64,000 nt of DNA from an uncultured Acidobacteriota bacterium (lineage in GTDB: Bacteria; Acidobacteriota; Terriglobia; 20CM-2-55-15): positions 9,678-73,677 of the forward strand of contig CAWIJI010000011.1 of assembly GCA_963836435.1 (NCBI GenBank), given 5' to 3'. The notes under the pieces are model-generated. The model made no database searches. It had not been told where the DNA came from and saw nothing but the letters and a program-made list of their open reading frames with translations. Below, piece by piece: positions 1 through 64,000 of the stretch. The stretch's first letter is position 1. Each line of letters begins with the position of its first letter. The translations under genes were made by a program, and so were the position numbers.

Positions 1-401
1 GTCGCCTGCCCCTGCAGCCCACTCATCCAGGGCTGGTGAATCAGTATCTTCGCATGCGGAAGGGCAAATCGCTTCTTCGCTGTTCCGCACGCCAGAAGCA
101 CGGCCGCCATGCTCGCTGCCTGGCCAACACAGATCGTGCTCACGTCGTTCTTGATGAATTGAAGCGTATCGTAGATTGCAAGCCCGGCTGTGATCGATCC
201 GCCGGGGCTGTTGATGTACAGAGAGATGTCCCGCTCGGGATCTTCCGCTTCGAGAAACAACAATTGGGCGATGACCAGATTTGCGACGTTATCGTCAATC
301 GGCGTGCCGATGAAGATAATGCTGTCGCGGAGCAGGCGAGAATAGATGTCGTATGCGCGTTCCCCGCGATTGGTCTGTTCAACGACCATAGGCACTAGCA
401 T
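1..401 (-). CDS. clpP: ATP-dependent Clp protease proteolytic subunit ClpP. The N-terminal ~133 aa are present; the gene runs off the window start.
   Basis: Minus-strand translation from the ATG at 399-401 reads [79 protein letters not shown]..., the canonical ClpP N-terminus. It lies downstream of tig, as in the usual tig-clpP-clpX order. Confidence 0.85.
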
Positions 402-473
402 GGATTCTTCACTCCCTCTTCAAATACCATAACCTTCATTCTTAGGCCGGTGCGTGCCCGGGTCAAGCGGCGA

Positions 474-1766
474 CTAGCTCGCCGCCGTGACCGTCTGAAC
501 GCGGGCATGTCCTTGCAGAAAGTCCAGTGTTTTCTTGTTCTGCAACTGCCCTCGCAAACGCGATAGTCCGGAGTCCCGGGAAAGGACTTCCTTTACTTTT
601 TCGCGCGGCTTGTTCATCTCCACGGCAATTCTGTCGATCTCGGCTTCGACCTCCGCTTCGCTGGTTTCGATTTTTTCCTGTTCGGCAACGTAGTCCAGGA
701 TCAGCGATCCCTTCACGTCCCTCACGGCCTGCTGCCGTTGATCCTCCTGAATCTTCCCCCAGTCGACATCCAGCCTTTGAGGGTTGATACCCTGCCGGGT
801 AAGGTCGCGCACCAGCCTCTGCATACGAATCTGGATCTGCCGCTCAACCAGCGATGGGGGGACCTCAAAGTCGTTGTTGTCTTCCAGCCATACCAGCAAC
901 TTGTCGCGCAGTTCCTCGTTCGCGTGGTTTTGCCTGTGTTTTTCAAGATCCTGCCGGATTTTCGCGCGAAGGTCTTCCAGCGTCTTGTATTCGCCCACCT
1001 CCTGCGCAAACTCATCATTGAGCTCCGGCGTCTTCTTTGTCTTCAGACTTTCGATCTTCACCTGATAGCTGACGGTCTTGCCGGCGAGCCGCTTTTCAGG
1101 ATAATCGTCGCGATAGGTGACGTCGAAGGTCTTCTCTTCATTGGCTGCCGTGCCTGTCAGGTTCTCGGTGAATTCCTTCAGCGTGGATTCCCCGCCGACC
1201 TCGACAGTGGCCTTGTCCGTAAACAAAGGCTGTTCGCCGCCTTCCGCAGTCCCGGTAAAGGAGATGTCCACGAAGTCTCCGGCTCTCACCGTTCGTTCTT
1301 CCTCGACCGGCGTGAGTTCCGACATGTCTTCCTGAAGTTTCTTCACCGCGGCATCGATGTCCGTGTCGGTCACCTCGACGTTGGCCGACGTGGTGGGAAT
1401 GTCCTTGTAGTTCGAGATGCTCAAGGCGGGATACACCTCGAAAACGGCTTTGAACCTCAGCGGTTTGCCATTGTCATATTCGATGGAATCGTATTCCGGC
1501 GCGTCTACCACATCGAGCGCCTGCTCTTTCACGGCGTCGGAAAAATATCGAGGCAGCAGATGCTGCACCATCTCCGAAACAATCTCGTCGCGGTATCTTG
1601 TCTTGACGACGGCGATGGGCGCCTTGCCGGGACGGAAACCGGGAACGCGCGCCCGCTTCATGTATTCCTTCGCGATATGCGTAATTTCATGGTCGACGAC
1701 GTCCTGCGGGACTTCGATATCGAACGATTTTCTGCATACCGAAATGTCGATGAGTTCTGCTTTCAT
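474..1766 (-). CDS. tig: trigger factor (ribosome-associated chaperone / PPIase)
   Basis: 430-aa ORF. N-terminal ribosome-binding region, central FKBP-like segment and acidic C-terminal domain are typical of trigger factor. Located between tRNA-Leu and clpP. Confidence 0.93.
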   Translation of the reverse strand: MKAELIDISVCRKSFDIEVPQDVVDHEITHIAKEYMKRARVPGFRPGKAPIAVVKTRYRDEIVSEMVQHLLPRYFSDAVKEQALDVVDAPEYDSIEYDNGKPLRFKAVFEVYPALSISNYKDIPTTSANVEVTDTDIDAAVKKLQEDMSELTPVEEERTVRAGDFVDISFTGTAEGGEQPLFTDKATVEVGGESTLKEFTENLTGTAANEEKTFDVTYRDDYPEKRLAGKTVSYQVKIESLKTKKTPELNDEFAQEVGEYKTLEDLRAKIRQDLEKHRQNHANEELRDKLLVWLEDNNDFEVPPSLVERQIQIRMQRLVRDLTRQGINPQRLDVDWGKIQEDQRQQAVRDVKGSLILDYVAEQEKIETSEAEVEAEIDRIAVEMNKPREKVKEVLSRDSGLSRLRGQLQNKKTLDFLQGHARVQTVTAAS

Positions 1767-1860
1767 GGATATCCTATTTTGATGGCTGCCCTACGCCTGA
1801 GGTGTCGCGCTATCGCGCTCACGCTTCGCGCGGGCTTGCAGTCGCAGCCGCTCACGGTCA

Positions 1861-1942
1861 TGCGAAAGGAGGGACTCGAACCCTCAAGGGTTTCCCCACT
1901 AGATCCTAAGTCTAGCGCGTCTGCCAGTTCCGCCACTTTCGC
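1861..1942 (-). tRNA. tRNA-Leu (anticodon TAG), class II tRNA with long variable arm
   Basis: Reverse complement reads GCGAAAGTGGCGGAACTGGCAGACGCGCTAGACTTAGGATCTAGTGGGGAAACCCTTGAGGGTTCGAGTCCCTCCTTTCGCA. It has a 7-bp acceptor stem, anticodon loop CTTAGGA, a long extra arm and a T-loop GGTTCGAGTCC. No CCA is encoded. Confidence 0.8.
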
Positions 1943-2125
1943 GTGGTGAACCTAAGATTCTGCGGATGTTGAGCTTGAGAGTCAACCTTCCCAATTCGGG
2001 GCCGTGCACCTCGAACCCCGATCTCTTCCAGGAGCTCGGACCCGCCGGTGACAGGATCGCCTGAAATGACCAGACCACGGCGAAACGAAGGAATGCCTTC
2101 CCTCGGACGGATCCGACACCCTCCA

Positions 2126-2680
2126 TCAGGAAGCGGCAGGTGGAGGAAACGCTTTCCTCAAGGTAAATGCATACGGTGTCGGCCCGGTCTCTCTCACGCT
2201 CCGCAGTCGCACGGCCGATTCTGCGACCGTAGGATAATGCCCCGCCGGTATCCACCATAACGCAACGTTGCCGCCGGCAAGCGAATCCAGCCACTGCCGC
2301 CGTTCATAAACCATCTCGGCGTGGGCGCTGTGCAGCGTATACGCTCTCAGGTCTTCGACACTCTCCCAAACAGACATGTTGTAGAACAATCTGGCCGGAT
2401 CGAGCCCCGGAAAGTCGGCGCGAAAGACCTCGAAAGAGTTGAAGGTCGCTTCAGAGTCCGGAACTCTCCATACGAATCCCGGACTCGCTTCCGCCAGCCG
2501 GTTGATTTCATCGATCCTCGCGGCGAGCCCAGACATGACCGGCTCTTCGATTGTGCCGTGCATCCAGGCAATGTTGGCGTGGGCCAGGCGAAAGGTCATT
2601 TTCGGAAAGGAGCACTCCGCGTCATTCGATCTGTGAAGAGGGACTTCCAAAAGGCCGCCTTCCCGAGAGACTCTCGGCAT
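2126..2680 (-). CDS. DUF3291-like domain protein. The true start is probably the internal Met (MTFRLAHANIAWMHG...).
   Basis: ORF translation resembles the DUF3291 family. The first ~27 residues are Arg/Ser-rich and look like upstream read-through. Confidence 0.5.
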   Translation of the reverse strand: MPRVSREGGLLEVPLHRSNDAECSFPKMTFRLAHANIAWMHGTIEEPVMSGLAARIDEINRLAEASPGFVWRVPDSEATFNSFEVFRADFPGLDPARLFYNMSVWESVEDLRAYTLHSAHAEMVYERRQWLDSLAGGNVALWWIPAGHYPTVAESAVRLRSVRETGPTPYAFTLRKAFPPPAAS

Positions 2681-2835
2681 TCAACCTGCTCCTTGTCATC
2701 GCAAAGATTCCCATCAAACTCAACATAAACGCGACAGGAAACGTGTGTCAATTGGGAGGGACCGTGAACATCAAGGTGCTGGCTGTGACGTTGTTGTGTA
2801 TTGAATTGATCGCGGGAGCGCAAACCACATCTGTC

Positions 2836-3591
2836 TCATTTTGTGCGGTAGATCACATCAACGACGTTGCGGATATATTGCTCGTCGGCCAGCCCATCGG
2901 TTGCTTCGTGGGGAAAGTCGACTTTGGCGTGGAAATGTTCGGCCAGTTGTCCGAACAGCGCGACGCGCGAGGCGGGCTCGAATTCGTCGCGCCGCATCAG
3001 GGCCTGCAGCGCCGTCGCGGCCTCGCCCGGAGATACACGCTGGCGGAGGCGTGCGGCCAGATGAGGATGTTGCCGAAGGGAATTGAATTTTCCTGTCAAG
3101 AGCTGATCGAGGTCGGGCTCGGTGATCTGCGGCGTGCGGACAACGATAGTGTTCGCGGCAATATCGCCAAGCCGCTGGCATTTGGAGCTGAACCAGCAAC
3201 TCAGGCCGCCGACGAAATAAAACAGCGGCAGCATATCGACGGCGCGCAGCAGGTTTCGCGTCACGACCTGATCGAACTGCAGGCGCATCCCTTCGGCGTC
3301 TACCACGCGAAGCCGGCAGAGCCGCTTTCCAACTGTTTGCCCACGCCAGAACCACTCCAGAAAGATCCCATAGCCGATGCTGATTGCGAAGTAGCCCACG
3401 GTCAACGCCGCGTTTGCGACGCCCGGGCCGATCGCCCCCAGCAGTCCCAATATCGTTCCGAGGGCGCTATCCAGGACTCCGACACAGAGAATGTCGATCA
3501 GCGCGGCCAGAAAACGCGTGGCAGGCCCGGCCAGCACCTGGGAAAAGACGATGCCTTCGGGAGTTCGAATCGGAAGTGAGCGCGTTCTCAT
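2836..3591 (-). CDS. RDD family membrane protein (last gene of the MoxR-associated operon)
   Basis: TM helices plus an R..D..D-type segment (GKRLCRLRVVDAEG). The start abuts the SpoIIM-like gene. Confidence 0.75.
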   Translation of the reverse strand: MRTRSLPIRTPEGIVFSQVLAGPATRFLAALIDILCVGVLDSALGTILGLLGAIGPGVANAALTVGYFAISIGYGIFLEWFWRGQTVGKRLCRLRVVDAEGMRLQFDQVVTRNLLRAVDMLPLFYFVGGLSCWFSSKCQRLGDIAANTIVVRTPQITEPDLDQLLTGKFNSLRQHPHLAARLRQRVSPGEAATALQALMRRDEFEPASRVALFGQLAEHFHAKVDFPHEATDGLADEQYIRNVVDVIYRTK

Positions 3592-3641
3592 CGGTCTCGG
3601 TGGCTTCCCCTCAGCTTGCTCATCCGCCTCCTTCCGTTCCT

Positions 3642-4637
3642 TCAGCTTTCCCTGGATCGGCCGGACCTTGCAAGAAAGAGCCAGAGGAGCGCTCCTTCAA
3701 CGACTCCAAAGGCTATCTTTGCGCCATAGGGAATGATCGGTTCGTGATACTGCGACAGAAACGCTTCCACGAATCCCGCCCACACGAGCATGAGGGCAAA
3801 CCCCACACTGAGGGTGACGACGTCGCCTGAGACTTGCCTCAATCGGTCTCCCAGCCGCGCACGACTTCCCCACCCGATAAGAGCTGCGGCAAGCAGCAGC
3901 CCGCCTTGTCCGGCAACCAGAATGGCAGGAATTTCGATGACGCCATGGGGCATCAACCAGCCGAGAAGAAACGATGTTTGTCCGTCGCTCACGTAGTCCA
4001 CGGCGATCGCGCCCAGCGCGACCCCGTTATAGAAAAGGAGCAGAATGGTGCCGAACGCGTACGTCATCCCCAGGGCCAGCGCAAAGATGGAAACCTGGAT
4101 ATTGTGAGTCATCAGCTGCGCGGAGAATGTCGATTGCCTGCCTTCCAAACGGTCCGCCGTGCGGCTCTCTTCTTCCGCCACGCGCTGGCTCGGCCGCAGC
4201 TGATCGTGACCGAACGGCATCGTGACGTGACGGCTGTCCGGATCGAACGCGGTTGCCAGTCCGCCAAAAGCGGAGCCCACAAGTGTAATGACAACGGCGA
4301 GGGCAAAAGCACGGATGTGTCGACGGAATGTCTGCGGGAACGTTCGAAAGAACCATTTCACCGGATAGAACTTGCGTCGCTTTTGACGCGCCTCGTGAAT
4401 CTCTCCGTAAGCGCGCGCGACAAGCCCTTCCAGGTAGCGGCGCGTTTGAGGCTCGGAAGAGAATGTTGTCAGTTTCGCCAGGCCTGCCGCGGCTCTTTCG
4501 TACAGCTCGTGAAAGCGCTGGAGTTCGTCCAGCGTCAGCCGGGCGTCGGGCTCGGCCTCGAGGAGGTTCAGAGTCTTCTCCAGTTCCTTCCAGCCGGGCC
4601 GTTCGGCCTCCATGAACCGCTGAAGGTCAAGAATCAT
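3642..4637 (-). CDS. stage II sporulation protein M-like (DUF95) integral membrane protein
   Basis: N-terminal soluble helical region followed by about 5 TM helices, in the position expected within the conserved MoxR/DUF58 cluster. Confidence 0.7.
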   Translation of the reverse strand: MILDLQRFMEAERPGWKELEKTLNLLEAEPDARLTLDELQRFHELYERAAAGLAKLTTFSSEPQTRRYLEGLVARAYGEIHEARQKRRKFYPVKWFFRTFPQTFRRHIRAFALAVVITLVGSAFGGLATAFDPDSRHVTMPFGHDQLRPSQRVAEEESRTADRLEGRQSTFSAQLMTHNIQVSIFALALGMTYAFGTILLLFYNGVALGAIAVDYVSDGQTSFLLGWLMPHGVIEIPAILVAGQGGLLLAAALIGWGSRARLGDRLRQVSGDVVTLSVGFALMLVWAGFVEAFLSQYHEPIIPYGAKIAFGVVEGALLWLFLARSGRSRES

Positions 4638-4646
4638 GGTCGCTCT

Positions 4647-5981
4647 TCATAACAACTGTCTCTGCTTGACGCTCAGATACTGCGATACCAGATCCGCGCT
4701 CAATCGTTCATTCTCGATCTGACTGAAACCGACTCCAAGCCGTTGCAAGGTCTTTCCCACCTGCCGCAGCTTGTGCCATCTCAGGTGGCCTCCAAGTTCC
4801 AGATAGAGATCATCCGCCGATGTGGGATGGCTATCCGAGAACAGCGGCGCGCTCCGCGGTTGCCGGATCATATCGACGAGGACGAGATGTTTACGGCGAA
4901 TCAATTCCACGTTTCGAACAAAACTCTCAGCGAGTGACGGATCGTCAAGCGCCGTCAGGAAAACAATCAGGGCGCGGCGCCGCAGCCGCAGTCGAATAAA
5001 CGAGCACACCTCGTCAAAGTCCGGCGTAACGCCGCGGGCCTGCAGGGTATAAAGCGCGTCACGGCAGGTTGCGTAGTGCGCCTTGCCGTTTTTCGCGCGG
5101 ACAAATCCTTCCACCTTGTCGCTGAACGAAAGCAGGCCGAACAGGTCGCCCTGTTTTTCGGCGGCCATCCCCAGTACCAGGGCAGCCGTTACGAGTCGTT
5201 CCAGAATCACGGTCCGGTTCGCGCCTTCTCCGATGGGCCTCGCCGAAAGGCGCGACGCGTCGATCACGACGTAAATTTCCTGGGTTCGTTCGATCTGAAA
5301 TACCTTGGTGATCGGCTTGGCGTGTCGTGCCGTTGCCTTCCAGTGAATCTCATCGAAGCCGTCCCCGGGCGTGTATTCGCGGAGTTTTTCAAAATCACGG
5401 CCTTTGCCCACCTGTCGTCGTGTATGCACTCCGAATGAGCCGCGATTGAGAAAAAGAGACGCCAGTTGTCCTCTTTCGGTGAGGAGATTCGGATACACTC
5501 GAATCTCGGACTGAACCCGGAGCGTCCGGCGGCACGACCACAAACCCAGTGGGGACGGGCTTTCCACGAACGTCGAGTCGATCCGGAACTTTCCTCGTTG
5601 TGCCGGCGAACAGGTCCATGACAGTTCAGACCAGCCGCTCCCTGGGGGGACGACGACATCCAGCTCCTCGGTTAACGGGAAAATCTCGACGGGCCAGCCC
5701 AGGGCTATGCGCAACGTCCGCCGGCGCTGCGTATCGTTGCGAATCCGAACGTCCAGTTTGTTCTGCCGGTCTTTCGACATCCGGGTCACTGCAGGCAGTT
5801 CCATGCCGATCCCGGCCAGAACGCGGCGTGATGCCCACGCGTCGGCGAGCGCCGCGATACCCAGTCCGCCAGCGAGAAGGATCGACAAAGGGGCCGAGGG
5901 GGGCGAAGCCGCTGCCAGCAACGCCGCCGGCAACGTCACTCCGGCAACCCAGAATAAGAGTCTGGAACGGGGTACGATCAT
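4647..5981 (-). CDS. DUF58 domain protein (VWA-like, MoxR-associated)
   Basis: Contains the DUF58 signature region REYTPGDGFDEIHWKATAR and N-terminal TM helices. Its start overlaps the MoxR stop. Confidence 0.85.
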   Translation of the reverse strand: MIVPRSRLLFWVAGVTLPAALLAAASPPSAPLSILLAGGLGIAALADAWASRRVLAGIGMELPAVTRMSKDRQNKLDVRIRNDTQRRRTLRIALGWPVEIFPLTEELDVVVPPGSGWSELSWTCSPAQRGKFRIDSTFVESPSPLGLWSCRRTLRVQSEIRVYPNLLTERGQLASLFLNRGSFGVHTRRQVGKGRDFEKLREYTPGDGFDEIHWKATARHAKPITKVFQIERTQEIYVVIDASRLSARPIGEGANRTVILERLVTAALVLGMAAEKQGDLFGLLSFSDKVEGFVRAKNGKAHYATCRDALYTLQARGVTPDFDEVCSFIRLRLRRRALIVFLTALDDPSLAESFVRNVELIRRKHLVLVDMIRQPRSAPLFSDSHPTSADDLYLELGGHLRWHKLRQVGKTLQRLGVGFSQIENERLSADLVSQYLSVKQRQLL

Positions 5982-5988
5982 GCGCGTT

Positions 5989-6969
5989 TCACCGGGGCAC
6001 GGCAATTTGCTGAAGAAGTTGCTGGATCACTTCCCCGACGCTCAGCCCCTCGATCTCAAATTCAGGACGAAGGATCAGTCGATGTTCCAAAACCGGAATC
6101 GCCATACTTTTAATGTCGTCGGGTGTTACGAAATCCCGCCCGGAAACCGCTGCGTTTGCCCGCGATGCCATGATCAGAGCCTGAGTCGCGCGAGGACCGG
6201 CCCCGACAAGAATGCTTTCGTGCTGGCGCGATGCGCGGACGATGTCCACCAGATAGCCGACCAGCTCGTCACGAATGACCAGGTGCGCCATGCCGTCGCG
6301 AAGCGCCCGGAGTTCGTCGGCGTGCACGACCGGCTGAACCGTCCCGGACAACAGCAGCGCTTCCGGGGCTTCGGGCGTCATCGTGCGCTGCGCGAGCGCC
6401 AGCTCTTCATCCCGTTCAGGCGTCTTCATCGTGATCTTGAGCATGAAGCGATCCTTTTGCGCCTCCGGAAGGGGGTATGTGCCCTCATACTCAATCGGGT
6501 TCTGAGTTGCGAAAACAGTAAAGCTATCGGGCAGGGAATGGGTTTCCCGGTCGATGGTCACGGCGCGCTCCTGCATCGCCTGCAGCAGCGCCGATTGCGT
6601 TTTGGCCGGCGCCCGATTGATCTCATCGGCAAGGAGGAAGGAGGTGAAGACCGGACCCCTGATCAGCGAGAACTCGTTCCGCTGAAGGTTGAAAACATTC
6701 GTCCCCGTGATGTCGGACGGCATCAGGTCCGGCGTGAACTGGATGCGCGCGAAATCACACCCCAGCACCTGGGCCAGCGTGCGCACCAGCAGGGTCTTCG
6801 CTACCCCGGGAACACCCTCGATCAACACGTGGTTGCCGGTGAAGATGGCGATCAACGACTTCTCGATGACGTCTTGTTGTCCAATGATGACCTTGGCCGC
6901 TTCGATGCGCGCGGCGGCCAGGACTTCCTTGATCCTTTGAAGGATGTCTTCGGTGCCCATGTCTCTCAC
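5989..6969 (-). CDS. MoxR-family AAA+ ATPase
   Basis: Walker A GVPGVAKT, a Walker B/sensor region, and the MoxR-typical length (326 aa). Confidence 0.93.
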   Translation of the reverse strand: MRDMGTEDILQRIKEVLAAARIEAAKVIIGQQDVIEKSLIAIFTGNHVLIEGVPGVAKTLLVRTLAQVLGCDFARIQFTPDLMPSDITGTNVFNLQRNEFSLIRGPVFTSFLLADEINRAPAKTQSALLQAMQERAVTIDRETHSLPDSFTVFATQNPIEYEGTYPLPEAQKDRFMLKITMKTPERDEELALAQRTMTPEAPEALLLSGTVQPVVHADELRALRDGMAHLVIRDELVGYLVDIVRASRQHESILVGAGPRATQALIMASRANAAVSGRDFVTPDDIKSMAIPVLEHRLILRPEFEIEGLSVGEVIQQLLQQIAVPR

Positions 6970-8138
6970 TTGTGAAGGATGCCGGCGATTGTTCGATAAG
7001 CCTCCACCGGATTCCTTTCTTTGGCGGTCCTGGAGATTTCCGCATTGAAAGCAGCTTCAGCACGTTGAAGGCGGAGAGCGGAGTAGCTGCCGGACTGCGC
7101 CGCCGTCTTTTTCCATTCCGTATAGCAGGCACTGAAAATGTCACGCGCCGGTATGTTGCGTCTCAGGAGATTGACGAAACCGGAGGCGGCATCCCTGCCC
7201 GCGATAAAAGCTTCCCCGGCTTGCGGGCGGTGCGCCAGCACCAGGCTCGTGGCATTCTTCCACACAAATAGCCCCCCTAGAAGGAAGAGCGCGGCGATGG
7301 CCCAGTGCAGGCGGTACCTTCGCATCAGGGCAGCCACGCCCGGGCTTTCCACGACTCCAAGATGCGCTTCGTCGAAAACGATGGTGCGGTTCGGTCCGAT
7401 CATCCACGCCAGAAGGTCGGCGTGCCGAGCGCTCTGCAGCGCCTCGTTGCTCAGAAAGTAGGAATCCGTCGCGATCACCACCGAGCCGGCTCCGACGCGG
7501 CGTTCCACCACTACCGGATTGCTGCCGCGCGCGTAGATGACTTTCCACGCCTTGCCCACCTCCGTGAACACGAGTCCGCTGTGCCAATCGAGTGTTTCTG
7601 GCAGATCCAGGCTGCCCGTGCTGACGACAAGCGCAGGCATGAACACGTCCTTCTCTCCGAGTTCCAGATTCACAACGCCCGGCACCAGTCCCCATTCGTC
7701 CCACAGCGATACCGTCTTTTCCCCCGGTTCTTCCTCGACAGGCTCCGGTCTTCCGTTCCCTTCAGGGGACGTATTCCGCGTCGATTCCGGAAACAGGGTC
7801 ATGACAAGCCGTGCTCCGCGCGTGACGAACTGATCAACCTTCTTCAGAGTGTCGGGCGAAACCTGCTTCCAGGCGCCCTCCGTCGTCGCAAGGTGCAGAT
7901 AGGTGACTCCTGTGGGGTCGGGCAAATCCGTCGGTGAGAGATCTCGCGCTGCCGTGAATCCCTCCAGTCTCCCGATGCTTTCATACAATGCCATCGTGCC
8001 GAGAGGATCTGCGCGAAGCGAGGAATACTCCGGGTAGACATCGCCGCTTTCAAACCGCATGGACAGGAGTTCGATGAATCCGTACGTCAGCGCCGCGAGA
8101 CAGATGATCAGAAGGATAGATGCGGAATAGCGTTTCAT
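6966..8138 (-). CDS. DUF4350-like domain protein (N-terminal signal/TM, second TM near the C-terminal third)
   Basis: Domain composition and its position between the DUF4129 and MoxR genes. 4-nt start/stop overlaps on both sides. Confidence 0.65.
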   Translation of the reverse strand: MKRYSASILLIICLAALTYGFIELLSMRFESGDVYPEYSSLRADPLGTMALYESIGRLEGFTAARDLSPTDLPDPTGVTYLHLATTEGAWKQVSPDTLKKVDQFVTRGARLVMTLFPESTRNTSPEGNGRPEPVEEEPGEKTVSLWDEWGLVPGVVNLELGEKDVFMPALVVSTGSLDLPETLDWHSGLVFTEVGKAWKVIYARGSNPVVVERRVGAGSVVIATDSYFLSNEALQSARHADLLAWMIGPNRTIVFDEAHLGVVESPGVAALMRRYRLHWAIAALFLLGGLFVWKNATSLVLAHRPQAGEAFIAGRDAASGFVNLLRRNIPARDIFSACYTEWKKTAAQSGSYSALRLQRAEAAFNAEISRTAKERNPVEAYRTIAGILHK

Positions 8139-9742
8139 GCGGCTGACTTGATTCGGTCGACGTTTGTTGCGAAACGCACAACGAGTTCCCGATCCGCCGG
8201 ATGCCTTCCATACCAGATGCGCTCGAGCATGACGAGGTTCTCGCTGAAGAGAGGCGCCAATCCGGCAATCGAATGTCCGCGGCGCTGCAGCTCACTCTCG
8301 TATTCACGGTTGGATTTGAAGTGTGCGATGCCCACCAGATGGCGTTGCGCAAGGTTGGCAAGACTGGCGAGGTGGTAGGCGCGCATGGCAAGCCGAAACT
8401 CGCCATTGTCCATGAGTTGACCGGCGAGGTTTATCCAGCCATCCTCAGGTAACTGGTCGGCCCGGACCGTTTCATCGCGAAGATCGGGGACACTCTCGAT
8501 TGCAACTCGCCCCGCTCCAGCCCTGGAGGCTGCCGCTCGCCGGCGAAATCGCAGCAGAAGGATCGCCAGCAGACACGCCAGTACGGTCAGCAAAACGAAC
8601 AGCAGAAGAGAAGATCTTATCCACCCAAACCCCGGCAGCCTTATCGGGTCGGAGGAGAAGATCTTTCGCCTGATGAAGTCGATCCATTCCGCCACCTTGC
8701 GGGCCGCATCCCTCACCATGCCCACGATGCGTTCCGCGAACCTCGTGACAAGCCCCTTCTCCGCGTCGGCGTCTGGCTGCCTTGGAAGTCTCCAGCTGTA
8801 CTTGGACTGATGAATCACTTCGTCGATTTGACGATCCAGCTGCGTCGCAGAGACCGGCGTTGCCTGTGCTGCATAAACGGAGGCACCGAAGGCCAGTGCG
8901 ACAGTCAAGGCGAGGAGTCCGGCCACGCGCCGCGGCGCCGCCTGAAACTGCCTGAGGTCGGCCCTGAGATCTTCACCGGTCTGGATTGACTCGCCGTAGA
9001 AACAGCGGAGTACATAGACGGTCTTCAGTATCGGATCGACGCATAAATAGGTCAGTCCGGCGATGATTCCGAGGAATGTTGTGTTCAGCATGGCGGCCGG
9101 ACTTCTGCTGAACACCGTTTCAATTCCCAGCAGCGTTCTGATCAGAAAGGGGATGGCGATGACCACGCCTGTCCAGTTCAGGAAGACACACAGCCCAAAG
9201 AAGAAGCCGATACCCATGGCTGAATGATTCTCGAACACCCAGAGTGTGGCCTGGCCCCATGCTTTCTTCGCGAGTTTGCCGGTTTCGCCCGATTCCGGAT
9301 CGGCAAGGGCGGTGACGTTCTGGTAAAACGCATAGACCCAGGCCAGCGGCAGCAGCAGGACGATGGCCAGAGGCAAAACGAAGAGCCCTGTGGAGTGGAT
9401 CACGATTTGAGGAAGCAGTACCCTCAGGCTGCCCTTCAATCCCCAGGACGGCGGCGGCTTCAGCGCGAGTTGTGAGCGAATTCTCGCACTGAACGATGCC
9501 TGGCACAGCTTCATCCAGAAGAAGAGCGTGCAGACGGCGCACGACGCTGCCATCAGATGTTGTCCCGCGAAGGGGCTCAGGCTCATGTCGACAAGGAAGT
9601 AGAGAAACGCCAGCAGGAAGGGAATCGTTCCCACGTAGTAGGTTGCCAGAGTGCGCGCCGGAGCGGCGCGAAACAGTTGCGCGGCTTCTTCGACGAGGTC
9701 CAGGCCTCCTTTCCCGTCTTCCAGGTGTCTTGCGCGTTTCAT
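8135..9742 (-). CDS. polytopic membrane protein with C-terminal DUF4129-like domain
   Basis: Start chosen at an internal Met (MKRARHLEDG..., or MDHDGQTM at 9763). The upstream 90 codons of the long ORF are Arg-rich read-through. The C-terminus (...REYESELQRRGHS...LERIWYGRHP) matches the DUF4129 pattern. ATGA overlap with the upstream gene. Confidence 0.65.
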   Translation of the reverse strand: MKRARHLEDGKGGLDLVEEAAQLFRAAPARTLATYYVGTIPFLLAFLYFLVDMSLSPFAGQHLMAASCAVCTLFFWMKLCQASFSARIRSQLALKPPPSWGLKGSLRVLLPQIVIHSTGLFVLPLAIVLLLPLAWVYAFYQNVTALADPESGETGKLAKKAWGQATLWVFENHSAMGIGFFFGLCVFLNWTGVVIAIPFLIRTLLGIETVFSRSPAAMLNTTFLGIIAGLTYLCVDPILKTVYVLRCFYGESIQTGEDLRADLRQFQAAPRRVAGLLALTVALAFGASVYAAQATPVSATQLDRQIDEVIHQSKYSWRLPRQPDADAEKGLVTRFAERIVGMVRDAARKVAEWIDFIRRKIFSSDPIRLPGFGWIRSSLLLFVLLTVLACLLAILLLRFRRRAAASRAGAGRVAIESVPDLRDETVRADQLPEDGWINLAGQLMDNGEFRLAMRAYHLASLANLAQRHLVGIAHFKSNREYESELQRRGHSIAGLAPLFSENLVMLERIWYGRHPADRELVVRFATNVDRIKSAA

Positions 9743-10083
9743 TGTCTGCCCGTCGTGATCCATGGAGCCCGCCAGACACTCGAGTCGTGGAAGGAGGCGG
9801 GCAAGCGAAGCAGGGTTTCGCCGATGATGAAAAAGAAGAACCATGCGATAAGAACTCCCGCAACCAGTTGAACAGATCGCATCAAGACTGAAAACCCGCG
9901 GCGCCTGGAAAATCCGGGTGCCGCCAGTTTCGTCAGGCATCTTGCGCAGAGGACGCGCTCGTCGTGTTCGGCGACGCATTCGCGGCAGAAGAATCGGCCG
10001 CACTCCGGGCAACGCGCCGCAGCTTCGCGCAATTGGTGATTAAAGCAGCGCTGCGACGAAAAGCTCGCGGCCGGGGCCGTCAT
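9739..10083 (-). CDS. zinc-ribbon (B-box-like CxxC...C..C) protein with C-terminal TM helix
   Basis: Motif CFNHQLREAAARCPECGRFFCRECVAEHDERVLCARCL followed by a hydrophobic helix. Paralogous to the cysteine module of the 10606..11202 gene. Confidence 0.55.
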   Translation of the reverse strand: MTAPAASFSSQRCFNHQLREAAARCPECGRFFCRECVAEHDERVLCARCLTKLAAPGFSRRRGFSVLMRSVQLVAGVLIAWFFFFIIGETLLRLPASFHDSSVWRAPWITTGRQ

Positions 10084-10670
10084 AGTACGTTCTCGCTTTC
10101 AGGCGCGGATGCCGGTTCACTCTCTTCGGTCAAGCGCTGCGCGTCTTCGGGCGTCAGGCGTCCCTGGGCGGCGGCGATCAGGGGGCGGACTCGCTCCAGC
10201 GCCTGGTATGCGCGGCGAATCCTGCCGAGGGAAGGCAGTTCTTCGACCTGGACTGCCGTCCGGAGATAGACTCTGCACGCCGGACCGGCAAGATTGTTGA
10301 TCACCAGCGGTATCGTGAGGATCACTGCCACGATCACCAGCGTTGTCACAGCTGCGCCCAGCCAGCCGAACACCAGCAGGTGCATGACGAGGAGCGCGAT
10401 CAGAACGCCATTCCAGACTGCCCTTCGTCCGGTCGGGCAAATGTAGAAGGCCTGAATATCCCGGAAGTAAAACCTCTTGTACTCCTCCGAGTAACTTGCG
10501 GAGTCGATGCTGAGCAGATGGTCTGCGCCAATCCACAAGCTCTGTCGGGGAGCACTCAATGAGGTGATGAGCGACTTGCGCCGCGGCCGCGACCGCGTCA
10601 GCCGCTTATAGATTGACGCTGCCACTGATGAACCTGATAAGGAAAAAGACGAGCACGACCCAACCGACAA
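10080..10670 (-). CDS. membrane protein with PH-like N-terminal region. The start is uncertain (overlaps the upstream gene by 65 nt, so an alternative start is possible).
   Basis: ORF with 2 TM helices, part of the tightly packed operon. There is no in-frame ATG between the upstream stop and the TM region. Confidence 0.45.
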   Translation of the reverse strand: MSVGSCSSFSLSGSSVAASIYKRLTRSRPRRKSLITSLSAPRQSLWIGADHLLSIDSASYSEEYKRFYFRDIQAFYICPTGRRAVWNGVLIALLVMHLLVFGWLGAAVTTLVIVAVILTIPLVINNLAGPACRVYLRTAVQVEELPSLGRIRRAYQALERVRPLIAAAQGRLTPEDAQRLTEESEPASAPESENVL

Positions 10671-11202
10671 TCTGCAGCGTAGACAGCGCGATGGCCAAAA
10701 TGAAGCGAATTTTCGTGCGCGGTACGATGCTGATCGGAGAATTCCAGTGTCGGATCGATAAATAGAGCGTCACCGGTGCAGTGACGATGGTGATGTAGAA
10801 GACGAGCATCGGAGCGATCGCCAGCGTCAGGGCGATGCTGTCGTGTTTTATTCTGCGATTTTCCAGGCTCTTGATCCTGCCCTTGGTCACGCCCGATTCA
10901 AGACAGGGGGGGCAGAAATGCTCGCCATTGAGTTCGCAGTCGCACAACGCACACAGAAAACGGCCGCATCCCTGGCAAGGCAGCAGAGCCCTCTTCTCGG
11001 TGTGGTAAAAGCACGTGGATTCTCCTTCGAGGAGCACCGGTTCGGCCTCTGCAGGCCGGGTGCGGCGCCTGAAGAAAGCAGGGAACACTTCAATCTCGAA
11101 GGCTGAAGAACACTGGCCGCAGTGCGTCAATTCGCCCTGGCTGACGGGGATATCTGTGATCGGAGCCTGGCATCGAGGACACAGTACAGCAACAGAAGTC
11201 AT
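10606..11202 (-). CDS. double zinc-ribbon membrane protein
   Basis: N-terminal CPRC...CGQC ribbon plus CFYH...CQGCGRFLCALCDCELNGEHFCPPCL module, then 2-3 TM helices. Confidence 0.6.
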   Translation of the reverse strand: MTSVAVLCPRCQAPITDIPVSQGELTHCGQCSSAFEIEVFPAFFRRRTRPAEAEPVLLEGESTCFYHTEKRALLPCQGCGRFLCALCDCELNGEHFCPPCLESGVTKGRIKSLENRRIKHDSIALTLAIAPMLVFYITIVTAPVTLYLSIRHWNSPISIVPRTKIRFILAIALSTLQIVGWVVLVFFLIRFISGSVNL

Positions 11203-11204
11203 CG

Positions 11205-11786
11205 TTACTTGTACACCACCCTTGTATTGCAGATGCGGTCGTGCAGGCCCCGCTTTTCCCCGTCAAACGCCGCCATGATGTATCCAATATAGAGGGTGAA
11301 GAGATTCAGCAGTTTTGCGAAATATCGTCCAGCCGCCCGCAGGTAGGACACTTTACCTCCGTCGGGCATGACGACTTTAACGCCGCAGGCCATTTTTCCC
11401 ACTGTCGCGCCGAATCGCCCGACCATGCCGGCTTCATAGACAACCCCTGTGGCAATACTCAACAGTTCGGCGAGGGCCAGCATCAGCGGCGGTCTGCTTT
11501 CCAGTCCAATGGCCTGATAGAAAGACATGCCCGTTAACAGCTGAATGCCGAAACTCAGCGGTACCATGAGGAATCCATCGACGAGCGCCGCCGCAAACCG
11601 GATCCAGAACCCCGCCCAGCGAAGTTCTCCGGTATCCATCCGGGCGCCTTCGGCGAGTTTCTGAATGAACAGAGGCTTGCAATCTGCGCAGACGTGGACG
11701 TTCCTGTAGCGGATCATGCTGTCCATGGGGAAGACGAGGCTGCATTCCGCGCAATTGGCTGCCGCGGAACTGACGTTCGATTCCAT
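11205..11786 (-). CDS. RDD family protein with N-terminal zinc ribbon (first gene of the operon)
   Basis: CAEC...CADC ribbon followed by an RDD-type membrane domain (...RGLHDRICNTRVV). Confidence 0.7.
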   Translation of the reverse strand: MESNVSSAAANCAECSLVFPMDSMIRYRNVHVCADCKPLFIQKLAEGARMDTGELRWAGFWIRFAAALVDGFLMVPLSFGIQLLTGMSFYQAIGLESRPPLMLALAELLSIATGVVYEAGMVGRFGATVGKMACGVKVVMPDGGKVSYLRAAGRYFAKLLNLFTLYIGYIMAAFDGEKRGLHDRICNTRVVYK

Positions 11787-11909
11787 CGATCCTCCCTGCA
11801 GGTGACTCCGTCACTGTTTCTGCCACAGTGCTCCTGGAAGTGCAATAGTTTCATCGGACTCCAATGAACGGTCTGGCTCCGGAGCCGCCGGCGTGCGATT
11901 CTCTTTCCA

Positions 11910-12383
11910 GTGAATGTGAAAGGGTACACGGTAGGCCTGAAGACGGTGGCGATTTTCGAAGCCTTGAAGGGCAGCATCGTCCTTCTTGCCGCAGCGGGAA
12001 TGATCTCGCTTGTTCACGAGGGCGCCCAGGCGGTAGCTGAAGAAATCGTTCTCCAATTTCATCTGAACCCGGCGAGCCGTTATCCTCATATTTTCCTGGA
12101 TGCAGTAGCTTCTTTGAGCAGCGGCAAGCTTTGGCTGCTTGCCGCGGGCGCCTGTTGTTACGCTGCCCTTCGCTTCCTGGAAGCCTTTGGTCTGTGGCGG
12201 GAACGTGCGTGGGCGGAATGGCTGGGCGCTGTTTCAGGCAGCTTCTACGTGCCGATCGAAGTCTATGAACTCATGCACGGCATCAGCGTGGTGAAGATAT
12301 CCCTGCTTATTATCAATATCGGGATCGTGGCTTTTTTGGGCAGGACCATCTACCGGAATCGTTGGCTTAGCCAATCCGCTTGA
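11910..12383 (+). CDS. DUF2127-like membrane protein
   Basis: 157 aa with 4 TM helices. Pattern (WRERAWAEWLG...YVPIEVYEL) resembles DUF2127. Confidence 0.6.
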   Translation: MNVKGYTVGLKTVAIFEALKGSIVLLAAAGMISLVHEGAQAVAEEIVLQFHLNPASRYPHIFLDAVASLSSGKLWLLAAGACCYAALRFLEAFGLWRERAWAEWLGAVSGSFYVPIEVYELMHGISVVKISLLIINIGIVAFLGRTIYRNRWLSQSA

Positions 12384-12479
12384 ACTCCATTTGGACAATG
12401 TGCCTCTTGAGGGGGACTACCCGTACTTGACGCCGGGTTTTCAGGAGGAGGGGGGCCATTCGCGCGAGTCGTTTCCCCT

Positions 12480-15400
12480 CTACGATTTCTCTGCAGGCGC
12501 CAGTACGGGTTTCGAAGTCCGCCGGAAGACTTTTGCCGCGTCGTCGATCAACGAATAGGCGACAGGGCACATCAGCAACGTGAGCAGCAGCGACAGGCTC
12601 TGACCGCCGATCACGGCAACGGCCACTGCGCGGCGTTCTTCAGCTCCGGGGCCGGTTCCAAGCGCGAGTGGCAGCATGCCGCCCACCAGTGCGAGGGTCG
12701 TCATCAGAATCGGCCGCAGCCTGTCGCGGTTGCCGATGAAGATGGCCTCAAGCTTCGGCATCCCTTCGGCGCGCAGATTATTCATGTGATCGATCTGAAG
12801 AATGGCGTTCTTCTTCACGACGCCAAAAAGCACCAACATGCCCAATGCAGAATACAGATTGAGGCTTTGTCCCATCGCCCACAGCGAAAAGAGCGCGAAG
12901 GGCACTGATAGCGGCAGGGCGAGCAGGATCGTAAAAGGATGGGTCAGGCTTTCAAACAGCGACGCCAGAATCATGTACATGAAAGCCACTGACAGCGCGA
13001 ACGCGATGAGGAACTCCGTGAACGTGCGCTCCAGTTCGCGCCCTCGCCCTGTGATCAGAGTGGAATATCCCGCGGGCATGTTCAGCTCGCGCGCGGCCGC
13101 AGTGAGTGCCTGATTGCGGTCCGCCAGACCGAACCCCGGGGCGACGGAAGCCTGCAGCGTGACCTGGCGCTGACGATCCAGCCGATTGATCTGCGACACG
13201 CTCTGCGCCGGCTGCAGACTGACGAGGTTGTCGAGGCGGATCAACTTACCGTCTTTCGCGGGAATATAGAGTCTCGATATCGTGTTGGGATCGTTGCGGA
13301 AGCCGTCGGCGAGCCTCAGTTGGACGTCGTAATCTTCGTTCACCGACGCATCGTGGAATCGGGATACCCGCTCGTCGCCGCCCACCATCAAGCGCATCGC
13401 CGAAGCGATCGTCTGCACATCCGCATTGAGTCGGCGGCGCGTTGCCGGTCTACCTGAAGCCGTAATTCCGGCCGGTTCAGCTGGATGGAAACCTGCGCGT
13501 CGAGAAGGCCCAGTTCCGGTCCGCGGTTGGCAAGCGCGTTGCGTAGCCAATCAGTTTTTCGATATCCGGTCCGCGGAAGACGAATCCGACGTCCGTTCGC
13601 GATCCCGCACCGGCAAGATTGATCGACTGGGTGTTGTTGATCTGGAACTTCACGCCTTTGTATTGCGCCAATTGCTTGCGCACGTTCTGCATGACGTCAC
13701 GCTGCGTGAAGTTTTGTGGAACGCTTCAAGCGGATCGCCGTGCAGGATTCCCCGCCCAGCCGCACCCACGAGAAAACCCGCTTTTCGTGGGGAACAAGCT
13801 GGACCCAGACGCGCCCCTGGCTCAAGGATCCGTTGTAGTCTCCACCGGAACTGCCAAGCACGGTCGTGACGCCGGGTGATGGACTTGACTTTGGCCTCCA
13901 CCGCCTGCATCAGATCGTCCATGGCCGCCAGGCTCATACCTTCGGGCGCCACCGCGCGAACCTCAAACTGCCCGTCATCGACGTTGGTGGGCAGATAATC
14001 CTGACGTATGACGCGGTACATCGGAACAGAAAGCCCGATAACCGCAACACCGAAGAGGGCGACGGCCACTCGATATTTCATGGAAAACCTGAGCGTGGCC
14101 ATGTATCCGGAATCGATCCAGCGGTAAAAACCCTGACGGGACCGAGCCGCGTCGTGCCCTCCCTGGCCCGTGCTCGAAACACGCAGCATTCGGGCGCACA
14201 TCATCGGAGTCAGGGTGAACGAAACCAGCAGGCTTACCATCACCGCCACCGCTGCGGTTATCCCGAATTGATAGAGGAACCGTCCCGCGATGCTCGACAT
14301 GAAAGAGACGGGGACAAAGATCACGACCAGGCTCAACGTGGTGGCCAGTACGGCGTGTCCGACGTCTGCAGTCGCAGCTCGCGCCGCTTCGAAAGGCCCC
14401 ATTTTCTTCTCTTCCATGAAGACGGAAGGTGTTTTCGAGCACAACAAGGGCGTCGTCAATTACGATTCCCACCATCAGGACCAGCGCGAGCATGGTGACG
14501 CTGTTCAGCGTGAAGTGAAGCGCCCACATCACTCCGAAAGCGGAGATCAGCGAGCAGGGGATGGAAACCGCGGCGATAATCGTGGCCTGCCAGTTGCGCA
14601 TGAAGGCCATCACCACGAGGCTGGCCAGGATGCTTCCCATCAGCAGGTGAATGTTGATTTCATGAAGGGCCGCATAGATAAAGCCGGATTGATCTTCCAG
14701 GGTCTGCAGTTGTACGTCGGGAGGCAATTGAGCCGCGATTTTAGCCAGGTTGGCCTTCACTCCTTCGATGACGTCGATGGTATTCGAGCCCGATTGGCGG
14801 CGGACTTCCAGCGTGACCGTTCTCTTCCCGTTCAGGCGGGAGGAACTGCGGGCTTCCTTCGTGCCATCCTCGGCGTAGCCGATATCGCGAATGCGGACCG
14901 GGGCGCCTTTAATTGTGGCGACGACGAGGTCGTTGAAGTCGGCGGTAGAGACCAGTCGTCCCATGGTGCGAAGATTCTGTTCATTATTTCCCGAGGTGAC
15001 ATTTCCTCCGGGAACGTCGGCGTTTTGCCTCACGATGGCATCGCGAACCGCAGTGATGGGAAGCTGGTATGCCGTGAGACGGTCGGGATCGATCCAGATG
15101 TTGACGGCGCGTTCGAGGCCGCCATTGATCTTCACCTCCCCGACCCCGGGGCTCCGCTCGATCTGTTCCCGGACGACCTTGTCGGCGATTTCGGTCAGTT
15201 CACGGATGGGGCGTTCGCTTATCAGCGCGATCGAAAGCGAGGGCGACTGGTCGGCGTCGAACTTGTTGACAACCGGCGGCAAGGCATCAATGGGCAGGTT
15301 GCGGACCACCGCGGCCACGCGGTCGCGCACGTCCTGAGCGGCAGTTTCGATGTCCCGGTTCAGATTGAACGTCAGGATCACATTCGACGTGCTCTGCCCG

Positions 15401-15654
15401 GAGCCTGACCGTATCTCGGCCACGCCTTCGATGGTATTGACGGCCTCCTCGATGGGCTGCACGACCGAGGTTTCAACTTCTTCCGGTGCAGCGCCGGGCA
15501 GCACGGTGCGCACGGCAATTGTGGGTAGTTCGACCTGCGGATGCTTATCCAGAGAGAGTTGGAAGTAGCTCGTCGCGCCGATGACAACCAGCGACAACAC
15601 AATCATTGTCGCGAAAACCGGACGTCGGATGCAGAGTTCGGCGAGCCTTTGCAT
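12480..15654 (-). pseudogene. RND efflux transporter permease (AcrB/CzcA superfamily) disrupted by multiple frameshifts
   Basis: Three long ORF fragments (13975..15654, 13650..14459, 12480..13550) plus a 71-aa piece (13477..13692) are all RND permease sequence in different frames. Joints are visible at about 14425 (ENTFRLH / MEEKKMGPF), about 13873 (KSIT / GVTTVLGSSGGDYNGSL), about 13720, about 13505 (LIGYA / NALANRGPELGLLDAQV) and about 13440 (LQVDRQRAAD / LNADVQTIASAM). Confidence 0.85.
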
Positions 15655-15657
15655 CGC

Positions 15658-16884
15658 CTATTTCTCCGCCGCCGGTGAAATCACCAGGACCTTCTCGCCG
15701 TCAGTCATGTTTCCTGGATTGAGAGCGACCTGTTCGTTCGCGGTAATGCCTTCCAGGATCTCAATACCCGCATTCGTGTGGCGTCCTGTTTTGACGCGTT
15801 TTTCCGAAGCCGTGCCGCCGGCAATGGTGAATACCCGGTCGATACCGGCGAAGGTGACGACCGAAGCCGCAGGCACCATCAGGGCACGCTGGCTCGAAGA
15901 GGTTACGATTTCGGCGCGCGCGAAAGCTCCAGGACGTATCGTGCCGGAGGGGTTCGCCACTTCAGTCTCCACAAGCAGCGTGCGGTTCGTTTCGTCGAAA
16001 GAAGGACTCAGTCGAGCCACCTGGCCCTGATGCTCGCCGCTCGATCCTTCTACCGTAAGGCGGACGGGCATTCCAACCCGGATGTTGATCGACTCCCGCT
16101 CCGGGACCTCGGTACGCAGCCGCAGCGGACTCATCTGGACGACGGTGGCAATGGGCGCGCCCGCCGATACATATTGGCCCACATTGGCTGCCCGCGCGCG
16201 GATCATGCCGTCGATCGGAGCGTATAACACGGCATCGGCAAGTTGCTGCCGCGCGATTTCCAGCTCCGACTTGCGCTGCGCCAGGACCCCTTGCCGGTTT
16301 CGCGCTTCATCCAGCGAATCCGCATATTGGGCTTCGGTGACCTTGTAAGCGGAGGAGGTCGCATCGAGGTCGGCTTTCGCCAGCAGCCCGCTTTGAGAAA
16401 GCTGCTGCGCGCGATCCAGCCGCGACTTTGCGCCGTCCATCTGCGCCCGCGCCTGCCGCACGGGCGCCAGCTGTTCCAGAATCACGTCCTCTTCTGTGCC
16501 ATTAGGCGAGAGGCCCAGCCGGACTCGCGCCTGCTGCAGGGCCGCTTCACTCTGGCGCATGCGCAACTGGAAATCCGTGGTATCGAGGCTGGCAATGACG
16601 TCGCCCTTGCGAACAGGCGTGCCCAGATCAACCGGAAGTTCAGCAATACGGCCGGCAACCTTCATGCCGAGAACAATTTCCTGTTCCGCTGCGAGAGTTC
16701 CGGTGATCGTGACGAGTTGCTCGATGGCTTTCTCCTCAGCCAGGGCCGTCGTGATCTTGCGGAGGGAATCACCACTGTTAATTCCGCGTCCCGGTGGGAC
16801 CGGAGCTGTCGATCCAGGCGCGGCATTGCAACCCGACAACAAGAAGATACTGAGAAACGCAGGTATCAGGACCTTGACAACCGT
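15658..16884 (-). CDS. efflux RND transporter periplasmic adaptor subunit (membrane fusion protein, lipoprotein)
   Basis: Lipobox LLSGC, biotinyl-lipoyl-like and beta-barrel MFP regions. Directly upstream of the RND permease. Confidence 0.88.
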   Translation of the reverse strand, partial: TVVKVLIPAFLSIFLLSGCNAAPGSTAPVPPGRGINSGDSLRKITTALAEEKAIEQLVTITGTLAAEQEIVLGMKVAGRIAELPVDLGTPVRKGDVIASLDTTDFQLRMRQSEAALQQARVRLGLSPNGTEEDVILEQLAPVRQARAQMDGAKSRLDRAQQLSQSGLLAKADLDATSSAYKVTEAQYADSLDEARNRQGVLAQRKSELEIARQQLADAVLYAPIDGMIRARAANVGQYVSAGAPIATVVQMSPLRLRTEVPERESINIRVGMPVRLTVEGSSGEHQGQVARLSPSFDETNRTLLVETEVANPSGTIRPGAFARAEIVTSSSQRALMVPAASVVTFAGIDRVFTIAGGTASEKRVKTGRHTNAGIEILEGITANEQVALNPGNMTDGEKVLVISPAAEK

Positions 16885-17001
16885 CATCCAACGCCTTTCG
16901 GTCTGCCCAATCCCAATCATTCTAAAGATAATTGGCGAACTGTCCAAGCCCTGTCTGGGACCAAAGTCCCAAATTCAACGTCGAGGGGGTCCCTCCCGGA
17001 G

Positions 17002-17283
17002 TTAGCCGGCCGAAATTCTGCTCTCCTCCGGGAGGAGTTGCTCTTTTGCCCGGTACCAGTCTTCGTCCGGAGAACCGTAGGGTCTGCCGCGGACTTCCCA
17101 CAGTGCATAGGCCTTTCGCTGGATCTCTTCGTCTGACAGCAGGTACACGGAGGGCGCGTCGGACGGCGCAGCCACTGCCCCTGCAGTCCTCGCCTTCGGC
17201 GACTTCCGCTTCAGTTCGGTCTTCGCAGTGGAGCGTTTTTCCACGCCATTGCTGCGTTTGGATGAACTCTTCCTGGATGTCAT
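17002..17283 (-). CDS. DUF2934-like small protein
   Basis: C-terminal motif DEEIQRKAYALWEVRGRPYGSPDEDWYRAKEQL. Start set at MTSRKSS because the longer ORF reads through an upstream palindrome. Confidence 0.55.
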   Translation of the reverse strand: MTSRKSSSKRSNGVEKRSTAKTELKRKSPKARTAGAVAAPSDAPSVYLLSDEEIQRKAYALWEVRGRPYGSPDEDWYRAKEQLLPEESRISAG

Positions 17284-17295
17284 GCGTATTCCTCC

Positions 17296-17345
17296 ACAAA
17301 GACAAAAGACGTCCAGCATCCCGCCCGCGCGGGAGAAATGGACGT
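17296..17345 (-). promoter_or_regulatory. 12-bp perfect inverted repeat (ACAAAGACGTCC ... GGACGTCTTTGT) immediately upstream of the DUF2934-like gene; candidate operator
   Basis: Seen directly in the sequence. The spacer itself contains cccgcgcggg. Confidence 0.35.
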
Positions 17346-17379
17346 CTTTGTCGTTACAAACTTCGTTGTCCAAAAAAAA

Positions 17380-17412
17380 GGCCTTCGGGCAGAAAAGCCG
17401 AAGACCTCATCG
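17380..17412 (-). terminator. rho-independent terminator downstream of the methyltransferase gene
   Basis: Minus strand reads ggtCTTCGGcttttctgcCCGAAGgccttttttttgg: a 6-bp GC-rich stem followed by a T8 run. Confidence 0.5.
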
Positions 17413-17564
17413 TCAGCACAAACACCATTGTCTCTGTGCTGAATACTGATTATCCGGATCGGCGGGACGATGTCAACTGCGACCTTGGCTCCGGCGAACG
17501 CCCGCTGAACCTCCTTCAAACCCTCGTCTGCTTTGCGCACGGAATGAGGGCAGACGGCATTGAT

Positions 17565-18323
17565 TCAGGCAGGCTTGCTGCCGATGGCGACAAGGCGTTG
17601 TGCATCCGGACCGTAAGGCTCTCCCCGAAGGTTTCCGTACAGCCTGACGTTCCGGAAACCGGCTCTCTCCAGGCTTTCGCGGAGCTCCTGCCCGGAATAG
17701 AGGTTCAGTTCGAACGTGAACCGCCGTGCCTTGCCGTTTCGGACGATGGTCCACCGGTTGCAAAGACGGCTCCAGCCGTCGAGGATTTGTGGCTGCTGGA
17801 TGAGGATCGAGCCATCAGGCGCAGTCTCCGCCAACGAGGGCTGGTAGATTTTTGCCAGCTTTTCCTTCCCCAACAGGTCGATAAGAAAATGCCCTTTGGG
17901 CCGAAGAGAGGTGAAGACGTTCTTCAGGACCAGAAAATCTTCGTTCCGGCTCCCGAAATATCCAAATGACGTAAACATGCTGAGCGCGAGATCGTAGGAG
18001 CCCTTTCGCACGAAGTTCCTCATGTCCTCCTGAATCCACTCCACCCGAACGTCTTCCTTTCGCGCGCGTGCTCTGGCCTTATCAAGGAGGTATCGGGTCC
18101 GATCGACGCCGGTCACCGACAGCCCCTGCTTCGCAAGCGCCACGGCGCATCTCCCCGGGCCGCAACACAGATCCAGCACGGCGTTGCCCGAAGGCGAGGC
18201 GAGAGCGAGCGCTTTTGCGACCTGGTCTGTTGCCTCCGCGATACGCGTGTCCGGAAACATGAAGGCGTAGGTTTCACGCCAGAATGACTCGTTTTCGAAC
18301 CATTCTTTTCCCCTGGTCTTCAT
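17565..18323 (-). CDS. class I SAM-dependent methyltransferase
   Basis: Motif I VLDLCCGPGRCAVALA, with acidic post-I and motif II regions. Confidence 0.85.
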   Translation of the reverse strand: MKTRGKEWFENESFWRETYAFMFPDTRIAEATDQVAKALALASPSGNAVLDLCCGPGRCAVALAKQGLSVTGVDRTRYLLDKARARARKEDVRVEWIQEDMRNFVRKGSYDLALSMFTSFGYFGSRNEDFLVLKNVFTSLRPKGHFLIDLLGKEKLAKIYQPSLAETAPDGSILIQQPQILDGWSRLCNRWTIVRNGKARRFTFELNLYSGQELRESLERAGFRNVRLYGNLRGEPYGPDAQRLVAIGSKPA

Positions 18324-18388
18324 GGTCGCGTATTGTAGCCGAAGGAAGTCGGGTCCGTGCTACTCGCACACCGAACTCCTCTGCTCTG

Positions 18389-19048
18389 ATGATCAACGAA
18401 TATTTCGTGGCGAGTCATGCGGGTACGGCAGACATGGATCTGCTTTGGGCTGAGGGCTGGCGGCACTTCGGTGTCTACTTCTTCCGCTACTCGGCCGCTC
18501 AGCACGACGGAAGTCCGCGCCACGTTCTGCCGTTGCGCATCGATCTCGCCGGTTTTACACCCTCGAGGAGTCAGCGCCGGGTTCTGCGGAGGAATTCTGA
18601 CGTTCGGGTCGTTATCCGCGACGCTGTCATCGACTCCGAGAAGGAGGGCCTGTTCGATCGCCATCGCGGGCGTTTCAAGGAGAATGTGCCGAATTCGCTC
18701 TACGACTTCCTTTCCGAGCACCCGGCCTCTGTCCCGTGCCCCAATCACGAGATCTGCGTTTACAGCGAAAGCCGGCTGCTCGCTTTCAGCTTTCTGGATA
18801 TAGGGTTGACGGCGACTTCCGCCGTTTACGCGGCATTCGATCCTGCCGAAAACAAACGCAGTCTGGGGATATTTACGATGCTTTGTGCTATCGAGCATTC
18901 CCTCAATCTCGGGCGGCGCTATTACTATCCCGGTTACGCGTACCGCGAGCCGAGCATGTACGATTACAAGAAGAGATTCGGCAGCCTGGAGTTTCTGGAT
19001 TGGAACGAAGGCTGGAAACGATGGCCGGACCCGGGCGGCGCCATTTGA
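18389..19048 (+). CDS. bpt: arginyltransferase-family protein (Bpt-like aminoacyl-tRNA-protein transferase)
   Basis: ATE_N/ATE_C-like pattern (...RYYYPGYAYREPSMYDYKKRF...). Start placed at MINEYFVASH. Confidence 0.6.
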   Translation: MINEYFVASHAGTADMDLLWAEGWRHFGVYFFRYSAAQHDGSPRHVLPLRIDLAGFTPSRSQRRVLRRNSDVRVVIRDAVIDSEKEGLFDRHRGRFKENVPNSLYDFLSEHPASVPCPNHEICVYSESRLLAFSFLDIGLTATSAVYAAFDPAENKRSLGIFTMLCAIEHSLNLGRRYYYPGYAYREPSMYDYKKRFGSLEFLDWNEGWKRWPDPGGAI

Positions 19049-19090
19049 TTATTCGGGGCCGTGCCGCCGGACTCTGAATGCAGGCCGGCC

Positions 19091-19828
19091 CTATCCGAAC
19101 CTTGACCTGAACTCCTTCGAGTAGTTTCGGCCGATCGGAAGTTCGGAACCGTCCGACAGTTTCACCAGATAGTTGCCGCCCGCCAGGGAGTGGACCTCGC
19201 GGGCATAGGAGAGCTGCACGATAACCTGTTTATGGATGCGGCAGAAGACCTCGGGATCCACGCGCTCTTCCAATTCCTTCATGGTGATGTTGAGCACGAA
19301 CTTTCCGGTGGCGGTGCGAGCGAAAACGAGGCGGTCTTCGGATTCGAAGGCGATCACGTCTGAAACATTGACCACCGCGAGTTTCTGGCCGGAGCGGGCC
19401 AGCAGGCGTTCGAGCTTTCGGCCCTCGTGGCGCACCTCTTCAAGTGTGCGGCGATGTGAGGAGGTCGAGATTGATTCCAGGCGGTCGAGGCATTGGGCCA
19501 GGCGTTTGGCTGTGACAGGCTTCATCAGGTAATCGAGCGCGTGCACGTCGAAGGCGCGGATGGCGTGGTGCCCGAAGGCCGTGACGAAAATCACAACAGG
19601 CCATTCCTCTTCGGGCAGGGAATCGAGCACCCCAAACCCGTCGAGGCCGGGCATCTCGATATCGAGGAAGAGCACGTCGGGTTGGAGTTCCTGAATGGCG
19701 GAAACCGCGGAGACGCCGTCGGCCGCTTCGCCGACGACCTCGATGCGATCCGCATGAGCGGCAAGAAGCCGGGCCAGACGGCGGCGCGCCTCATGTTCAT
19801 CGTCAACCAGAACAGCCCGGCGTTTCAT
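19091..19828 (-). CDS. LytTR-family response regulator (REC + LytTR DNA-binding domain)
   Basis: REC domain with LVDDE, phospho-acceptor region and K at the expected position, plus a LytTR C-terminal domain. Confidence 0.9.
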   Translation of the reverse strand: MKRRAVLVDDEHEARRRLARLLAAHADRIEVVGEAADGVSAVSAIQELQPDVLFLDIEMPGLDGFGVLDSLPEEEWPVVIFVTAFGHHAIRAFDVHALDYLMKPVTAKRLAQCLDRLESISTSSHRRTLEEVRHEGRKLERLLARSGQKLAVVNVSDVIAFESEDRLVFARTATGKFVLNITMKELEERVDPEVFCRIHKQVIVQLSYAREVHSLAGGNYLVKLSDGSELPIGRNYSKEFRSRFG

Positions 19829-21630
19829 AGCTTCAGCAGGATCTCCATTCGTGTCCCTTCAGGTTCAAGACGTTCGATGTGGAATTCTGCCGCGTCGCCG
19901 CAGGCATGCTTCAGGCGCTCGCGAGTATTGGTCAGCCCGACGCCCCCGGGACGCTCCTGAACAAAACCCACGCCGGTGTCTTCCACCCTGAGGATCAATC
20001 GATTCGCATCCATATGCGCGCTGACGCGCACTTCGCCTCCTTCCAGTTTCTGGCCAATCCCGTGTCGAACGGCATTCTCGACAAGCGGCTGCAGGATCAT
20101 TGGGGGTATCGACAGGTTCCTCGCCGCAGAATCCACATCGAAACTGTAGGATAACCGGCTGTTGAAGCGGGCCTTCTCAATCGCGAGATAAGACTCCAGG
20201 AACCTTAGTTCGTCATCCAGCTTGACGGAATCGAGGCGCGTGGAATCGAGTGCATAACGGAACACCTCGGCCAGATCTTCGGTGACGCGTTCGGCCTTCT
20301 GCGGATTGCTCTCGATCAATGCCGCGAGCGTATTCAGCGTATTGAAAAGGAAGTGCGGGTTGATCTGCGCCTGCAGCGCGCGCATCTGCGCGCGGGCCGT
20401 AATCTCGCGAAGTTCATGCCTTTCGACTAGGCTTTGCCGTTCGCTGTCCTCGCGTTTCAGTTTTTGCCGCTGAGCGGCGATCTGCAAAGCCGCATACCGC
20501 AGCAGCCGCAACTGGCGGCTCATGTAAGGCCGGGCATGTTGCCGAGGCCCGAGAGACAGGACCAGGGGCGGTGAGTCGGGAATCTTAACGGTTGCTGCCG
20601 CTTTGGCCAGGGGCTCGGTTGAGATCTTCACCCAATCGGCGGTCATTTCCTCACCAAGTACCTGTGCGGCTCGCAGCTCGAATTCCGCAAGTTGATCGAT
20701 AGCCCGTATCGCAGCGCCGACTCGCTCCTCCTGTTCCTCGGCTGCTTCGTCGTAACCCAGAAACTTCCGCTCAACCCAACGGGAGAGTGGCGCTCTCGCC
20801 ACGGCAATGCCCATCGCCAGACTCGCGATCCAGAGCGGCCACCAATCGTTTTGCGGGCCCACACTGAGGCCAATGCAAAACGCAGAGAGCAGGGCAATGC
20901 CGGTGAGCGTCTCACGCAGGAAGACGTCCATGAACGGGAAGCGATACAGCCGGTAGGCCGTTCCGATGGTGGACGGAACGGACATCATGCCGGCCGCCAG
21001 ATCCAGCCACTGTCCGTTGTCTTGCAGAGCACCGGAGTATTTCAGGACCGCGGCGAACGTCAGCGCGGTGAGGGGCATCAGCAACCTGAGTAGACGTTTG
21101 GCGTGGACCGTAGGGCCATCGCCCGTAGCTCTCACGCGGTGTCTTCGAATCGCTCGCAGCGTCATGAGGAGAAGGAAATAGACCAGCATCATCCTGAGCG
21201 TGATCTGAACGGCGAGATCCAGATCGATCAAGGGGCGCTTCCCGAACAGGACAAGAAACACGGAAGCGATGGCGACGATAGTGAAGGTCCATTGAGGATA
21301 ACGCAGGACCCGGCCAAGCCCGGTCACGAAGGCCGCAATGCGCGACCCGTCCGTTGGTCCACGAAGCGCATAGGTGAGCAGCAGCGGAAACGTCACCAAC
21401 GCGCAGGACCAAAGTGCGTCTCCCAGAATGGGGTGAAACAGGCCGGACTTTTCCCACAGATTTCCGAACTGCCAGGAAAAACCGGTCAGGCAGACGGCGA
21501 CGCGTGCGATGGCCTCCTTGCGCTCCCTGTCCGTGGTGTGACGGTAGAGCTTCAGGACAAGCACGGTAAGTGCCCCATGAATTACAGAGCCGGCAGTGTA
21601 GGCGACGAGTTGTGTTTCGTGCAGGGTCAT
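19825..21630 (-). CDS. LytS/YehU-type sensor histidine kinase with polytopic N-terminal membrane domain
   Basis: His_kinase region LQAQINPHFLFNTLNTLAALI and a C-terminal HATPase. 4-nt overlap with the response regulator gene. Confidence 0.85.
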   Translation of the reverse strand: MTLHETQLVAYTAGSVIHGALTVLVLKLYRHTTDRERKEAIARVAVCLTGFSWQFGNLWEKSGLFHPILGDALWSCALVTFPLLLTYALRGPTDGSRIAAFVTGLGRVLRYPQWTFTIVAIASVFLVLFGKRPLIDLDLAVQITLRMMLVYFLLLMTLRAIRRHRVRATGDGPTVHAKRLLRLLMPLTALTFAAVLKYSGALQDNGQWLDLAAGMMSVPSTIGTAYRLYRFPFMDVFLRETLTGIALLSAFCIGLSVGPQNDWWPLWIASLAMGIAVARAPLSRWVERKFLGYDEAAEEQEERVGAAIRAIDQLAEFELRAAQVLGEEMTADWVKISTEPLAKAAATVKIPDSPPLVLSLGPRQHARPYMSRQLRLLRYAALQIAAQRQKLKREDSERQSLVERHELREITARAQMRALQAQINPHFLFNTLNTLAALIESNPQKAERVTEDLAEVFRYALDSTRLDSVKLDDELRFLESYLAIEKARFNSRLSYSFDVDSAARNLSIPPMILQPLVENAVRHGIGQKLEGGEVRVSAHMDANRLILRVEDTGVGFVQERPGGVGLTNTRERLKHACGDAAEFHIERLEPEGTRMEILLKL

Positions 21631-21754
21631 GACAGCAGGAATTCTTCCTCAGTGCATTTTCAACTCGGCGATGCAGCGCTCCATCGATGTGGCGCTGAGA
21701 TTCTCTTGCGGGTGAAGAATAGCGCCACCGACTGCCGCAGGGTTGATGCGCCGT

Positions 21755-23653
21755 TCAATACGCTTTCTCCCCGCCATTTGCGATGAGGCGAAGCGCCGTG
21801 GCAGTCGTTTGTCCCGGCGGAACTTCCACCGCAACGCCCTCGCTCTCGTGTGCCTGCACAAACTCTGTATTGAGGTAAGCCCCGTCGGGAAGGTTCTCCC
21901 AGGCGAACGCCTTGTAGCTGCCGGGCGAAACGCCGCGAATGCGAAAGTGCCCCTGCAGGTCGGTCAGGGTTGTCCTGTAGAGTGCGGCATTCAGACGGCG
22001 CGGGCCGGGAGGAACCAGAACGACGAGAGTCCGTCCCATCGGCTGAGTATCGCCGCGCGTCAGAATCCCTTCAACGCTGCCGCCATCTGATCGCACGATC
22101 ACCTCGATCGGGTCCGGTACCTTGTCGGTGACATAGAGGCCTGCATCATAAATGCTTGCGGCCCCCTGGCGCACGTCGGCAATGTAGGAATCCGCCGGGG
22201 CGCCATTCAGAATGACGCGGTAGGCTCCTTCCGCAACGGCCGGGACTGTAAACGATCCGTCCGCGTCCGGAGTTTGTTGGCGGCCGGCAACGGCTTGATA
22301 GTTGGCAATGTAAACCGAAGGTCCATCCGCCTGCAGGCCCACGCGGATCGCCGTTCCTTCAGGTGGAGCCTTCCCATCGACAGTAACTCTGCCGCGAACA
22401 TCCACGCTCGCATGAACCCTCACCACAATCCCCTCGACGTTGCGATTGCCGACCTCGAACGACGCACGTCCCCACGCCATGGACGCAAGCCCGTTGGACC
22501 CCGGCGTACCCCGGGGATCCTGAATCCGGCCGAACAACTCGTACGATCCGGGAAGAATGTCGCGGATCTCAAACGCCCCTGATGCCGGGTTCAAGCCGAC
22601 CGTACCGACGTTTCTGGCAATTTCGGGAATCGTGTAGTCCGTCCGTGCCAGCATCAGCTGGGCTGACGATGGTGTCCCCGACGTGTCCGCGCGGCCCAGG
22701 GAACTGACGACATTGCCGGATACCGTAACGGGCAGGATTGAACGCAAGGCGATATCGATGCCGCCCGCCTCCTCTCCGGCGTTCACGGCCACACGAAGCG
22801 CCCTGGCCGCATCCAGAGCATCTCCGTAAAAGGTTCGAACCGGGATTTCCTCGGGGGAAGCCGTCGCAGCGGACGCCGAAACCGCCGGGCTGTGGGGTGT
22901 GGCCGCAACGAGGTAGGAGCCGGGCTGCACCCAGGCGAGGCGGAACTCGCCACGATCGTCCGTCTGCTTCGCGGCAATTTGTGAGAGGGAAGGCTGCCCG
23001 TTCGGATATTCGATGGCGAACGCCTGAACGTTTGCGTTGTTGGCGAGGCGTCCGTTTGCATCGCGAACCCGTCCGCTGATGACGCCGCCGGGGACAAGAG
23101 CCACGGCGACCTGCAGCGGCGCCTGTTGCTCGGGAACGACCAGGGACGTGATGGCCGTTTGCGGAAGAGGAGGCGCGCCATTAGGCGAGGGGCCGAAGTA
23201 GCCTTCACGCTGCACAATCAGCGTATAGCGTCCCGGCGGCACGTCGCGGATCACGAAGCGGCCGCTGCCGTCGGACACGGTCTTGAGCGGCAGACTGGGA
23301 TTGGCCTTCATCAAAGACTGCATCGCCTCGACCGCCATCAACAAGGCAGGAGGCAATCCTTGCGCGCGAAACTGGTTGATCGTCACCTGCATTTCCTGCG
23401 CGCTCATTGTCATCAACTGGGCCGAGGCGCTTTGGAAGGCGGCGGCCTGAAGACCTATCGCCGAAACGCCCCCAGCCGCTGCGGCAACGCGGTCCGCCGG
23501 AATTCCGATTGTCAGCGTGATCTGCGCGTCGGCGATGGGATCTGTACCACCTGCACGAGTCACCGTCCCAGTGATCATCGTGCGTGTGGTTGTCGCCGAC
23601 GGCGTTGCCGTCTGCATCACGAACAGGGTGAGGAGTGACAGTAGTGTTTTCAT
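21755..23653 (-). CDS. secreted carboxypeptidase-regulatory-like domain repeat protein
   Basis: Signal peptide MKTLLSLLTLFVMQTA. Repeated GxVxD..G.P...A.V CarbopepD_reg-like modules. Confidence 0.7.
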   Translation of the reverse strand: MKTLLSLLTLFVMQTATPSATTTRTMITGTVTRAGGTDPIADAQITLTIGIPADRVAAAAGGVSAIGLQAAAFQSASAQLMTMSAQEMQVTINQFRAQGLPPALLMAVEAMQSLMKANPSLPLKTVSDGSGRFVIRDVPPGRYTLIVQREGYFGPSPNGAPPLPQTAITSLVVPEQQAPLQVAVALVPGGVISGRVRDANGRLANNANVQAFAIEYPNGQPSLSQIAAKQTDDRGEFRLAWVQPGSYLVAATPHSPAVSASAATASPEEIPVRTFYGDALDAARALRVAVNAGEEAGGIDIALRSILPVTVSGNVVSSLGRADTSGTPSSAQLMLARTDYTIPEIARNVGTVGLNPASGAFEIRDILPGSYELFGRIQDPRGTPGSNGLASMAWGRASFEVGNRNVEGIVVRVHASVDVRGRVTVDGKAPPEGTAIRVGLQADGPSVYIANYQAVAGRQQTPDADGSFTVPAVAEGAYRVILNGAPADSYIADVRQGAASIYDAGLYVTDKVPDPIEVIVRSDGGSVEGILTRGDTQPMGRTLVVLVPPGPRRLNAALYRTTLTDLQGHFRIRGVSPGSYKAFAWENLPDGAYLNTEFVQAHESEGVAVEVPPGQTTATALRLIANGGEKAY

Positions 23654-23784
23654 GCCGCAAGTCTGCGGCGGCTTCCGTGCGGCTCCAATGGAGTTCGGAC
23701 GAACAGCGAAAATCGTCGACGAACGGCGATTCAGAGCTCGAAAACCCAAAACCTCGGGCGTGGCTCACGGGGTAGAATCGAGCC

Positions 23785-24204
23785 ATGAAACCACGGATCA
23801 CCCTGTTGACTCTCGGCGTTGACGACCTCGATCGTTCGCTTGTCTTCTATCGCGATGGACTTGGATTTCCGACCGACGGTATTGTCGGCACGGAATTCGA
23901 GCATGGCGCCGTAGCGTTTTTCGATCTGCAGCCCGGCTTGAAGCTCGCTCTTTGGAATCGTGCGAACATCGCCTGGGATGCCGGCATTTCGCAGACGGGC
24001 AGGAGCTCAACGGAACTTGCAATTGGTCACAACGTGAGTTCCAGAGAGGAAGTCGATGACGTGATGGCCAGGGCCCGAAGGGCCGGCGCATCGATTGCAA
24101 AGCCGGCCCACGATACCTTCTGGGGCGGCTACCAGGGCTATTTTCAGGATCCGGACGGCCACCTTTGGGAGATCGCCTGGAACCCGCAGATTCAGGTGGA
24201 CTGA
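23785..24204 (+). CDS. VOC family protein (glyoxalase / bleomycin-resistance fold)
   Basis: 139 aa with a tandem beta-alpha-beta-beta-beta pattern, ending HLWEIAWNP. Confidence 0.85.
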   Translation: MKPRITLLTLGVDDLDRSLVFYRDGLGFPTDGIVGTEFEHGAVAFFDLQPGLKLALWNRANIAWDAGISQTGRSSTELAIGHNVSSREEVDDVMARARRAGASIAKPAHDTFWGGYQGYFQDPDGHLWEIAWNPQIQVD

Positions 24205-24283
24205 ACTGGAAGGCCGGCGAAGATCATTTCGATTTCCTGTCACGATCGACAGGATTGACGAAAAGTAATCTATAGGATACATT

Positions 24284-24784
24284 TTGATGATGCATGTCGG
24301 CTATCACGTCATGGCCTGGAGACGACTCCGAGGGCTCACGCAGGAGGGGCTGGGTGAACGGGCCAACCTGAGCCGCCCGTACCTGTCGCGTCTGGAAAAA
24401 GGGAAAACAGATCCTGCGTTGTCGAGCCTGCGTCGCTTGGCGCTGGCGCTCGATGTCACCGTGGGACAGTTGGTTGAAGAACTCCCTCCCCAACAGCCGC
24501 TGAGCCGGGAGGAGATGGATCGGCTGGCGAGGGGTGCGCTGCACCCCGGAACGCGAGACGCGCACAGTCACAATGGAACGCGCGTTCTTGCATTGATGAA
24601 TCGAGAGCGCCGGAAAGCTCTGGGCTTCTATACCCCCAGGAAGAAAACCTCTTTAAATCCGGGGCCGCACTCGTCGGCCGTCAATGCCGCACGATGGCTG
24701 CGCGCGTCGCTGGGAGAAAAACAATGGAACGCCATTTTGCGGCGTATTGATAAGTTGGCAACCTCCGAACCGGCCGCCTCGTGA
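24284..24784 (+). CDS. XRE-family helix-turn-helix transcriptional regulator
   Basis: HTH LRGLTQEGLGERANLSRPYLSRLEKGK. The stop overlaps the downstream start (GTGA). Confidence 0.85.
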   Translation: MMMHVGYHVMAWRRLRGLTQEGLGERANLSRPYLSRLEKGKTDPALSSLRRLALALDVTVGQLVEELPPQQPLSREEMDRLARGALHPGTRDAHSHNGTRVLALMNRERRKALGFYTPRKKTSLNPGPHSSAVNAARWLRASLGEKQWNAILRRIDKLATSEPAAS

Positions 24785-25398
24785 AAGCCGCCGACATCCA
24801 CCGATTTTTTGAAGACCTGAACCGTCGCATCGATCAACCCGTCCGGATTCTGCTGACGGGAGGCGCTGCAGCCACTCTCCAGGGAACGACTCGGGCAACT
24901 TTCGATATCGACTTCGAAGTACGGATCAAAACCGGCGTGTGGGATCACGTACAGCGAGCCATTCAGGAAACATCAACCGCCACCGGCATTGCCGCACAGT
25001 ATGGCGAAGACATCGACCACTGGTCGTCCATCGCATTGCCTGCGAAGAAGAGCCGCCTGTACAGGCGTTTCGGTAAAGTGGAGGTTCGCATTCTGGACCC
25101 TGCCCTCTGGGCGATCGGCAAGCTGGCGCGATATCTGTCCAGCGATGTTCAGGACATGCGGATCGTTCTGAAGGCAACGAAGACGAAGCCAAATACGACA
25201 GTGAAGTTGTGGGGAACGGCTTTGGGTCTCAGCCCCGCGTCCAGCGCCCAGGGCTCGTTTCGCAAGCAGGTGGAGAACTTCCTCGACGAATACGCGCATG
25301 AAGTCTGGGGTGCTCAGGCGGACCACGTTCGACTGAAAAAGCGGTTCATTGAAACCGCTCAATCAGCCCGGCGGCACAAACGCTCGCACAATGGATAG
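24781..25398 (+). CDS. nucleotidyltransferase-fold protein, AbiEii/AbiGii-toxin-like
   Basis: Pol-beta NTase signature LLTGGAAATLQGTTRATFDIDFEV (hG[GS]x9-13 DhD). Size and motif resemble the DUF1814/AbiEii class. Translationally coupled to the XRE regulator. Confidence 0.55.
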   Translation: MKAADIHRFFEDLNRRIDQPVRILLTGGAAATLQGTTRATFDIDFEVRIKTGVWDHVQRAIQETSTATGIAAQYGEDIDHWSSIALPAKKSRLYRRFGKVEVRILDPALWAIGKLARYLSSDVQDMRIVLKATKTKPNTTVKLWGTALGLSPASSAQGSFRKQVENFLDEYAHEVWGAQADHVRLKKRFIETAQSARRHKRSHNG

Positions 25399-25520
25399 CG
25401 AAGTGGAACTCTGGCAGCGGCAGCCCGTCACCTGCCGCCTGATTCGTCGATCCGCCGCAGCTTTTCGGTCACCCCGTACCCCCTCCGCGCTGCGCCGCAG
25501 CAGATGAAGGCCGGCTGGGT

Positions 25521-26609
25521 CTATTCCTCGGAATCGGCCTTCCCAAACTTCCCGGAGATGACCGACCCCTTGATCTTGTCGAAACGGGCGAGGGCGGCAT
25601 CAAGATAGAGGGACGCAAACAACGAGGCGATGCTGACAATCAGCGCCACGCGCACGAAGTCCTGAGGGGAGAGCGCGGGATTCACCGTTCCTGACACGCC
25701 GATCTCCGCAAGCAGGTACAGCATCGCGCCGACAATGCCAGCCACCACTCCGAGGGCCGTATCCAGAACGATGACCATGCTCGTTACGGAGTCACCTCTT
25801 CGAATCGAACGGAGGGTTTGCATTCCTGCGCCCAGAAAACCTGCCGCACTGACCGCGAGAAAGAGGACGGGCAGCGAAAAACGGCCTTCGTCCCATTTCC
25901 CGAAAATCGCGGGCGCCCCGAGGAAAGGGAAGGTTAAGAAGAAAACCCATAGAACCATCGCCAACAGGAGGACTAGAAGCTCGAGGACGATCAGCCGCAT
26001 TGAAGTTCGGTCCAGTTTGGCCGCGCGCACGACACTCTCCAGCGTCTCCACGACCACTGTCCCGTTGAGCGCCTTTCCCCACGGAGCTGCAAGCAAGTCG
26101 ATTTCGCTGTCCTTCAGCGCGCCGTGGTAACACTCCTGCCGCCGGCTGCTGCCGTATTGCCAGAGCTTCATTGCGCCGCCGCCAAAGTCTCCGATGGGGA
26201 TCACCGGGATACCGAGCATCCATCCCGAAATTCCCGCAAGCACAACCCCGGCGCGGCCGCCTATGGTAAGCACCGCGTCCACTTCGCGGATCACTTCCAT
26301 ATTTGTCACGTCCCAGTCGGGAAAGGGGTGCCACACGGTTTTCAGATTCGGGTTCTTGTTTCCCTTGAAGGGTTCCGGCATTCCCTGAGGCGCGTGTACC
26401 TCGATCGATGCTTTGCCTTCGTTTGCCGACAAAGCTCCCTCAACAACACTGGGATCCACATCCTCGCTGTCGTCGGTTCCCACAATGATCACGTGCCCCC
26501 TGGTTGCCAGCGCCTTCCCGACCTCCCGGGCAGCGCTACGGATCTCATCGGCTCTATCTGGATCGTTGCGCACCGATCCCGCTACAAGAACTCTCAAGCC
26601 AACCTCCAC
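25521..26609 (-). CDS. degenerate SLOG/LOG-like Rossmann domain fused to a C-terminal 4-TM domain
   Basis: The N-terminal ~200 aa parallel the LOG core (VLVAGS... / HVIIVGTD... / VDAVLTIGGRAGVVLAGISGW... / IPVIPIG versus LOG ICVFCGSS / LVYGGGS / DAFIALPGGYGTLEEL / KPVGLLN), but lack the catalytic GGGxGxMG and PGGxGTxxE motifs. The C-terminal 160 aa form four hydrophobic helices. Confidence 0.55.
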   Translation of the reverse strand: MEVGLRVLVAGSVRNDPDRADEIRSAAREVGKALATRGHVIIVGTDDSEDVDPSVVEGALSANEGKASIEVHAPQGMPEPFKGNKNPNLKTVWHPFPDWDVTNMEVIREVDAVLTIGGRAGVVLAGISGWMLGIPVIPIGDFGGGAMKLWQYGSSRRQECYHGALKDSEIDLLAAPWGKALNGTVVVETLESVVRAAKLDRTSMRLIVLELLVLLLAMVLWVFFLTFPFLGAPAIFGKWDEGRFSLPVLFLAVSAAGFLGAGMQTLRSIRRGDSVTSMVIVLDTALGVVAGIVGAMLYLLAEIGVSGTVNPALSPQDFVRVALIVSIASLFASLYLDAALARFDKIKGSVISGKFGKADSEE

Positions 26610-26822
26610 AGGGACTGGATTCTTTCTCTGTCGTGCGAGTGCGGCTGATTTTACGATGGGGCTATCCCTTTGTTAAGCCGCTATTGCGCCGGCGCTCTGA
26701 ACTTGCGGGAATTCTCCGCCGACAGGGAAACCAACGCCCGAAAGTCGGGGCGGGCGGTTCTTGAGCCCCGGGGGTTGTCGGGCCATACTCCACCATCGCG
26801 GAAGAAAAGCAGGCTTGTTAGA

Positions 26823-28808
26823 ATGCTGGATATGCAGGTTCATCCCTCCGCTTGTCCCCTGGATTGTCCGGACCGATGCGCGCTGGACGTGACCGTCGAC
26901 AACGGACGCGTCGTGAAAATCGACGGCTCTTCCCGGTCGGATTACACCAACGGCTATATCTGTTCGAAGGTACGGCATTTCACCCAGCGTGAGTATTCTC
27001 CGGAGCGCGTGCTGCATCCGATGCGGCGAACGGGCGCCAAAGGCAGCGGAAAATTTGAAATCATTTCCTGGAGCGAGGCGCTGCAACAGATTGCGAAACG
27101 ATTCGCGGAGCTGGCGGACTCGGTCGGGCCGGAGTCCATACTGCCGTTTCACTACGACGGATCAAATGGCCTGATCAGTTCTCTGGGAATGGACGAGCGA
27201 TTGTGGAATCGGATCGGAACGAGCCAGCTTGCAAGGACATTCTGCGCAGCCAACACGGGGGCAGCCTGGTCTTCCGTATTTGGCGACCTTGCCGGATGCG
27301 ATCCGATGGACATTCGTGAATCGGACGCCGTGGTCCTCTGGGGAGTGAACCCCTCCGTCACGGGCATTCACATGGTTCCGTGGGTGCGGGAGGCCAGGGC
27401 GAAAGGGGCCTTTATCGCGGTCGTCGATCCTCGGCGTACGCCGCTCGCCCGCGATGCCGATCTGCACCTTCCTGTGCTTCCGGGCACGGATGTGGCGGTC
27501 GCGATGGCGATGATCCGCGTCGCCTGCGAAGAAAATCTTACCGATCGGGACTTCATCGGGCGATGGACTCGCGGGGCCGACGCGCTTCTGAAGGCAACGT
27601 GCACCGCCGAAGAGGCCGCCGTCCTGTCAGGGGTGCCGGCGGAAAGGATTCGCGCGCTTCCGCGGGCACTCGCCCGGGCGAAGGCTCCGTTTTTTCGGGT
27701 GGGGTGGGGACTCGAGCGAAACCGTAACGGTACGGATGCGCTGCGCGCGGTGCTTTCGCTGCGCGCCCTGATGGGCCGATTCGGCCGGCGGGGAAGTGGT
27801 GTCCTGATCTCCACAACAGCCGGGTATGGCATGGATCGCGCACCGGCGGCCGCGCCGCATCTGAGAAAACGGCCTGCGCGCACAATCAACATGAGCCAAC
27901 TGGGTATGGCACTGGAAGAGACGCGAGACCCGGAGATCCGCGCCCTGTTCGTCTACAATTCAAACCCCGTCGCGACGGCGCCCAACCAGGCGCGAGTTGT
28001 GCGCGCGATGTCCCGCGAGTCGCTGTTCACCGTCGTCCACGAGCAGATCTGGACGGACACCTGCGATTACGCGGATATCGTTCTTCCCGCTACGACCTTT
28101 CTCGAGCACAAGGAGCTATCCCGGAGCTACAGCGGCTACTCCCTGCAATGGAGTGACGCCGTCGTCAACACGCCAGGTGAAGCAAAGCCGAACCATTGGG
28201 TATTTTCGGAACTGGCAAAAGCGATGCGCTTTGAAGACCCCGAACTGCGGATCAGCGAGGAGGAACTCGCCCGCAGTGTGGTGAAGAATGCGGATGAAGT
28301 CAGAGACCGGGGCTACCTGGCGGTATCCCGTCCCGTGGCGTTCGTCGATGCGTTTCCGTCTCGAGGCTACGTGGATCTCGCAGGAGCGGCGCCGCCGCGG
28401 TATCGGCCGCCGTTCGTCGATGCGGATCTTCCGCTGATTCTGATTTCGCCTTCCAGCGACAAGGCCATCTCATCCCAGCTCTTCGAGTCGATGCCGCGCG
28501 GTGCGGCCAAGGTCGCGCTTGCGCCCCAGGAGGCAGAGCGTCGCGGTCTGCGTGAAGGGGGCGAAGTTCGGGTTCGCAATTCGTTCGGCACGGTGGTCGC
28601 GACGCTGACGATTTCCAAAGATATTCCTGAAGGCGTGGCGTCGATTCCGAAGGGATTGTGGCGGCGTTCCACGAAGAATTCCTGGACCGCCAATGCGCTT
28701 GCGCCCGATCACGTGGATTCTCTGGGTGGTGGGGCCTGCTACAACGACGCGCGTGTCGAGATCGAGGCTTGTTTTCCTGCAGCGGATTTGCAGGAAAAGC
28801 CGCGTTAG
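26823..28808 (+). CDS. molybdopterin-dependent oxidoreductase (MopB superfamily; N-terminal 4Fe-4S cysteine cluster, no Tat signal)
   Basis: CPLDCPDRCAL cluster at the N-terminus. Molybdopterin-binding and C-terminal MopB_CT-like regions. Confidence 0.85.
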   Translation: MLDMQVHPSACPLDCPDRCALDVTVDNGRVVKIDGSSRSDYTNGYICSKVRHFTQREYSPERVLHPMRRTGAKGSGKFEIISWSEALQQIAKRFAELADSVGPESILPFHYDGSNGLISSLGMDERLWNRIGTSQLARTFCAANTGAAWSSVFGDLAGCDPMDIRESDAVVLWGVNPSVTGIHMVPWVREARAKGAFIAVVDPRRTPLARDADLHLPVLPGTDVAVAMAMIRVACEENLTDRDFIGRWTRGADALLKATCTAEEAAVLSGVPAERIRALPRALARAKAPFFRVGWGLERNRNGTDALRAVLSLRALMGRFGRRGSGVLISTTAGYGMDRAPAAAPHLRKRPARTINMSQLGMALEETRDPEIRALFVYNSNPVATAPNQARVVRAMSRESLFTVVHEQIWTDTCDYADIVLPATTFLEHKELSRSYSGYSLQWSDAVVNTPGEAKPNHWVFSELAKAMRFEDPELRISEEELARSVVKNADEVRDRGYLAVSRPVAFVDAFPSRGYVDLAGAAPPRYRPPFVDADLPLILISPSSDKAISSQLFESMPRGAAKVALAPQEAERRGLREGGEVRVRNSFGTVVATLTISKDIPEGVASIPKGLWRRSTKNSWTANALAPDHVDSLGGGACYNDARVEIEACFPAADLQEKPR

Positions 28809-29023
28809 ACAAGACTTTTCTCCTTTATCCGGGGCGCGAACCGCAGAGTGAGGACGTCGTTTTCCAGAGAAGTCTGGCCGCCTGCTGGTTTGCCAGGCCG
28901 GCGTGAAGACCTTCGATCTCAAGACTGGAGCGGCGAAGGGAGCTCTCACCATCCCCACAGCCAACCCCTTTTGCAATGACCTTACCGTGCGGGCCGACGG
29001 GTCGATCTTTGAAAGGGCGCGAG

Positions 29024-29190
29024 CACGCCGGAGGCGTGCTGAGAATTTAGCCCCGGGTTAAGCGAGCGCAACCCGGGGTTGCCGTAACGGAGATGTTTGC
29101 ACCCCGGCAGGGGTGCAGGGATTCCTCGCACACCCCTGCCCTTGCCCTGCCGGGGTGCGAACGACCCTCGTGAGATGAACCCGGGTGTCG
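29024..29190 (+). repeat. MITE-like hairpin repeat family, copy 1 (partial; lacks terminal TIR module)
   Basis: Shares the cacgccggaggcgtg / ccccgggttaagcgagcg..cccgggg / caccccggcaggggtg / gtgagatgaacccgggtgtcg modules with the copies at 34.6, 48.2, 54.1, 58.7 and 60.1 kb. Confidence 0.8.
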
Positions 29191-29268
29191 AAGCTGCTTA
29201 CCGCAACCACTCCCCAGCGGAAGCCGAAGAAGAATCTCCTGGATACGTTCGGGGTGCACGGCCCGAAT

Positions 29269-29593
29269 TCAGTATTGGGGGATGGTGGGGTCTACTGTCA
29301 CGGACCAGAGATCGATACCGCCGCTCATGCTGCGGGTCTGGGTCAGGCCCTGCTGGCGAAGGTAGACGGCGGCGCTCAGGCTGCGGACCCCGTGATGACA
29401 GACTGTGACGATGGGCGTGTCCTTCGGCCAGGTTTCCACGATTTCCTTTGCCAGCGTTTCGTCCACCAGGCGGCAGCCTTCGATTCGTGCAATTTCATAT
29501 TCCTGCGGCGTGCGTACATCGATCAACGTGACGGCGCCCTTCTTCATCAGCTCCGCCACTTCCGTTGGCGAGATTTCGAGGTTCGGTTCCATT
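29269..29593 (-). CDS. rhodanese-like domain protein
   Basis: Active-site loop CHHGVRS. About 108 aa from MEPNLEISPTEV. Confidence 0.8.
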
Positions 29594-29727
29594 GTCGTTA
29601 CTCCGTAAACAGCATTGGTGCAACTTCGTTGAGGTTGCGCTGCCATACCGGATACGCATGAGCGCCGCCGGTGATGCGATAGATATGCTCGACCTTGTGT
29701 CTCGCAAGTGAGGTTTCATGGCCGGGA

Positions 29728-30492
29728 TTATACCCCGCAAATCCTGGGGAGCACGCTGCTGATGGCGTCCCTGAAGACGGCGTCGGCGATGCCGTCAAAA
29801 GGAGTCGGCTGTGCATTGATAATGATGACGCGGGCGCCCGCAGCTTTGGCGCCCGGAACCAGACCGGCGACGGGGTAGACCTGCAGGCTTGTTCCAATCG
29901 AGACCATGACATCGCAATCCCGCGCTGCGGCGGCGGCGCGACGCAGAACCTCGGGCACGAGTGCCTGGCCGAAGGATATGGTGTCGCTCTTGAGCAACCC
30001 GTTGCATTGACGGCACGGCGGATCCTGTTCTCCACCGCGCACGCGATCGAGCGTTTCCTGCATCGGTCCCCTCCAGCCGCAATCCAGACAAATCACGGCG
30101 TGCACGGTGCCGTGCACCTCGATGACGCGCGCGGGCGAGTTGCCGGCGCGTTGATGCAGGCCATCGATGTTCTGAGTAATGAGGGCGTGCAATTTGCCGC
30201 GGCGCTCGAGGGTTACAAGGGCCGCGTGTCCGGCGTTGGGCCGGGCCGTCCACGCCGGATGTTCGAGTCGTGCCTGCCATGCCGCTTTTCGAACTTCGCG
30301 GTCCGCAACGTAGCAGCGAATGTCCGACATCTTCTCTGCGGCCGGATTGCGCGTCCACAGTCCCTGAGGCCCTCGGAAATCCGGGATGCCCGAGTCTGTC
30401 GAAATGCCGGCGCCTGCGAGAACTGCCACACGTTTGGCGTGATCCAGCCAACTCTTTGCTTCGGCGATGGCAGCGGCTTCCACGAGAGCCAT
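29728..30492 (-). CDS. cobB: NAD-dependent protein deacylase (Sir2/CobB family)
   Basis: GAGISTDSGIPDFRG motif. Zn-ribbon CLDC...CRQC. HG and QNIDGLH motifs. Confidence 0.9.
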   Translation of the reverse strand: MALVEAAAIAEAKSWLDHAKRVAVLAGAGISTDSGIPDFRGPQGLWTRNPAAEKMSDIRCYVADREVRKAAWQARLEHPAWTARPNAGHAALVTLERRGKLHALITQNIDGLHQRAGNSPARVIEVHGTVHAVICLDCGWRGPMQETLDRVRGGEQDPPCRQCNGLLKSDTISFGQALVPEVLRRAAAAARDCDVMVSIGTSLQVYPVAGLVPGAKAAGARVIIINAQPTPFDGIADAVFRDAISSVLPRICGV

Positions 30493-30961
30493 CTTAACGC
30501 GCGTTTGAGAGCCGGCGCACGTCCCATAAATCGGAAACTCGTTGTCCGGTTTCGATTGACTGCCGCGGCAGCGGGTGTATTCTCAAGAAACGAAATCGGC
30601 CTAAATCCGAACTCGAAAGAGAGAGGGTGCGGGGGACCCAAACAGCGCGTAAGCGCTGCGGGGCGAATCCGAAGGTGGTAACGCCAGCGGTAGGGCGGCT
30701 TCCCAGCCCGAGTCCGTCAGCTAACCTCGCCGGCCAGAGCGGAAGAAACGATGAACCTTCACAACATAGTCTACCAACAACACACGATACCTAAGCCCTA
30801 GACGCGCGTTGCGCGGAGGGAATTTCAAGAGACTTCCGTGAAATTCGGCACGTGTCTCCGGTTCCCGGGCCAGGTTCAGGCAATTTCGTGAACGTCCCGC
30901 AATCTACTCCGCGCAGTTCGTGGACAGAGGTGTACGAACGCAGATTGGAGGCTGCACTTCA

Positions 30962-33040
30962 ATGACTATCACTTTGCTTCTTTGGACATTCGGGATTGTT
31001 CTGGCGCTTGTACTGATTCCCTGGCTTGCCGGGGTTCGATACATTCCGCACAACAAAGTCGGTATTGTCGAAAAGCTCTGGTCGCCCAAAGGCTCGTTGA
31101 CGGGTGGGCGCATCGTGGCTCTCGGAGGTGAAGCGGGTTTTCAGGCTGAACTTCTGCGCGGGGGAGTGCACGCGGGATTTTTCCCGTGGCAATACCGGAT
31201 TCACAAGGAACCGCTGGTCATGATTTCTGAGAGCAAGATCGGCTATGTCTATGCGCGCGACGGAAGTCCGCTCCCGCCGACGCAGACGCTTGCCCGGATT
31301 GTGGACTGCAATCACTTTCAGGATGCCGAGGGGTTCCTCAACCATGAAGGGCAGCGCGGCCGGCAGCGAGCCATTCTTCGTGAAGGCGTGTTCGCCATCA
31401 ACACGGCGTTGTTCGTCGTGATTACGGAGGATCGTGTCTTCGCCGGCCCGATGCGCGACCGGCAACAAAGCAAGTTCAATGAGTGGCAGGGCCAGTTGAA
31501 GTCCCTGCTGGGATTCGATCCGGTGGTTGTGGGCTTTGGCGGCCAGGCGGCGATCAGAGCCGAGGAACCTGTCGTGGGCGGCGCCGACCTCACGATGACG
31601 CCGACGGATACGATCGGCATCGTGACGATTCACGACGGCGCGCCACTGGAGTCGGGAGAAATCATTGCACCCGAAGTGCGAGCCGAAACCCGCAGTCACA
31701 ACTACTTCCAGGATCCGGAGACCTTTTTGTCTCTCGGAGGACGGCGTGGAAAGCAGTTACAAGTGCTGACCGACGGCACGTTCTTCATCAACCGCTGGTT
31801 CGCCACGGTTGAAACTCGTCCAAAGACGCTGATTCCGATCGGTTACGTCGGCGTTGTGGTGTCGTATTACGGCACCAGGGGCGAAGACACCACCGGCGAA
31901 GGATTTCGTTACGGCGAGCAGGTCGAACTCGGGGAGCGCGGGGTGTGGAAACAAGCGCTGCCTCCGGGGAAGTATCCGGTGAATCCCTATGCCGTGAAGG
32001 TGGAGCTGGTGCCGACGGTTAACTTCGTCTTGCGCTGGATTACCGGCCAGGCCGAGGCGCATCAATACGACAAGGACCTGGTTTCCATCGCGCTGATCAC
32101 GGCCGATGGTTACGAACCGGTGCTCCCGTTGTCGCTGGTGTTGCACATCGACTATGAAAAGGCCCCCAGCGTGGTCCAGCGTTTCGGCGATGTCAGCCGG
32201 CTGATCACGCAGACGCTGGATCCGATTCTGACGTCATACTTTCGCGATGTCGCGCAGTCGTCCAACATGCTCGATCTGTTGACGCACCGTGAAGATATTC
32301 AACGGCGGGCGACCGAGGAACTGGGGAAACGATTCAAGGAGTTCGATATCAATTGCATCGCGGTGTTGATCGGCCGTCCGGAGTCGACTATCGACGTGGC
32401 CGAGGAAGATCCGATCGACCGGCTCTTTGACCAGCTGCGCATGCGGCGGCTGGCCGAAGAACAGATTGCGACCTTCGGAAGGCAGGAGGAAGCCGCGATG
32501 CACCTGAAGGATCTTAACGACGCGAAAGCCGCGGCGGAAAAGCAGGCCGAGCTGACGCAAACCAAAATCGATATCGAAGTCGCGGGCAACCGCGGCGAGG
32601 CCCAGCTGGCGGAGGCGCAGCGTCTTTCTCGCCGTGATATTGCGCGGGCGGAAGGCGAGTCGCGATCGCGGGAACTGCTGGGTCGCGGCGAAGCTTCGAA
32701 GATCGCGCAAGTCGGTCTGGCGGAAGCCGCCGTTTCGCTGCAGAAGATTCGCGCGTATGGCGATCCGCGATTGTTCGCGTTGAACCTGGCGACCGATCGT
32801 TTCGCCAGCAGCGCCCAGCCTCTTGTTCCGGAACGCCTGCTGGTCATGGCAGGCGCCGCCGGCGGCGATCAGGCGGATCTCGGCTCTTCGAACGTGTTCA
32901 GCCAGTTCCTGACGCTGTTGCTGGCGGAGAAGTCCGGGCTGGGTGTGACCGAAAGCGGCAAAGGCATGGAGGACCTTGAAAAATTGACCGCAAGTCTGGC
33001 GAAAAAATTCGAGCAGACGATCAACGCGAGCGAATCGTAA
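30962..33040 (+). CDS. SPFH/band-7 (flotillin/YqiK-like) domain protein with long coiled-coil C-terminus
   Basis: N-terminal TM helix, SPFH core and an extended Ala/Glu/Arg-rich coiled coil. Start set at MTITLLLW. Confidence 0.8.
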   Translation: MTITLLLWTFGIVLALVLIPWLAGVRYIPHNKVGIVEKLWSPKGSLTGGRIVALGGEAGFQAELLRGGVHAGFFPWQYRIHKEPLVMISESKIGYVYARDGSPLPPTQTLARIVDCNHFQDAEGFLNHEGQRGRQRAILREGVFAINTALFVVITEDRVFAGPMRDRQQSKFNEWQGQLKSLLGFDPVVVGFGGQAAIRAEEPVVGGADLTMTPTDTIGIVTIHDGAPLESGEIIAPEVRAETRSHNYFQDPETFLSLGGRRGKQLQVLTDGTFFINRWFATVETRPKTLIPIGYVGVVVSYYGTRGEDTTGEGFRYGEQVELGERGVWKQALPPGKYPVNPYAVKVELVPTVNFVLRWITGQAEAHQYDKDLVSIALITADGYEPVLPLSLVLHIDYEKAPSVVQRFGDVSRLITQTLDPILTSYFRDVAQSSNMLDLLTHREDIQRRATEELGKRFKEFDINCIAVLIGRPESTIDVAEEDPIDRLFDQLRMRRLAEEQIATFGRQEEAAMHLKDLNDAKAAAEKQAELTQTKIDIEVAGNRGEAQLAEAQRLSRRDIARAEGESRSRELLGRGEASKIAQVGLAEAAVSLQKIRAYGDPRLFALNLATDRFASSAQPLVPERLLVMAGAAGGDQADLGSSNVFSQFLTLLLAEKSGLGVTESGKGMEDLEKLTASLAKKFEQTINASES

Positions 33041-34434
33041 CCCGACCGTCGGTGGCGGCGGATACAACTGGATGCTTTTTCAGGTACGGAAGTCACGGCA
33101 TCACGCAGGAGCGTTCCCGTGTCTTCCACGGAAGTTCCCTGGGTAAGCTCGGCCAGTCCGTCGCCGCCGGCGGCCATGAAGTCGTTGGCGGCGACGGTGT
33201 AACGCGACGCATCCCGCAGCGACTCGCCGTTGGCGAGAGTCGCCGAAAGAAGCCGGTTTGGAAAGGGCCGGGTCATATCCCACGAAACCTTCAGGCCGCT
33301 AACCGCAAGGACGCGGCGGCCCAGCAACTGTTTCACCTGAGCGCCGCTCAGGCTCATCTTCACTACAGTGTTCTGGAAGGGAAGCACGTCGAACAGGTCG
33401 CCTCTGGTAATCCGACCCTTCCGGATCGTCGAACGGATCCCCCCAACATTATGAAAAGCGATCTGCGTGCCGGCATAGTCGCGTATCGCGTCGGCCAGCA
33501 GGTTGTTCAGGGGCGATTCCTGGGTGTCGGACTTGACCAGATTGGCGCCCGCTTCGCCGACACGCTGGGCGGCGCGCGCAGCGAGCTGGCGCTCATACGG
33601 GGCGATGATCGCCGCGATATCCGGGTCTTTCGCAACACCCCGCACGGGGAACATCTGGGACGTCATGGATTCGATGGTCTTGCCAGACAAACGTATTTCA
33701 ACTTTGCCGAGATTCTGGGTGCTGCTTCCCGTTTCGACGATGAGCGTTTCCCCGACCTGCGTTGCACGAGTGGCGTGCGGATGGCCGGCAATGATGAGCC
33801 GGATTTCCGGAAAGGCTTTCGCGATCCGGACCTGCTCTTCGAACGAGACATGAGCAACAAGAAAAATGAAATCGGACTGCGGACGAACCATGGGCAGAGC
33901 TTCCCGGAGTGCGTCGATGGCGTTGGTGACTTTGATGTCCTTGAGATTTTTCGGATGCGTGACTTCGGAGAGTGTTTCCACCGTCAAACCGATCACGCCG
34001 ATGCGCAACCCTTTCACGTTCAGGATGGTGTAGGGCTGTACTTCCGGGACACCGCTCACATTCGCCGAGAGAACGGGAAAGTGCGCCTCTTTCAGGCGAT
34101 TCCGCAACTCCGTTATGCCGTAGTCGAATTCATGATTGCCCAGCGCGACGGCGGCGTACCCCAGCTTGTTCAGGATTTCGACCATCGGCTTGCCGAAAAA
34201 CTCGTCGTTGATCATCGAGCCGGTGAACATGTCGCCACCGTCGAGGAGGAGATCCGGACGCTGGCGTCGTATGAGGGTGGCAAGCTCGGCCATCCCTCCA
34301 ACGCCGTCCCGGGGCAGCACCTGTCCGTGCATATCGTTGGTGTGAAGCAGGACGAGCGTTGTTGGCGCCTGGGACAGCGCGAGGCCGCCGGCCAGCAGCA
34401 GGGAAGTAACGACGGTGAGCAGAAACTTCCGCAT
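32869..34434 (-). CDS. bifunctional metallophosphatase / 5'-nucleotidase (UshA/CpdB-like)
   Basis: Signal peptide, calcineurin-like metal ligands (HTNDMHG, GGD, GNHEFD) and a 5'-nucleotidase C-terminal domain. The 3' end overlaps the convergent SPFH gene by 172 nt, and the last ~40 codons are low-complexity. Confidence 0.85.
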   Translation of the reverse strand: MRKFLLTVVTSLLLAGGLALSQAPTTLVLLHTNDMHGQVLPRDGVGGMAELATLIRRQRPDLLLDGGDMFTGSMINDEFFGKPMVEILNKLGYAAVALGNHEFDYGITELRNRLKEAHFPVLSANVSGVPEVQPYTILNVKGLRIGVIGLTVETLSEVTHPKNLKDIKVTNAIDALREALPMVRPQSDFIFLVAHVSFEEQVRIAKAFPEIRLIIAGHPHATRATQVGETLIVETGSSTQNLGKVEIRLSGKTIESMTSQMFPVRGVAKDPDIAAIIAPYERQLAARAAQRVGEAGANLVKSDTQESPLNNLLADAIRDYAGTQIAFHNVGGIRSTIRKGRITRGDLFDVLPFQNTVVKMSLSGAQVKQLLGRRVLAVSGLKVSWDMTRPFPNRLLSATLANGESLRDASRYTVAANDFMAAGGDGLAELTQGTSVEDTGTLLRDAVTSVPEKASSCIRRHRRSGYDSLALIVCSNFFARLAVNFSRSSMPLPLSVTPSPDFSASNSVRNWLNTFEEPRSA

Positions 34435-34592
34435 GATGTGCCAAGCGTACCCTGTCCTGCGTACCGGGACAAGAGCAGGAAGAAACTCAGGACCCGCAGT
34501 TCGAGCGGCTGTCTCCTTGCGGCCTCTCGCACCCCTGCCGGGCACGTCTCGAACTTTGCAGGTTTAGCGTCCACCCCGGAGGGGTTCATGCC

Positions 34593-34785
34593 TGGAGTTT
34601 AGATATTTTGCACGCCGGAGGCGTGCTGGGAATTTAGCCCCGGGTTAAGCGAGCGAAGCGAGCGCAACCCGGGGTTACCGTAACGGAGATGTTCGCACCC
34701 CGTGAGATGAACCCCGGGTGTCGCTCGGCTCCACCCGGGGCTACCTTCCTTTCACGCCTCCGGCGTTCAAAATGTCTACCTCCGG
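34593..34785 (+). repeat. MITE-like hairpin repeat family, copy 2 (short variant with both terminal inverted repeats)
   Basis: Left end cctggagtttagatattttgcacgccggaggcgtg. Right end cacgcctccggcgttcaaaatgtctacctccgg is an approximate reverse complement of the left end. Confidence 0.8.
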
Positions 34786-34979
34786 CATCCGCGGAGGGTA
34801 GTGGTCGCGCGCTCTCCTTGCGCGCGACCCACCGGAACGGGCCCCGCAACGAGAAACACCCCTGCGGCGCCCGGCGCAGGGGTGCGAGGTTACATTTGGA
34901 CACGTGTGTCGCGTGAGGCGGGGTGGTCAAAGGCTTAGCCTGACTCCACAGTTCGCGCGCACTTGCGCCCGGCCTTCGG

Positions 34980-35640
34980 CTACCCCTCGTCAAGAGGCTT
35001 CAAGCGGAGGGGGACACCTGCTCGAATATCCAACATCTCCACCCACTTGCGAATCTCGTCTGCCGCCGCCTCCAGCGTCGTTGTTCCCGACTTTCCCACC
35101 TTCAGCGAATGGTCGCCACGCTCCGTCCACACCAGAGTTGCGCGGCCGCCGATCCGCTGCACCACCGTCTCCAGCAGGGTACGCTCCGCCAGGGTATCCC
35201 TCGTGCCGCTGAGGAACAGCATGGGCAGCTCTATCCCGTAAAGGTGCGCATCCCGCAGCTGATCCTGCTTGCCGGGCGGATGTAACGGATACCCCAGGAA
35301 CACGAGCCCTGCAACCCCCTCTGTGCTGCCGGCGATGTAGGACGCCACCCTTCCGCCCATCGACTTTCCCCCGATGATGATTTTTTCAGGTCGATGTGTT
35401 TCCGCGACTTGTGCCACGACCTCTCGGTAGAGCGCCTGCATCCTGGGTTGTGGATCCGGAATCTTTCGTCCCTGCCGCATGTACTCGAAGTTGAACTGCA
35501 CGGACAGAAAACCGCGCTTCGGCAGCGCTTCGTGAAAGAATTGCATGAAGGGGGAGTCGATTCCCTGGCCTGCACCGTGCGCCAGGATAATGGCGACGTT
35601 CCCGTCCCAGTGTTCAGGTGCTGCTGCGCTCCAGTTCATC
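34980..35640 (-). CDS. alpha/beta hydrolase (dienelactone-hydrolase-like fold)
   Basis: Nucleophile elbow GGKSMGG, with downstream Asp and His positions. Confidence 0.75.
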
Positions 35641-36313
35641 GAACCTCCTGCAGGCCGGCAGTCTTCTCGAGAAATCTGCGGAACTGCGATCCTGCCGGCA
35701 TCCAGCGGTCTATCAGCACCCGCGCCTTGCGCGGCGACATCTCCGCGCCTTCTCTCCACAGGTCTTCAAACAGCAGTTCCGTTGCGCCGACTGCCAGCGA
35801 CGGGAAAGCCCCGTCCTCGACTTCGCCAAACCCGACAATCAGGAATCGCGTGAAGAGTTCCTTCATTCCACGGGAGTAAGCGCCTTCGTGGAGCTTACCC
35901 CGAAGGTCCGTGAGCGCTTTCAGTTCTTTCGTTGACAGAGGCGAATTGTTTTCCAGGACCTCGAACAGAACCCGGGCCGTTTCGGAGAGTTCGTGGCGGG
36001 GAATACGCGCCGTCCGCGCCAGACAGAGCAAGGCCGCGAACAGGTCGCGTGAGAAAAACGTTGCGCGTCCCTGATACCACTTGGAATAGACGACCTCGCG
36101 GCAGTCCGAAAGGCTTTTCATCAGTTGCCACATGTTCGCGACCTTGTAGTCGCTGTCCTGATTCCATTCCCAGATCATTTCCGTTTTCGGGTAGAACTGC
36201 GACCATAGCGAGTTCGGCAGACTTTTGTTATTCAGCGGGAACACCAGCAAGGCGCCGTGGGTTTGGATGTGCGAGATTGCCGCTGGAGCGCTCCGTGGTT
36301 GGCCTGGTTTCAT
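35636..36313 (-). CDS. hypothetical protein (co-transcribed with the alpha/beta hydrolase)
   Basis: 225-aa ORF with a 4-nt overlap with the downstream gene. No recognisable motif. Confidence 0.4.
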   Translation of the reverse strand: MKPGQPRSAPAAISHIQTHGALLVFPLNNKSLPNSLWSQFYPKTEMIWEWNQDSDYKVANMWQLMKSLSDCREVVYSKWYQGRATFFSRDLFAALLCLARTARIPRHELSETARVLFEVLENNSPLSTKELKALTDLRGKLHEGAYSRGMKELFTRFLIVGFGEVEDGAFPSLAVGATELLFEDLWREGAEMSPRKARVLIDRWMPAGSQFRRFLEKTAGLQEVR

Positions 36314-36380
36314 ATTCTTTTAACCTTACTCCCGAAGAATAGCGCGGCAGCGAATTCAGGGCCGGCCGAATTCGCGTACA

Positions 36381-37934
36381 ATGCCGATTGTGACGGAGTT
36401 GTTGATCCCCACCCTTAATGAGTTATTGCGGGAAACGCTGACGAGCCGCGTCTATGAGGTCGCGAAGGAAACCTCGCTGGATTTCGCGCCGAAGTTGTCA
36501 CAACGAGTTGGCAACAATGTCTGGTTGAAGCGCGAAGACCAGCAGCCCGTGTTCAGCTTCAAGCTCCGCGGCGCCTACAACAAGATTGCGAAACTCTCAA
36601 AGGCCGAGCGCGAACGCGGCGTTATTGCGGCGAGCGCCGGGAATCACGCCCAGGGCGTTGCGCTTGCGGCAATGAAGCTGGGGCTTAAGGCGATCATCGT
36701 GATGCCTCGCACGACCCCTGAAATCAAGGTCGATGCCGTGCGCGCGATGGGCGCGGAAGTTGTTCTCGCCGGCGATCACTATTCCGAAGCCCAGCAGCAT
36801 TGCGATGAGCTTGTGAAAACGACCGGCATGACCTTTGTTCACCCGTTCGACGATCCCCTTGTTATTGCCGGACAAGGCACGATTGCGGACGAGATCCTGA
36901 GACAAAAACCCGAAGGCCTGCACGCCATCCTTGTGCCAATCGGGGGAGGCGGCCTGATCGCGGGAATAGCCGCCTACATCAAGGCGGTCCTGCCTGAAGT
37001 GAAGGTGATCGGTGTCCAGGCCAGGGAGTCGGATGCGATGTATCAATCGGTGGCCGCAGGCAAGCCGGTGACCCTGGAGCGCGTCGGCATTTTCGTAGAC
37101 GGCGTCGCCGTTCGAACCGTGGGCCGCTATACCTTCCCGATCATCCAGAAAACGGTCGACGAAATCCTGCTTGTCGATAACGATCAGATCTGCGCGGCGA
37201 TCAAGGACGTCTTCGACGACACGCGCGCCATCGTCGAACCGGCCGGCGCACTGGCCGTCGCCGCCGTCAAAACCTACACCGGCCGGACGCGGTTGCGGGG
37301 AAGGCACCTGGTGGCACTGCTCAGTGGCGCCAATATGAATTTCGATCGACTCCGCTTCGTCGCCGAGCGCGCCGAAGTGGGCGAATTCCGCGAAGCCCTT
37401 TTCGGCGTCACCATCCCGGAAAAGCCCGGCGCATTCCGGCAGTTTTGCGCGACGCTTGGGCCGCGCGTCATTACCGAGTTCAACTATCGTCTCAACTCGA
37501 GAGCCCGCGCGGAAATCTTCGTGGGGATGAGCATTCGCAGCCAGAAGGATGCGATGGACGTGAAGGCCAGCCTGAACGCTCTCGGCTATGAGACGGCAGA
37601 TCTCACCGCAAGTGAAATGGCGAAACTTCATGTGCGTCACATGGTGGGGGGACATGCTCAGGGAGTGAAGCGGGAGCGTCTTTGCCGGTTTGAGTTCCCT
37701 GAACGCCCGGGGGCCTTGCTCCAGTTTCTGGACACCCTGGGGGGGCGATGGAATATCAGTCTTTTCCATTATCGAAATCATGGCAGCGATTCCGGCCGCG
37801 TCCTCGCAGCCTTCGAAGTACCCGAGGGTGAAGACGTTGATTTTGAAGGCTTTCTTGCCGCTTTGGGCTACTTCTATCAGATCGCGGATGGGGATGAGGC
37901 CTACCGGCGTTTCCTGGCGCCACTCGAGAGTTAA
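36381..37934 (+). CDS. ilvA: threonine ammonia-lyase, biosynthetic (PLP enzyme with two C-terminal ACT-like regulatory domains)
   Basis: PLP-lysine region SFKLRGA. GGGGL loop. 517-aa length with duplicated regulatory domain. Confidence 0.93.
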   Translation: MPIVTELLIPTLNELLRETLTSRVYEVAKETSLDFAPKLSQRVGNNVWLKREDQQPVFSFKLRGAYNKIAKLSKAERERGVIAASAGNHAQGVALAAMKLGLKAIIVMPRTTPEIKVDAVRAMGAEVVLAGDHYSEAQQHCDELVKTTGMTFVHPFDDPLVIAGQGTIADEILRQKPEGLHAILVPIGGGGLIAGIAAYIKAVLPEVKVIGVQARESDAMYQSVAAGKPVTLERVGIFVDGVAVRTVGRYTFPIIQKTVDEILLVDNDQICAAIKDVFDDTRAIVEPAGALAVAAVKTYTGRTRLRGRHLVALLSGANMNFDRLRFVAERAEVGEFREALFGVTIPEKPGAFRQFCATLGPRVITEFNYRLNSRARAEIFVGMSIRSQKDAMDVKASLNALGYETADLTASEMAKLHVRHMVGGHAQGVKRERLCRFEFPERPGALLQFLDTLGGRWNISLFHYRNHGSDSGRVLAAFEVPEGEDVDFEGFLAALGYFYQIADGDEAYRRFLAPLES

Positions 37935-38000
37935 ATTCAGTGTATTTTTTTAAATTTGTAGGCTAGCACCTTATTTAAGTGGCTGCTATATTCCCGATTC

Positions 38001-39245
38001 TTGATGCCGCAGACGATCTTCATTCTCGGAACGGATGCCGAGCAGTGTGCTAAGCTGCGGGACATCCTTCAGGCCAGCGTGACCGACACTATAGTCACGG
38101 CCTCCGTCGGTGACAGCATTCCCAAGCTCGGGGAGTCCGACACTGTCATCGTCTCCTCCGAAGAACAAAAGACAGGGGCGCTCTACCGCGACCTGCTGAA
38201 CCGGCTCGAAGACCAAATTCATCGTGCACGCGTGCTCGGCGAGTTGATTCATTTGTCGTCGTCCGCTCTTCGGCTGGAAGATGTACTCGAGCGGGTTGTT
38301 GCGAAATCAACTGAAATTCTGGGAGATACTGCCTTTATTGTTCTGAAGGCGGACGAGACCCTTCGCCTTGAAGCGGCGTTTTCGACCGCCCAGGACCGGT
38401 TGATTCGAATGCTGGTGATGGTGATCAACTCGTCCCCCGAAACCGTCATGCGCAAATTCCTGGGTGATGTGCTGGAAGGGGGAAAGCCGGTGCTCATCTC
38501 CAATCTTCAACAGACTACAGCGCCACCGGCGATGCAGGACTTTGTCGAAAAATATGGCTTGTCGTCGGTGATTGCGACGCCGATTCGCACAAAGGAGAGG
38601 GTTCTTGGCGCGTTTGTCTCGTTTTCAGTGGCCCCACGAATACTGGGGCAGGCGGATCTGGAATCCGCTGCGGGACTGGCCGACTTTACGGCGATCGTGG
38701 TGGAGAATGCGCGGCTGTTCGCCGAAGTGCAAAGGTCGGCGACCACCGACGCGCTCACCGGCGTTTTCAACACGCGATTCTTCCACGAGGTACTGAGCCG
38801 CGAGGCTGCGCGCGCCCAGCGGTACAGTACCGCTCTTTCCCTCCTCATGATCGATGTCGATAGTTTCAAAATGATCAACGACACGTTTGGTCATCTCGTG
38901 GGCGACAAGGTTCTCACGGAGATAGGCCAAATCCTTCAGAAGACAGTCCGGAACACCGACATCGTGTTTCGATGTGGTGGCGATGAATTCGGAGTCGTGC
39001 TTCCCGGAACGAGCGCTGAGGGTGCGCTCCACGTCGCCGAAAAGATCCTGCAACGGGTGCAGGCGGGTCCCATCCTCCAGACAATGGGGTATACCGGGTC
39101 GATCACCGTCAGTATCGGAGTTTCGGACTACCAGCGAGGAAGTCATTTCGAAACTCTGGTCGCCGATGCGGATCAGGCCCTTTACACCGCGAAGCGAGCC
39201 GGGAAGAGTTGCATTCGAACCTTTGTCCAAGGTCAATCCCATTGA
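38001..39245 (+). CDS. diguanylate cyclase (GGDEF) with N-terminal receiver-like and GAF-like regions
   Basis: GGDEF active site RCGGDEFGVVL and I-site RxxD upstream. Confidence 0.88.
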   Translation: MMPQTIFILGTDAEQCAKLRDILQASVTDTIVTASVGDSIPKLGESDTVIVSSEEQKTGALYRDLLNRLEDQIHRARVLGELIHLSSSALRLEDVLERVVAKSTEILGDTAFIVLKADETLRLEAAFSTAQDRLIRMLVMVINSSPETVMRKFLGDVLEGGKPVLISNLQQTTAPPAMQDFVEKYGLSSVIATPIRTKERVLGAFVSFSVAPRILGQADLESAAGLADFTAIVVENARLFAEVQRSATTDALTGVFNTRFFHEVLSREAARAQRYSTALSLLMIDVDSFKMINDTFGHLVGDKVLTEIGQILQKTVRNTDIVFRCGGDEFGVVLPGTSAEGALHVAEKILQRVQAGPILQTMGYTGSITVSIGVSDYQRGSHFETLVADADQALYTAKRAGKSCIRTFVQGQSH

Positions 39246-39422
39246 AACGACGGGGCTCGCGTTTCTGAGTCCCGCCTTCGAAGTCACTTCCATCGGTTGG
39301 AACTGCTCCCGGAACTTTGGTTTTCGGGTTCAGGCCTATCGCTCTGCTCTCAAAGATCTGATGTCTGGCCGCAGATTTCGGCATCACGGAAAAACAGAGG
39401 GAGACGATCGTCAGGTTTCTCT

Positions 39423-40469
39423 TCAGGGTCGAACGGAAGACTGTTCACTATCTGTATTAGCCAGTTTTTTCAACGCCCATGCCGCGTGCGACCGCACATG
39501 TTCGTCCTCGTGGTCGAGGTAGCGGCGCAGCTTCGGAACCAGAGAGCGCAGGCCCGAGTTTCCGGCCACGATCATCAGGTTGCGTAACAGTCCCTTTACT
39601 CTGGCTCGCTTCAATGAGGTGCCCCGGATTTGCGAGGTCCATTCCTCGTGGGAGAAATCAAGGAGAGTTTCCAGCGCAGGCCAGAAGAGTCCGCTCTGCG
39701 GCAGGAATGCCGGATCGTTTGACGCCGGAGCTCGGCGATTCCACGGGCACACGTCCTGACAAATATCACACCCGAAAAGATGGTGCCCCAGCCCGTCGCG
39801 CGTTTCTTCGGGAATGGCCCCGCGTAACTCAATCGTGGCGTACGAAATGCACTTTCTGCTGTCGAGAACATAAGGCGCGACGAAAGCGTCCGTCGGGCAC
39901 GCGTCCAGACAACGCGTGCAGGACCCGCAGCGATCCGGAGGCGGCAGGTCGGGTTGAAGCTCGGCATCGGTAAGAACGCACCCCAGAAACAACCACGACC
40001 CCACTCCTTGATTGATGATGCAGGTGTTTTTGCCGAACCACCCGATGCCCGCATATTTTGCGAAAACCCGTTCCGTCAGCGGCCCGGTGTCCACATAGCA
40101 CCGGGTGCTCGCCCCGCCGTTTGCTTCAATCCAGCGTGCCAGCTCGCGCAGTTTCTTCTGAAGCGTTTTGTGGTAGTCCTTTCCCCATGCGTAGCGCGAA
40201 ACCCACGCGCGAAGGCTGTCGAACGAAGTCCGCACATGGTTTGTGTTGTAATTGACGGCGCAGACAATCACCGAACGTGCGCCAGGCAGGACAGACTGCG
40301 GGTCCATCCGTGCCGCCCGCTGTCGTTCGAGGTAATGCATCTCGCCGGCATACCCGCGATCAAGCCACTCCGCATAGAAATCGCTTTCGCGGGTGGGCTC
40401 GATCGGCGCAATTCCGGAGAGCGTGAATCCCAGCGTTGCGGCGAAGTTCTTGATGTCTTGCGCGTTCAT
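39423..40469 (-). CDS. queG: tRNA epoxyqueuosine(34) reductase
   Basis: Two 4Fe-4S ferredoxin motifs (CGSCTRCLDACPT, CDICQDVCPWN) and a C-terminal HEAT-like tail. Confidence 0.9.
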   Translation of the reverse strand: MNAQDIKNFAATLGFTLSGIAPIEPTRESDFYAEWLDRGYAGEMHYLERQRAARMDPQSVLPGARSVIVCAVNYNTNHVRTSFDSLRAWVSRYAWGKDYHKTLQKKLRELARWIEANGGASTRCYVDTGPLTERVFAKYAGIGWFGKNTCIINQGVGSWLFLGCVLTDAELQPDLPPPDRCGSCTRCLDACPTDAFVAPYVLDSRKCISYATIELRGAIPEETRDGLGHHLFGCDICQDVCPWNRRAPASNDPAFLPQSGLFWPALETLLDFSHEEWTSQIRGTSLKRARVKGLLRNLMIVAGNSGLRSLVPKLRRYLDHEDEHVRSHAAWALKKLANTDSEQSSVRP

Positions 40470-40515
40470 TGACCGTTCTAAGATACGCTCGAGCGTGCTA
40501 CTATTTCGATTCCTC

Positions 40516-40588
<73 letters not shown>

Positions 40589-40614
40589 TACACTTAAAGA
40601 TCAGACTGGGTTTC

Positions 40615-40635
40615 GGGGTACCACTGGGGTACCCC
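40615..40635 (+). other. perfect palindromic hairpin GGGGTACCactgGGGTACCCC 27 nt after tRNA-Lys
   Basis: Seen directly. May act as a terminator for the tRNA or lie at the boundary of the downstream island. Confidence 0.4.
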
Positions 40636-40677
40636 GTGGCCGCTATTGGGATTGAAGCGCGGCAGAGTAAGGCATTT

Positions 40678-41073
40678 CTATCTGACGATGAGTTCAGCGG
40701 CATTTGCGAGTTCTGTCGCAAGCTTCAACCAGCTGCCCTGATCCTGAGGAGGCCAATTTACGATGTTTCCGTGGCGTTCATGGGGGCGCGTATCGGGCTC
40801 GACAGTCAGTCCACGATTGAAAACTTCAGATGCTGAAAGATCGGCCCGTGCAATTATCGGTTTTCCGCGATGAGGAGCGACGTAGTCATCTCCGAGTTTC
40901 CAAATCTCCCCGTCACCTAGTTCATTTGTCCGATAGATAGATAGACTGAGATTCGCATGCGGAGGCGTGAAAGCGTTGAACTTCACTCGCTTTTTGACGG
41001 CAGAATACTTCGACCTCTCGTCCAAATATCTTGTGAGGCGCTCTTCAGCTCCGACGCTGCGCAGATCGATCAT
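40678..41073 (-). CDS. hypothetical protein (third gene of island operon)
   Basis: 131-aa ORF, 6 nt downstream of the previous gene. Has a ...PHERHGNIVNWPP motif. No confident family call. Confidence 0.45.
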   Translation of the reverse strand: MIDLRSVGAEERLTRYLDERSKYSAVKKRVKFNAFTPPHANLSLSIYRTNELGDGEIWKLGDDYVAPHRGKPIIARADLSASEVFNRGLTVEPDTRPHERHGNIVNWPPQDQGSWLKLATELANAAELIVR

Positions 41074-41079
41074 CTCGGG

Positions 41080-41592
41080 TTACGCCTGCTTGAACCGGTT
41101 CAGCCTCGAAAGGGCATCGATGATGTGTCCCGGAATCGAGTCGTTGAATGCCAGTACCCCGGATATCGCGTTGGGAGTCCCCTCAAGGCTTGCATACGTG
41201 AGCGACTGGCGCCCTGCCATAGCAACCACGAGGAGGTGATTCTTCTCGACGTACCATTCCAGACCAATCTGACCGTTTGGCGAAGGAACAATCTCTGGCA
41301 TCTCATTCATCGAAGGAAGGAGACTGATGAACCGGGATGCTTCCCGATACGCGTCAACTGATATGGGAGCAGCTCCCTCACCGTCCCAGTTTTCCATGCG
41401 GCATTCCACAAAGACTGTGTTGAGTCTCCGGAGCGTCTCAGATTTTGGGCTGAGGAGCACAGCTCGGGCGACGGCCTCGGTGTACTGCCGAACCAATAGC
41501 TGCGCTAGATGCTGCGACTCTACGCCAATACCCGTGTTTGCGTAGTAGCCGAAGCCTTGATAGTTGCGGTGCTCTGCAATGGCTGGACTCAT
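41080..41592 (-). CDS. hypothetical protein (second gene of island operon)
   Basis: 170-aa ORF with a 4-nt overlap with the TIGR04255-like gene. Confidence 0.45.
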   Translation of the reverse strand: MSPAIAEHRNYQGFGYYANTGIGVESQHLAQLLVRQYTEAVARAVLLSPKSETLRRLNTVFVECRMENWDGEGAAPISVDAYREASRFISLLPSMNEMPEIVPSPNGQIGLEWYVEKNHLLVVAMAGRQSLTYASLEGTPNAISGVLAFNDSIPGHIIDALSRLNRFKQA

Positions 41593-42353
41593 TCGAACAA
41601 CCTCACAGCCTTTTCAGTTAGGCTTGCGAAAAAAATCTTGTTTTTGAAGTTCCGGAGACCATCAAGCCTTGGCCAGATCGATGCGTCTCCGGGGTCGAAG
41701 TCGGATTGAATCCTCGTATCAATATCAAGAATGACATTTACCCGGTCCGGTTCCGTTACTCCCTCAAAAGCCTGAGTTATCGTTGCCGTGGCTGTAGGCT
41801 CTTCATTCTCAATCGTGACTCGTGTCACGAACCGCGAGACCTGTTGCGGCAATCCATTCGGAACAATTGGGGCCGCGACTAGATACTCGCCAAATGTATC
41901 GAACGGCGTAGGAAGTGCCAGATCATTGATGAATCTCACACCTAGTTTGGTCACCTTCGTAGGGTTTGTCGCCTCCCGATATAGATGCCACATCTCTTCG
42001 GTCAGCTTTCGAAAGTCCTCCCATTGTGTGTAAGGCCGGAGCCAATTGAACGTAAACCCATCCTTGCGAAATTGGACTGCTCTCGTCTTATCGGCATTAA
42101 GACAACGGAACCCCAAAATGTTCTGCTCGAAGCGACCTTGATTCTCTTTCAGGTCTAATTGAAACTGGCCCTCCGCGACATTGTGAACATTCGGATATTC
42201 GGCCGACACCCGTTCAACAAGGGACTGCAACAATTTCAACTGGAGAGCGCGGTCCGCGTCTTTAGGAAACCCGACGAAAATATCAATCAGGGCTTCTCTA
42301 ATGGGAGCGTTGTTTAGGTGATGGGGCTCACGCATTTTGGGCTCTTCTATCAA
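41589..42353 (-). CDS. TIGR04255-like family protein (conserved protein of unknown function)
   Basis: N-terminal NAPIREALIDIFVGF resembles the TIGR04255 N-terminus. 254 aa. Confidence 0.5.
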   Translation of the reverse strand: MIEEPKMREPHHLNNAPIREALIDIFVGFPKDADRALQLKLLQSLVERVSAEYPNVHNVAEGQFQLDLKENQGRFEQNILGFRCLNADKTRAVQFRKDGFTFNWLRPYTQWEDFRKLTEEMWHLYREATNPTKVTKLGVRFINDLALPTPFDTFGEYLVAAPIVPNGLPQQVSRFVTRVTIENEEPTATATITQAFEGVTEPDRVNVILDIDTRIQSDFDPGDASIWPRLDGLRNFKNKIFFASLTEKAVRLFE

Positions 42354-42775
42354 ATCTTCGACGTTTCAACTAAGAGAACGTGTACTGCCTGGGACGGCAA
42401 AGCCTCGCAAGGACCTTATTGAGTGGTTCGTGCTGTTCATTGAACCCCGGATCCGCGAAGGTCGCCGGTTTCCAACGGGGGCACTAGGGTTCAGTTTCAT
42501 CACTGATGATCCCCTTTCTGTATGACGGTTGCAACCAAGGCGTGATGAAGCCTGACCTTGATGCTCAATCATTTATTACCCGCATGAGGGACAGAGTAGG
42601 TCATGGGCTCTGCCACAATTGGCAACATTGCAATACTTCACATATGAAACTGTCCTCACATGGGGGAACAACCCTCGTGTTTTTGAGCATAGTCAGCAGG
42701 TCAATAGCTCCGAGGTTATGTTGCCGGTATACACGGGCAGCCGTACAACCAGAGCCACGAGAATCAGAGGTCCCT

Positions 42776-43261
42776 ATGGCAAACGAAACACCTCCTCCGG
42801 AGTTGTCGTTGGACGACATCTACCGAAAGTTCGGAGAGGTCGCTGAAGCTGCGCAGCTACTTGAACTCGAACTGGGAACTTTCTTGCTCGGAATTCATGG
42901 GGCCGAATCGAAGCTCTACCTGCTCGAAAACCAAGATCAAGCCATCGAAATCCACGACTTCATTAACAAGAGCACGTTAGGGCAAGTTCTGAAAAGAATC
43001 GGCCGCAAGACAGATGCCGAAGCCGTGGAGCGGCTATTCGCCAAGGCACTTGCCGAACGTAATCGGCTGTCCCATTCCTTCTATCGGCACCACAATTTCC
43101 GACGGAACTCTTCGGAAGGCCGCAGGATCATGCTTGATGATTTGGAAGCGATGCACGAGACAATACTCGACGCGTGGAAGGTGGCCGCCGCCCTGTCAGG
43201 TACAGACTTGGAAGCGTTCAAAGGATTCGTGCTGCCATCGCAGCACGTAGACTTGGATTGA
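42776..43261 (+). CDS. HEPN-like all-alpha protein (Rx4H motif ERNRLSH), paralog 1
   Basis: Start set at MANETPPPEL, since the upstream part of the long ORF is Cys/Arg-rich read-through. Helical throughout, with the candidate catalytic motif near the C-terminal third. Confidence 0.45.
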   Translation: MANETPPPELSLDDIYRKFGEVAEAAQLLELELGTFLLGIHGAESKLYLLENQDQAIEIHDFINKSTLGQVLKRIGRKTDAEAVERLFAKALAERNRLSHSFYRHHNFRRNSSEGRRIMLDDLEAMHETILDAWKVAAALSGTDLEAFKGFVLPSQHVDLD

Positions 43262-43360
43262 CGAGCCGCTGGAAGAATTGCCTCATTTGAGATAATCAGC
43301 AACATGCCGCACTCGACATACGGCGATAGAATCCCACTAACGATTCCCTTCGGAGGTTGT

Positions 43361-43693
43361 ATGAATAAGAGTATGCTTCCCAAATTGGTTGGTTCCCATC
43401 TACGAGTCCGGCCAATCTTGCGCCGATTCGATGAGTTCGGGGAACTTTCGCCTGAGGATGATCGCTGGCACGTCCAATACGCGGACGCCGAGGGAATCCG
43501 CGTATTGAATATTCGAACGCACCATGTCCTGACGATTCCGCCCGACCACATCCATGAGTTTCGTTCCGACAGTTCACCCTACTTTCCGGGAATAGCAACG
43601 GGCTTCCTGATGTTGCACAGCCAAGTTTGGCTTCAGGGTAGGAATGCTGGCCTCGAACCTCTGGATTGGGCATACGAACCGCGCAACTATTGA
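43361..43693 (+). CDS. small hypothetical protein between the two HEPN-like paralogs
   Basis: About 110-aa ORF from MNKSMLPKL. No recognisable motif. Confidence 0.3.
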   Translation: MNKSMLPKLVGSHLRVRPILRRFDEFGELSPEDDRWHVQYADAEGIRVLNIRTHHVLTIPPDHIHEFRSDSSPYFPGIATGFLMLHSQVWLQGRNAGLEPLDWAYEPRNY

Positions 43694-43704
43694 GGTACGC
43701 CTCA

Positions 43705-44154
43705 ATGAGCAAAGATGCGTTCTTCCTAAACGTCGCCCATGCACTTTCCGGTTGTCAACTGGTTGAGCAGGAGCTAAAGCTCTACATCACGGAGGCACTT
43801 GATTTCGTCAGACAGCGACTTGACGACAGAATGCCTTTCAAGATGTGCGGAGAGAACTATGCAAACTCGTCATTGGAGGGGCTGATTTCAATATTCCAGA
43901 AACTCACAAGAAATGTTGAACTCGTCAATCAACTGGGAAAGTTCAAAGAAGAGCGCAATTTTCTTAGTCACAAAGGAATCGCAGCTTGCTTCGACTACGA
44001 TGGTGAGTTTGACTACCCTACGGCGCTTGACATGCAGCCCCGGTTAGATGGGATAAAAATTGAAGCAGAAAGACTTCGCCATGCCATCCACGAGGAAGGA
44101 AGCAAAATTGAAAGGTGCCGGCCGGCGGATTTTGATGACGTGTCGGAACAATAA
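43705..44154 (+). CDS. HEPN-like all-alpha protein (Rx4H motif ERNFLSH), paralog 2
   Basis: Start MSKDAFFLNV, with GAGG 8 nt upstream. Collinear similarity to paralog 1 (...LGQVLKRIGRK...AERNRLSH versus ...LEGLISIFQKLTRN...EERNFLSH). Confidence 0.45.
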   Translation: MSKDAFFLNVAHALSGCQLVEQELKLYITEALDFVRQRLDDRMPFKMCGENYANSSLEGLISIFQKLTRNVELVNQLGKFKEERNFLSHKGIAACFDYDGEFDYPTALDMQPRLDGIKIEAERLRHAIHEEGSKIERCRPADFDDVSEQ

Positions 44155-44214
44155 GATCACAGAACCCTAAACGGCAACTCCGCCTCTGCGAGTGCTGCTT
44201 CGCGAATCTTGCGA

Positions 44215-44646
44215 TCAGATGAGAACGCCCGCTTTTGAATCTCGATGTCGGATTCGAGTCGAACCGCAAGCGAAGTTAGTCCGACAACAAGGACGGAGCA
44301 ACCGAGAGCGTTTGCTCTTCTCGGAAAGCTCATGCAGCTTGGGATCTGATTTCTCAAGGAAAGCAAAAAACTCTTCCTCCTCCTTCGGTCGCATACTCGC
44401 CGGTTTTGCCTCACCCGACATACTTGCCGCACTAGGACGCGCAGCAATAGATTCCTCGACAGCAGCAACGTGCTTGCACTTCTGCCCTTGGCGATACTGC
44501 GACGACGGACAGGAGCAGGGCGGAGTGCTGCGGAGGTCTATGAGATAGCGAATGCCAGGTCCCTTCTCTGAGGCGACGCTGTAATCACCCTCTGGCTCCT
44601 CCCGAACATCGGGGTTCCACGTTGCCGTACTCGCCTTAGTTGACAT
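44215..44646 (-). CDS. small SWIM-type zinc-finger ORF (CxCx(n)CxH). Boundaries are uncertain.
   Basis: CSCPSSQYRQGQKCKH matches the SWIM pattern. The C-terminal part may continue in another frame (44157..44468). Confidence 0.35.
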   Translation of the reverse strand: MSTKASTATWNPDVREEPEGDYSVASEKGPGIRYLIDLRSTPPCSCPSSQYRQGQKCKHVAAVEESIAARPSAASMSGEAKPASMRPKEEEEFFAFLEKSDPKLHELSEKSKRSRLLRPCCRTNFACGSTRIRHRDSKAGVLI

Positions 44647-45456
44647 ACTTACCTCCCCGCTCCATGACACGTCGGCAAACCGCTTCCGTTGTGGTTCTCC
44701 GCTCCCGTGCGCTCCGCCGCAAATACACCTTGCACCATGCCTGCACTCCATCACGAGAGGATTTGTTCGACCAAAACTCGGAGCGCGGCTGCGGCTTGCC
44801 CCGTTTGTGGCAGCGGGAATTCGTGCACACCTTCTTGAAGGCCGAACTCCATGCCGGGTGTAATTGTTGTGGAACAGGCTCTTGCACTGGACTGGACGGA
44901 GCAGAAGCGGTCGTGTGAATGCCTAACCACGAACCACGCGCTACAAAAACCACAGGGCCGAAACGCCACGTGGACAAGCTTTGGCGCCGGTTGTTCAGCG
45001 TCGACTAATTTTGTCCTGCGACGACAATTAGAATCCTGGTCGTGGTTTGTTATTAATCGTCGCCGGGCTTGTGAGTAACTGTGGAAAACGCAGCAGGGTT
45101 TTCCAAACAGCGTTGGAAATCCCCAACGGAAGCCTTCGGCAATTTTTTCTTGATGATTTCCACACGCTGCTTGAAAAAGCCTACGCAAAAACCGCTTCGG
45201 CTTTTTCACAGTTACACACAGGCCCGGCGGCGGATAAATAAACAACTCACGGGTTACTTTTAAAATGAGTTGCCGACATCCCCCAAAGTTACATTTTCAA
45301 ATGAATTGATAGAGTCCGGCCCTTTTGCGTGTGTGGGGAATTTTGGGGGAAGCATCCGCCTTCAGGAAGCCCGTGAGTGTGCCTTCCACGAAATCGTTAT
45401 CGGGAACGTCAGGACCGTAACGACATCGATAAAGAGAGTCCACCGTGAAGCGCACT

Positions 45457-47134
45457 CTAGGAGCCTGTAGGGGATAGATTTCTAGATTTCGATCAAAAAC
45501 GGGACCAGTGTTGACGAGCGGGCAGGTAAAAGACGAAGGCATGACCAAATGCTTTGTTGATGACGAAATCGATCAGATATTGATGATGCCGCCGTCGCTG
45601 CACGATTGGCTCCCGGAAGACCATTTGGCGCGATTCGTGGCGGATTTGGTGCCGAGCCTGGATCTGTCGGCGTTCTACGCTTCCTATGAAGAGAAAGATG
45701 GACGAGGCAATGCTGCCTATCATCCGGTGATGATGGTGCGGTTGCTGGTCTATGGCTACTGCATCGGAGTCGTGAGTTCGCGGCAGATCGAGAAACGGAC
45801 ATACGAGGATGTGGCGTTCCGGTATTTGAGCGCGGATGAACATCCGCACTACACGACGATCAACGAATTTCGGAAACGGCATTTGAAAGCATTGGAGGGA
45901 TTGTTCCTGCAGGTGCTGGAGCTATGTCAGGCAGCGGGTCTGGTGAAGATGGGGCATGTGGCCCTGGACGGGACGAAGAAGCAGGCGAACGCCAGCAAGC
46001 ACAAGGCGATGAGCTATGGGCGGATGGGAGAAGCGGAAGAAAGGCTCAGAGCGCAGGTGAAGGAACTGCTCGATCGCGCTGAAGCCGTCGACGCGGCCGA
46101 AGATGAAATGGAGCGGCAAGGTTACAGCGACAAGTTGCCTGCGGAATTGGCGCGGCGGGAGAGCCGGTTGAAAAAAATCGCCGAGGCGAAGGCGGCGCTG
46201 GAAGCGGAAGCGCGGCGGAAAGCGGAAGAGAAGAAAGCTCAAGCCGAGGCGCGAATTGCCGAGCGGCAGCAGCAGGAGCAGGAGACGGGAAAGAAGATCG
46301 GCGGGCGGGCGCCGCAGATTCCCGATCCGGAGCAGGCCAAGCCAGAGGATTGCGCGCAACGCAATTTCACCGATCCTGACAGCCGGATTATGGTCGACGG
46401 AGCGAACAAAGGCAGCTTCGTACAAGCCTACAACGCGCAGATCGCGGTGGATGCCGAAGCGCAAATCATCGTTGCCGCCGACGTCACGCAGGAAGTCAAC
46501 GACAAGCAGCAATTGGCGCCGATGTTCGAGCAGGTCGAAAAGAATACAGGAGCCAAACCAGTGGCGGGCAGCGCCGATAATGGTTATTGGGCTCCAGAAC
46601 AAATTGCCGACAAGCACGTCGAAGGCATCGATCTCCACATAGCCACCGGGCGGGATAAGCATGGAGCATCGGAGCAAACCGCGCCGTCAGCGGAGTCCGC
46701 AAAAGCGGCGACAGCTCTGGAGCAGATGAAGCAGAAACTGCAAACGGAGGCGGGGCGCGCCATTTACAAAATGCGCAAGGCGATCGTCGAACCAGTGTTT
46801 GGCCAGATCAAGGAATGCCGTCATTTTCGACGCTTCAGTCTTCGAGGCTTGGAAAACGTCAGAGCGGAGTGGAAACTTGTCTGCGCGACACACAACCTTC
46901 TGAAGTTATTTCGATCGGGACGCGGATTTCAGGCTGCGGCGGCATGAAGAGGATGCAGGAACCTCAGAAAACATGATGAGACCGAACTTCTCTCGCCAGT
47001 CTCCCCGTGTTCTCGTGCGTCAAGCCTCAAACGCAATGTCGACGGTTCCCGAACGGCGACCTGCGGAATTTTTCGACACGGAAAATTTCGAATTTTGGGA
47101 ACGGCGACCTGCCTTATCCCCTACAGGCTCCTAG
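45457..47134 (+). mobile_element. IS1182-like insertion sequence (about 1.68 kb) with perfect 20-bp terminal inverted repeats
   Basis: Left end CTAGGAGCCTGTAGGGGATA at 45457-45476. Right end TATCCCCTACAGGCTCCTAG at 47115-47134 is its exact reverse complement. Single transposase ORF inside. Confidence 0.85.
45541..46947 (+). CDS. IS1182-family (IS5-superfamily) DDE transposase
   Basis: N-terminal ...LPEDHLARFV... region, a central coiled-coil and a DDE_Tnp_1-like C-terminal half. About 468 aa from MTKCFVDDEI. Confidence 0.8.
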   Translation: MTKCFVDDEIDQILMMPPSLHDWLPEDHLARFVADLVPSLDLSAFYASYEEKDGRGNAAYHPVMMVRLLVYGYCIGVVSSRQIEKRTYEDVAFRYLSADEHPHYTTINEFRKRHLKALEGLFLQVLELCQAAGLVKMGHVALDGTKKQANASKHKAMSYGRMGEAEERLRAQVKELLDRAEAVDAAEDEMERQGYSDKLPAELARRESRLKKIAEAKAALEAEARRKAEEKKAQAEARIAERQQQEQETGKKIGGRAPQIPDPEQAKPEDCAQRNFTDPDSRIMVDGANKGSFVQAYNAQIAVDAEAQIIVAADVTQEVNDKQQLAPMFEQVEKNTGAKPVAGSADNGYWAPEQIADKHVEGIDLHIATGRDKHGASEQTAPSAESAKAATALEQMKQKLQTEAGRAIYKMRKAIVEPVFGQIKECRHFRRFSLRGLENVRAEWKLVCATHNLLKLFRSGRGFQAAAA

Positions 47135-47226
47135 GTCTAGGAACGACGCGGCTCTGACAGCTTGACTGCTCGGGCGCCCGATTCGCTTATATACCGCTCC
47201 GTCAATGGCATACCATTCTGAGTGCC

Positions 47227-48051
47227 ATGTACAGCCAGCTCGCCGCGCTCTCCAGTGACCACGTTGTGCTTGATCTGGGCAGTGGCAGTAGCAGCTTTCA
47301 CTACGAAACATGTCCCGCAAAGATCATTGCGATCGACGTATCGTCTGACAGAACGCCCGTCATGCTTTCTGAACGCGTGGCCTTCATTCATGCAAATGCA
47401 GCTTCTCTCCCACTGGCCGACAAATCAGCGGACGTCGTTATCTCTCACCACACGTTGGAGCATTTCGCCGACTACAGGGGGGTACTGTCGGAAATATATC
47501 GAGTCTTGAGACCTGACGGTTGGTTATGGATTGCGGTGCCAAACGGTTATGGTTTCGACGATTTTCTTTACCGGTGGGTGTTCTCGGGGGGTGGGCATGT
47601 CAACCGGTTCAGGCATGATGCACTCGTTACCGAAGTGGAGGAAGTAACGCGACTTCGGTTGCGCGATGAGTGCGCGTTGTTCAGCGGTTTCGTTTATCTG
47701 AAAAAGCCGACGGCGCGCGAGCTGCAACACTACCCGCCATCAGCCAGGCCTCTTGGAAATATTCCGGACGGTTTTTCCCACTTTGGCTCTCTCGCGTTGA
47801 ACGGTGTTACACGCATTGCCGACAGACTGTTTGGGTCGCGTCTCAGCCAATATGGCTGGGGATTGTTATTTTCGAATGCCGGATTGAATGCCTCGGGGCT
47901 TCCTTCGTACTTCAATGTTTGCCGCAGCTGTGGGTCCGGGCTCTCCTATCGCTTGCTGAAACGGAAAACTCTCTTTGGAGTCGGTCTTTATCATTGTCCT
48001 TACTGCAAAGTGCCCAACGTTTGTGTCGTTCCACCGGATTCTTGTGAATAA
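47227..48051 (+). CDS. class I SAM-dependent methyltransferase (Methyltransf_11-like)
   Basis: Motif I VLDLGSGSSSF, ...VISHHTLEHF..., LRPDGWLWIAVPNG. Confidence 0.8.
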   Translation: MYSQLAALSSDHVVLDLGSGSSSFHYETCPAKIIAIDVSSDRTPVMLSERVAFIHANAASLPLADKSADVVISHHTLEHFADYRGVLSEIYRVLRPDGWLWIAVPNGYGFDDFLYRWVFSGGGHVNRFRHDALVTEVEEVTRLRLRDECALFSGFVYLKKPTARELQHYPPSARPLGNIPDGFSHFGSLALNGVTRIADRLFGSRLSQYGWGLLFSNAGLNASGLPSYFNVCRSCGSGLSYRLLKRKTLFGVGLYHCPYCKVPNVCVVPPDSCE

Positions 48052-48138
48052 CTGCGATGAAAATGCTGAGCTCGTTATGGCGGGCGTAACGAGAATTTTG
48101 TTCCCGCAAGGCATAACGGGCCAGGCGCCGAAGGCGCC

Positions 48139-48400
48139 CTGGAGTTTAGAAATTTTTGAGTCTGAGCGGGCGCGGAGACACGAGGTTACGTCTCCGGTTT
48201 GCAGGTTCGTCCGCAAGGCGATGGCGACGTTGAAACGTGAGTCTCAAGCACGCCGGAGGCGTGCTGAGAATTTAGCCCCGGGTTAAGCGAGCGAAGCGAG
48301 CGCAACCCGGGGTTGCCGTAACGGAGATGTTCGCACCCCGGCAGGGGTGCAGGGATTCCTCGCACCCCGGCAGGGGTGCGAAGGCCGCTCGTGAGATGAG
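48139..48400 (+). repeat. MITE-like hairpin repeat family, copy 3 (with extra ~100-bp module after the left TIR)
   Basis: ctggagtttagaaattttt ... [100-bp module also present inverted at 60247-60352] ... cacgccggaggcgtgctgagaatttagccccgggttaagcgagcgaagcgagcgcaacccgggg ... gtgagatgag. Confidence 0.8.
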
Positions 48401-48455
48401 CAATCTTCCTGAGGATATCCGACTCAAGCGTTCCTGACGGATAGTTCAAGCGTAA

Positions 48456-49175
48456 ATGATATCTTCCGGCAGAATGATGAGGCGAACGGCTCGCATCTGT
48501 TGGATCGTGGCAATAGTTGCGCTGGCAACCCTGCCCTTCCTGGGCCGCGCTGTTTTCCTGGATGAACATTTGTTGCTCCTGCTCGTGCGCGGAGTTTTGA
48601 CGAACGGCGTGTCGGCCCATCTGGATGTGCCGACTATCTTCTTTGGAATTTCTCTCGAGAATCTGTCTTCGCATGCGCATCCGCCAGTAGCCGAATACTG
48701 TCTCGCCCTGCTCTACAAATTGTTCGGCGGCTTCAATGGGCCGGGATTCCGCATGGCGTTTTCTCTTTTTCCTCTTTCCGCCGCACTTGCCTTCTATGAT
48801 CTCGCTCGGCGTTTCACGCGCACTCCTTTGATCGTTACCCTGGTTTTTGCTGCCAGTCCCGCTTACTTCGTGATGAGTTCCACTTTGATGGCGGACATTC
48901 CCTCTCTGAGTTTTCTGCTCATTGGCTTCGCTTTGTATCTCAGGGGATCCTTATGGCCGGCTTCATTCTCTTTTGCACTCGCGCTCGGCACGACCTATCC
49001 GACTTTGATTCCTTTTTGTTCTCTGCTCATCTGGATGGCGTTGAATCGGCGTCCTGCTCGAGAGTTTGCGGCGCTGGCCGCTGCTCCCCTACCTCTCGTG
49101 GCGTGGTTGGCCCTGACCGCATTTCATTTCCATCAGATTCCACTTCTTCTTCCAAGTCGTCATACAGAGGGATGA
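48456..49175 (+). CDS. polytopic membrane protein resembling the N-terminal half of a GT-C glycosyltransferase (PMT/ArnT-like); possibly truncated
   Basis: DE motif in the first loop (FLDEH) and about 7 TM helices. Only 239 aa, against 450-550 aa for typical family members. A downstream +ORF (49351..49815) might be a displaced C-terminal part. Confidence 0.4.
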   Translation: MISSGRMMRRTARICWIVAIVALATLPFLGRAVFLDEHLLLLLVRGVLTNGVSAHLDVPTIFFGISLENLSSHAHPPVAEYCLALLYKLFGGFNGPGFRMAFSLFPLSAALAFYDLARRFTRTPLIVTLVFAASPAYFVMSSTLMADIPSLSFLLIGFALYLRGSLWPASFSFALALGTTYPTLIPFCSLLIWMALNRRPAREFAALAAAPLPLVAWLALTAFHFHQIPLLLPSRHTEG

Positions 49176-49584
49176 CAACCGACAGTTTCATGGAATTTCT
49201 GGTCGCTGTTTGGAAGCAGTCATCCCGCAATCTTTGGTGGCCTTCCGCGGACGTTCAATACCTTTCTGAGAGTGAGGGGTGGCGTATCCTTTCAGCAGGA
49301 TGCTTGACCTGCGTGACTAAAAGTAAGGAGACGCTTGTCGGTGGGCGTCGGTGATGGAGCTGTTTTGTTGCGGCCAGAGTGACTGGAGCCGCGACGGTTA
49401 CGCCGATCAGAGGATAGTCGTACCAAGGACATTGTTGGATGCGATCGCTTCCTTTGGTTATGTGAAGGACTGGTACCGACCACCGAAACGCGGCTTTATC
49501 GAGGTACTGAGGAGGCTTTGCCTTATGCGACCTTCGGCTCGGAAGATGCTCGCCGGTCTCTCTCCCAGCGAGTTTACCGGGCCG

Positions 49585-50037
49585 CTACTCGTTGACTCTT
49601 TGAAGCTGCTTAACGTCCAGCAGGTCCTTGTCCCGGCCGGACGCTTTCTTGTTCGCAATCAAAGCATCGAGACCAATGTAATCGACGGTATGTCCACCAA
49701 GATCTCCCTGAACCCGAGACGTCCACGCCTGTTCGAAGGACAAACCAGAGATCATCGTCAAGATGTCGATCCTATTGGGTGGCCGGCCAAGCTGAATCAT
49801 TCGGCCAGGCTTTGAAAGGTCTTCAATCGTGAGGGATAACGCTCCGAAGCCAAAAGCCGCAAGGGCATCCATTACTCTTGCTGCATTTTCTGACGTCGGT
49901 CTTACGAGGATATCGATATCGCCTGTATAGCGGGGATGTCCGTGAAATGCCACGGCGTGCCCGCCAACGACAAGAAACTCAACTTTCCTGGAGATCAGTA
50001 ATACGACAAACTCGCTCAAATCGGTCTGCAGCGCCAA
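49585..50037 (-). CDS. minimal nucleotidyltransferase-fold protein (MNT-like)
   Basis: Signature VVGGHAVAFHGHPRYTGDIDILV (GGx9-13 DxD). Confidence 0.6.
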   Translation of the reverse strand: MALQTDLSEFVVLLISRKVEFLVVGGHAVAFHGHPRYTGDIDILVRPTSENAARVMDALAAFGFGALSLTIEDLSKPGRMIQLGRPPNRIDILTMISGLSFEQAWTSRVQGDLGGHTVDYIGLDALIANKKASGRDKDLLDVKQLQRVNE

Positions 50038-50170
50038 GAGACCTCCGGTAGTTTTCGATCAGGTTGAGGAGGATGTCGACGCGTTCTTTGGGTGTAAGAC
50101 TGGCATAGTACTCAGCGTCGGCGCGTTCCGCTTCTTCAAAGCTTTGAAAGACTCTGGCTTCGCGTTCCAC
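49979..50170 (-). CDS. small helical protein upstream of and overlapping the MNT-like gene (possible cognate partner)
   Basis: 63-aa ORF (FQSFEEAERADAEYYASLTPKERVDILLNL...). Overlaps the NTase start by 59 nt. Confidence 0.35.
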   Translation of the reverse strand: MEREARVFQSFEEAERADAEYYASLTPKERVDILLNLIENYRRSLGAADRFERVCRITDLQES

Positions 50171-50589
50171 AAGGAAAATCTAACACGGTTCGTCGATAAT
50201 CGGCGCACTCGAGGGGACGCGCCTTACTGCAGCCACGGCTCGGAGCGGCCCGGATTCCGTGCAACCTGAACGATGGAGCGCCCCCGGAAAAACCCAACGG
50301 AATACCTCTGATAAGACACGGCGAATGCCCGGAGCACTATCAAAAAACCGCCGATCCCTAACTTGCGTGCCCATGAGGGCAAAGATTTCCCGCAAGGGCG
50401 CATCAGTCTGAACGCAGTCAGCGCAAAGGGGCGGCGAGAATGCCGCGTCGTCGAAAAGGTAGAAGTCGAAGCCGCGAGTGACGACCGTCGGTGAGCCGCG
50501 CCGTTCGTGCCAACCATCCGAAGGCTCCTTCGATCGCGTCTGCCGGCGGGTGGAAATACCGCAGCGTGATCGTAGAGTACAATTTCATC

Positions 50590-51303
50590 ATGAATAAGGG
50601 GCTGCTTGCCGGGGCGCGCGTGATCTTTATCCTGACGATGACGCTGCACACGACCCGCTCAGCTGCTATCGCCCAGCATGTGCTCGCCGGAATGAAGGTC
50701 GGTGGCCACGTGATCGCCCCCCTCGCCCTCCCTCGCTACGGTTCATCTACGCCGACCGCGTACAATGCGTTCACTCTTGGTCCCGTAGTGGAGTTGACGC
50801 TGCCGCACCGCGCGGGTGTCGAACTCGACGCGTTGCACAAAAGTTATGCTTACACCTATGCCGGCGGGGTTGATGTTGGTTTTTACTCACCGGCCTCAGG
50901 CGGAATCCTGGGGAAATCCGATGTTCACGTTCGCAGCTGGGAGTTTCCTGCTTTGATGAAGCTGCGTCTTACCGACCGTGTATCGCGCCTCTTCATGGCA
51001 GGGGGGATTTCGTTTCGGCACACCAGCGCTTCAGCTCATGTCCAGGGCAACCGATTTGGTCCGTTTTATAGCCAGGCGCCGACTCCGGTGGATTTCACGC
51101 AGAGTTCTCGCGCACTGATTCGAAGATGGACTACCGGGGCAGTGGTGGGGATGGGCGTTAATCTGCGCGCCGGTGACTTCCAATTTGCCCCTGAAGTCCG
51201 ATACAACTACTGGACCCATCCCGCCATCAGCCAGGGGCTGGGGTTCAGGTCGCAGCAAAATGCCATCGATGTCCTCGTGGGCTTGACGTTTGGAAAGAGA
51301 TGA
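50590..51303 (+). CDS. outer-membrane beta-barrel (porin/OmpA-like barrel) protein
   Basis: Signal peptide MNKGLLAGARVIFILTMTLHTTRSAAIA. Alternating amphipathic beta strands with an aromatic-rich C-terminus. Confidence 0.55.
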   Translation: MNKGLLAGARVIFILTMTLHTTRSAAIAQHVLAGMKVGGHVIAPLALPRYGSSTPTAYNAFTLGPVVELTLPHRAGVELDALHKSYAYTYAGGVDVGFYSPASGGILGKSDVHVRSWEFPALMKLRLTDRVSRLFMAGGISFRHTSASAHVQGNRFGPFYSQAPTPVDFTQSSRALIRRWTTGAVVGMGVNLRAGDFQFAPEVRYNYWTHPAISQGLGFRSQQNAIDVLVGLTFGKR

Positions 51304-51360
51304 GCGGGGGCGCTTGCGCTGGCGATAATTCGGGGTTCGAGTCGCGCGGCCCCGAATTCG

Positions 51361-53898
51361 TTATTCGATGTTGCGGAGGATGTCGAGCGGCTTACGGCGG
51401 AGGACGCCATAACTGGCGAACCAGCCCGCGCTCACGGTGAGACCCGCGGTGATTGCTGTGGCGATGACGGCCGGCAACCAGCGGAAGTGATAAGGCGCAT
51501 CGAGAAGTTGGCCGACGAGGATGGAAGACAAGAGGGTGGCGAGCACGGCTCCCAGCACGCCGGCCGCAACTCCGATCACCATGAACTCGGCGGAAAAGAT
51601 GCGCACCAGAGAGCTTTTTGTCGCGCCGACGGTGCGGAAGATGGCGACTTCGCGCATGCGGCGGTGTCGCGTTCCGGCGACGCTTGACGCCAGAACGATC
51701 AACCCGCCGAATATCGCGAAGCCGGCGACAAAGCGGACGGCCTGGCTTGTCTTGTCCATCACATCCTGGACGACTTCGAGAATGTCTGCGGCGTTGACCA
51801 CCGTCACGGTCGGGAATTCGGCAAAGATCCGTGTTTGCAGCGGGCCGATTCCTCCGGGCAACACGCGCACGGAGCCGTAGTAGGCGGTGGCGAAACCGTC
51901 CAGTGCCCCCGGCGAGAGTATGAACTGATTGTTCACCCCTGTGCGAACGCCGTCCGTGCGGCGGATATTCGCGACACGTGCGCGGATCGTGCCTCCCGGT
52001 GCGTTCCATTCAAGCATCTGTCCCACACGAATTCCGAGGCTTTCGGCCGCGACGTCATTGACGGAGACCAACGGTTCTGCAGGCTCGGGTTCCCACCACT
52101 TCCCCTGAAGAATCTGCGTCGACGCGGGCAGGTCCCTGCTCCAGGTGAGCACGAACACCGTATTGGTAAATCGTCGTGTGGCCTCGCCCGTGGTGATTTG
52201 TTCGATCGGTGTGCCATTCACCGACACCAGAGTCGAGGAGACTGCCGGTGACAGGGGTTCCCGGTGCACGATCGAGGGCTCGGTCTCCAGGATTCGTGCG
52301 ATCCCATCCTTCTCCCGATCGGTAATGTTTATCAGAAAAACATTGGGTGCATCCGGCGGCGCCGCCAGGCGGATCTCGTCGAGCAGCGAGTGCTGAACGA
52401 AATACACGCTCATCGTAAACATCACGCCGACGGCGAGGCTCGTCAGGATGGCCACGGAGTGGGCGCCGGGACGATAGAGATTGGCGATGCCGTGCCGCAA
52501 CGAGCGTGATTTGTAAACGAAGGCCAGTCTTGCCGTCTTTCGAAGCAGCCGCATCAGCCCGGCGCCCACAACGGCCATCAATCCGATCCCGGCAATGAGA
52601 CTCCCCGCAAATACTGTCGCATATTTCGGCGATTCGCTTACCCACACCGCGATTGCCCAGAGCCCGGCGATCGTGACTGCCGCGGCCACCAGGCTCGCTC
52701 GATCCCGCGTCGTCGCGGATTCCCCTTCAAACGTTTTTTGCAACAACGCCGATGGGCGGATCCCGCGGATAGCCAGGAGGGGCGGAAGGGAAAACAGAGT
52801 GGCCGTCAGCAGCCCTGCGACCGTGCCTTGCAGCATGGCTGCCCAGGGCCAGATCAAGGTGACGTGGACATCGAAGTAACCTGCAATGAGCCGGGCAAAG
52901 GCAGATTGGGCGATGGCTCCGAAGACTGCGCCGGCAACACTGCCGACGAGCCCGAGGCAGAACGCCTGGACGAGATAGATATAAAGGATGTGTTCGGACC
53001 GGCCGCCGATGCACTTCATGAACGCGATATTTGTCATCTTCTGGCGCAGGTGGCTTTGCATGGTTGCGCCGACACCCAGCCCACCCACGATCAGCGCGAT
53101 GAGGCTGACCATACTGAGGAATCGCGTCGAACGATCCAGGGCGCGAGTCAGCGCGGGATTGGTTTCCGTGTAGTCCGTAATCCGTGCCCGCGTTCCGAAA
53201 GTCGACTCCAGGGCTGCGCGAACCTTTTCGACGCTGCGGTTTTCCGGAAGCTTCAACAGAACTCGCTCGGTCACGCGACTGATGTCCGTGATGATGCCGG
53301 TACTGGTCAGCCCTTCGCGCGTAAACAGAACGCGGGGCCCGAGCGTGAACCCCGTCGTCATACGGTCAGGCTCGCTCGCGACACGCGCAGCGATGCGAAA
53401 CTCGGCCTGGCCGACGCGGATCGAGTCTCCCACGTGGATTCCCAGGCGCAGGAGCAGGTCGTCGGAAACGGCGACAGACTTCTCGTCGAGTCGAGTGTTC
53501 GCCGGATCCAGTTCGAGCTGGCCGTAATAGGGGTACTCGGAGAGATCCGCCCCCTTGATGGAGACCAGAACGGGGACGTGATTCCCGGAGGACGCCATGC
53601 TGACGGTCTCGGTAACTCTCGTCGTTCGGATTCCGTCAGCATCCAGTGCCTGAACCGCGTCGAGATCCGCCTGTGAAGGACGCATCGGCAATCGCACAGA
53701 GAGGTCCGCAGCCATCAAGGCCCTCGCTTCGCGAGACAACGTGTAGTGAACCGAGGCGTTGAACCCGGTGACTGCTGTCAGCGCGCCGGTTCCCAGGGCG
53801 ACGGCCAGAACGAGCAGCGCGAACTTGCCGGTTGCCGCGCGGGTTTCACGCCATGCCATCAGGAGAGCAAAACGCAGTTTGTGGCGGCTAAAGTTCAT
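51361..53898 (-). CDS. ABC transporter permease with two FtsX domains (YbbP/MacB-like)
   Basis: 845 aa. Two 4-TM FtsX modules, each preceded by a large periplasmic domain. Confidence 0.9.
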   Translation of the reverse strand: MNFSRHKLRFALLMAWRETRAATGKFALLVLAVALGTGALTAVTGFNASVHYTLSREARALMAADLSVRLPMRPSQADLDAVQALDADGIRTTRVTETVSMASSGNHVPVLVSIKGADLSEYPYYGQLELDPANTRLDEKSVAVSDDLLLRLGIHVGDSIRVGQAEFRIAARVASEPDRMTTGFTLGPRVLFTREGLTSTGIITDISRVTERVLLKLPENRSVEKVRAALESTFGTRARITDYTETNPALTRALDRSTRFLSMVSLIALIVGGLGVGATMQSHLRQKMTNIAFMKCIGGRSEHILYIYLVQAFCLGLVGSVAGAVFGAIAQSAFARLIAGYFDVHVTLIWPWAAMLQGTVAGLLTATLFSLPPLLAIRGIRPSALLQKTFEGESATTRDRASLVAAAVTIAGLWAIAVWVSESPKYATVFAGSLIAGIGLMAVVGAGLMRLLRKTARLAFVYKSRSLRHGIANLYRPGAHSVAILTSLAVGVMFTMSVYFVQHSLLDEIRLAAPPDAPNVFLINITDREKDGIARILETEPSIVHREPLSPAVSSTLVSVNGTPIEQITTGEATRRFTNTVFVLTWSRDLPASTQILQGKWWEPEPAEPLVSVNDVAAESLGIRVGQMLEWNAPGGTIRARVANIRRTDGVRTGVNNQFILSPGALDGFATAYYGSVRVLPGGIGPLQTRIFAEFPTVTVVNAADILEVVQDVMDKTSQAVRFVAGFAIFGGLIVLASSVAGTRHRRMREVAIFRTVGATKSSLVRIFSAEFMVIGVAAGVLGAVLATLLSSILVGQLLDAPYHFRWLPAVIATAITAGLTVSAGWFASYGVLRRKPLDILRNIE

Positions 53899-53924
53899 AA
53901 GGTCATTGTTGATCTTAACTAGTT

Positions 53925-54075
53925 TCTGTCCTGAAACTCACCCCGAAGGGGTGACGGGAACTTGGCCAGGGGTTAAGCGAAGCGCAACCCCTGGGTCAGT
54001 AAGTCCGCGCATGGTCGCACGCTGAAAGCGTGCGAGGATTGCTCGCGCCCTTTTCAGGGCGCGGGTTTCGTGGCT
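53925..54075 (+). repeat. hairpin-rich intergenic repeat module related to the MITE-like family
   Basis: caccccgaaggggtga, ccaggggttaagcgaagcgcaacccctgg and gcgcatggtcgcacgctgaaagcgtgcgaggattgctcgcgc are variants of the hairpins in the main family. Confidence 0.6.
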
Positions 54076-54104
54076 ATCGTCTCACCACCGCTCCGCGGTC
54101 AAAG

Positions 54105-54331
54105 CACGCCGGAGGCGTGCTGAGAATTTAGCCCCGGGTTAAGCGAGCGAAGCGAGCGCAACCCGGGGTTGCCGTAACGGAGATGTTCGCACCCCGGCAG
54201 GGGTGCAGGGATTCCTCGCACCCCTGCCGGGGTGCGAACGCCCCTCGTGAGATGAACCCCGGGTGTCGCTCGGCTCCACCCGGGGCTACCTTCCTTTCAC
54301 GCCTCCGGCGTGCAAAGTGTCTAAACTCCAG
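54105..54331 (+). repeat. MITE-like hairpin repeat family, copy 4 (full internal hairpin set; right TIR present)
   Basis: From cacgccggaggcgtgctgagaatttagcc... to ...cacgcctccggcgtgcaaagtgtctaaactccag. Flanked by a 13-bp direct repeat ACCGCTCCGCGGT (54087-54099 and 54335-54347). Confidence 0.85.
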
Positions 54332-54411
54332 AGCACCGCTCCGCGGTGCAACAGCCCGTCCAAAGGAGCCGAGTTTCGCGACAGAAACCTACTACGAAAC
54401 GCTCCCCAACC

Positions 54412-55086
54412 TCACCCTTCGTCCCTCACAATCCGTCCGTCATTCAGAATCAGCCTCCGGTCGGCGCGCGCGGCAAGCGAGTCGTCATGCGTCACGAGAA
54501 TCAGTGTGGTTCCTTCTTCCTTGTTGAGCTTCCAGAGCAGGTCGAGAACGTGTTTCCCATTAGTACTGTCGAGGTTTCCTGTCGGTTCATCCGCAAACAG
54601 TATCGAGGGCTTCATCATGAATGCGCGGGCAAGCGCCACACGTTGCTGCTCGCCGCCCGAGAGCTGGGCAGGGTAGTGCGAGCTTCGATCGTGGAGGCCG
54701 ACGCTCTCAAGCAGGTATTTCGCGCGGGAAGAAGCGCCGTCGCGCTCGTCTCCGAGCATTTCCATCGGAAGCATCACGTTCTCGATAGCCGTCAGGGTCG
54801 GCACGAGGTGATAAGCCTGGAAGACGAATCCGAGTTTGCGTCCGCGCAGAAGGGCCATTTCATCTTCGGCGAGCCCGGTGATGTCCACGCCGTCGATTTC
54901 GATCGTTCCGGACGTCGGCCAGTCCAGCCCGGCGAGCAGGCCCAGAAGCGTGCTTTTCCCGCTTCCCGAGGGCCCCATGATCGCGGCAAACTGACGATCT
55001 GGAATCTCGAAGCTGATGTCGCGAACGATCTCGACCGTGTGGGCTTCATGCCGGATGGTCTTGACCAGGTTGCGCACGGCTATCAT
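54412..55086 (-). CDS. ABC transporter ATP-binding protein (YbbA/LolD-like)
   Basis: Walker A GPSGSGKST, ABC signature LSGGEQQR and Walker B ILFADEPT. Confidence 0.95.
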   Translation of the reverse strand: MIAVRNLVKTIRHEAHTVEIVRDISFEIPDRQFAAIMGPSGSGKSTLLGLLAGLDWPTSGTIEIDGVDITGLAEDEMALLRGRKLGFVFQAYHLVPTLTAIENVMLPMEMLGDERDGASSRAKYLLESVGLHDRSSHYPAQLSGGEQQRVALARAFMMKPSILFADEPTGNLDSTNGKHVLDLLWKLNKEEGTTLILVTHDDSLAARADRRLILNDGRIVRDEG

Positions 55087-55109
55087 GATGGGAGCCCGGT
55101 ATCTAATAC

Positions 55110-55823
55110 ATGCATAGGATCACTTACTTGATGCTTTTCGCCCTGCTGGCCTCAGGCTGCGGGAATTCCACCCCGGCGGAATCGCCGCCTTCTGCCGGAG
55201 ATAGCGCCGTTCCTTCTCCTGCCCCCAACGCAACCGCCGATGACCGCCCTATTATTCTCGCATTCGGTGACAGCTTAACAGCAGGTTTTGGCGTGCCGCC
55301 GGGTTCCGGCTATCCGGAGAGGCTCCAAAAGGAGCTCGATGGGCAGGGTTACGCGTATCGCGTCGTGAATGCCGGCGTCGGCGGCGACACTACCGGGGGC
55401 GGTCTGGCGCGCCTTCGAAGAGCTCTCGATCTGAACCCGGAGATCGTCATTCTCGAACTCGGCGGCAACGACGGATTGCGCGGCATCCCGATCGACGTGA
55501 TGCAATCGAATCTTCAAGAGCTGATCGTCGCCTTCAAGAAGGGTGGGGCAAAGGTTGTGCTCGGCGGAATGACACTGCCAAGAAACTTCGGCCCCGATTA
55601 CATTTCCGCGTTCGAAAAGATCTATCCAGCGCTTGCTGCAAAAAACAGCGTGGCCCTCATCCCGTTTTTCCTGGAAGGTGCCGCAGGCAATCCGGATCTG
55701 ATGCAGGACGATGGCATCCATCCCAATCAGGCCGGCTACAAATTCGTCACCGCAAATGTTCTGAAGTATCTGAAGCCGCTCTTGAAAGAAGGGGAAGGGA
55801 AATTGGGGACAGAGAGCCATTAG
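55110..55823 (+). CDS. SGNH/GDSL arylesterase (TesA-like thioesterase/lysophospholipase), secreted lipoprotein
   Basis: Lipobox LLASGCG, block I AFGDSLTAG, and GGNDG and DGIHP blocks. Divergent from the ybbA-like gene, as in the E. coli tesA-ybbA-ybbP arrangement. Confidence 0.85.
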   Translation: MHRITYLMLFALLASGCGNSTPAESPPSAGDSAVPSPAPNATADDRPIILAFGDSLTAGFGVPPGSGYPERLQKELDGQGYAYRVVNAGVGGDTTGGGLARLRRALDLNPEIVILELGGNDGLRGIPIDVMQSNLQELIVAFKKGGAKVVLGGMTLPRNFGPDYISAFEKIYPALAAKNSVALIPFFLEGAAGNPDLMQDDGIHPNQAGYKFVTANVLKYLKPLLKEGEGKLGTESH

Positions 55824-55880
55824 CCGAAACCTTTATTTCCGCTCGGCTCATTGCTCGCTGTCCCCAATTTCCCTTCCCCT
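55791..55880 (+). repeat. palindromic REP-like element, copy A (35-bp arms, about 17-nt loop); supplies the last codons and stop of the tesA-like gene
   Basis: Left arm ggggaagggaaattggggacagagagccattagcc. Right arm ggctcattgctcgctgtccccaatttcccttcccc is a near-perfect reverse complement. Confidence 0.75.
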
Positions 55881-56000
55881 TCTTTCACCCGTTATCTCTA
55901 CGGCAGGGTCGGTCTTTCAAACTTCGTTGTTGGCGAAAGGTCTGGAATGGAGAGTGTGGTGAATTGGCGCAGGCTCAGGTCCCGCAATCGGCCGGTCCGG

Positions 56001-56561
56001 TCAGCGGCCCGGAGGATACTTGGCCAGCTTTCGCTGCAGCGAACGCCGGTGAATGCCGAGCAGCTTTGCCGCCTGGGTGATGTTGCCGGAACAGTCCGAG
56101 AGCACGCGCTGGATGTGTTCCCATTCGACGCGCGCCAGGCTGGGTACTGTCAGGGGTGCCTGCTTTTCGGGAAGGGTTGCATGCAGTCCCTCGTACGCCG
56201 CGAGTATCTGGTCGACGTCCAGAGGTTTGCCGAGGTAATGATCCGCACCCCGTTTCAGCGCCTGCATGGCCGTTGGGATGCTTCCGTATCCGGTCAGGAT
56301 GAACAAGGTAATCGTCGAATCGATTCTCTTGATGCTTTCGATAAGGTCCAGGCCGTTCGCATCCGGCATTCGCAAATCGAGCAGGACGAGATCGGGACTG
56401 GCTTTCGATACAAGGTCCAGAGTCTCGGTCGCGCTGCCGGATGCGTAGGCCCCCCATCCTCTTTCCCGGAATGCCCGGCAAAGACGATCGCGAAATACCG
56501 CCTCGTCGTCGACCACCAGGACGACGGGATCGTCTTTGAGGGGATCCTTACCGCTGGACAT
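56001..56561 (-). CDS. Fis-family response regulator (RegA/ActR/PrrA-like: REC + Fis HTH)
   Basis: REC domain (VVLVVDDE ... LLDLRMPD) and C-terminal ...ITQAAKLLGIHRRSLQRKL. Confidence 0.88.
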   Translation of the reverse strand: MSSGKDPLKDDPVVLVVDDEAVFRDRLCRAFRERGWGAYASGSATETLDLVSKASPDLVLLDLRMPDANGLDLIESIKRIDSTITLFILTGYGSIPTAMQALKRGADHYLGKPLDVDQILAAYEGLHATLPEKQAPLTVPSLARVEWEHIQRVLSDCSGNITQAAKLLGIHRRSLQRKLAKYPPGR

Positions 56562-57858
56562 TGTTGCCAACGGGAAGTTCCAGAATAGCCGTGCACCCCC
56601 GCCCCGGCGTCGACTCAAACGACAGGCTCCCTCCGAGGCGCTGGGCGAAAAGGTGGGCCAGAAAAGCCCCGAGACCCATACCTTGTCCGGGCGGCTTCGT
56701 GGTGAAGAACGGCTCGGCGACGCGGTCGGCAATTTCCGGAGTCATCCCCGTACCCCGGTCGCGAACCAGGAACCGGAGACGGGACTTGCTCGACTCTGCC
56801 TGCAGTAGTACAGGTTCTCCGTCAGGGCTGGCGTCCAGCGCGTTTTTGACGAGTGCGCCGAGCGCCTCCACGGCGGCCCGTGCCGGAAGCAGGCAGAAGC
56901 GTGGCCCGGAGTCTCCTACTTCCACTTCAATCCGTGCTTCCTGTTCCGGGAACCTCTGCCTGATACGACCCAGCAGATCCCCTAGCTCGACAGAACTCGG
57001 AGCCTCGCCCAGCGGGTCTGCGCCCTGGGCTCCCATGCGCTCGAGAATCAGACGACAACGTTCCACTTCGGCGCGAATCAGCCTGGCGTCGTCCTGGACC
57101 CTGTCATCCTGGAGCCGTGCCTTCGCGTCACGTTCGATCTCTTTTGCGGAAACCGCAATCGTTGCCAGCGGTGTCGCGATTTCGTGAGCAGCTCCGGCGG
57201 CCAGCGTTACAAGGGAAGCAAGTCGCTCGTTTCTCGCCAGGCGTTTCTGCATGAGCAATAACTCCTGCTCCTTCTGGCGCGCTTCCTCCGAGACCTTGCC
57301 GATGAAGTAACTGATAAGAACGGCAGCTGTCGTGAAGGCAGCCCACATCCCGAGCAGGTGCAGGGAGAATTCTCCCGGCGGCGAATGTATCCGGAACGCA
57401 GGGACATCGCGCGATACCCAGAAGAGCAAGCCGAACGAAACGACAGAGACGAATCCCAGCACCCAGGTCCAGGCCCGATGCAAGATCACTGCGGAGAATG
57501 TAATCTGAACGAGATACAGAAGACTGAAGGGGTTCGTCGGGCCCCCGGTCAGGGCGAGGATATAGGTCAGGCAGACTGTATCGAGGACGAACAGCATTCC
57601 GACGACGTGTTCGGCGTTCTTGTGCGGTTGCTTTTGCCAGCGCCTAAACAAATCGTTGGTGCTGACCTGCACCAGGATAAGGGCTATCAGTCCGGCAATG
57701 GGAACCTGGATCTGGAGCCCGATCGCCACCGCCAGAATCAGCAGGACTTCCCCGGCCATGATTCCGTAGCGGAGTCTCAGAATCCACGGCAACGCCAGCC
57801 GGGAAGCAATCTCGCCCGAATCAGAAGAGTTGGTTTCAGATTGGACCGCCACGCCCAA
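56548..57858 (-). CDS. RegB/PrrB/ActS-like membrane sensor histidine kinase
   Basis: Six N-terminal TM helices, an H-box with AAGAAHEIATPL, and a C-terminal HATPase_c. Overlaps the regA-like gene. Confidence 0.85.
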   Translation of the reverse strand: MGVAVQSETNSSDSGEIASRLALPWILRLRYGIMAGEVLLILAVAIGLQIQVPIAGLIALILVQVSTNDLFRRWQKQPHKNAEHVVGMLFVLDTVCLTYILALTGGPTNPFSLLYLVQITFSAVILHRAWTWVLGFVSVVSFGLLFWVSRDVPAFRIHSPPGEFSLHLLGMWAAFTTAAVLISYFIGKVSEEARQKEQELLLMQKRLARNERLASLVTLAAGAAHEIATPLATIAVSAKEIERDAKARLQDDRVQDDARLIRAEVERCRLILERMGAQGADPLGEAPSSVELGDLLGRIRQRFPEQEARIEVEVGDSGPRFCLLPARAAVEALGALVKNALDASPDGEPVLLQAESSKSRLRFLVRDRGTGMTPEIADRVAEPFFTTKPPGQGMGLGAFLAHLFAQRLGGSLSFESTPGRGCTAILELPVGNNVQR

Positions 57859-57930
57859 ATTCTACTCCCAGCCGCGGCAAACCGTCAGTGTGGCAAGGTG
57901 CCGCACGGGCGCGGAGAAGGAATGCCGGGA

Positions 57931-58040
57931 GATTGGAGGGGAATTGGGGACAGAGAGCCATTAGGCGAGGGCTCAATGTGGAAACTCGATAAAGGTCTCG
58001 GCTAATGGCTCTCTGTCCTCAACTCCCCCAATCTCCCCCC
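57931..58040 (+). repeat. palindromic REP-like element, copy B
   Basis: ggaggggaattggggacagagagccattaggcgag ... ctcggctaatggctctctgtcctcaactcccccaatctcc. Same GGACAGAGAGCCATTAGCC core as copy A. Confidence 0.75.
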
Positions 58041-58602
58041 CGTCATTTCTGCTCCGGCTTTTTGTCCTCGGGATACCAGTACTTCTTGTGAAGGTTTCGC
58101 AGGCGGTGTCGATTCCGCCTCCGGCACTTGAAAGCGCGTCGGCATCTTTGGCGTCAATCGCTTTCACCGCAACCAGGACCGAATCCTGCAGGGCGCGTGC
58201 GAGCTTCGCCCAGTCTCCTCGATCCTGGTTTATCAGCATCTCGATCTGATCGGGTGTGAGTTCGACATTGGGATCCTTGGCCTGTTCGCCGGGTCTCGCG
58301 ACTTTTCTTCCAGGCATCAGGATAAGATTCATGGCCTCGTGCAGTGTGACGGCTTCGTGGCGCATGTTGGCCCACTCCTCGTCGTTCTTGGGCGCCTGCG
58401 TCTCGACTCCCTTCTCCGTGACGGACGTGGAGACGGCGTTCCACAGGCTATCCGCCCTCGGCTCCACCATGGATTGCATGATCTCCCGGATGGTGAACGC
58501 CGGCGCAACGTCAGGCGGTGCATCGGCGGTTTTACTGGCTTCGCAGGCCGCTGCGGCGCACGCGGATATTGCGACGGTGAGAAATAGGAGGAACTTTCGC
58601 AT
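57973..58602 (-). CDS. class II cytochrome c (cytochrome c'-like) lipoprotein; the heme-binding CxxCH is out of frame, so possibly a pseudogene or a sequence error
   Basis: Lipobox LTVAISACA and a four-helix-bundle-like body. The ORF ends ...GGIDTACETFTRSTG.... Inserting one G (acct-g-tcacaag) restores ...TACETCHKKYWYPEDKKPEQK*, the classic C-terminal CxxCH-x2-Y of cytochromes c'. Confidence 0.5.
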   Translation of the reverse strand: MRKFLLFLTVAISACAAAACEASKTADAPPDVAPAFTIREIMQSMVEPRADSLWNAVSTSVTEKGVETQAPKNDEEWANMRHEAVTLHEAMNLILMPGRKVARPGEQAKDPNVELTPDQIEMLINQDRGDWAKLARALQDSVLVAVKAIDAKDADALSSAGGGIDTACETFTRSTGIPRTKSRSRNDGGEIGGVEDREPLAETFIEFPH

Positions 58603-58708
58603 TTAGCCTTCCTTTCATCGGGGCTGAATTAATTACGGGACAGCGCGTAAGCTACTACGAAAAACACGTCCGCAAGAATTGATTTCGCGAGGAATCAAAC
58701 TGCCCCGC

Positions 58709-58942
58709 CTGGAGTTTAGACATTTTTCACGCCGGAGGCGTGAAAGGAATTCAGCCCCGGGTGGAGCCGAGCGACACCCGGGGTTCATCTCACGAGCGGC
58801 TTGCACCCCTGCCGGGGTGCGAGGAATCCCTGCACCTCTGCGGGGCCCTGCCGGGGTGCAACATTCCCGATACGGCAACCCCGGGTTGCGCTCGCTTCGC
58901 TCGCTTAACCCGGGGCTAAATTCTCAGCACGCCTCCGGCGTG
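58709..58942 (-). repeat. MITE-like hairpin repeat family, copy 5a (inverted orientation, left TIR intact)
   Basis: cctggagtttagacatttttcacgccggaggcgtgaaagg...ccccgggtggagccgagcgacacccgggg...cacgcctccggcgtg. Confidence 0.85.
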
Positions 58943-58944
58943 CA

Positions 58945-59008
58945 CTGGAGTTTAGACATTTTGCACGCCGGAGGCGTGAAAGGAAGGAGCCCCGGGTGGA
59001 GCCGAGCG
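58945..59008 (-). repeat. MITE-like repeat copy 5b, left fragment (interrupted by the IS5-family insertion; continues at 60079)
   Basis: ctggagtttagacattttgcacgccggaggcgtgaaaggaaggagccccgggtggagccgagcg. The same sequence is continuous in copy 5a. Confidence 0.8.
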
Positions 59009-60078
59009 GGCTTTGCACATTAATGGATTCTCGAAGCAGATTCGCTGCCACTTGCTGACGCGGTTTTCGCTTCCGTGTTCAAGGTCTACTCCACGGTCTC
59101 TGCCCGTCGTTTTGCTTCCGACCTTCGCGAATCCAAAGAGCGCGGATACATCGACCATGCTCCGCACTTCAATTCCGTTTTGAACTACCTTGAGAATCCC
59201 GACTTGCGCCCGATCCTAATGGAACTGATTGAGGCTTCCGCGATGCCGCTAGAGGCAATCGAAACGGAATTCGCGGCTGACTCCACGGGCTTCAGCACGT
59301 CGCGCTACGAACGATGGTACGACCACAAATACGGCAAGGAATCGTTCAAGCAAGAATGGGTAAAGGTTCACGTCATGGCTGGAGTGAAAACGAACGTGGT
59401 AACTGCCGTGGAGATTCTGGACAAAGATGCAGCCGATTCGCCAGTGCTCCCGACGTTGCTCACGACTACGCAGAAACAGTTCCACGTGGCGGAAGTTTCA
59501 GCCGACAAAGGCTATCTGTCCTACAGGAACGCCAAGGCAATCGAGGATGCAGGCGCAACGCCTTTCATTGCGTTCAAGAAAGACAGCGGACCCGGAAACT
59601 ACCGGAAGGAAGGCGTCGCTAAGACCGCCGCGTGGTCACGGATGTATCACTACTTCCAATTTCGCCGGGAAGAATTCTTGGAGCACTACCACAAGCGGAG
59701 CAACGTCGAGGCAACGTTCTCTATGATGAAGCGGAAGTTTGGTGATTCACTGCGGAGCAAGACAGACGTGGCGATGGTCAACGAAGCCTTGTGTAAGGTG
59801 CTCTGCCATAATATCGTCGTGCTGATTCATGAGATGTTCGAGCTTGGTATTGATCCGATGTTTCTGAATACTCGGAGTGTCAGCTAGAATGCGCCCAACG
59901 CTCAGGAGGCCAAATGTTAGGATTTCGTCCAAACGAAGTGCCATTTATCGTGCTGGCGCTTGCCCTCTTTTTCTTCGCAATTCCATACCTTGCGCGACGG
60001 CAAAAGAAGTAAGACCCTGCACAACGGGAACGTGGCTGCACAACGGGAACTCAATTAATGCTCCCGTTGTGCAAAGCC
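59009..60078 (+). mobile_element. IS5-family insertion sequence (IS903-group-like, 1070 bp) with 9-bp target-site duplication AGCCGAGCG
   Basis: Ends GGCTTTGCACA... and ...TGTGCAAAGCC (11-bp IR). Identical 9-bp AGCCGAGCG at 59000-59008 and 60079-60087. The insertion interrupts the ccccgggtgGAGCCGAGCGacacccgggg hairpin of a MITE copy. Confidence 0.8.
59075..59887 (+). CDS. IS5-family DDE transposase (DDE_Tnp_1)
   Basis: ...EWVKVHVMAGVKTNVVTAVEILDKDAADSPVLPTLL...VSADKGYLSYRNAKAIEDAGATPFIAFKK... GTG start; 270 aa. Confidence 0.8.
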   Translation: MFKVYSTVSARRFASDLRESKERGYIDHAPHFNSVLNYLENPDLRPILMELIEASAMPLEAIETEFAADSTGFSTSRYERWYDHKYGKESFKQEWVKVHVMAGVKTNVVTAVEILDKDAADSPVLPTLLTTTQKQFHVAEVSADKGYLSYRNAKAIEDAGATPFIAFKKDSGPGNYRKEGVAKTAAWSRMYHYFQFRREEFLEHYHKRSNVEATFSMMKRKFGDSLRSKTDVAMVNEALCKVLCHNIVVLIHEMFELGIDPMFLNTRSVS

Positions 60079-60416
60079 AGCCGAGCGACACCCGGGGTTC
60101 ATCTCACGAGCGGCTTGCACCCCGGCAGGGGTGCAAGGAATCCCTGCACCCCTGCCGGGGTGCAACATTCCCGTTACGGTAACCCCGGGTTGCGCTCGCT
60201 CCGCTCGCTTAACCCGGGGCTAAATTCTCACCACGCCTCCGGCGTGCTCAGACTCGCGTTTCAACGTCGCCATCGCCTTGCGGACGAACCTGAAAACCGG
60301 AGACGTAACCTCGTGTTTCCGTTCCCGCTCAGACTCAAGAATGTCCAAACTCCAGAGCACGCCGGAGGCGTGCTGAGAGTTTAGCCCCGGGTGTCGCTCG
60401 GCTCTCCACCCGGGGG
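60079..60416 (-). repeat. MITE-like repeat copy 5b, right part plus nested extra module and a minimal copy
   Basis: 60079-60246 continues the interrupted element (...acacccggggttcatctcacgagcggcttgcacccc...cacgcctccggcgtg). 60247-60352 is the about 100-bp module also seen in copy 3. 60353-60416 is a minimal TIR plus one hairpin unit. Confidence 0.75.
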
Positions 60417-60591
60417 CTGGGAATCGTCCGAACTCCCTTAATTAACCCTTCGGGGTGATGCGTTTCGGAGACCGGCCGTAGAGCGATTTGATCCCAGGTG
60501 TGAACAGGAATTAAGCGCAGGTTCGCGGCGGCTAGCGCATAACCGGTTCAATTCTGATAATCTGTCGCGCATTCTGAGTTCGGGAGAGCCT

Positions 60592-62130
60592 ATGGAAACA
60601 ACACGGCCCATGAATGGTAGCGAGTTTATCGATTCCCTGCGCGATGACAGGGAAGTCTACATCTATGGCGAACGGGTCAAGGATGTGACGACGCATCCGG
60701 CCTTTCGCAACACAGCCCGCATGATTGCCCGGCTCTACGATGCTCTCCACGACCCGAAACACAAAGACAGGCTGTTGCTCCCGACGGATACCGGTAACGG
60801 CGGCTTCACTCATGCCTACTTCAAGGCTCCGAAAACCACAGCCGACCTCATCGCCGGACGCGACGCCATCGCCGAATGGGCGCGCATCGTCTACGGATGG
60901 GTCGGGCGCTCGCCGGACTACAAGGCGTCGTTTCTGGCTACGCTCGGCGCGAACGCGGAGTTCTACGCGCCGTATCAGGAAAACGCCAGGCGCTGGTACA
61001 AGTACAGCCAGGAGCGCGTGGCGTACGTCAACCATGCGATCATCCATCCGCCAGTGGACCGTGACAAGCCGCCGAACGAAGTGGCCGATATTTGCTGTCA
61101 TGTCGAGAAGGAAACCGATAAGGGGCTGATCATCTCCGGAGCAAAGGTTGTCGCGACCGGTTCCGTGCTCACGAACTTCACCTTCGTTGCCCATCACGGC
61201 CTGATCCCGGTTCAGGACAAGAAGTTTGCCGTGGTTTTCATCGTGCCGTCGAATGCCAAGGGAGTGAAGTTCCTGTGCCGCCCGTCGTACGAGATGACAT
61301 CCACGGTGATGGGCAGCCCGTTTGACTATCCCCTCTCGAGCCGGCTCGACGAGAACGACGCGATTTTCATCATGGACAACGTGATGGTCCCCTGGGAAAA
61401 CGTGTTTGTGTATGCCGATATCGAGAAAGCCAATAATTTCTTCCCGCGCACTGGTTTCCTGCAGCGGTTCGTCGTGCATGGGTGCACGCGCCTGGCGGTT
61501 AAGCTGGACTTCATCGCGGGATTGCTCCTGAAGGCTGTGGAAGCGGCGGGTTCCAAGGATTTCCGCGGCGTGCAGGCCAATGTCGGCGAAGTGATTGCGT
61601 GGCGCAATCTCTTCTGGGGATTGTCGGACGCCATGGTGCGCGACCCGCGTCCGTGGATCGGCGACTACATCCTTCCCAACATGGAACCGGGCAGCGCGTA
61701 CCACGTGATCGCTACAATTGCGTATTCGAAAGTTAAATACATCATCGAGCAGACCGTTGCCTCGGGCTTGATTTATCTCAATTCGCACGCACTCGACTTC
61801 AAGAATGAGGATATCCGGCCGTATATGGATCGCTACATGCGCGGCTCTAACGGCTACAAGGCCGAGGATCGCGTCAAGCTGATGAAGCTGCTGTGGGATA
61901 CTCTGGGCACGGAGTTCGGCGGCCGGCACGAACTCTACGAGATCAATTACGCGGGCTCGACAGAAGAGATTCGCCGCTACTGCCTGTTCGGCGCGCAGGC
62001 CTCCGGAGCCGCCGACCGCATGAAGGGATTCGCCGAGCAATGCATGGCCGAATACGATCTCGACGGGTGGCGTGTGCCGGATTTGACGGATCCTGGTGAA
62101 TTGAGCTATCACGCAAAAAAGAGGAAGTGA
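60592..62130 (+). CDS. hpaB: 4-hydroxyphenylacetate 3-monooxygenase oxygenase component family (HpaB-type two-component flavin monooxygenase)
   Basis: 512 aa, collinear with HpaB-family proteins (N-terminal ...[12 protein letters not shown]..., acyl-CoA-dehydrogenase-like fold regions). Confidence 0.85.
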
Positions 62131-62167
62131 ACCTCCGGATTCCGTGTTCGCTAGTCTAGGGTTCCGC

Positions 62168-63601
62168 TCAAGGCAGCGTTATTTTTGCGGCATCGCTCAG
62201 AATCAAGTCCTTGTATACGGGCGATAGCCATCCGTCCTTGATCAGCTGGTTCGTCCGCTGTTCCACCTTGCTCTGATAGTCCTTCCTGTTCTTGTAAAGG
62301 GCTTGCGTCTGTTCCTTTGTCAGGGGGAGTTGGTACCCGCCGATTCCGCAGAAGAATGCCGCCCCATTTGCTCCTCTGCCGGCAACCATCGGTGAGGGAT
62401 TTGAGATCGGCGGTGTGGCGGCTTCATTCGGTGCGCCGTATCGGTTCACCGGAACGTCAACGTAAGGATTACGCACGCCGCCTTTCGCGTTGCCGTTGGC
62501 GTCGAGCTCGAGCACGGACCCGTCATTTTTCGTATCGTTATCGACGGTGATGTATTCCGCGTGCGGCGGAATCTTCCCTTTATCCACCCACTGGATGAGA
62601 TGGTCGAGCCCCACGGTCATTCCCATGCCCTGGGGAAAGCGGCTCACGGGATACTTGCAGGGATCGGGCTCATACGTTGGATTGATGCGCGAATCGTTGT
62701 GCGCCATTCCGGCAACTTCATAGATCCGGAACTGATCTCCTGGCGCATCGCCGTCGGGCCGCCGGTAGCGGTTGCCGTTGGCGGCGCCGGCGACGACTTC
62801 GGTCATCGTGGGCATCAGGATGAGCGGCACATCGACCTTCATGATCGGATTGTTTCCGCCCTGGCTGGTCGGCAGGAAGCCGTCGAAGATCGGTGTCATG
62901 TCGGAGGTTCGATAGATCATATGCGCCGGCAGATAGCCGGTCACCGTGGCAGCGGACGCCGACGTGCCCATCAGGATCATTTTCCTCATCTGCAGACCTT
63001 CAAGCGGCCCGTCCCGGCGGCCGCTCTTTGCCAGAAGGCCGACCTGAGCGATGATTTCGTTCGCCTGGTTGTTCCCGATCTGCAGTTCCTGATAACGGTC
63101 CATATTCGCCATCGTGAACTGGGCGGTGCTGCCGGTGACAATCTCCAGGCTGATGTGACCCTGGGTCATGGCGTAGGTGTGCACGAAGTGAAACATCCAG
63201 CTGTTTCCGCTCGGGTGCATCGGTTCCGCGACGACGATGCCGCTGAACTTCTTCACGTCGGACGGACGCCGTACAAGGATTCGCGTCGTGTAGGGCTGGC
63301 CCTGGGCGATGCCGGAGACGAAGTATTCCCTCACGATGTATTTGAAGTGCGCCATGTCTTCGTCAGCCGGGAGCGCCTGAAGGCCGGGAAACATGGCTCC
63401 GGGGCCCGTGATTTCCCTGAACGTCGGCATGGTTGCCACGACGGGATTCGCCGGAAGTTGAGCACCCCCGCGTCCTCCCCCTCCGGCTGCCGCTCCGCCG
63501 CCGCCTCGGCCCCGTCCCTGGCCTGCGGCGGTTATGGTGATCAGCACCGCGGTGATGCTGATTGCGGCGATCGTGGCCGACAAGGCTTTTCCGGATCTCA
63601 T
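62168..63601 (-). CDS. secreted alpha/beta-hydrolase-domain protein with Gly-rich linker after the signal peptide
   Basis: Signal peptide MRSGKALSATIAAISITAVLITITAA, then a GRGRGGGGAAAGGGGRGG linker and a large hydrolase-like body. Confidence 0.6.
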   Translation of the reverse strand: MRSGKALSATIAAISITAVLITITAAGQGRGRGGGGAAAGGGGRGGAQLPANPVVATMPTFREITGPGAMFPGLQALPADEDMAHFKYIVREYFVSGIAQGQPYTTRILVRRPSDVKKFSGIVVAEPMHPSGNSWMFHFVHTYAMTQGHISLEIVTGSTAQFTMANMDRYQELQIGNNQANEIIAQVGLLAKSGRRDGPLEGLQMRKMILMGTSASAATVTGYLPAHMIYRTSDMTPIFDGFLPTSQGGNNPIMKVDVPLILMPTMTEVVAGAANGNRYRRPDGDAPGDQFRIYEVAGMAHNDSRINPTYEPDPCKYPVSRFPQGMGMTVGLDHLIQWVDKGKIPPHAEYITVDNDTKNDGSVLELDANGNAKGGVRNPYVDVPVNRYGAPNEAATPPISNPSPMVAGRGANGAAFFCGIGGYQLPLTKEQTQALYKNRKDYQSKVEQRTNQLIKDGWLSPVYKDLILSDAAKITLP

Positions 63602-63828
63602 GCGTCTCTCCTGGTCTGTTTTTGCCGACCCATCGTTACGGCAATCGGAGTGGTTGTCAAGTCCGTGCAAAACGGTGTAGTGTCCTAAGCCTACCCGAAG
63701 ATATTTGAAATTTTTGGGTAGGCGATCAGCTGTCAGCGATGAGCTTTCAGCTAAAGGAAGGGGAATTTCTTTCCAGCTGATCGCTGAGAGCTGTTTGCTG
63801 AGCGTCTAAGTCACCATTGGAGGCATCA

Positions 63829-64000
63829 TGAACACGATCAGTCGTCGGGAACTTCTTCTTTCGGTTCCCTCTTTAGCTTTGATTCCGGCTCTTGCGCCGC
63901 GGTTGCTGGGACAGGAGGCGCCGCCCATTCCCCTGAAAGCGCTCAACTACTTCGCGCTCAACGTTTCCGATATGAAGCGTTCCATCGACTTCTATCAGGG
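63829..64000 (+). CDS. VOC-family protein with Tat-type signal (partial; runs off the window end)
   Basis: MNTISRRELLLSVPSLALIPALAP... then ...LNYFALNVSDMKRSIDFYQG, a glyoxalase-fold N-terminus. Confidence 0.55.

Follow-up and report, generated by a model that had tools for sequence, protein, structure and literature searches.

A probable relic of a larger IS903-like element in a hairpin repeat of an uncultured Acidobacteriota bacterium

A segment of 1,070 bp with a transposase reading frame interrupts a non-coding hairpin repeat in an uncultured Acidobacteriota bacterium, which raises the question of whether it is an intact and mobile insertion sequence (IS) of the IS903 group, as a preliminary description of the locus proposed, or the remnant of something larger. 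The window, that is, the whole stretch of DNA analysed, covers 64 kb of a 602,695-bp contig, and its features lie on the plus strand unless otherwise stated.

The insertion and its target repeat

The inserted segment (59009..60078), read directly, starts with GGCTTTGCACA and ends with TGTGCAAAGCC, which form an 11-bp perfect inverted repeat, and this 11-mer has no exact occurrence elsewhere in the 64 kb. An exact 9-bp target-site duplication, AGCCGAGCG, is present on both sides (59000..59008 and 60079..60087, without strand), and direct reading finds its two copies identical at 9/9 positions. The GC content of the segment is 52.7%, as against 58.6% for the window. Three sites, 34712, 54257 and 58755, have the unbroken hairpin CCCCGGGTGGAGCCGAGCGACACCCGGGG with a single AGCCGAGCG; by chance, none would be expected. 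One of these copies is the uninterrupted hairpin at 58755-58783 in copy 5a (58709..58943), the intact neighbour of the interrupted repeat. By alignment to 5a, the interrupted copy 5b consists of a left part that ends in the left duplication (58945..59008) and a right part (60079..60247). Joining 58945-59008 to 60088-60247 yields a contiguous repeat copy that aligns end to end with 5a at 91% overall identity and in which the hairpin is restored exactly. The locus is, therefore, a real insertion with a clean 9-bp duplication, and because the element splits an existing repeat copy, the repeat was present before it, as had been claimed. Moreover, an assembled Logan contig of run ERR11718635 (L040, 1,151 bp) runs through both junctions and carries them at 100% identity, so an artefact in the assembly of a single data set is excluded.

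The host repeat is a non-coding unit of about 235 bp built of GC-rich hairpins, and it occurs in both orientations, with at least six copies or part-copies in the 64 kb (29023, 34590, 48248, 54104, 58707, 58945/60079 and 60357). It was initially labelled a MITE, and in being short, non-coding, multi-copy and bounded by inverted 16-nt hairpin modules (GCACGCCGGAGGCGTG / CACGCCTCCGGCGTGC) it resembles one, as it resembles REP/BIME-like intergenic repeats. Its copies, however, form a modular array of variable content and differ by whole modules; no consistent target duplications flank the copies in the window, and the 14-nt repeat that flanks the copy at 54104-54331 is itself another hairpin module. 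Nor did the window reveal a cognate transposase, and an Rfam scan of 58000-61000 returned nothing above the gathering score. The MITE label is, therefore, unproven. A promoter scan found no match.

As for the choice of target, the element inserted in the 11-nt loop of a hairpin with a 9-bp stem, where the usual staggered 9-bp cut left AGCCGAGCG on both sides. At the window site, 9/10 flanking positions are complementary. A preference of the whole clade for hairpin loops or palindromes was considered and rejected, with a mean of 3.4 complementary flank positions over 18 sites against 2.5 expected. The hint for such targeting had come from the window site and from sites of the form GCCAC…GTGGC, and several apparent stems are the ends of neighbouring elements. 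An empty insertion site was also sought; relatives with the hpaB-like gene that neighbours the insertion share only that gene (about 80% nucleotide identity), and their flanks are not syntenic.

A truncated transposase between unequal ends

The remnant of the transposase gene (59042..59887) is 82% identical to residues 136-411 of a 415-aa homologue, P0001. Its frame is open from 59024 for 287 codons, and the first start codon, a GTG at 59075 with no Shine-Dalgarno sequence before it, gives the 270-aa product that gene callers predict. As the preliminary description had it, a DDE_Tnp_1 domain is encoded (PF01609, E 8e-23). The catalytic residues are intact (D at 59279-81, D at 59504-06 and E at 59708-10), along with the YxxRxxxExxxxxxK signature, and D69, D144 and E212 of the 270-aa frame, as well as YHKRSNVEATFSMMKRK, align with the motifs of IS903B. 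With this domain, triad and Y-(2)-R-(3)-E-(6)-K spacing, and with terminal inverted repeats and a target duplication of fixed length, the element has the features of the IS5 family. None of 108 sites that are at least 95% conserved is changed in it, where 103 full-length homologues average 1.8 changes. However, residues 1-135 are absent, and the close homologues are all 405-425 aa long with an N-terminal SWIM zinc finger. The window frame lacks both the SWIM domain and the motif region around helix 99-121, and the lost part includes the stretch that aligns to positions 2-48 of the NCBIfam model NF033579. This is the best model for the window frame (117.8 bits, below the cut-off of 140), which covers positions 49-288 of its 289. 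The element, therefore, does not have the complete transposase gene of an autonomous IS.

The left end is equally reduced. Only the 11 nt of the terminal inverted repeat GGCTTTGCACA (59009..59019) pair with the right end; in the closest relatives the left end continues …ACGGGAGGCTCCTGCACAACAGGAG, which the window element lacks. The next 22 nt, TTAATGGATTCTCGAAGCAGAT (59020..59041), have no counterpart in any relative and mark the deletion junction; 12 nt in from the left end, at 59021-59023, is an in-frame stop, TAA, and an out-of-frame ATG is found at 59023. The sequence TGCACAACGGGA has three copies at the right end and none at the left. Subterminal repeats occur at both ends in 17/17 relatives, whereas the left end of the window element has none beyond its 11-nt tip, so that the full terminal and subterminal set of an autonomous IS is wanting. 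Positions 35-858 and 1009-1070 of the element match positions 1575-2398 and 2396-2457 of the L041 element, one of the closest relatives, with no other matches between the two. Judged from this comparison, an internal deletion of roughly 1.4-1.5 kb has taken not only the cargo but also the subterminal repeats of the left end and the first 135 or so codons of the transposase. The IS903-like length is, therefore, a result of this deletion, a coincidence and not a family hallmark.

At its other end the element is better preserved. A 153-bp segment bracketed by CTG/CTG (59867..60019), absent from the closest relatives L041 and L043, splits the ancestral transposase C-terminus between …DPMFL and HNGNVAAQRELN with its stop, and the window frame ends instead in six novel codons (NTRSVS) before its own stop. 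The segment is homologous to L047:4354-4497 (74% nucleotide identity, E 6e-21) and carries a small ORF of 32 aa, MLGFRPNEVPFIVLALALFFFAIPYLARRQKK (59914..60012), with a Shine-Dalgarno sequence, AGGAGG, at 59904-59909. L047 has conserved the peptide, its Shine-Dalgarno sequence and the sequence before it, with mostly synonymous differences. A look-up of the small ORF found no record; the product is a putative membrane peptide, a candidate passenger or toxin. Next to it are two direct subterminal repeats CTGCACAACGGGAAC (60017..60050, at 60017-31 and 60036-50), which are also the leftover ancestral C-terminal codons LHNGNVAAQRELN and stop. The right terminal inverted repeat, CTCCCGTTGTGCAAAGCC (60061..60078, minus strand), pairs with the left end over its terminal 11 nt (60068-60078). 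The last 62 bp (60017-60078), this repeat included, are 98% identical to L041, and the right end …GTGCAAAGCC is conserved in relatives down to 45% amino acid identity, including those in archaeal MAGs. Further copies would be expected to show the end pair GGCTTTGCAC / GTGCAAAGCC.

The copy appears to stand alone. The window holds a single transposase match. In a search of 5.8 billion protein clusters the highest amino acid identity is 82%, and genomes and metagenomes reach at most 68% and 79%; no sibling or master copy above 82% was found in the protein, genome and metagenome collections or in the Logan assembly of ERR11718635. A look-up of the exact protein led back to this locus alone. The cluster members are short pieces from the C-terminus of other elements, cut by contig ends, and no orthologue of the truncated form was found, which leaves a single copy in a single lineage. 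The search for further copies of the 1,070-bp unit, proposed earlier as a check, thus came back empty, and of the suggestion that the element is mobile in this lineage only a past event stands; this copy has no complete transposase, and neither a second copy nor a sign of current movement appears in the 64 kb or the collections searched. Metagenome assemblies often lack multicopy elements, and since 64 kb of the 602,695-bp contig were covered, an unseen master copy is conceivable. The sign of a full-length master would be GGCTTTGCACAACGGGAGG… joined to other sequence.

Relatives of the element and the IS903 group

Ends of the form GGCTTTG…CAAAGCC, with inverted repeats of 9-18 bp, and exact 9-bp duplications characterise seventeen relatives on separate contigs, so that the ends and the duplication recur at other members of the clade. 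These relatives measure 1,806-3,470 bp and encode transposases of 400-425 aa (SWIM and DDE), and the stretch from the left end to the transposase gene holds cargo ORFs of 96-344 aa. When the 9 nt that follow the right end served as the anchor of a search, the true left ends in the closest relatives proved to lie about 1.2 kb upstream of the ATG of the transposase gene. Left ends only 54-84 bp upstream of the ATG (GGCTTTGTAAC in L041 and GGGTTTGCACC in L043), which would give elements of about 1.35 kb, were rejected, as they have no duplications and the true ends lie about 1.1 kb beyond; a generic 14-mer inverted-repeat search around homologues mostly returned chance pairs. A full-length member begins with a left end bearing three transposase-site repeats; variable cargo of about 1 kb follows, then a transposase (about 410 aa) with an N-terminal SWIM domain and a DDE_Tnp_1 core, and last the right end, with which the stop codon overlaps. 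For the 245-aa cargo protein of the closest relatives, neither Pfam nor PDB gave a match. In P0001, the SWIM domain (PF04434, 24.8 bits) lies within an N-terminal extension of about 97 aa. Literature searches found no paper linking SWIM with IS5 transposases. The clade comprises about 1,050 clusters at 50% identity (E<=1e-30) in Acidobacteriota, Planctomycetota and several archaeal phyla; it is abundant in soil and peat, IS903-like and poorly catalogued. The source annotation calls the relatives only "transposase", which fits their sub-threshold NF033579 scores.

The proposed tie to the IS903 group holds in part, although by the curated model score the element is not a member. The 9-bp target duplication of this group is listed in Table 1 of PMC2577343, and both the window element and its relatives have one; the terminus of IS903 reads GGCTTTGTTGAATA (PMC8477213), and with GGCTTTGCACA the window element has the same 5'-GGC (GGCTTTG…) beginning. 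In plasmid Rts1, IS903B is 1,057 bp long, with one ORF, and flanked by a 9-bp duplication, CGTTGTGTC. IS903 and IS903B, the window element and its clade also have in common the DDE triad, the Y-R-E-K signature and NF033579 as the best model. P0001 and IS903B align (22% identity, E 3e-11) across both the W..YN.A..N.G motif of the N-terminus and the DDE core. However, IS903B scores 356 bits against NF033579, whereas the clade scores 102-118 bits, below 140 (P0001 118.5 and a second homologue, P0107, 101.8; the next best model, IS1182, reaches 56 bits). Likewise, IS903B matches the N-terminal domain PF13737 at E 3e-40, and P0001 shows no PF13737 and has SWIM in its place, the window frame lacking the N-terminus altogether. 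Size does not serve as a hallmark either, contrary to what was first supposed for the length of about 1.05 kb. Elements of the IS903 group, in the ISfinder range, are about 0.95-1.15 kb long with one ORF of about 300 aa; the relatives with the same ends as the window element are 1.8-3.5 kb long with 405-425-aa transposases, cargo and three-fold subterminal repeats, and the window copy is short by deletion. On sequence comparison, the element is best described as IS5-type, with IS903 as the nearest named group and its clade as a probable sister to that group.

Other known systems are more distant. Among 72,556 plasmids, the best annotated matches of the full-length homologue are elements of the ISVa2/ISPko1 type, annotated as transposases of the "IS5 family" or the "IS5-like element ISVa2/ISPko1 family", and at identities of only 24-28% none is close. 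No solved structure matches P0001 by sequence. Its predicted fold (pLDDT 80) best matches the Tn5 transposase (PDB 1MUH; E 8.7e-4, probability 1.0, TM 0.40), which belongs to another family, IS4, at 10% sequence identity and without a SWIM domain. IS with passenger genes have been termed transporter IS (tIS; PMC9330008), and the relatives, with passenger ORFs inside their inverted repeats, as well as the window copy with its conserved 32-aa ORF, conform to this description. The window element also resembles non-autonomous derivatives and MITEs in having no complete transposase; with its 1,070 bp and 270-aa ORF it exceeds the usual size of a MITE and, as a single copy, shows no sign of amplification.

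Origin of the short copy and its meaning

Taken together, the element is very probably the crippled, single-copy relic of a larger (1.8-3.5 kb) IS903-like element, inserted in the loop of a repeat hairpin with a 9-bp duplication. That the hairpin repeats came before the element is sound as a relative date; that the internal deletion came last, in place and after a full-length insertion, we infer with somewhat better than even confidence. The left subterminal repeats, the cargo and codons 1 to about 135 have been lost. What remains is 11 nt of the left end, an undamaged catalytic core, the small ORF for the membrane peptide and the right end in full. The 9/9 duplication and the absence of changes at the 108 conserved sites indicate recent events. 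An element that was intact, autonomous, about 1.05 kb long and still moving in the lineage is hardly credible, for all that the duplication, the GGC termini, the DDE_Tnp_1 frame, the IS903-type best model and a length close to that of IS903B agree with it: the model score lies below the cut-off, every close homologue has the missing residues 1-135, a stop codon stands 12 nt in from the left end, relatives that have these ends measure 1.8-3.5 kb, the left subterminal repeats are gone, and no second copy appears in the window or the collections searched. The N-terminal region of the IS903 transposase was reportedly connected with end binding by Tavakoli et al. in 1997; by analogy, the 135 residues lost here may be needed for end binding in this clade, and the remnant presumably no longer moves by itself.

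It is a lesser though real possibility that the copy was already short when it arrived, as a MITE-like non-autonomous unit moved in trans by a full-length copy in the same cell that has since been lost or is absent from the assembly. In its favour, the two termini are present along with a perfect duplication, the ORF is undecayed, and the clade does make short derivatives (366 bp at L047:3597-3962 and 1,806 bp in L037). The first 15 nt of the window left end equal the left end of the relative L066, and in some relatives as few as 9-12 nt are common to the two ends; the window left end could, therefore, be a usable natural variant, which favours transposition as a short unit and speaks against deletion in place. 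Deletion in place would likewise conflict with any full-length relative whose natural left end is GGCTTTGCACATTAATGGATTCTCG…. On the other side, no sibling or master above 82% turned up in the collections searched, the Logan assembly of the same run included; the two subterminal repeats that all 17 relatives have are missing from the left end; and the transposase of IS903 prefers to act in cis. Much less likely is a transposition in which the true right end was paired with an end-like site in the element's own gene (codons 117-121, H-G-L-C-S; GGTCTTTGCAGCAACG in L041), so that only the 3' two-thirds moved. In L041, GGTCTTTGCAGCAACG does contain the end GGCTTTGCACAACG in order but for two 1-nt insertions, and it lies 54 nt upstream of the start of window homology, where the window distance is 33 nt, an in-frame difference of 21 nt. 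This route presumes that parental codons 117-135 read GGCTTTGCACATTAATGG…. The 22 intervening nt, however, are not similar to that region in any relative, the internal match is poorer in L043, the window left end agrees 11/11 with the consensus of true ends, above any internal site, and an extra 21-nt loss with sequence turnover would be required. Retention of the truncated ORF by selection, for instance because it inhibits related transposases in a trans-dominant manner or serves as a domesticated nuclease, is also quite improbable. That the truncated ORF has not decayed could reflect such selection, given the unchanged conserved sites and an open frame of 287 codons from which gene callers predict a product; against it stand the missing Shine-Dalgarno sequence before the GTG, the single copy in a single lineage with no truncated orthologues (short homologues being contig-end fragments) and the fact that a recent deletion explains the lack of decay equally well.

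For annotation, the 270-aa "transposase" is a fragment, and its IS903-like element length is coincidental. A broader and rather doubtful picture would have a large uncatalogued clade of SWIM-zinc-finger DDE elements, sister to IS903, with 9-bp duplications, three-fold subterminal repeats and routine cargo, in which one sub-lineage carries a selected, perhaps toxin-like membrane peptide of 32-36 aa and in which the truncated ORF may have been retained for a function, for example the inhibition of incoming relatives. The element leaves the understanding of DDE transposition unchanged. The clade to which it belongs is missed by the curated IS903 model, and the comparison, in defining its ends, 9-bp duplication, subterminal repeats and cargo layout, would aid the annotation of IS in Acidobacteriota and archaeal MAGs.

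Insertion into a hairpin repeat

On the forward strand, the 9-mer AGCCGAGCG is present twice, at 59000-59008 and 60079-60087, and the two copies are separated by a 1,070-bp element (59009-60078) which starts with GGCTTTGCACA and ends with TGTGCAAAGCC; no further exact occurrence of its terminal 11-mer was found within the window. The 29-nt hairpin CCCCGGGTGGAGCCGAGCGACACCCGGGG, the loop of which contains a single AGCCGAGCG, occurs uninterrupted at 34712, 54257 and 58755 (chance expectation 0). Removal of the segment and one 9-mer rebuilds a repeat copy (5b) whose alignment with the neighbouring copy 5a (58709-58943) spans its full length, and in the independent Logan assembly of run ERR11718635, a 1,151-bp contig is identical across both junctions. 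Since the junctions, the restored copy and the Logan contig agree, the insertion, its inverted repeats and the clean 9-bp target duplication are all real, as the preliminary description had proposed, and its relative timing also holds, in that the hairpin repeat predates the element. Moreover, several substitutions and a 10-nt indel distinguish the tandem repeat copies, but the two 9-mers are identical, so the insertion is younger than the divergence of both copies. The target 9 bp are centred in a loop of 11 nt on a 9-bp stem, and palindromic flanks are preferred by IS903 (PMC2577343, Table 1). Flank complementarity barely exceeds chance across 18 dated sites of the clade described below; therefore, the loop position is treated as incidental, and hairpin-loop or palindrome targeting by the clade was dropped.

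The interrupted repeat is modular and GC-rich, with copies or part-copies at 29023-29190, 34590-34778, 48248-48399, 54104-54331, 58707-58944 (5a), 58945-59008 plus 60079-60247 (5b) and 60357-60415. Its units reach ~235 bp, occur in both orientations and are each ~66-70% self-complementary, and the modules missing differ from copy to copy. No target duplications were found around the repeat copies, Rfam gave no match in 58000-61000, and a promoter scan of 58600-60650 gave no match. The earlier label "MITE" is reasonable though unproven, and REP/BIME-like is equally apt. The copy at 54104-54331 is bracketed by direct copies of ACCGCGGAGCGGTG (54088-54101 and 54332-54345), itself a small hairpin (CACCGC-GGA-GCGGTG), and this pair may represent either a target duplication of unusual length or simply a further module of the repeat. 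The nearby hpaB-like monooxygenase gene (60552-62130) shares ~80% nucleotide identity with genes on many soil metagenome contigs, and the gene order around it is not common to the related loci L126-L137. The gap upstream of this gene is ~20-240 bp in those loci (~170 bp in L126-L131), and in the window it holds ~2 kb of repeats and the element.

The transposase, its clade and the IS903 group

The reading frame of the element is open from 59024, and the first start codon, GTG at 59075, gives a 270-aa product in which DDE_Tnp_1 is detected (E 8e-23). Among NCBIfam models, NF033579 "transpos_IS5_2" scores highest, with 117.8 bits against a cut-off of 140 bits, the match spanning only positions 49-288 of the 289 in the profile, and the IS1182 model is second with 58.5 bits (56 bits for P0001, a 415-aa full-length homologue). 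As a control, the transposase of IS903B from plasmid Rts1, a 1,057-bp element with the 9-bp duplication CGTTGTGTC, reached 356 bits over the whole model, so NF033579 is the IS903-type model, of which the window protein is the nearest but sub-threshold relative. The closest of 7,505 homologues (77-82% identity) are 405-425 aa long and have, besides PF01609, a SWIM zinc finger, PF04434 (residues 44-67 in P0001, 24.8 bits). The window ORF aligns to P0001 residues 136-411 only, everything ahead of residue 136 is absent, there is a TAA stop at 59021-23, and the single ATG close by (59023) is in another frame; the window copy is truncated. The IS903-type profile starts at P0001 residue 98, and the motif W99..Y102-N103.A105-Q106, invariant in 62 homologues, aligns with the IS903B N-terminus. 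The predicted structure of P0001 (pLDDT 80) comprises four parts: residues 1-75 form a small α/β SWIM domain, a disordered linker follows, residues 99-121 make up a long helix, and the last part is a helical plus RNase-H-like core. Its best match among solved structures is Tn5 transposase.

The 9 nt after each right end were searched, and all loci were then scanned for GGCTTTG…CAAAGCC between two copies of the same 9-mer; this recovered 17 relatives, each on its own contig and each with an exact 9-bp duplication. These are 1,806-3,470 bp long (2,457, 2,504 and 2,571 bp in the three closest, L041, L043 and L046), with ~1 kb of variable ORFs from the left end to the transposase gene, the stop codon of which is no more than ~20 bp from the right end. 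At either end, a terminal repeat of 9-18 bp is accompanied by two subterminal copies of its inner part, such as TGCACAACGGGA, TGCCCAATAA and TGCTCATAAAGTC. The right tip GTGCAAAGCC is kept down to 45% protein identity, also in archaeal MAGs. The two closest relatives have in common a passenger protein of 245 aa (L041:894-1631) or 241 aa (L043:376-1101), encoded on the minus strand, opposite to the transposase, for which no Pfam or PDB match was found; differing passenger ORFs are also present in L046, L005, L009, L067 and L068. The clade comprises 1,050 clusters at 50% identity (E<=1e-30), mainly from Terriglobia/Acidobacteriota and also from Planctomycetota and archaea, and its protein is annotated at source as just "transposase".

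Within the clade, L001, L005, L007, L008 and L037 adjoin the end of another same-clade element, the two ends being separated by the 9-bp duplication alone (…CAAAGCC-9 nt-GGCTTTG…), which suggests repeated insertion beside resident copies. A target-like flank, ACnnnCTGT-(G/T)G(C/T)AAAAAAA, is common to L007, L008, L009 and L068. As well, a 366-bp MITE-like derivative with clade ends GGCTTTGCACATAAA / TTTATGTGCAAAGCC is found at L047:3597-3962, directly downstream of the complete element of that locus.

Like IS903, the window element has GGCTTTG ends, uses DDE chemistry and cuts its target with a 9-bp stagger, and the duplication, the ends and the best model support the IS903-group assignment made earlier. 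Unlike that group, its transposase scores below the curated cut-off, its clade has a SWIM N-terminus, and its relatives differ in size and ORF layout and carry cargo, so in these respects the assignment did not stand. The element belongs rather to a sister clade of the IS903 group, with a SWIM N-terminus and cargo. A literature search on SWIM-domain IS5-type transposases found no paper, and the clade is not claimed as undescribed.

Anatomy of the window copy and small hydrophobic ORFs

Compared with L041, the window copy consists of the tip of the left end (element positions 1-11), an unmatched stretch (12-33; 59020-59041), an L041-homologous part (35-858; L041 element 1575-2398, 75% nucleotide identity), a stretch with no counterpart in the closest relatives (859-1008) and a right-end part (1009-1070) that has 98% identity with the final 62 bp of L041. 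From this pattern, ~1.4-1.5 kb is missing, comprising everything of the left end beyond its tip, both subterminal repeats among it, together with the cargo and transposase codons 1 to ~135. The repeat TGCACAACGGGA is found at 60018, 60037 and 60062 (inverted) and is absent from the left end. The window copy is the shortest of the element set, and its resemblance in length to IS903 is a coincidence; a size near 1.05 kb, previously taken as a group hallmark, is the product of deletion, and relatives with the same ends are far longer. In the L041 transposase gene, the coding GGTCTTTGCAGCAACG (L041:2350-2365, codons 117-122) closely resembles the element end GGCTTTGCACAACG, being a possible pseudo-end or else a coincidence.

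The transposases of the closest relatives end in DPMFLHNGNVAAQRELN, while the window protein ends in DPMFL-NTRSVS, followed by 150 bp and then by CTGCACAACGGGAACGTGGCTGCACAACGGGAACTCAATTAA, which encodes LHNGNVAAQRELN and a stop. The extra 153-bp segment (59867-60019) is homologous to L047:4354-4497 (74% nucleotide identity, E 6e-21). Just ahead of the right-end repeats, on the forward strand, it contains a 32-aa hydrophobic ORF, MLGFRPNEVPFIVLALALFFFAIPYLARRQKK (59904-60012 with its Shine-Dalgarno), in which a strong AGGAGG precedes the ATG by a 4-nt gap. The L047 counterpart has 36 aa with mostly synonymous differences, and the peptide, the Shine-Dalgarno and ~45 nt upstream are conserved between the two. 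No such gene is on record in the gene index, and the peptide is a candidate small membrane protein or toxin-like passenger. In addition, a membrane ORF of 64 aa with two helices is located downstream of the transposase stop and ahead of the right end in the complete element of L047 (L047:3307-3573). Since the window and L047 both show them near the right end, small hydrophobic ORFs just inside this end recur as putative cargo in the clade.

State and history of the remnant

An alignment with 103 full-length homologues has 108 positions conserved at 95% or more, and the window ORF (59075-59887) deviates at none of them, the homologues themselves averaging 1.8 deviations with a maximum of 8. Neither the DDE triad nor the Y-R-E-K signature is altered, and the duplication is perfect; thus, either the insertion and the deletion both took place recently, or selection acts on the ORF. 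For a presumed pseudogene, the truncated ORF is unusually clean.

The window holds a single transposase match, and the search for other copies found no sibling or parent, with maximum identities of 82% among 5.8 billion protein clusters (source assembly and same-run Logan assembly included), 68% in species-representative genomes and 79% in JGI metagenomes. The suggestion that the element is mobile in this lineage is therefore borne out for a past insertion and not for the present copy, which is defective and orphan. Most likely, the deletion occurred in place: a full-length element would have inserted, and an internal deletion would then have removed the left subterminal repeats, the cargo and the N-terminal codons. 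This is favoured because no helper copy is detectable, because the left end is without the repeats kept by every relative, and because IS903-type transposases act preferentially in cis. It is possible that the element was already short when transposed, as the two ends of some relatives have no more than 9-12 nt in common and the window left end is identical over its first 15 nt to the left end of the relative L066. The feature is an ordinary, defective, orphan IS remnant, and the interest lies less in the insertion itself than in the definition of the clade and in the small conserved ORF.
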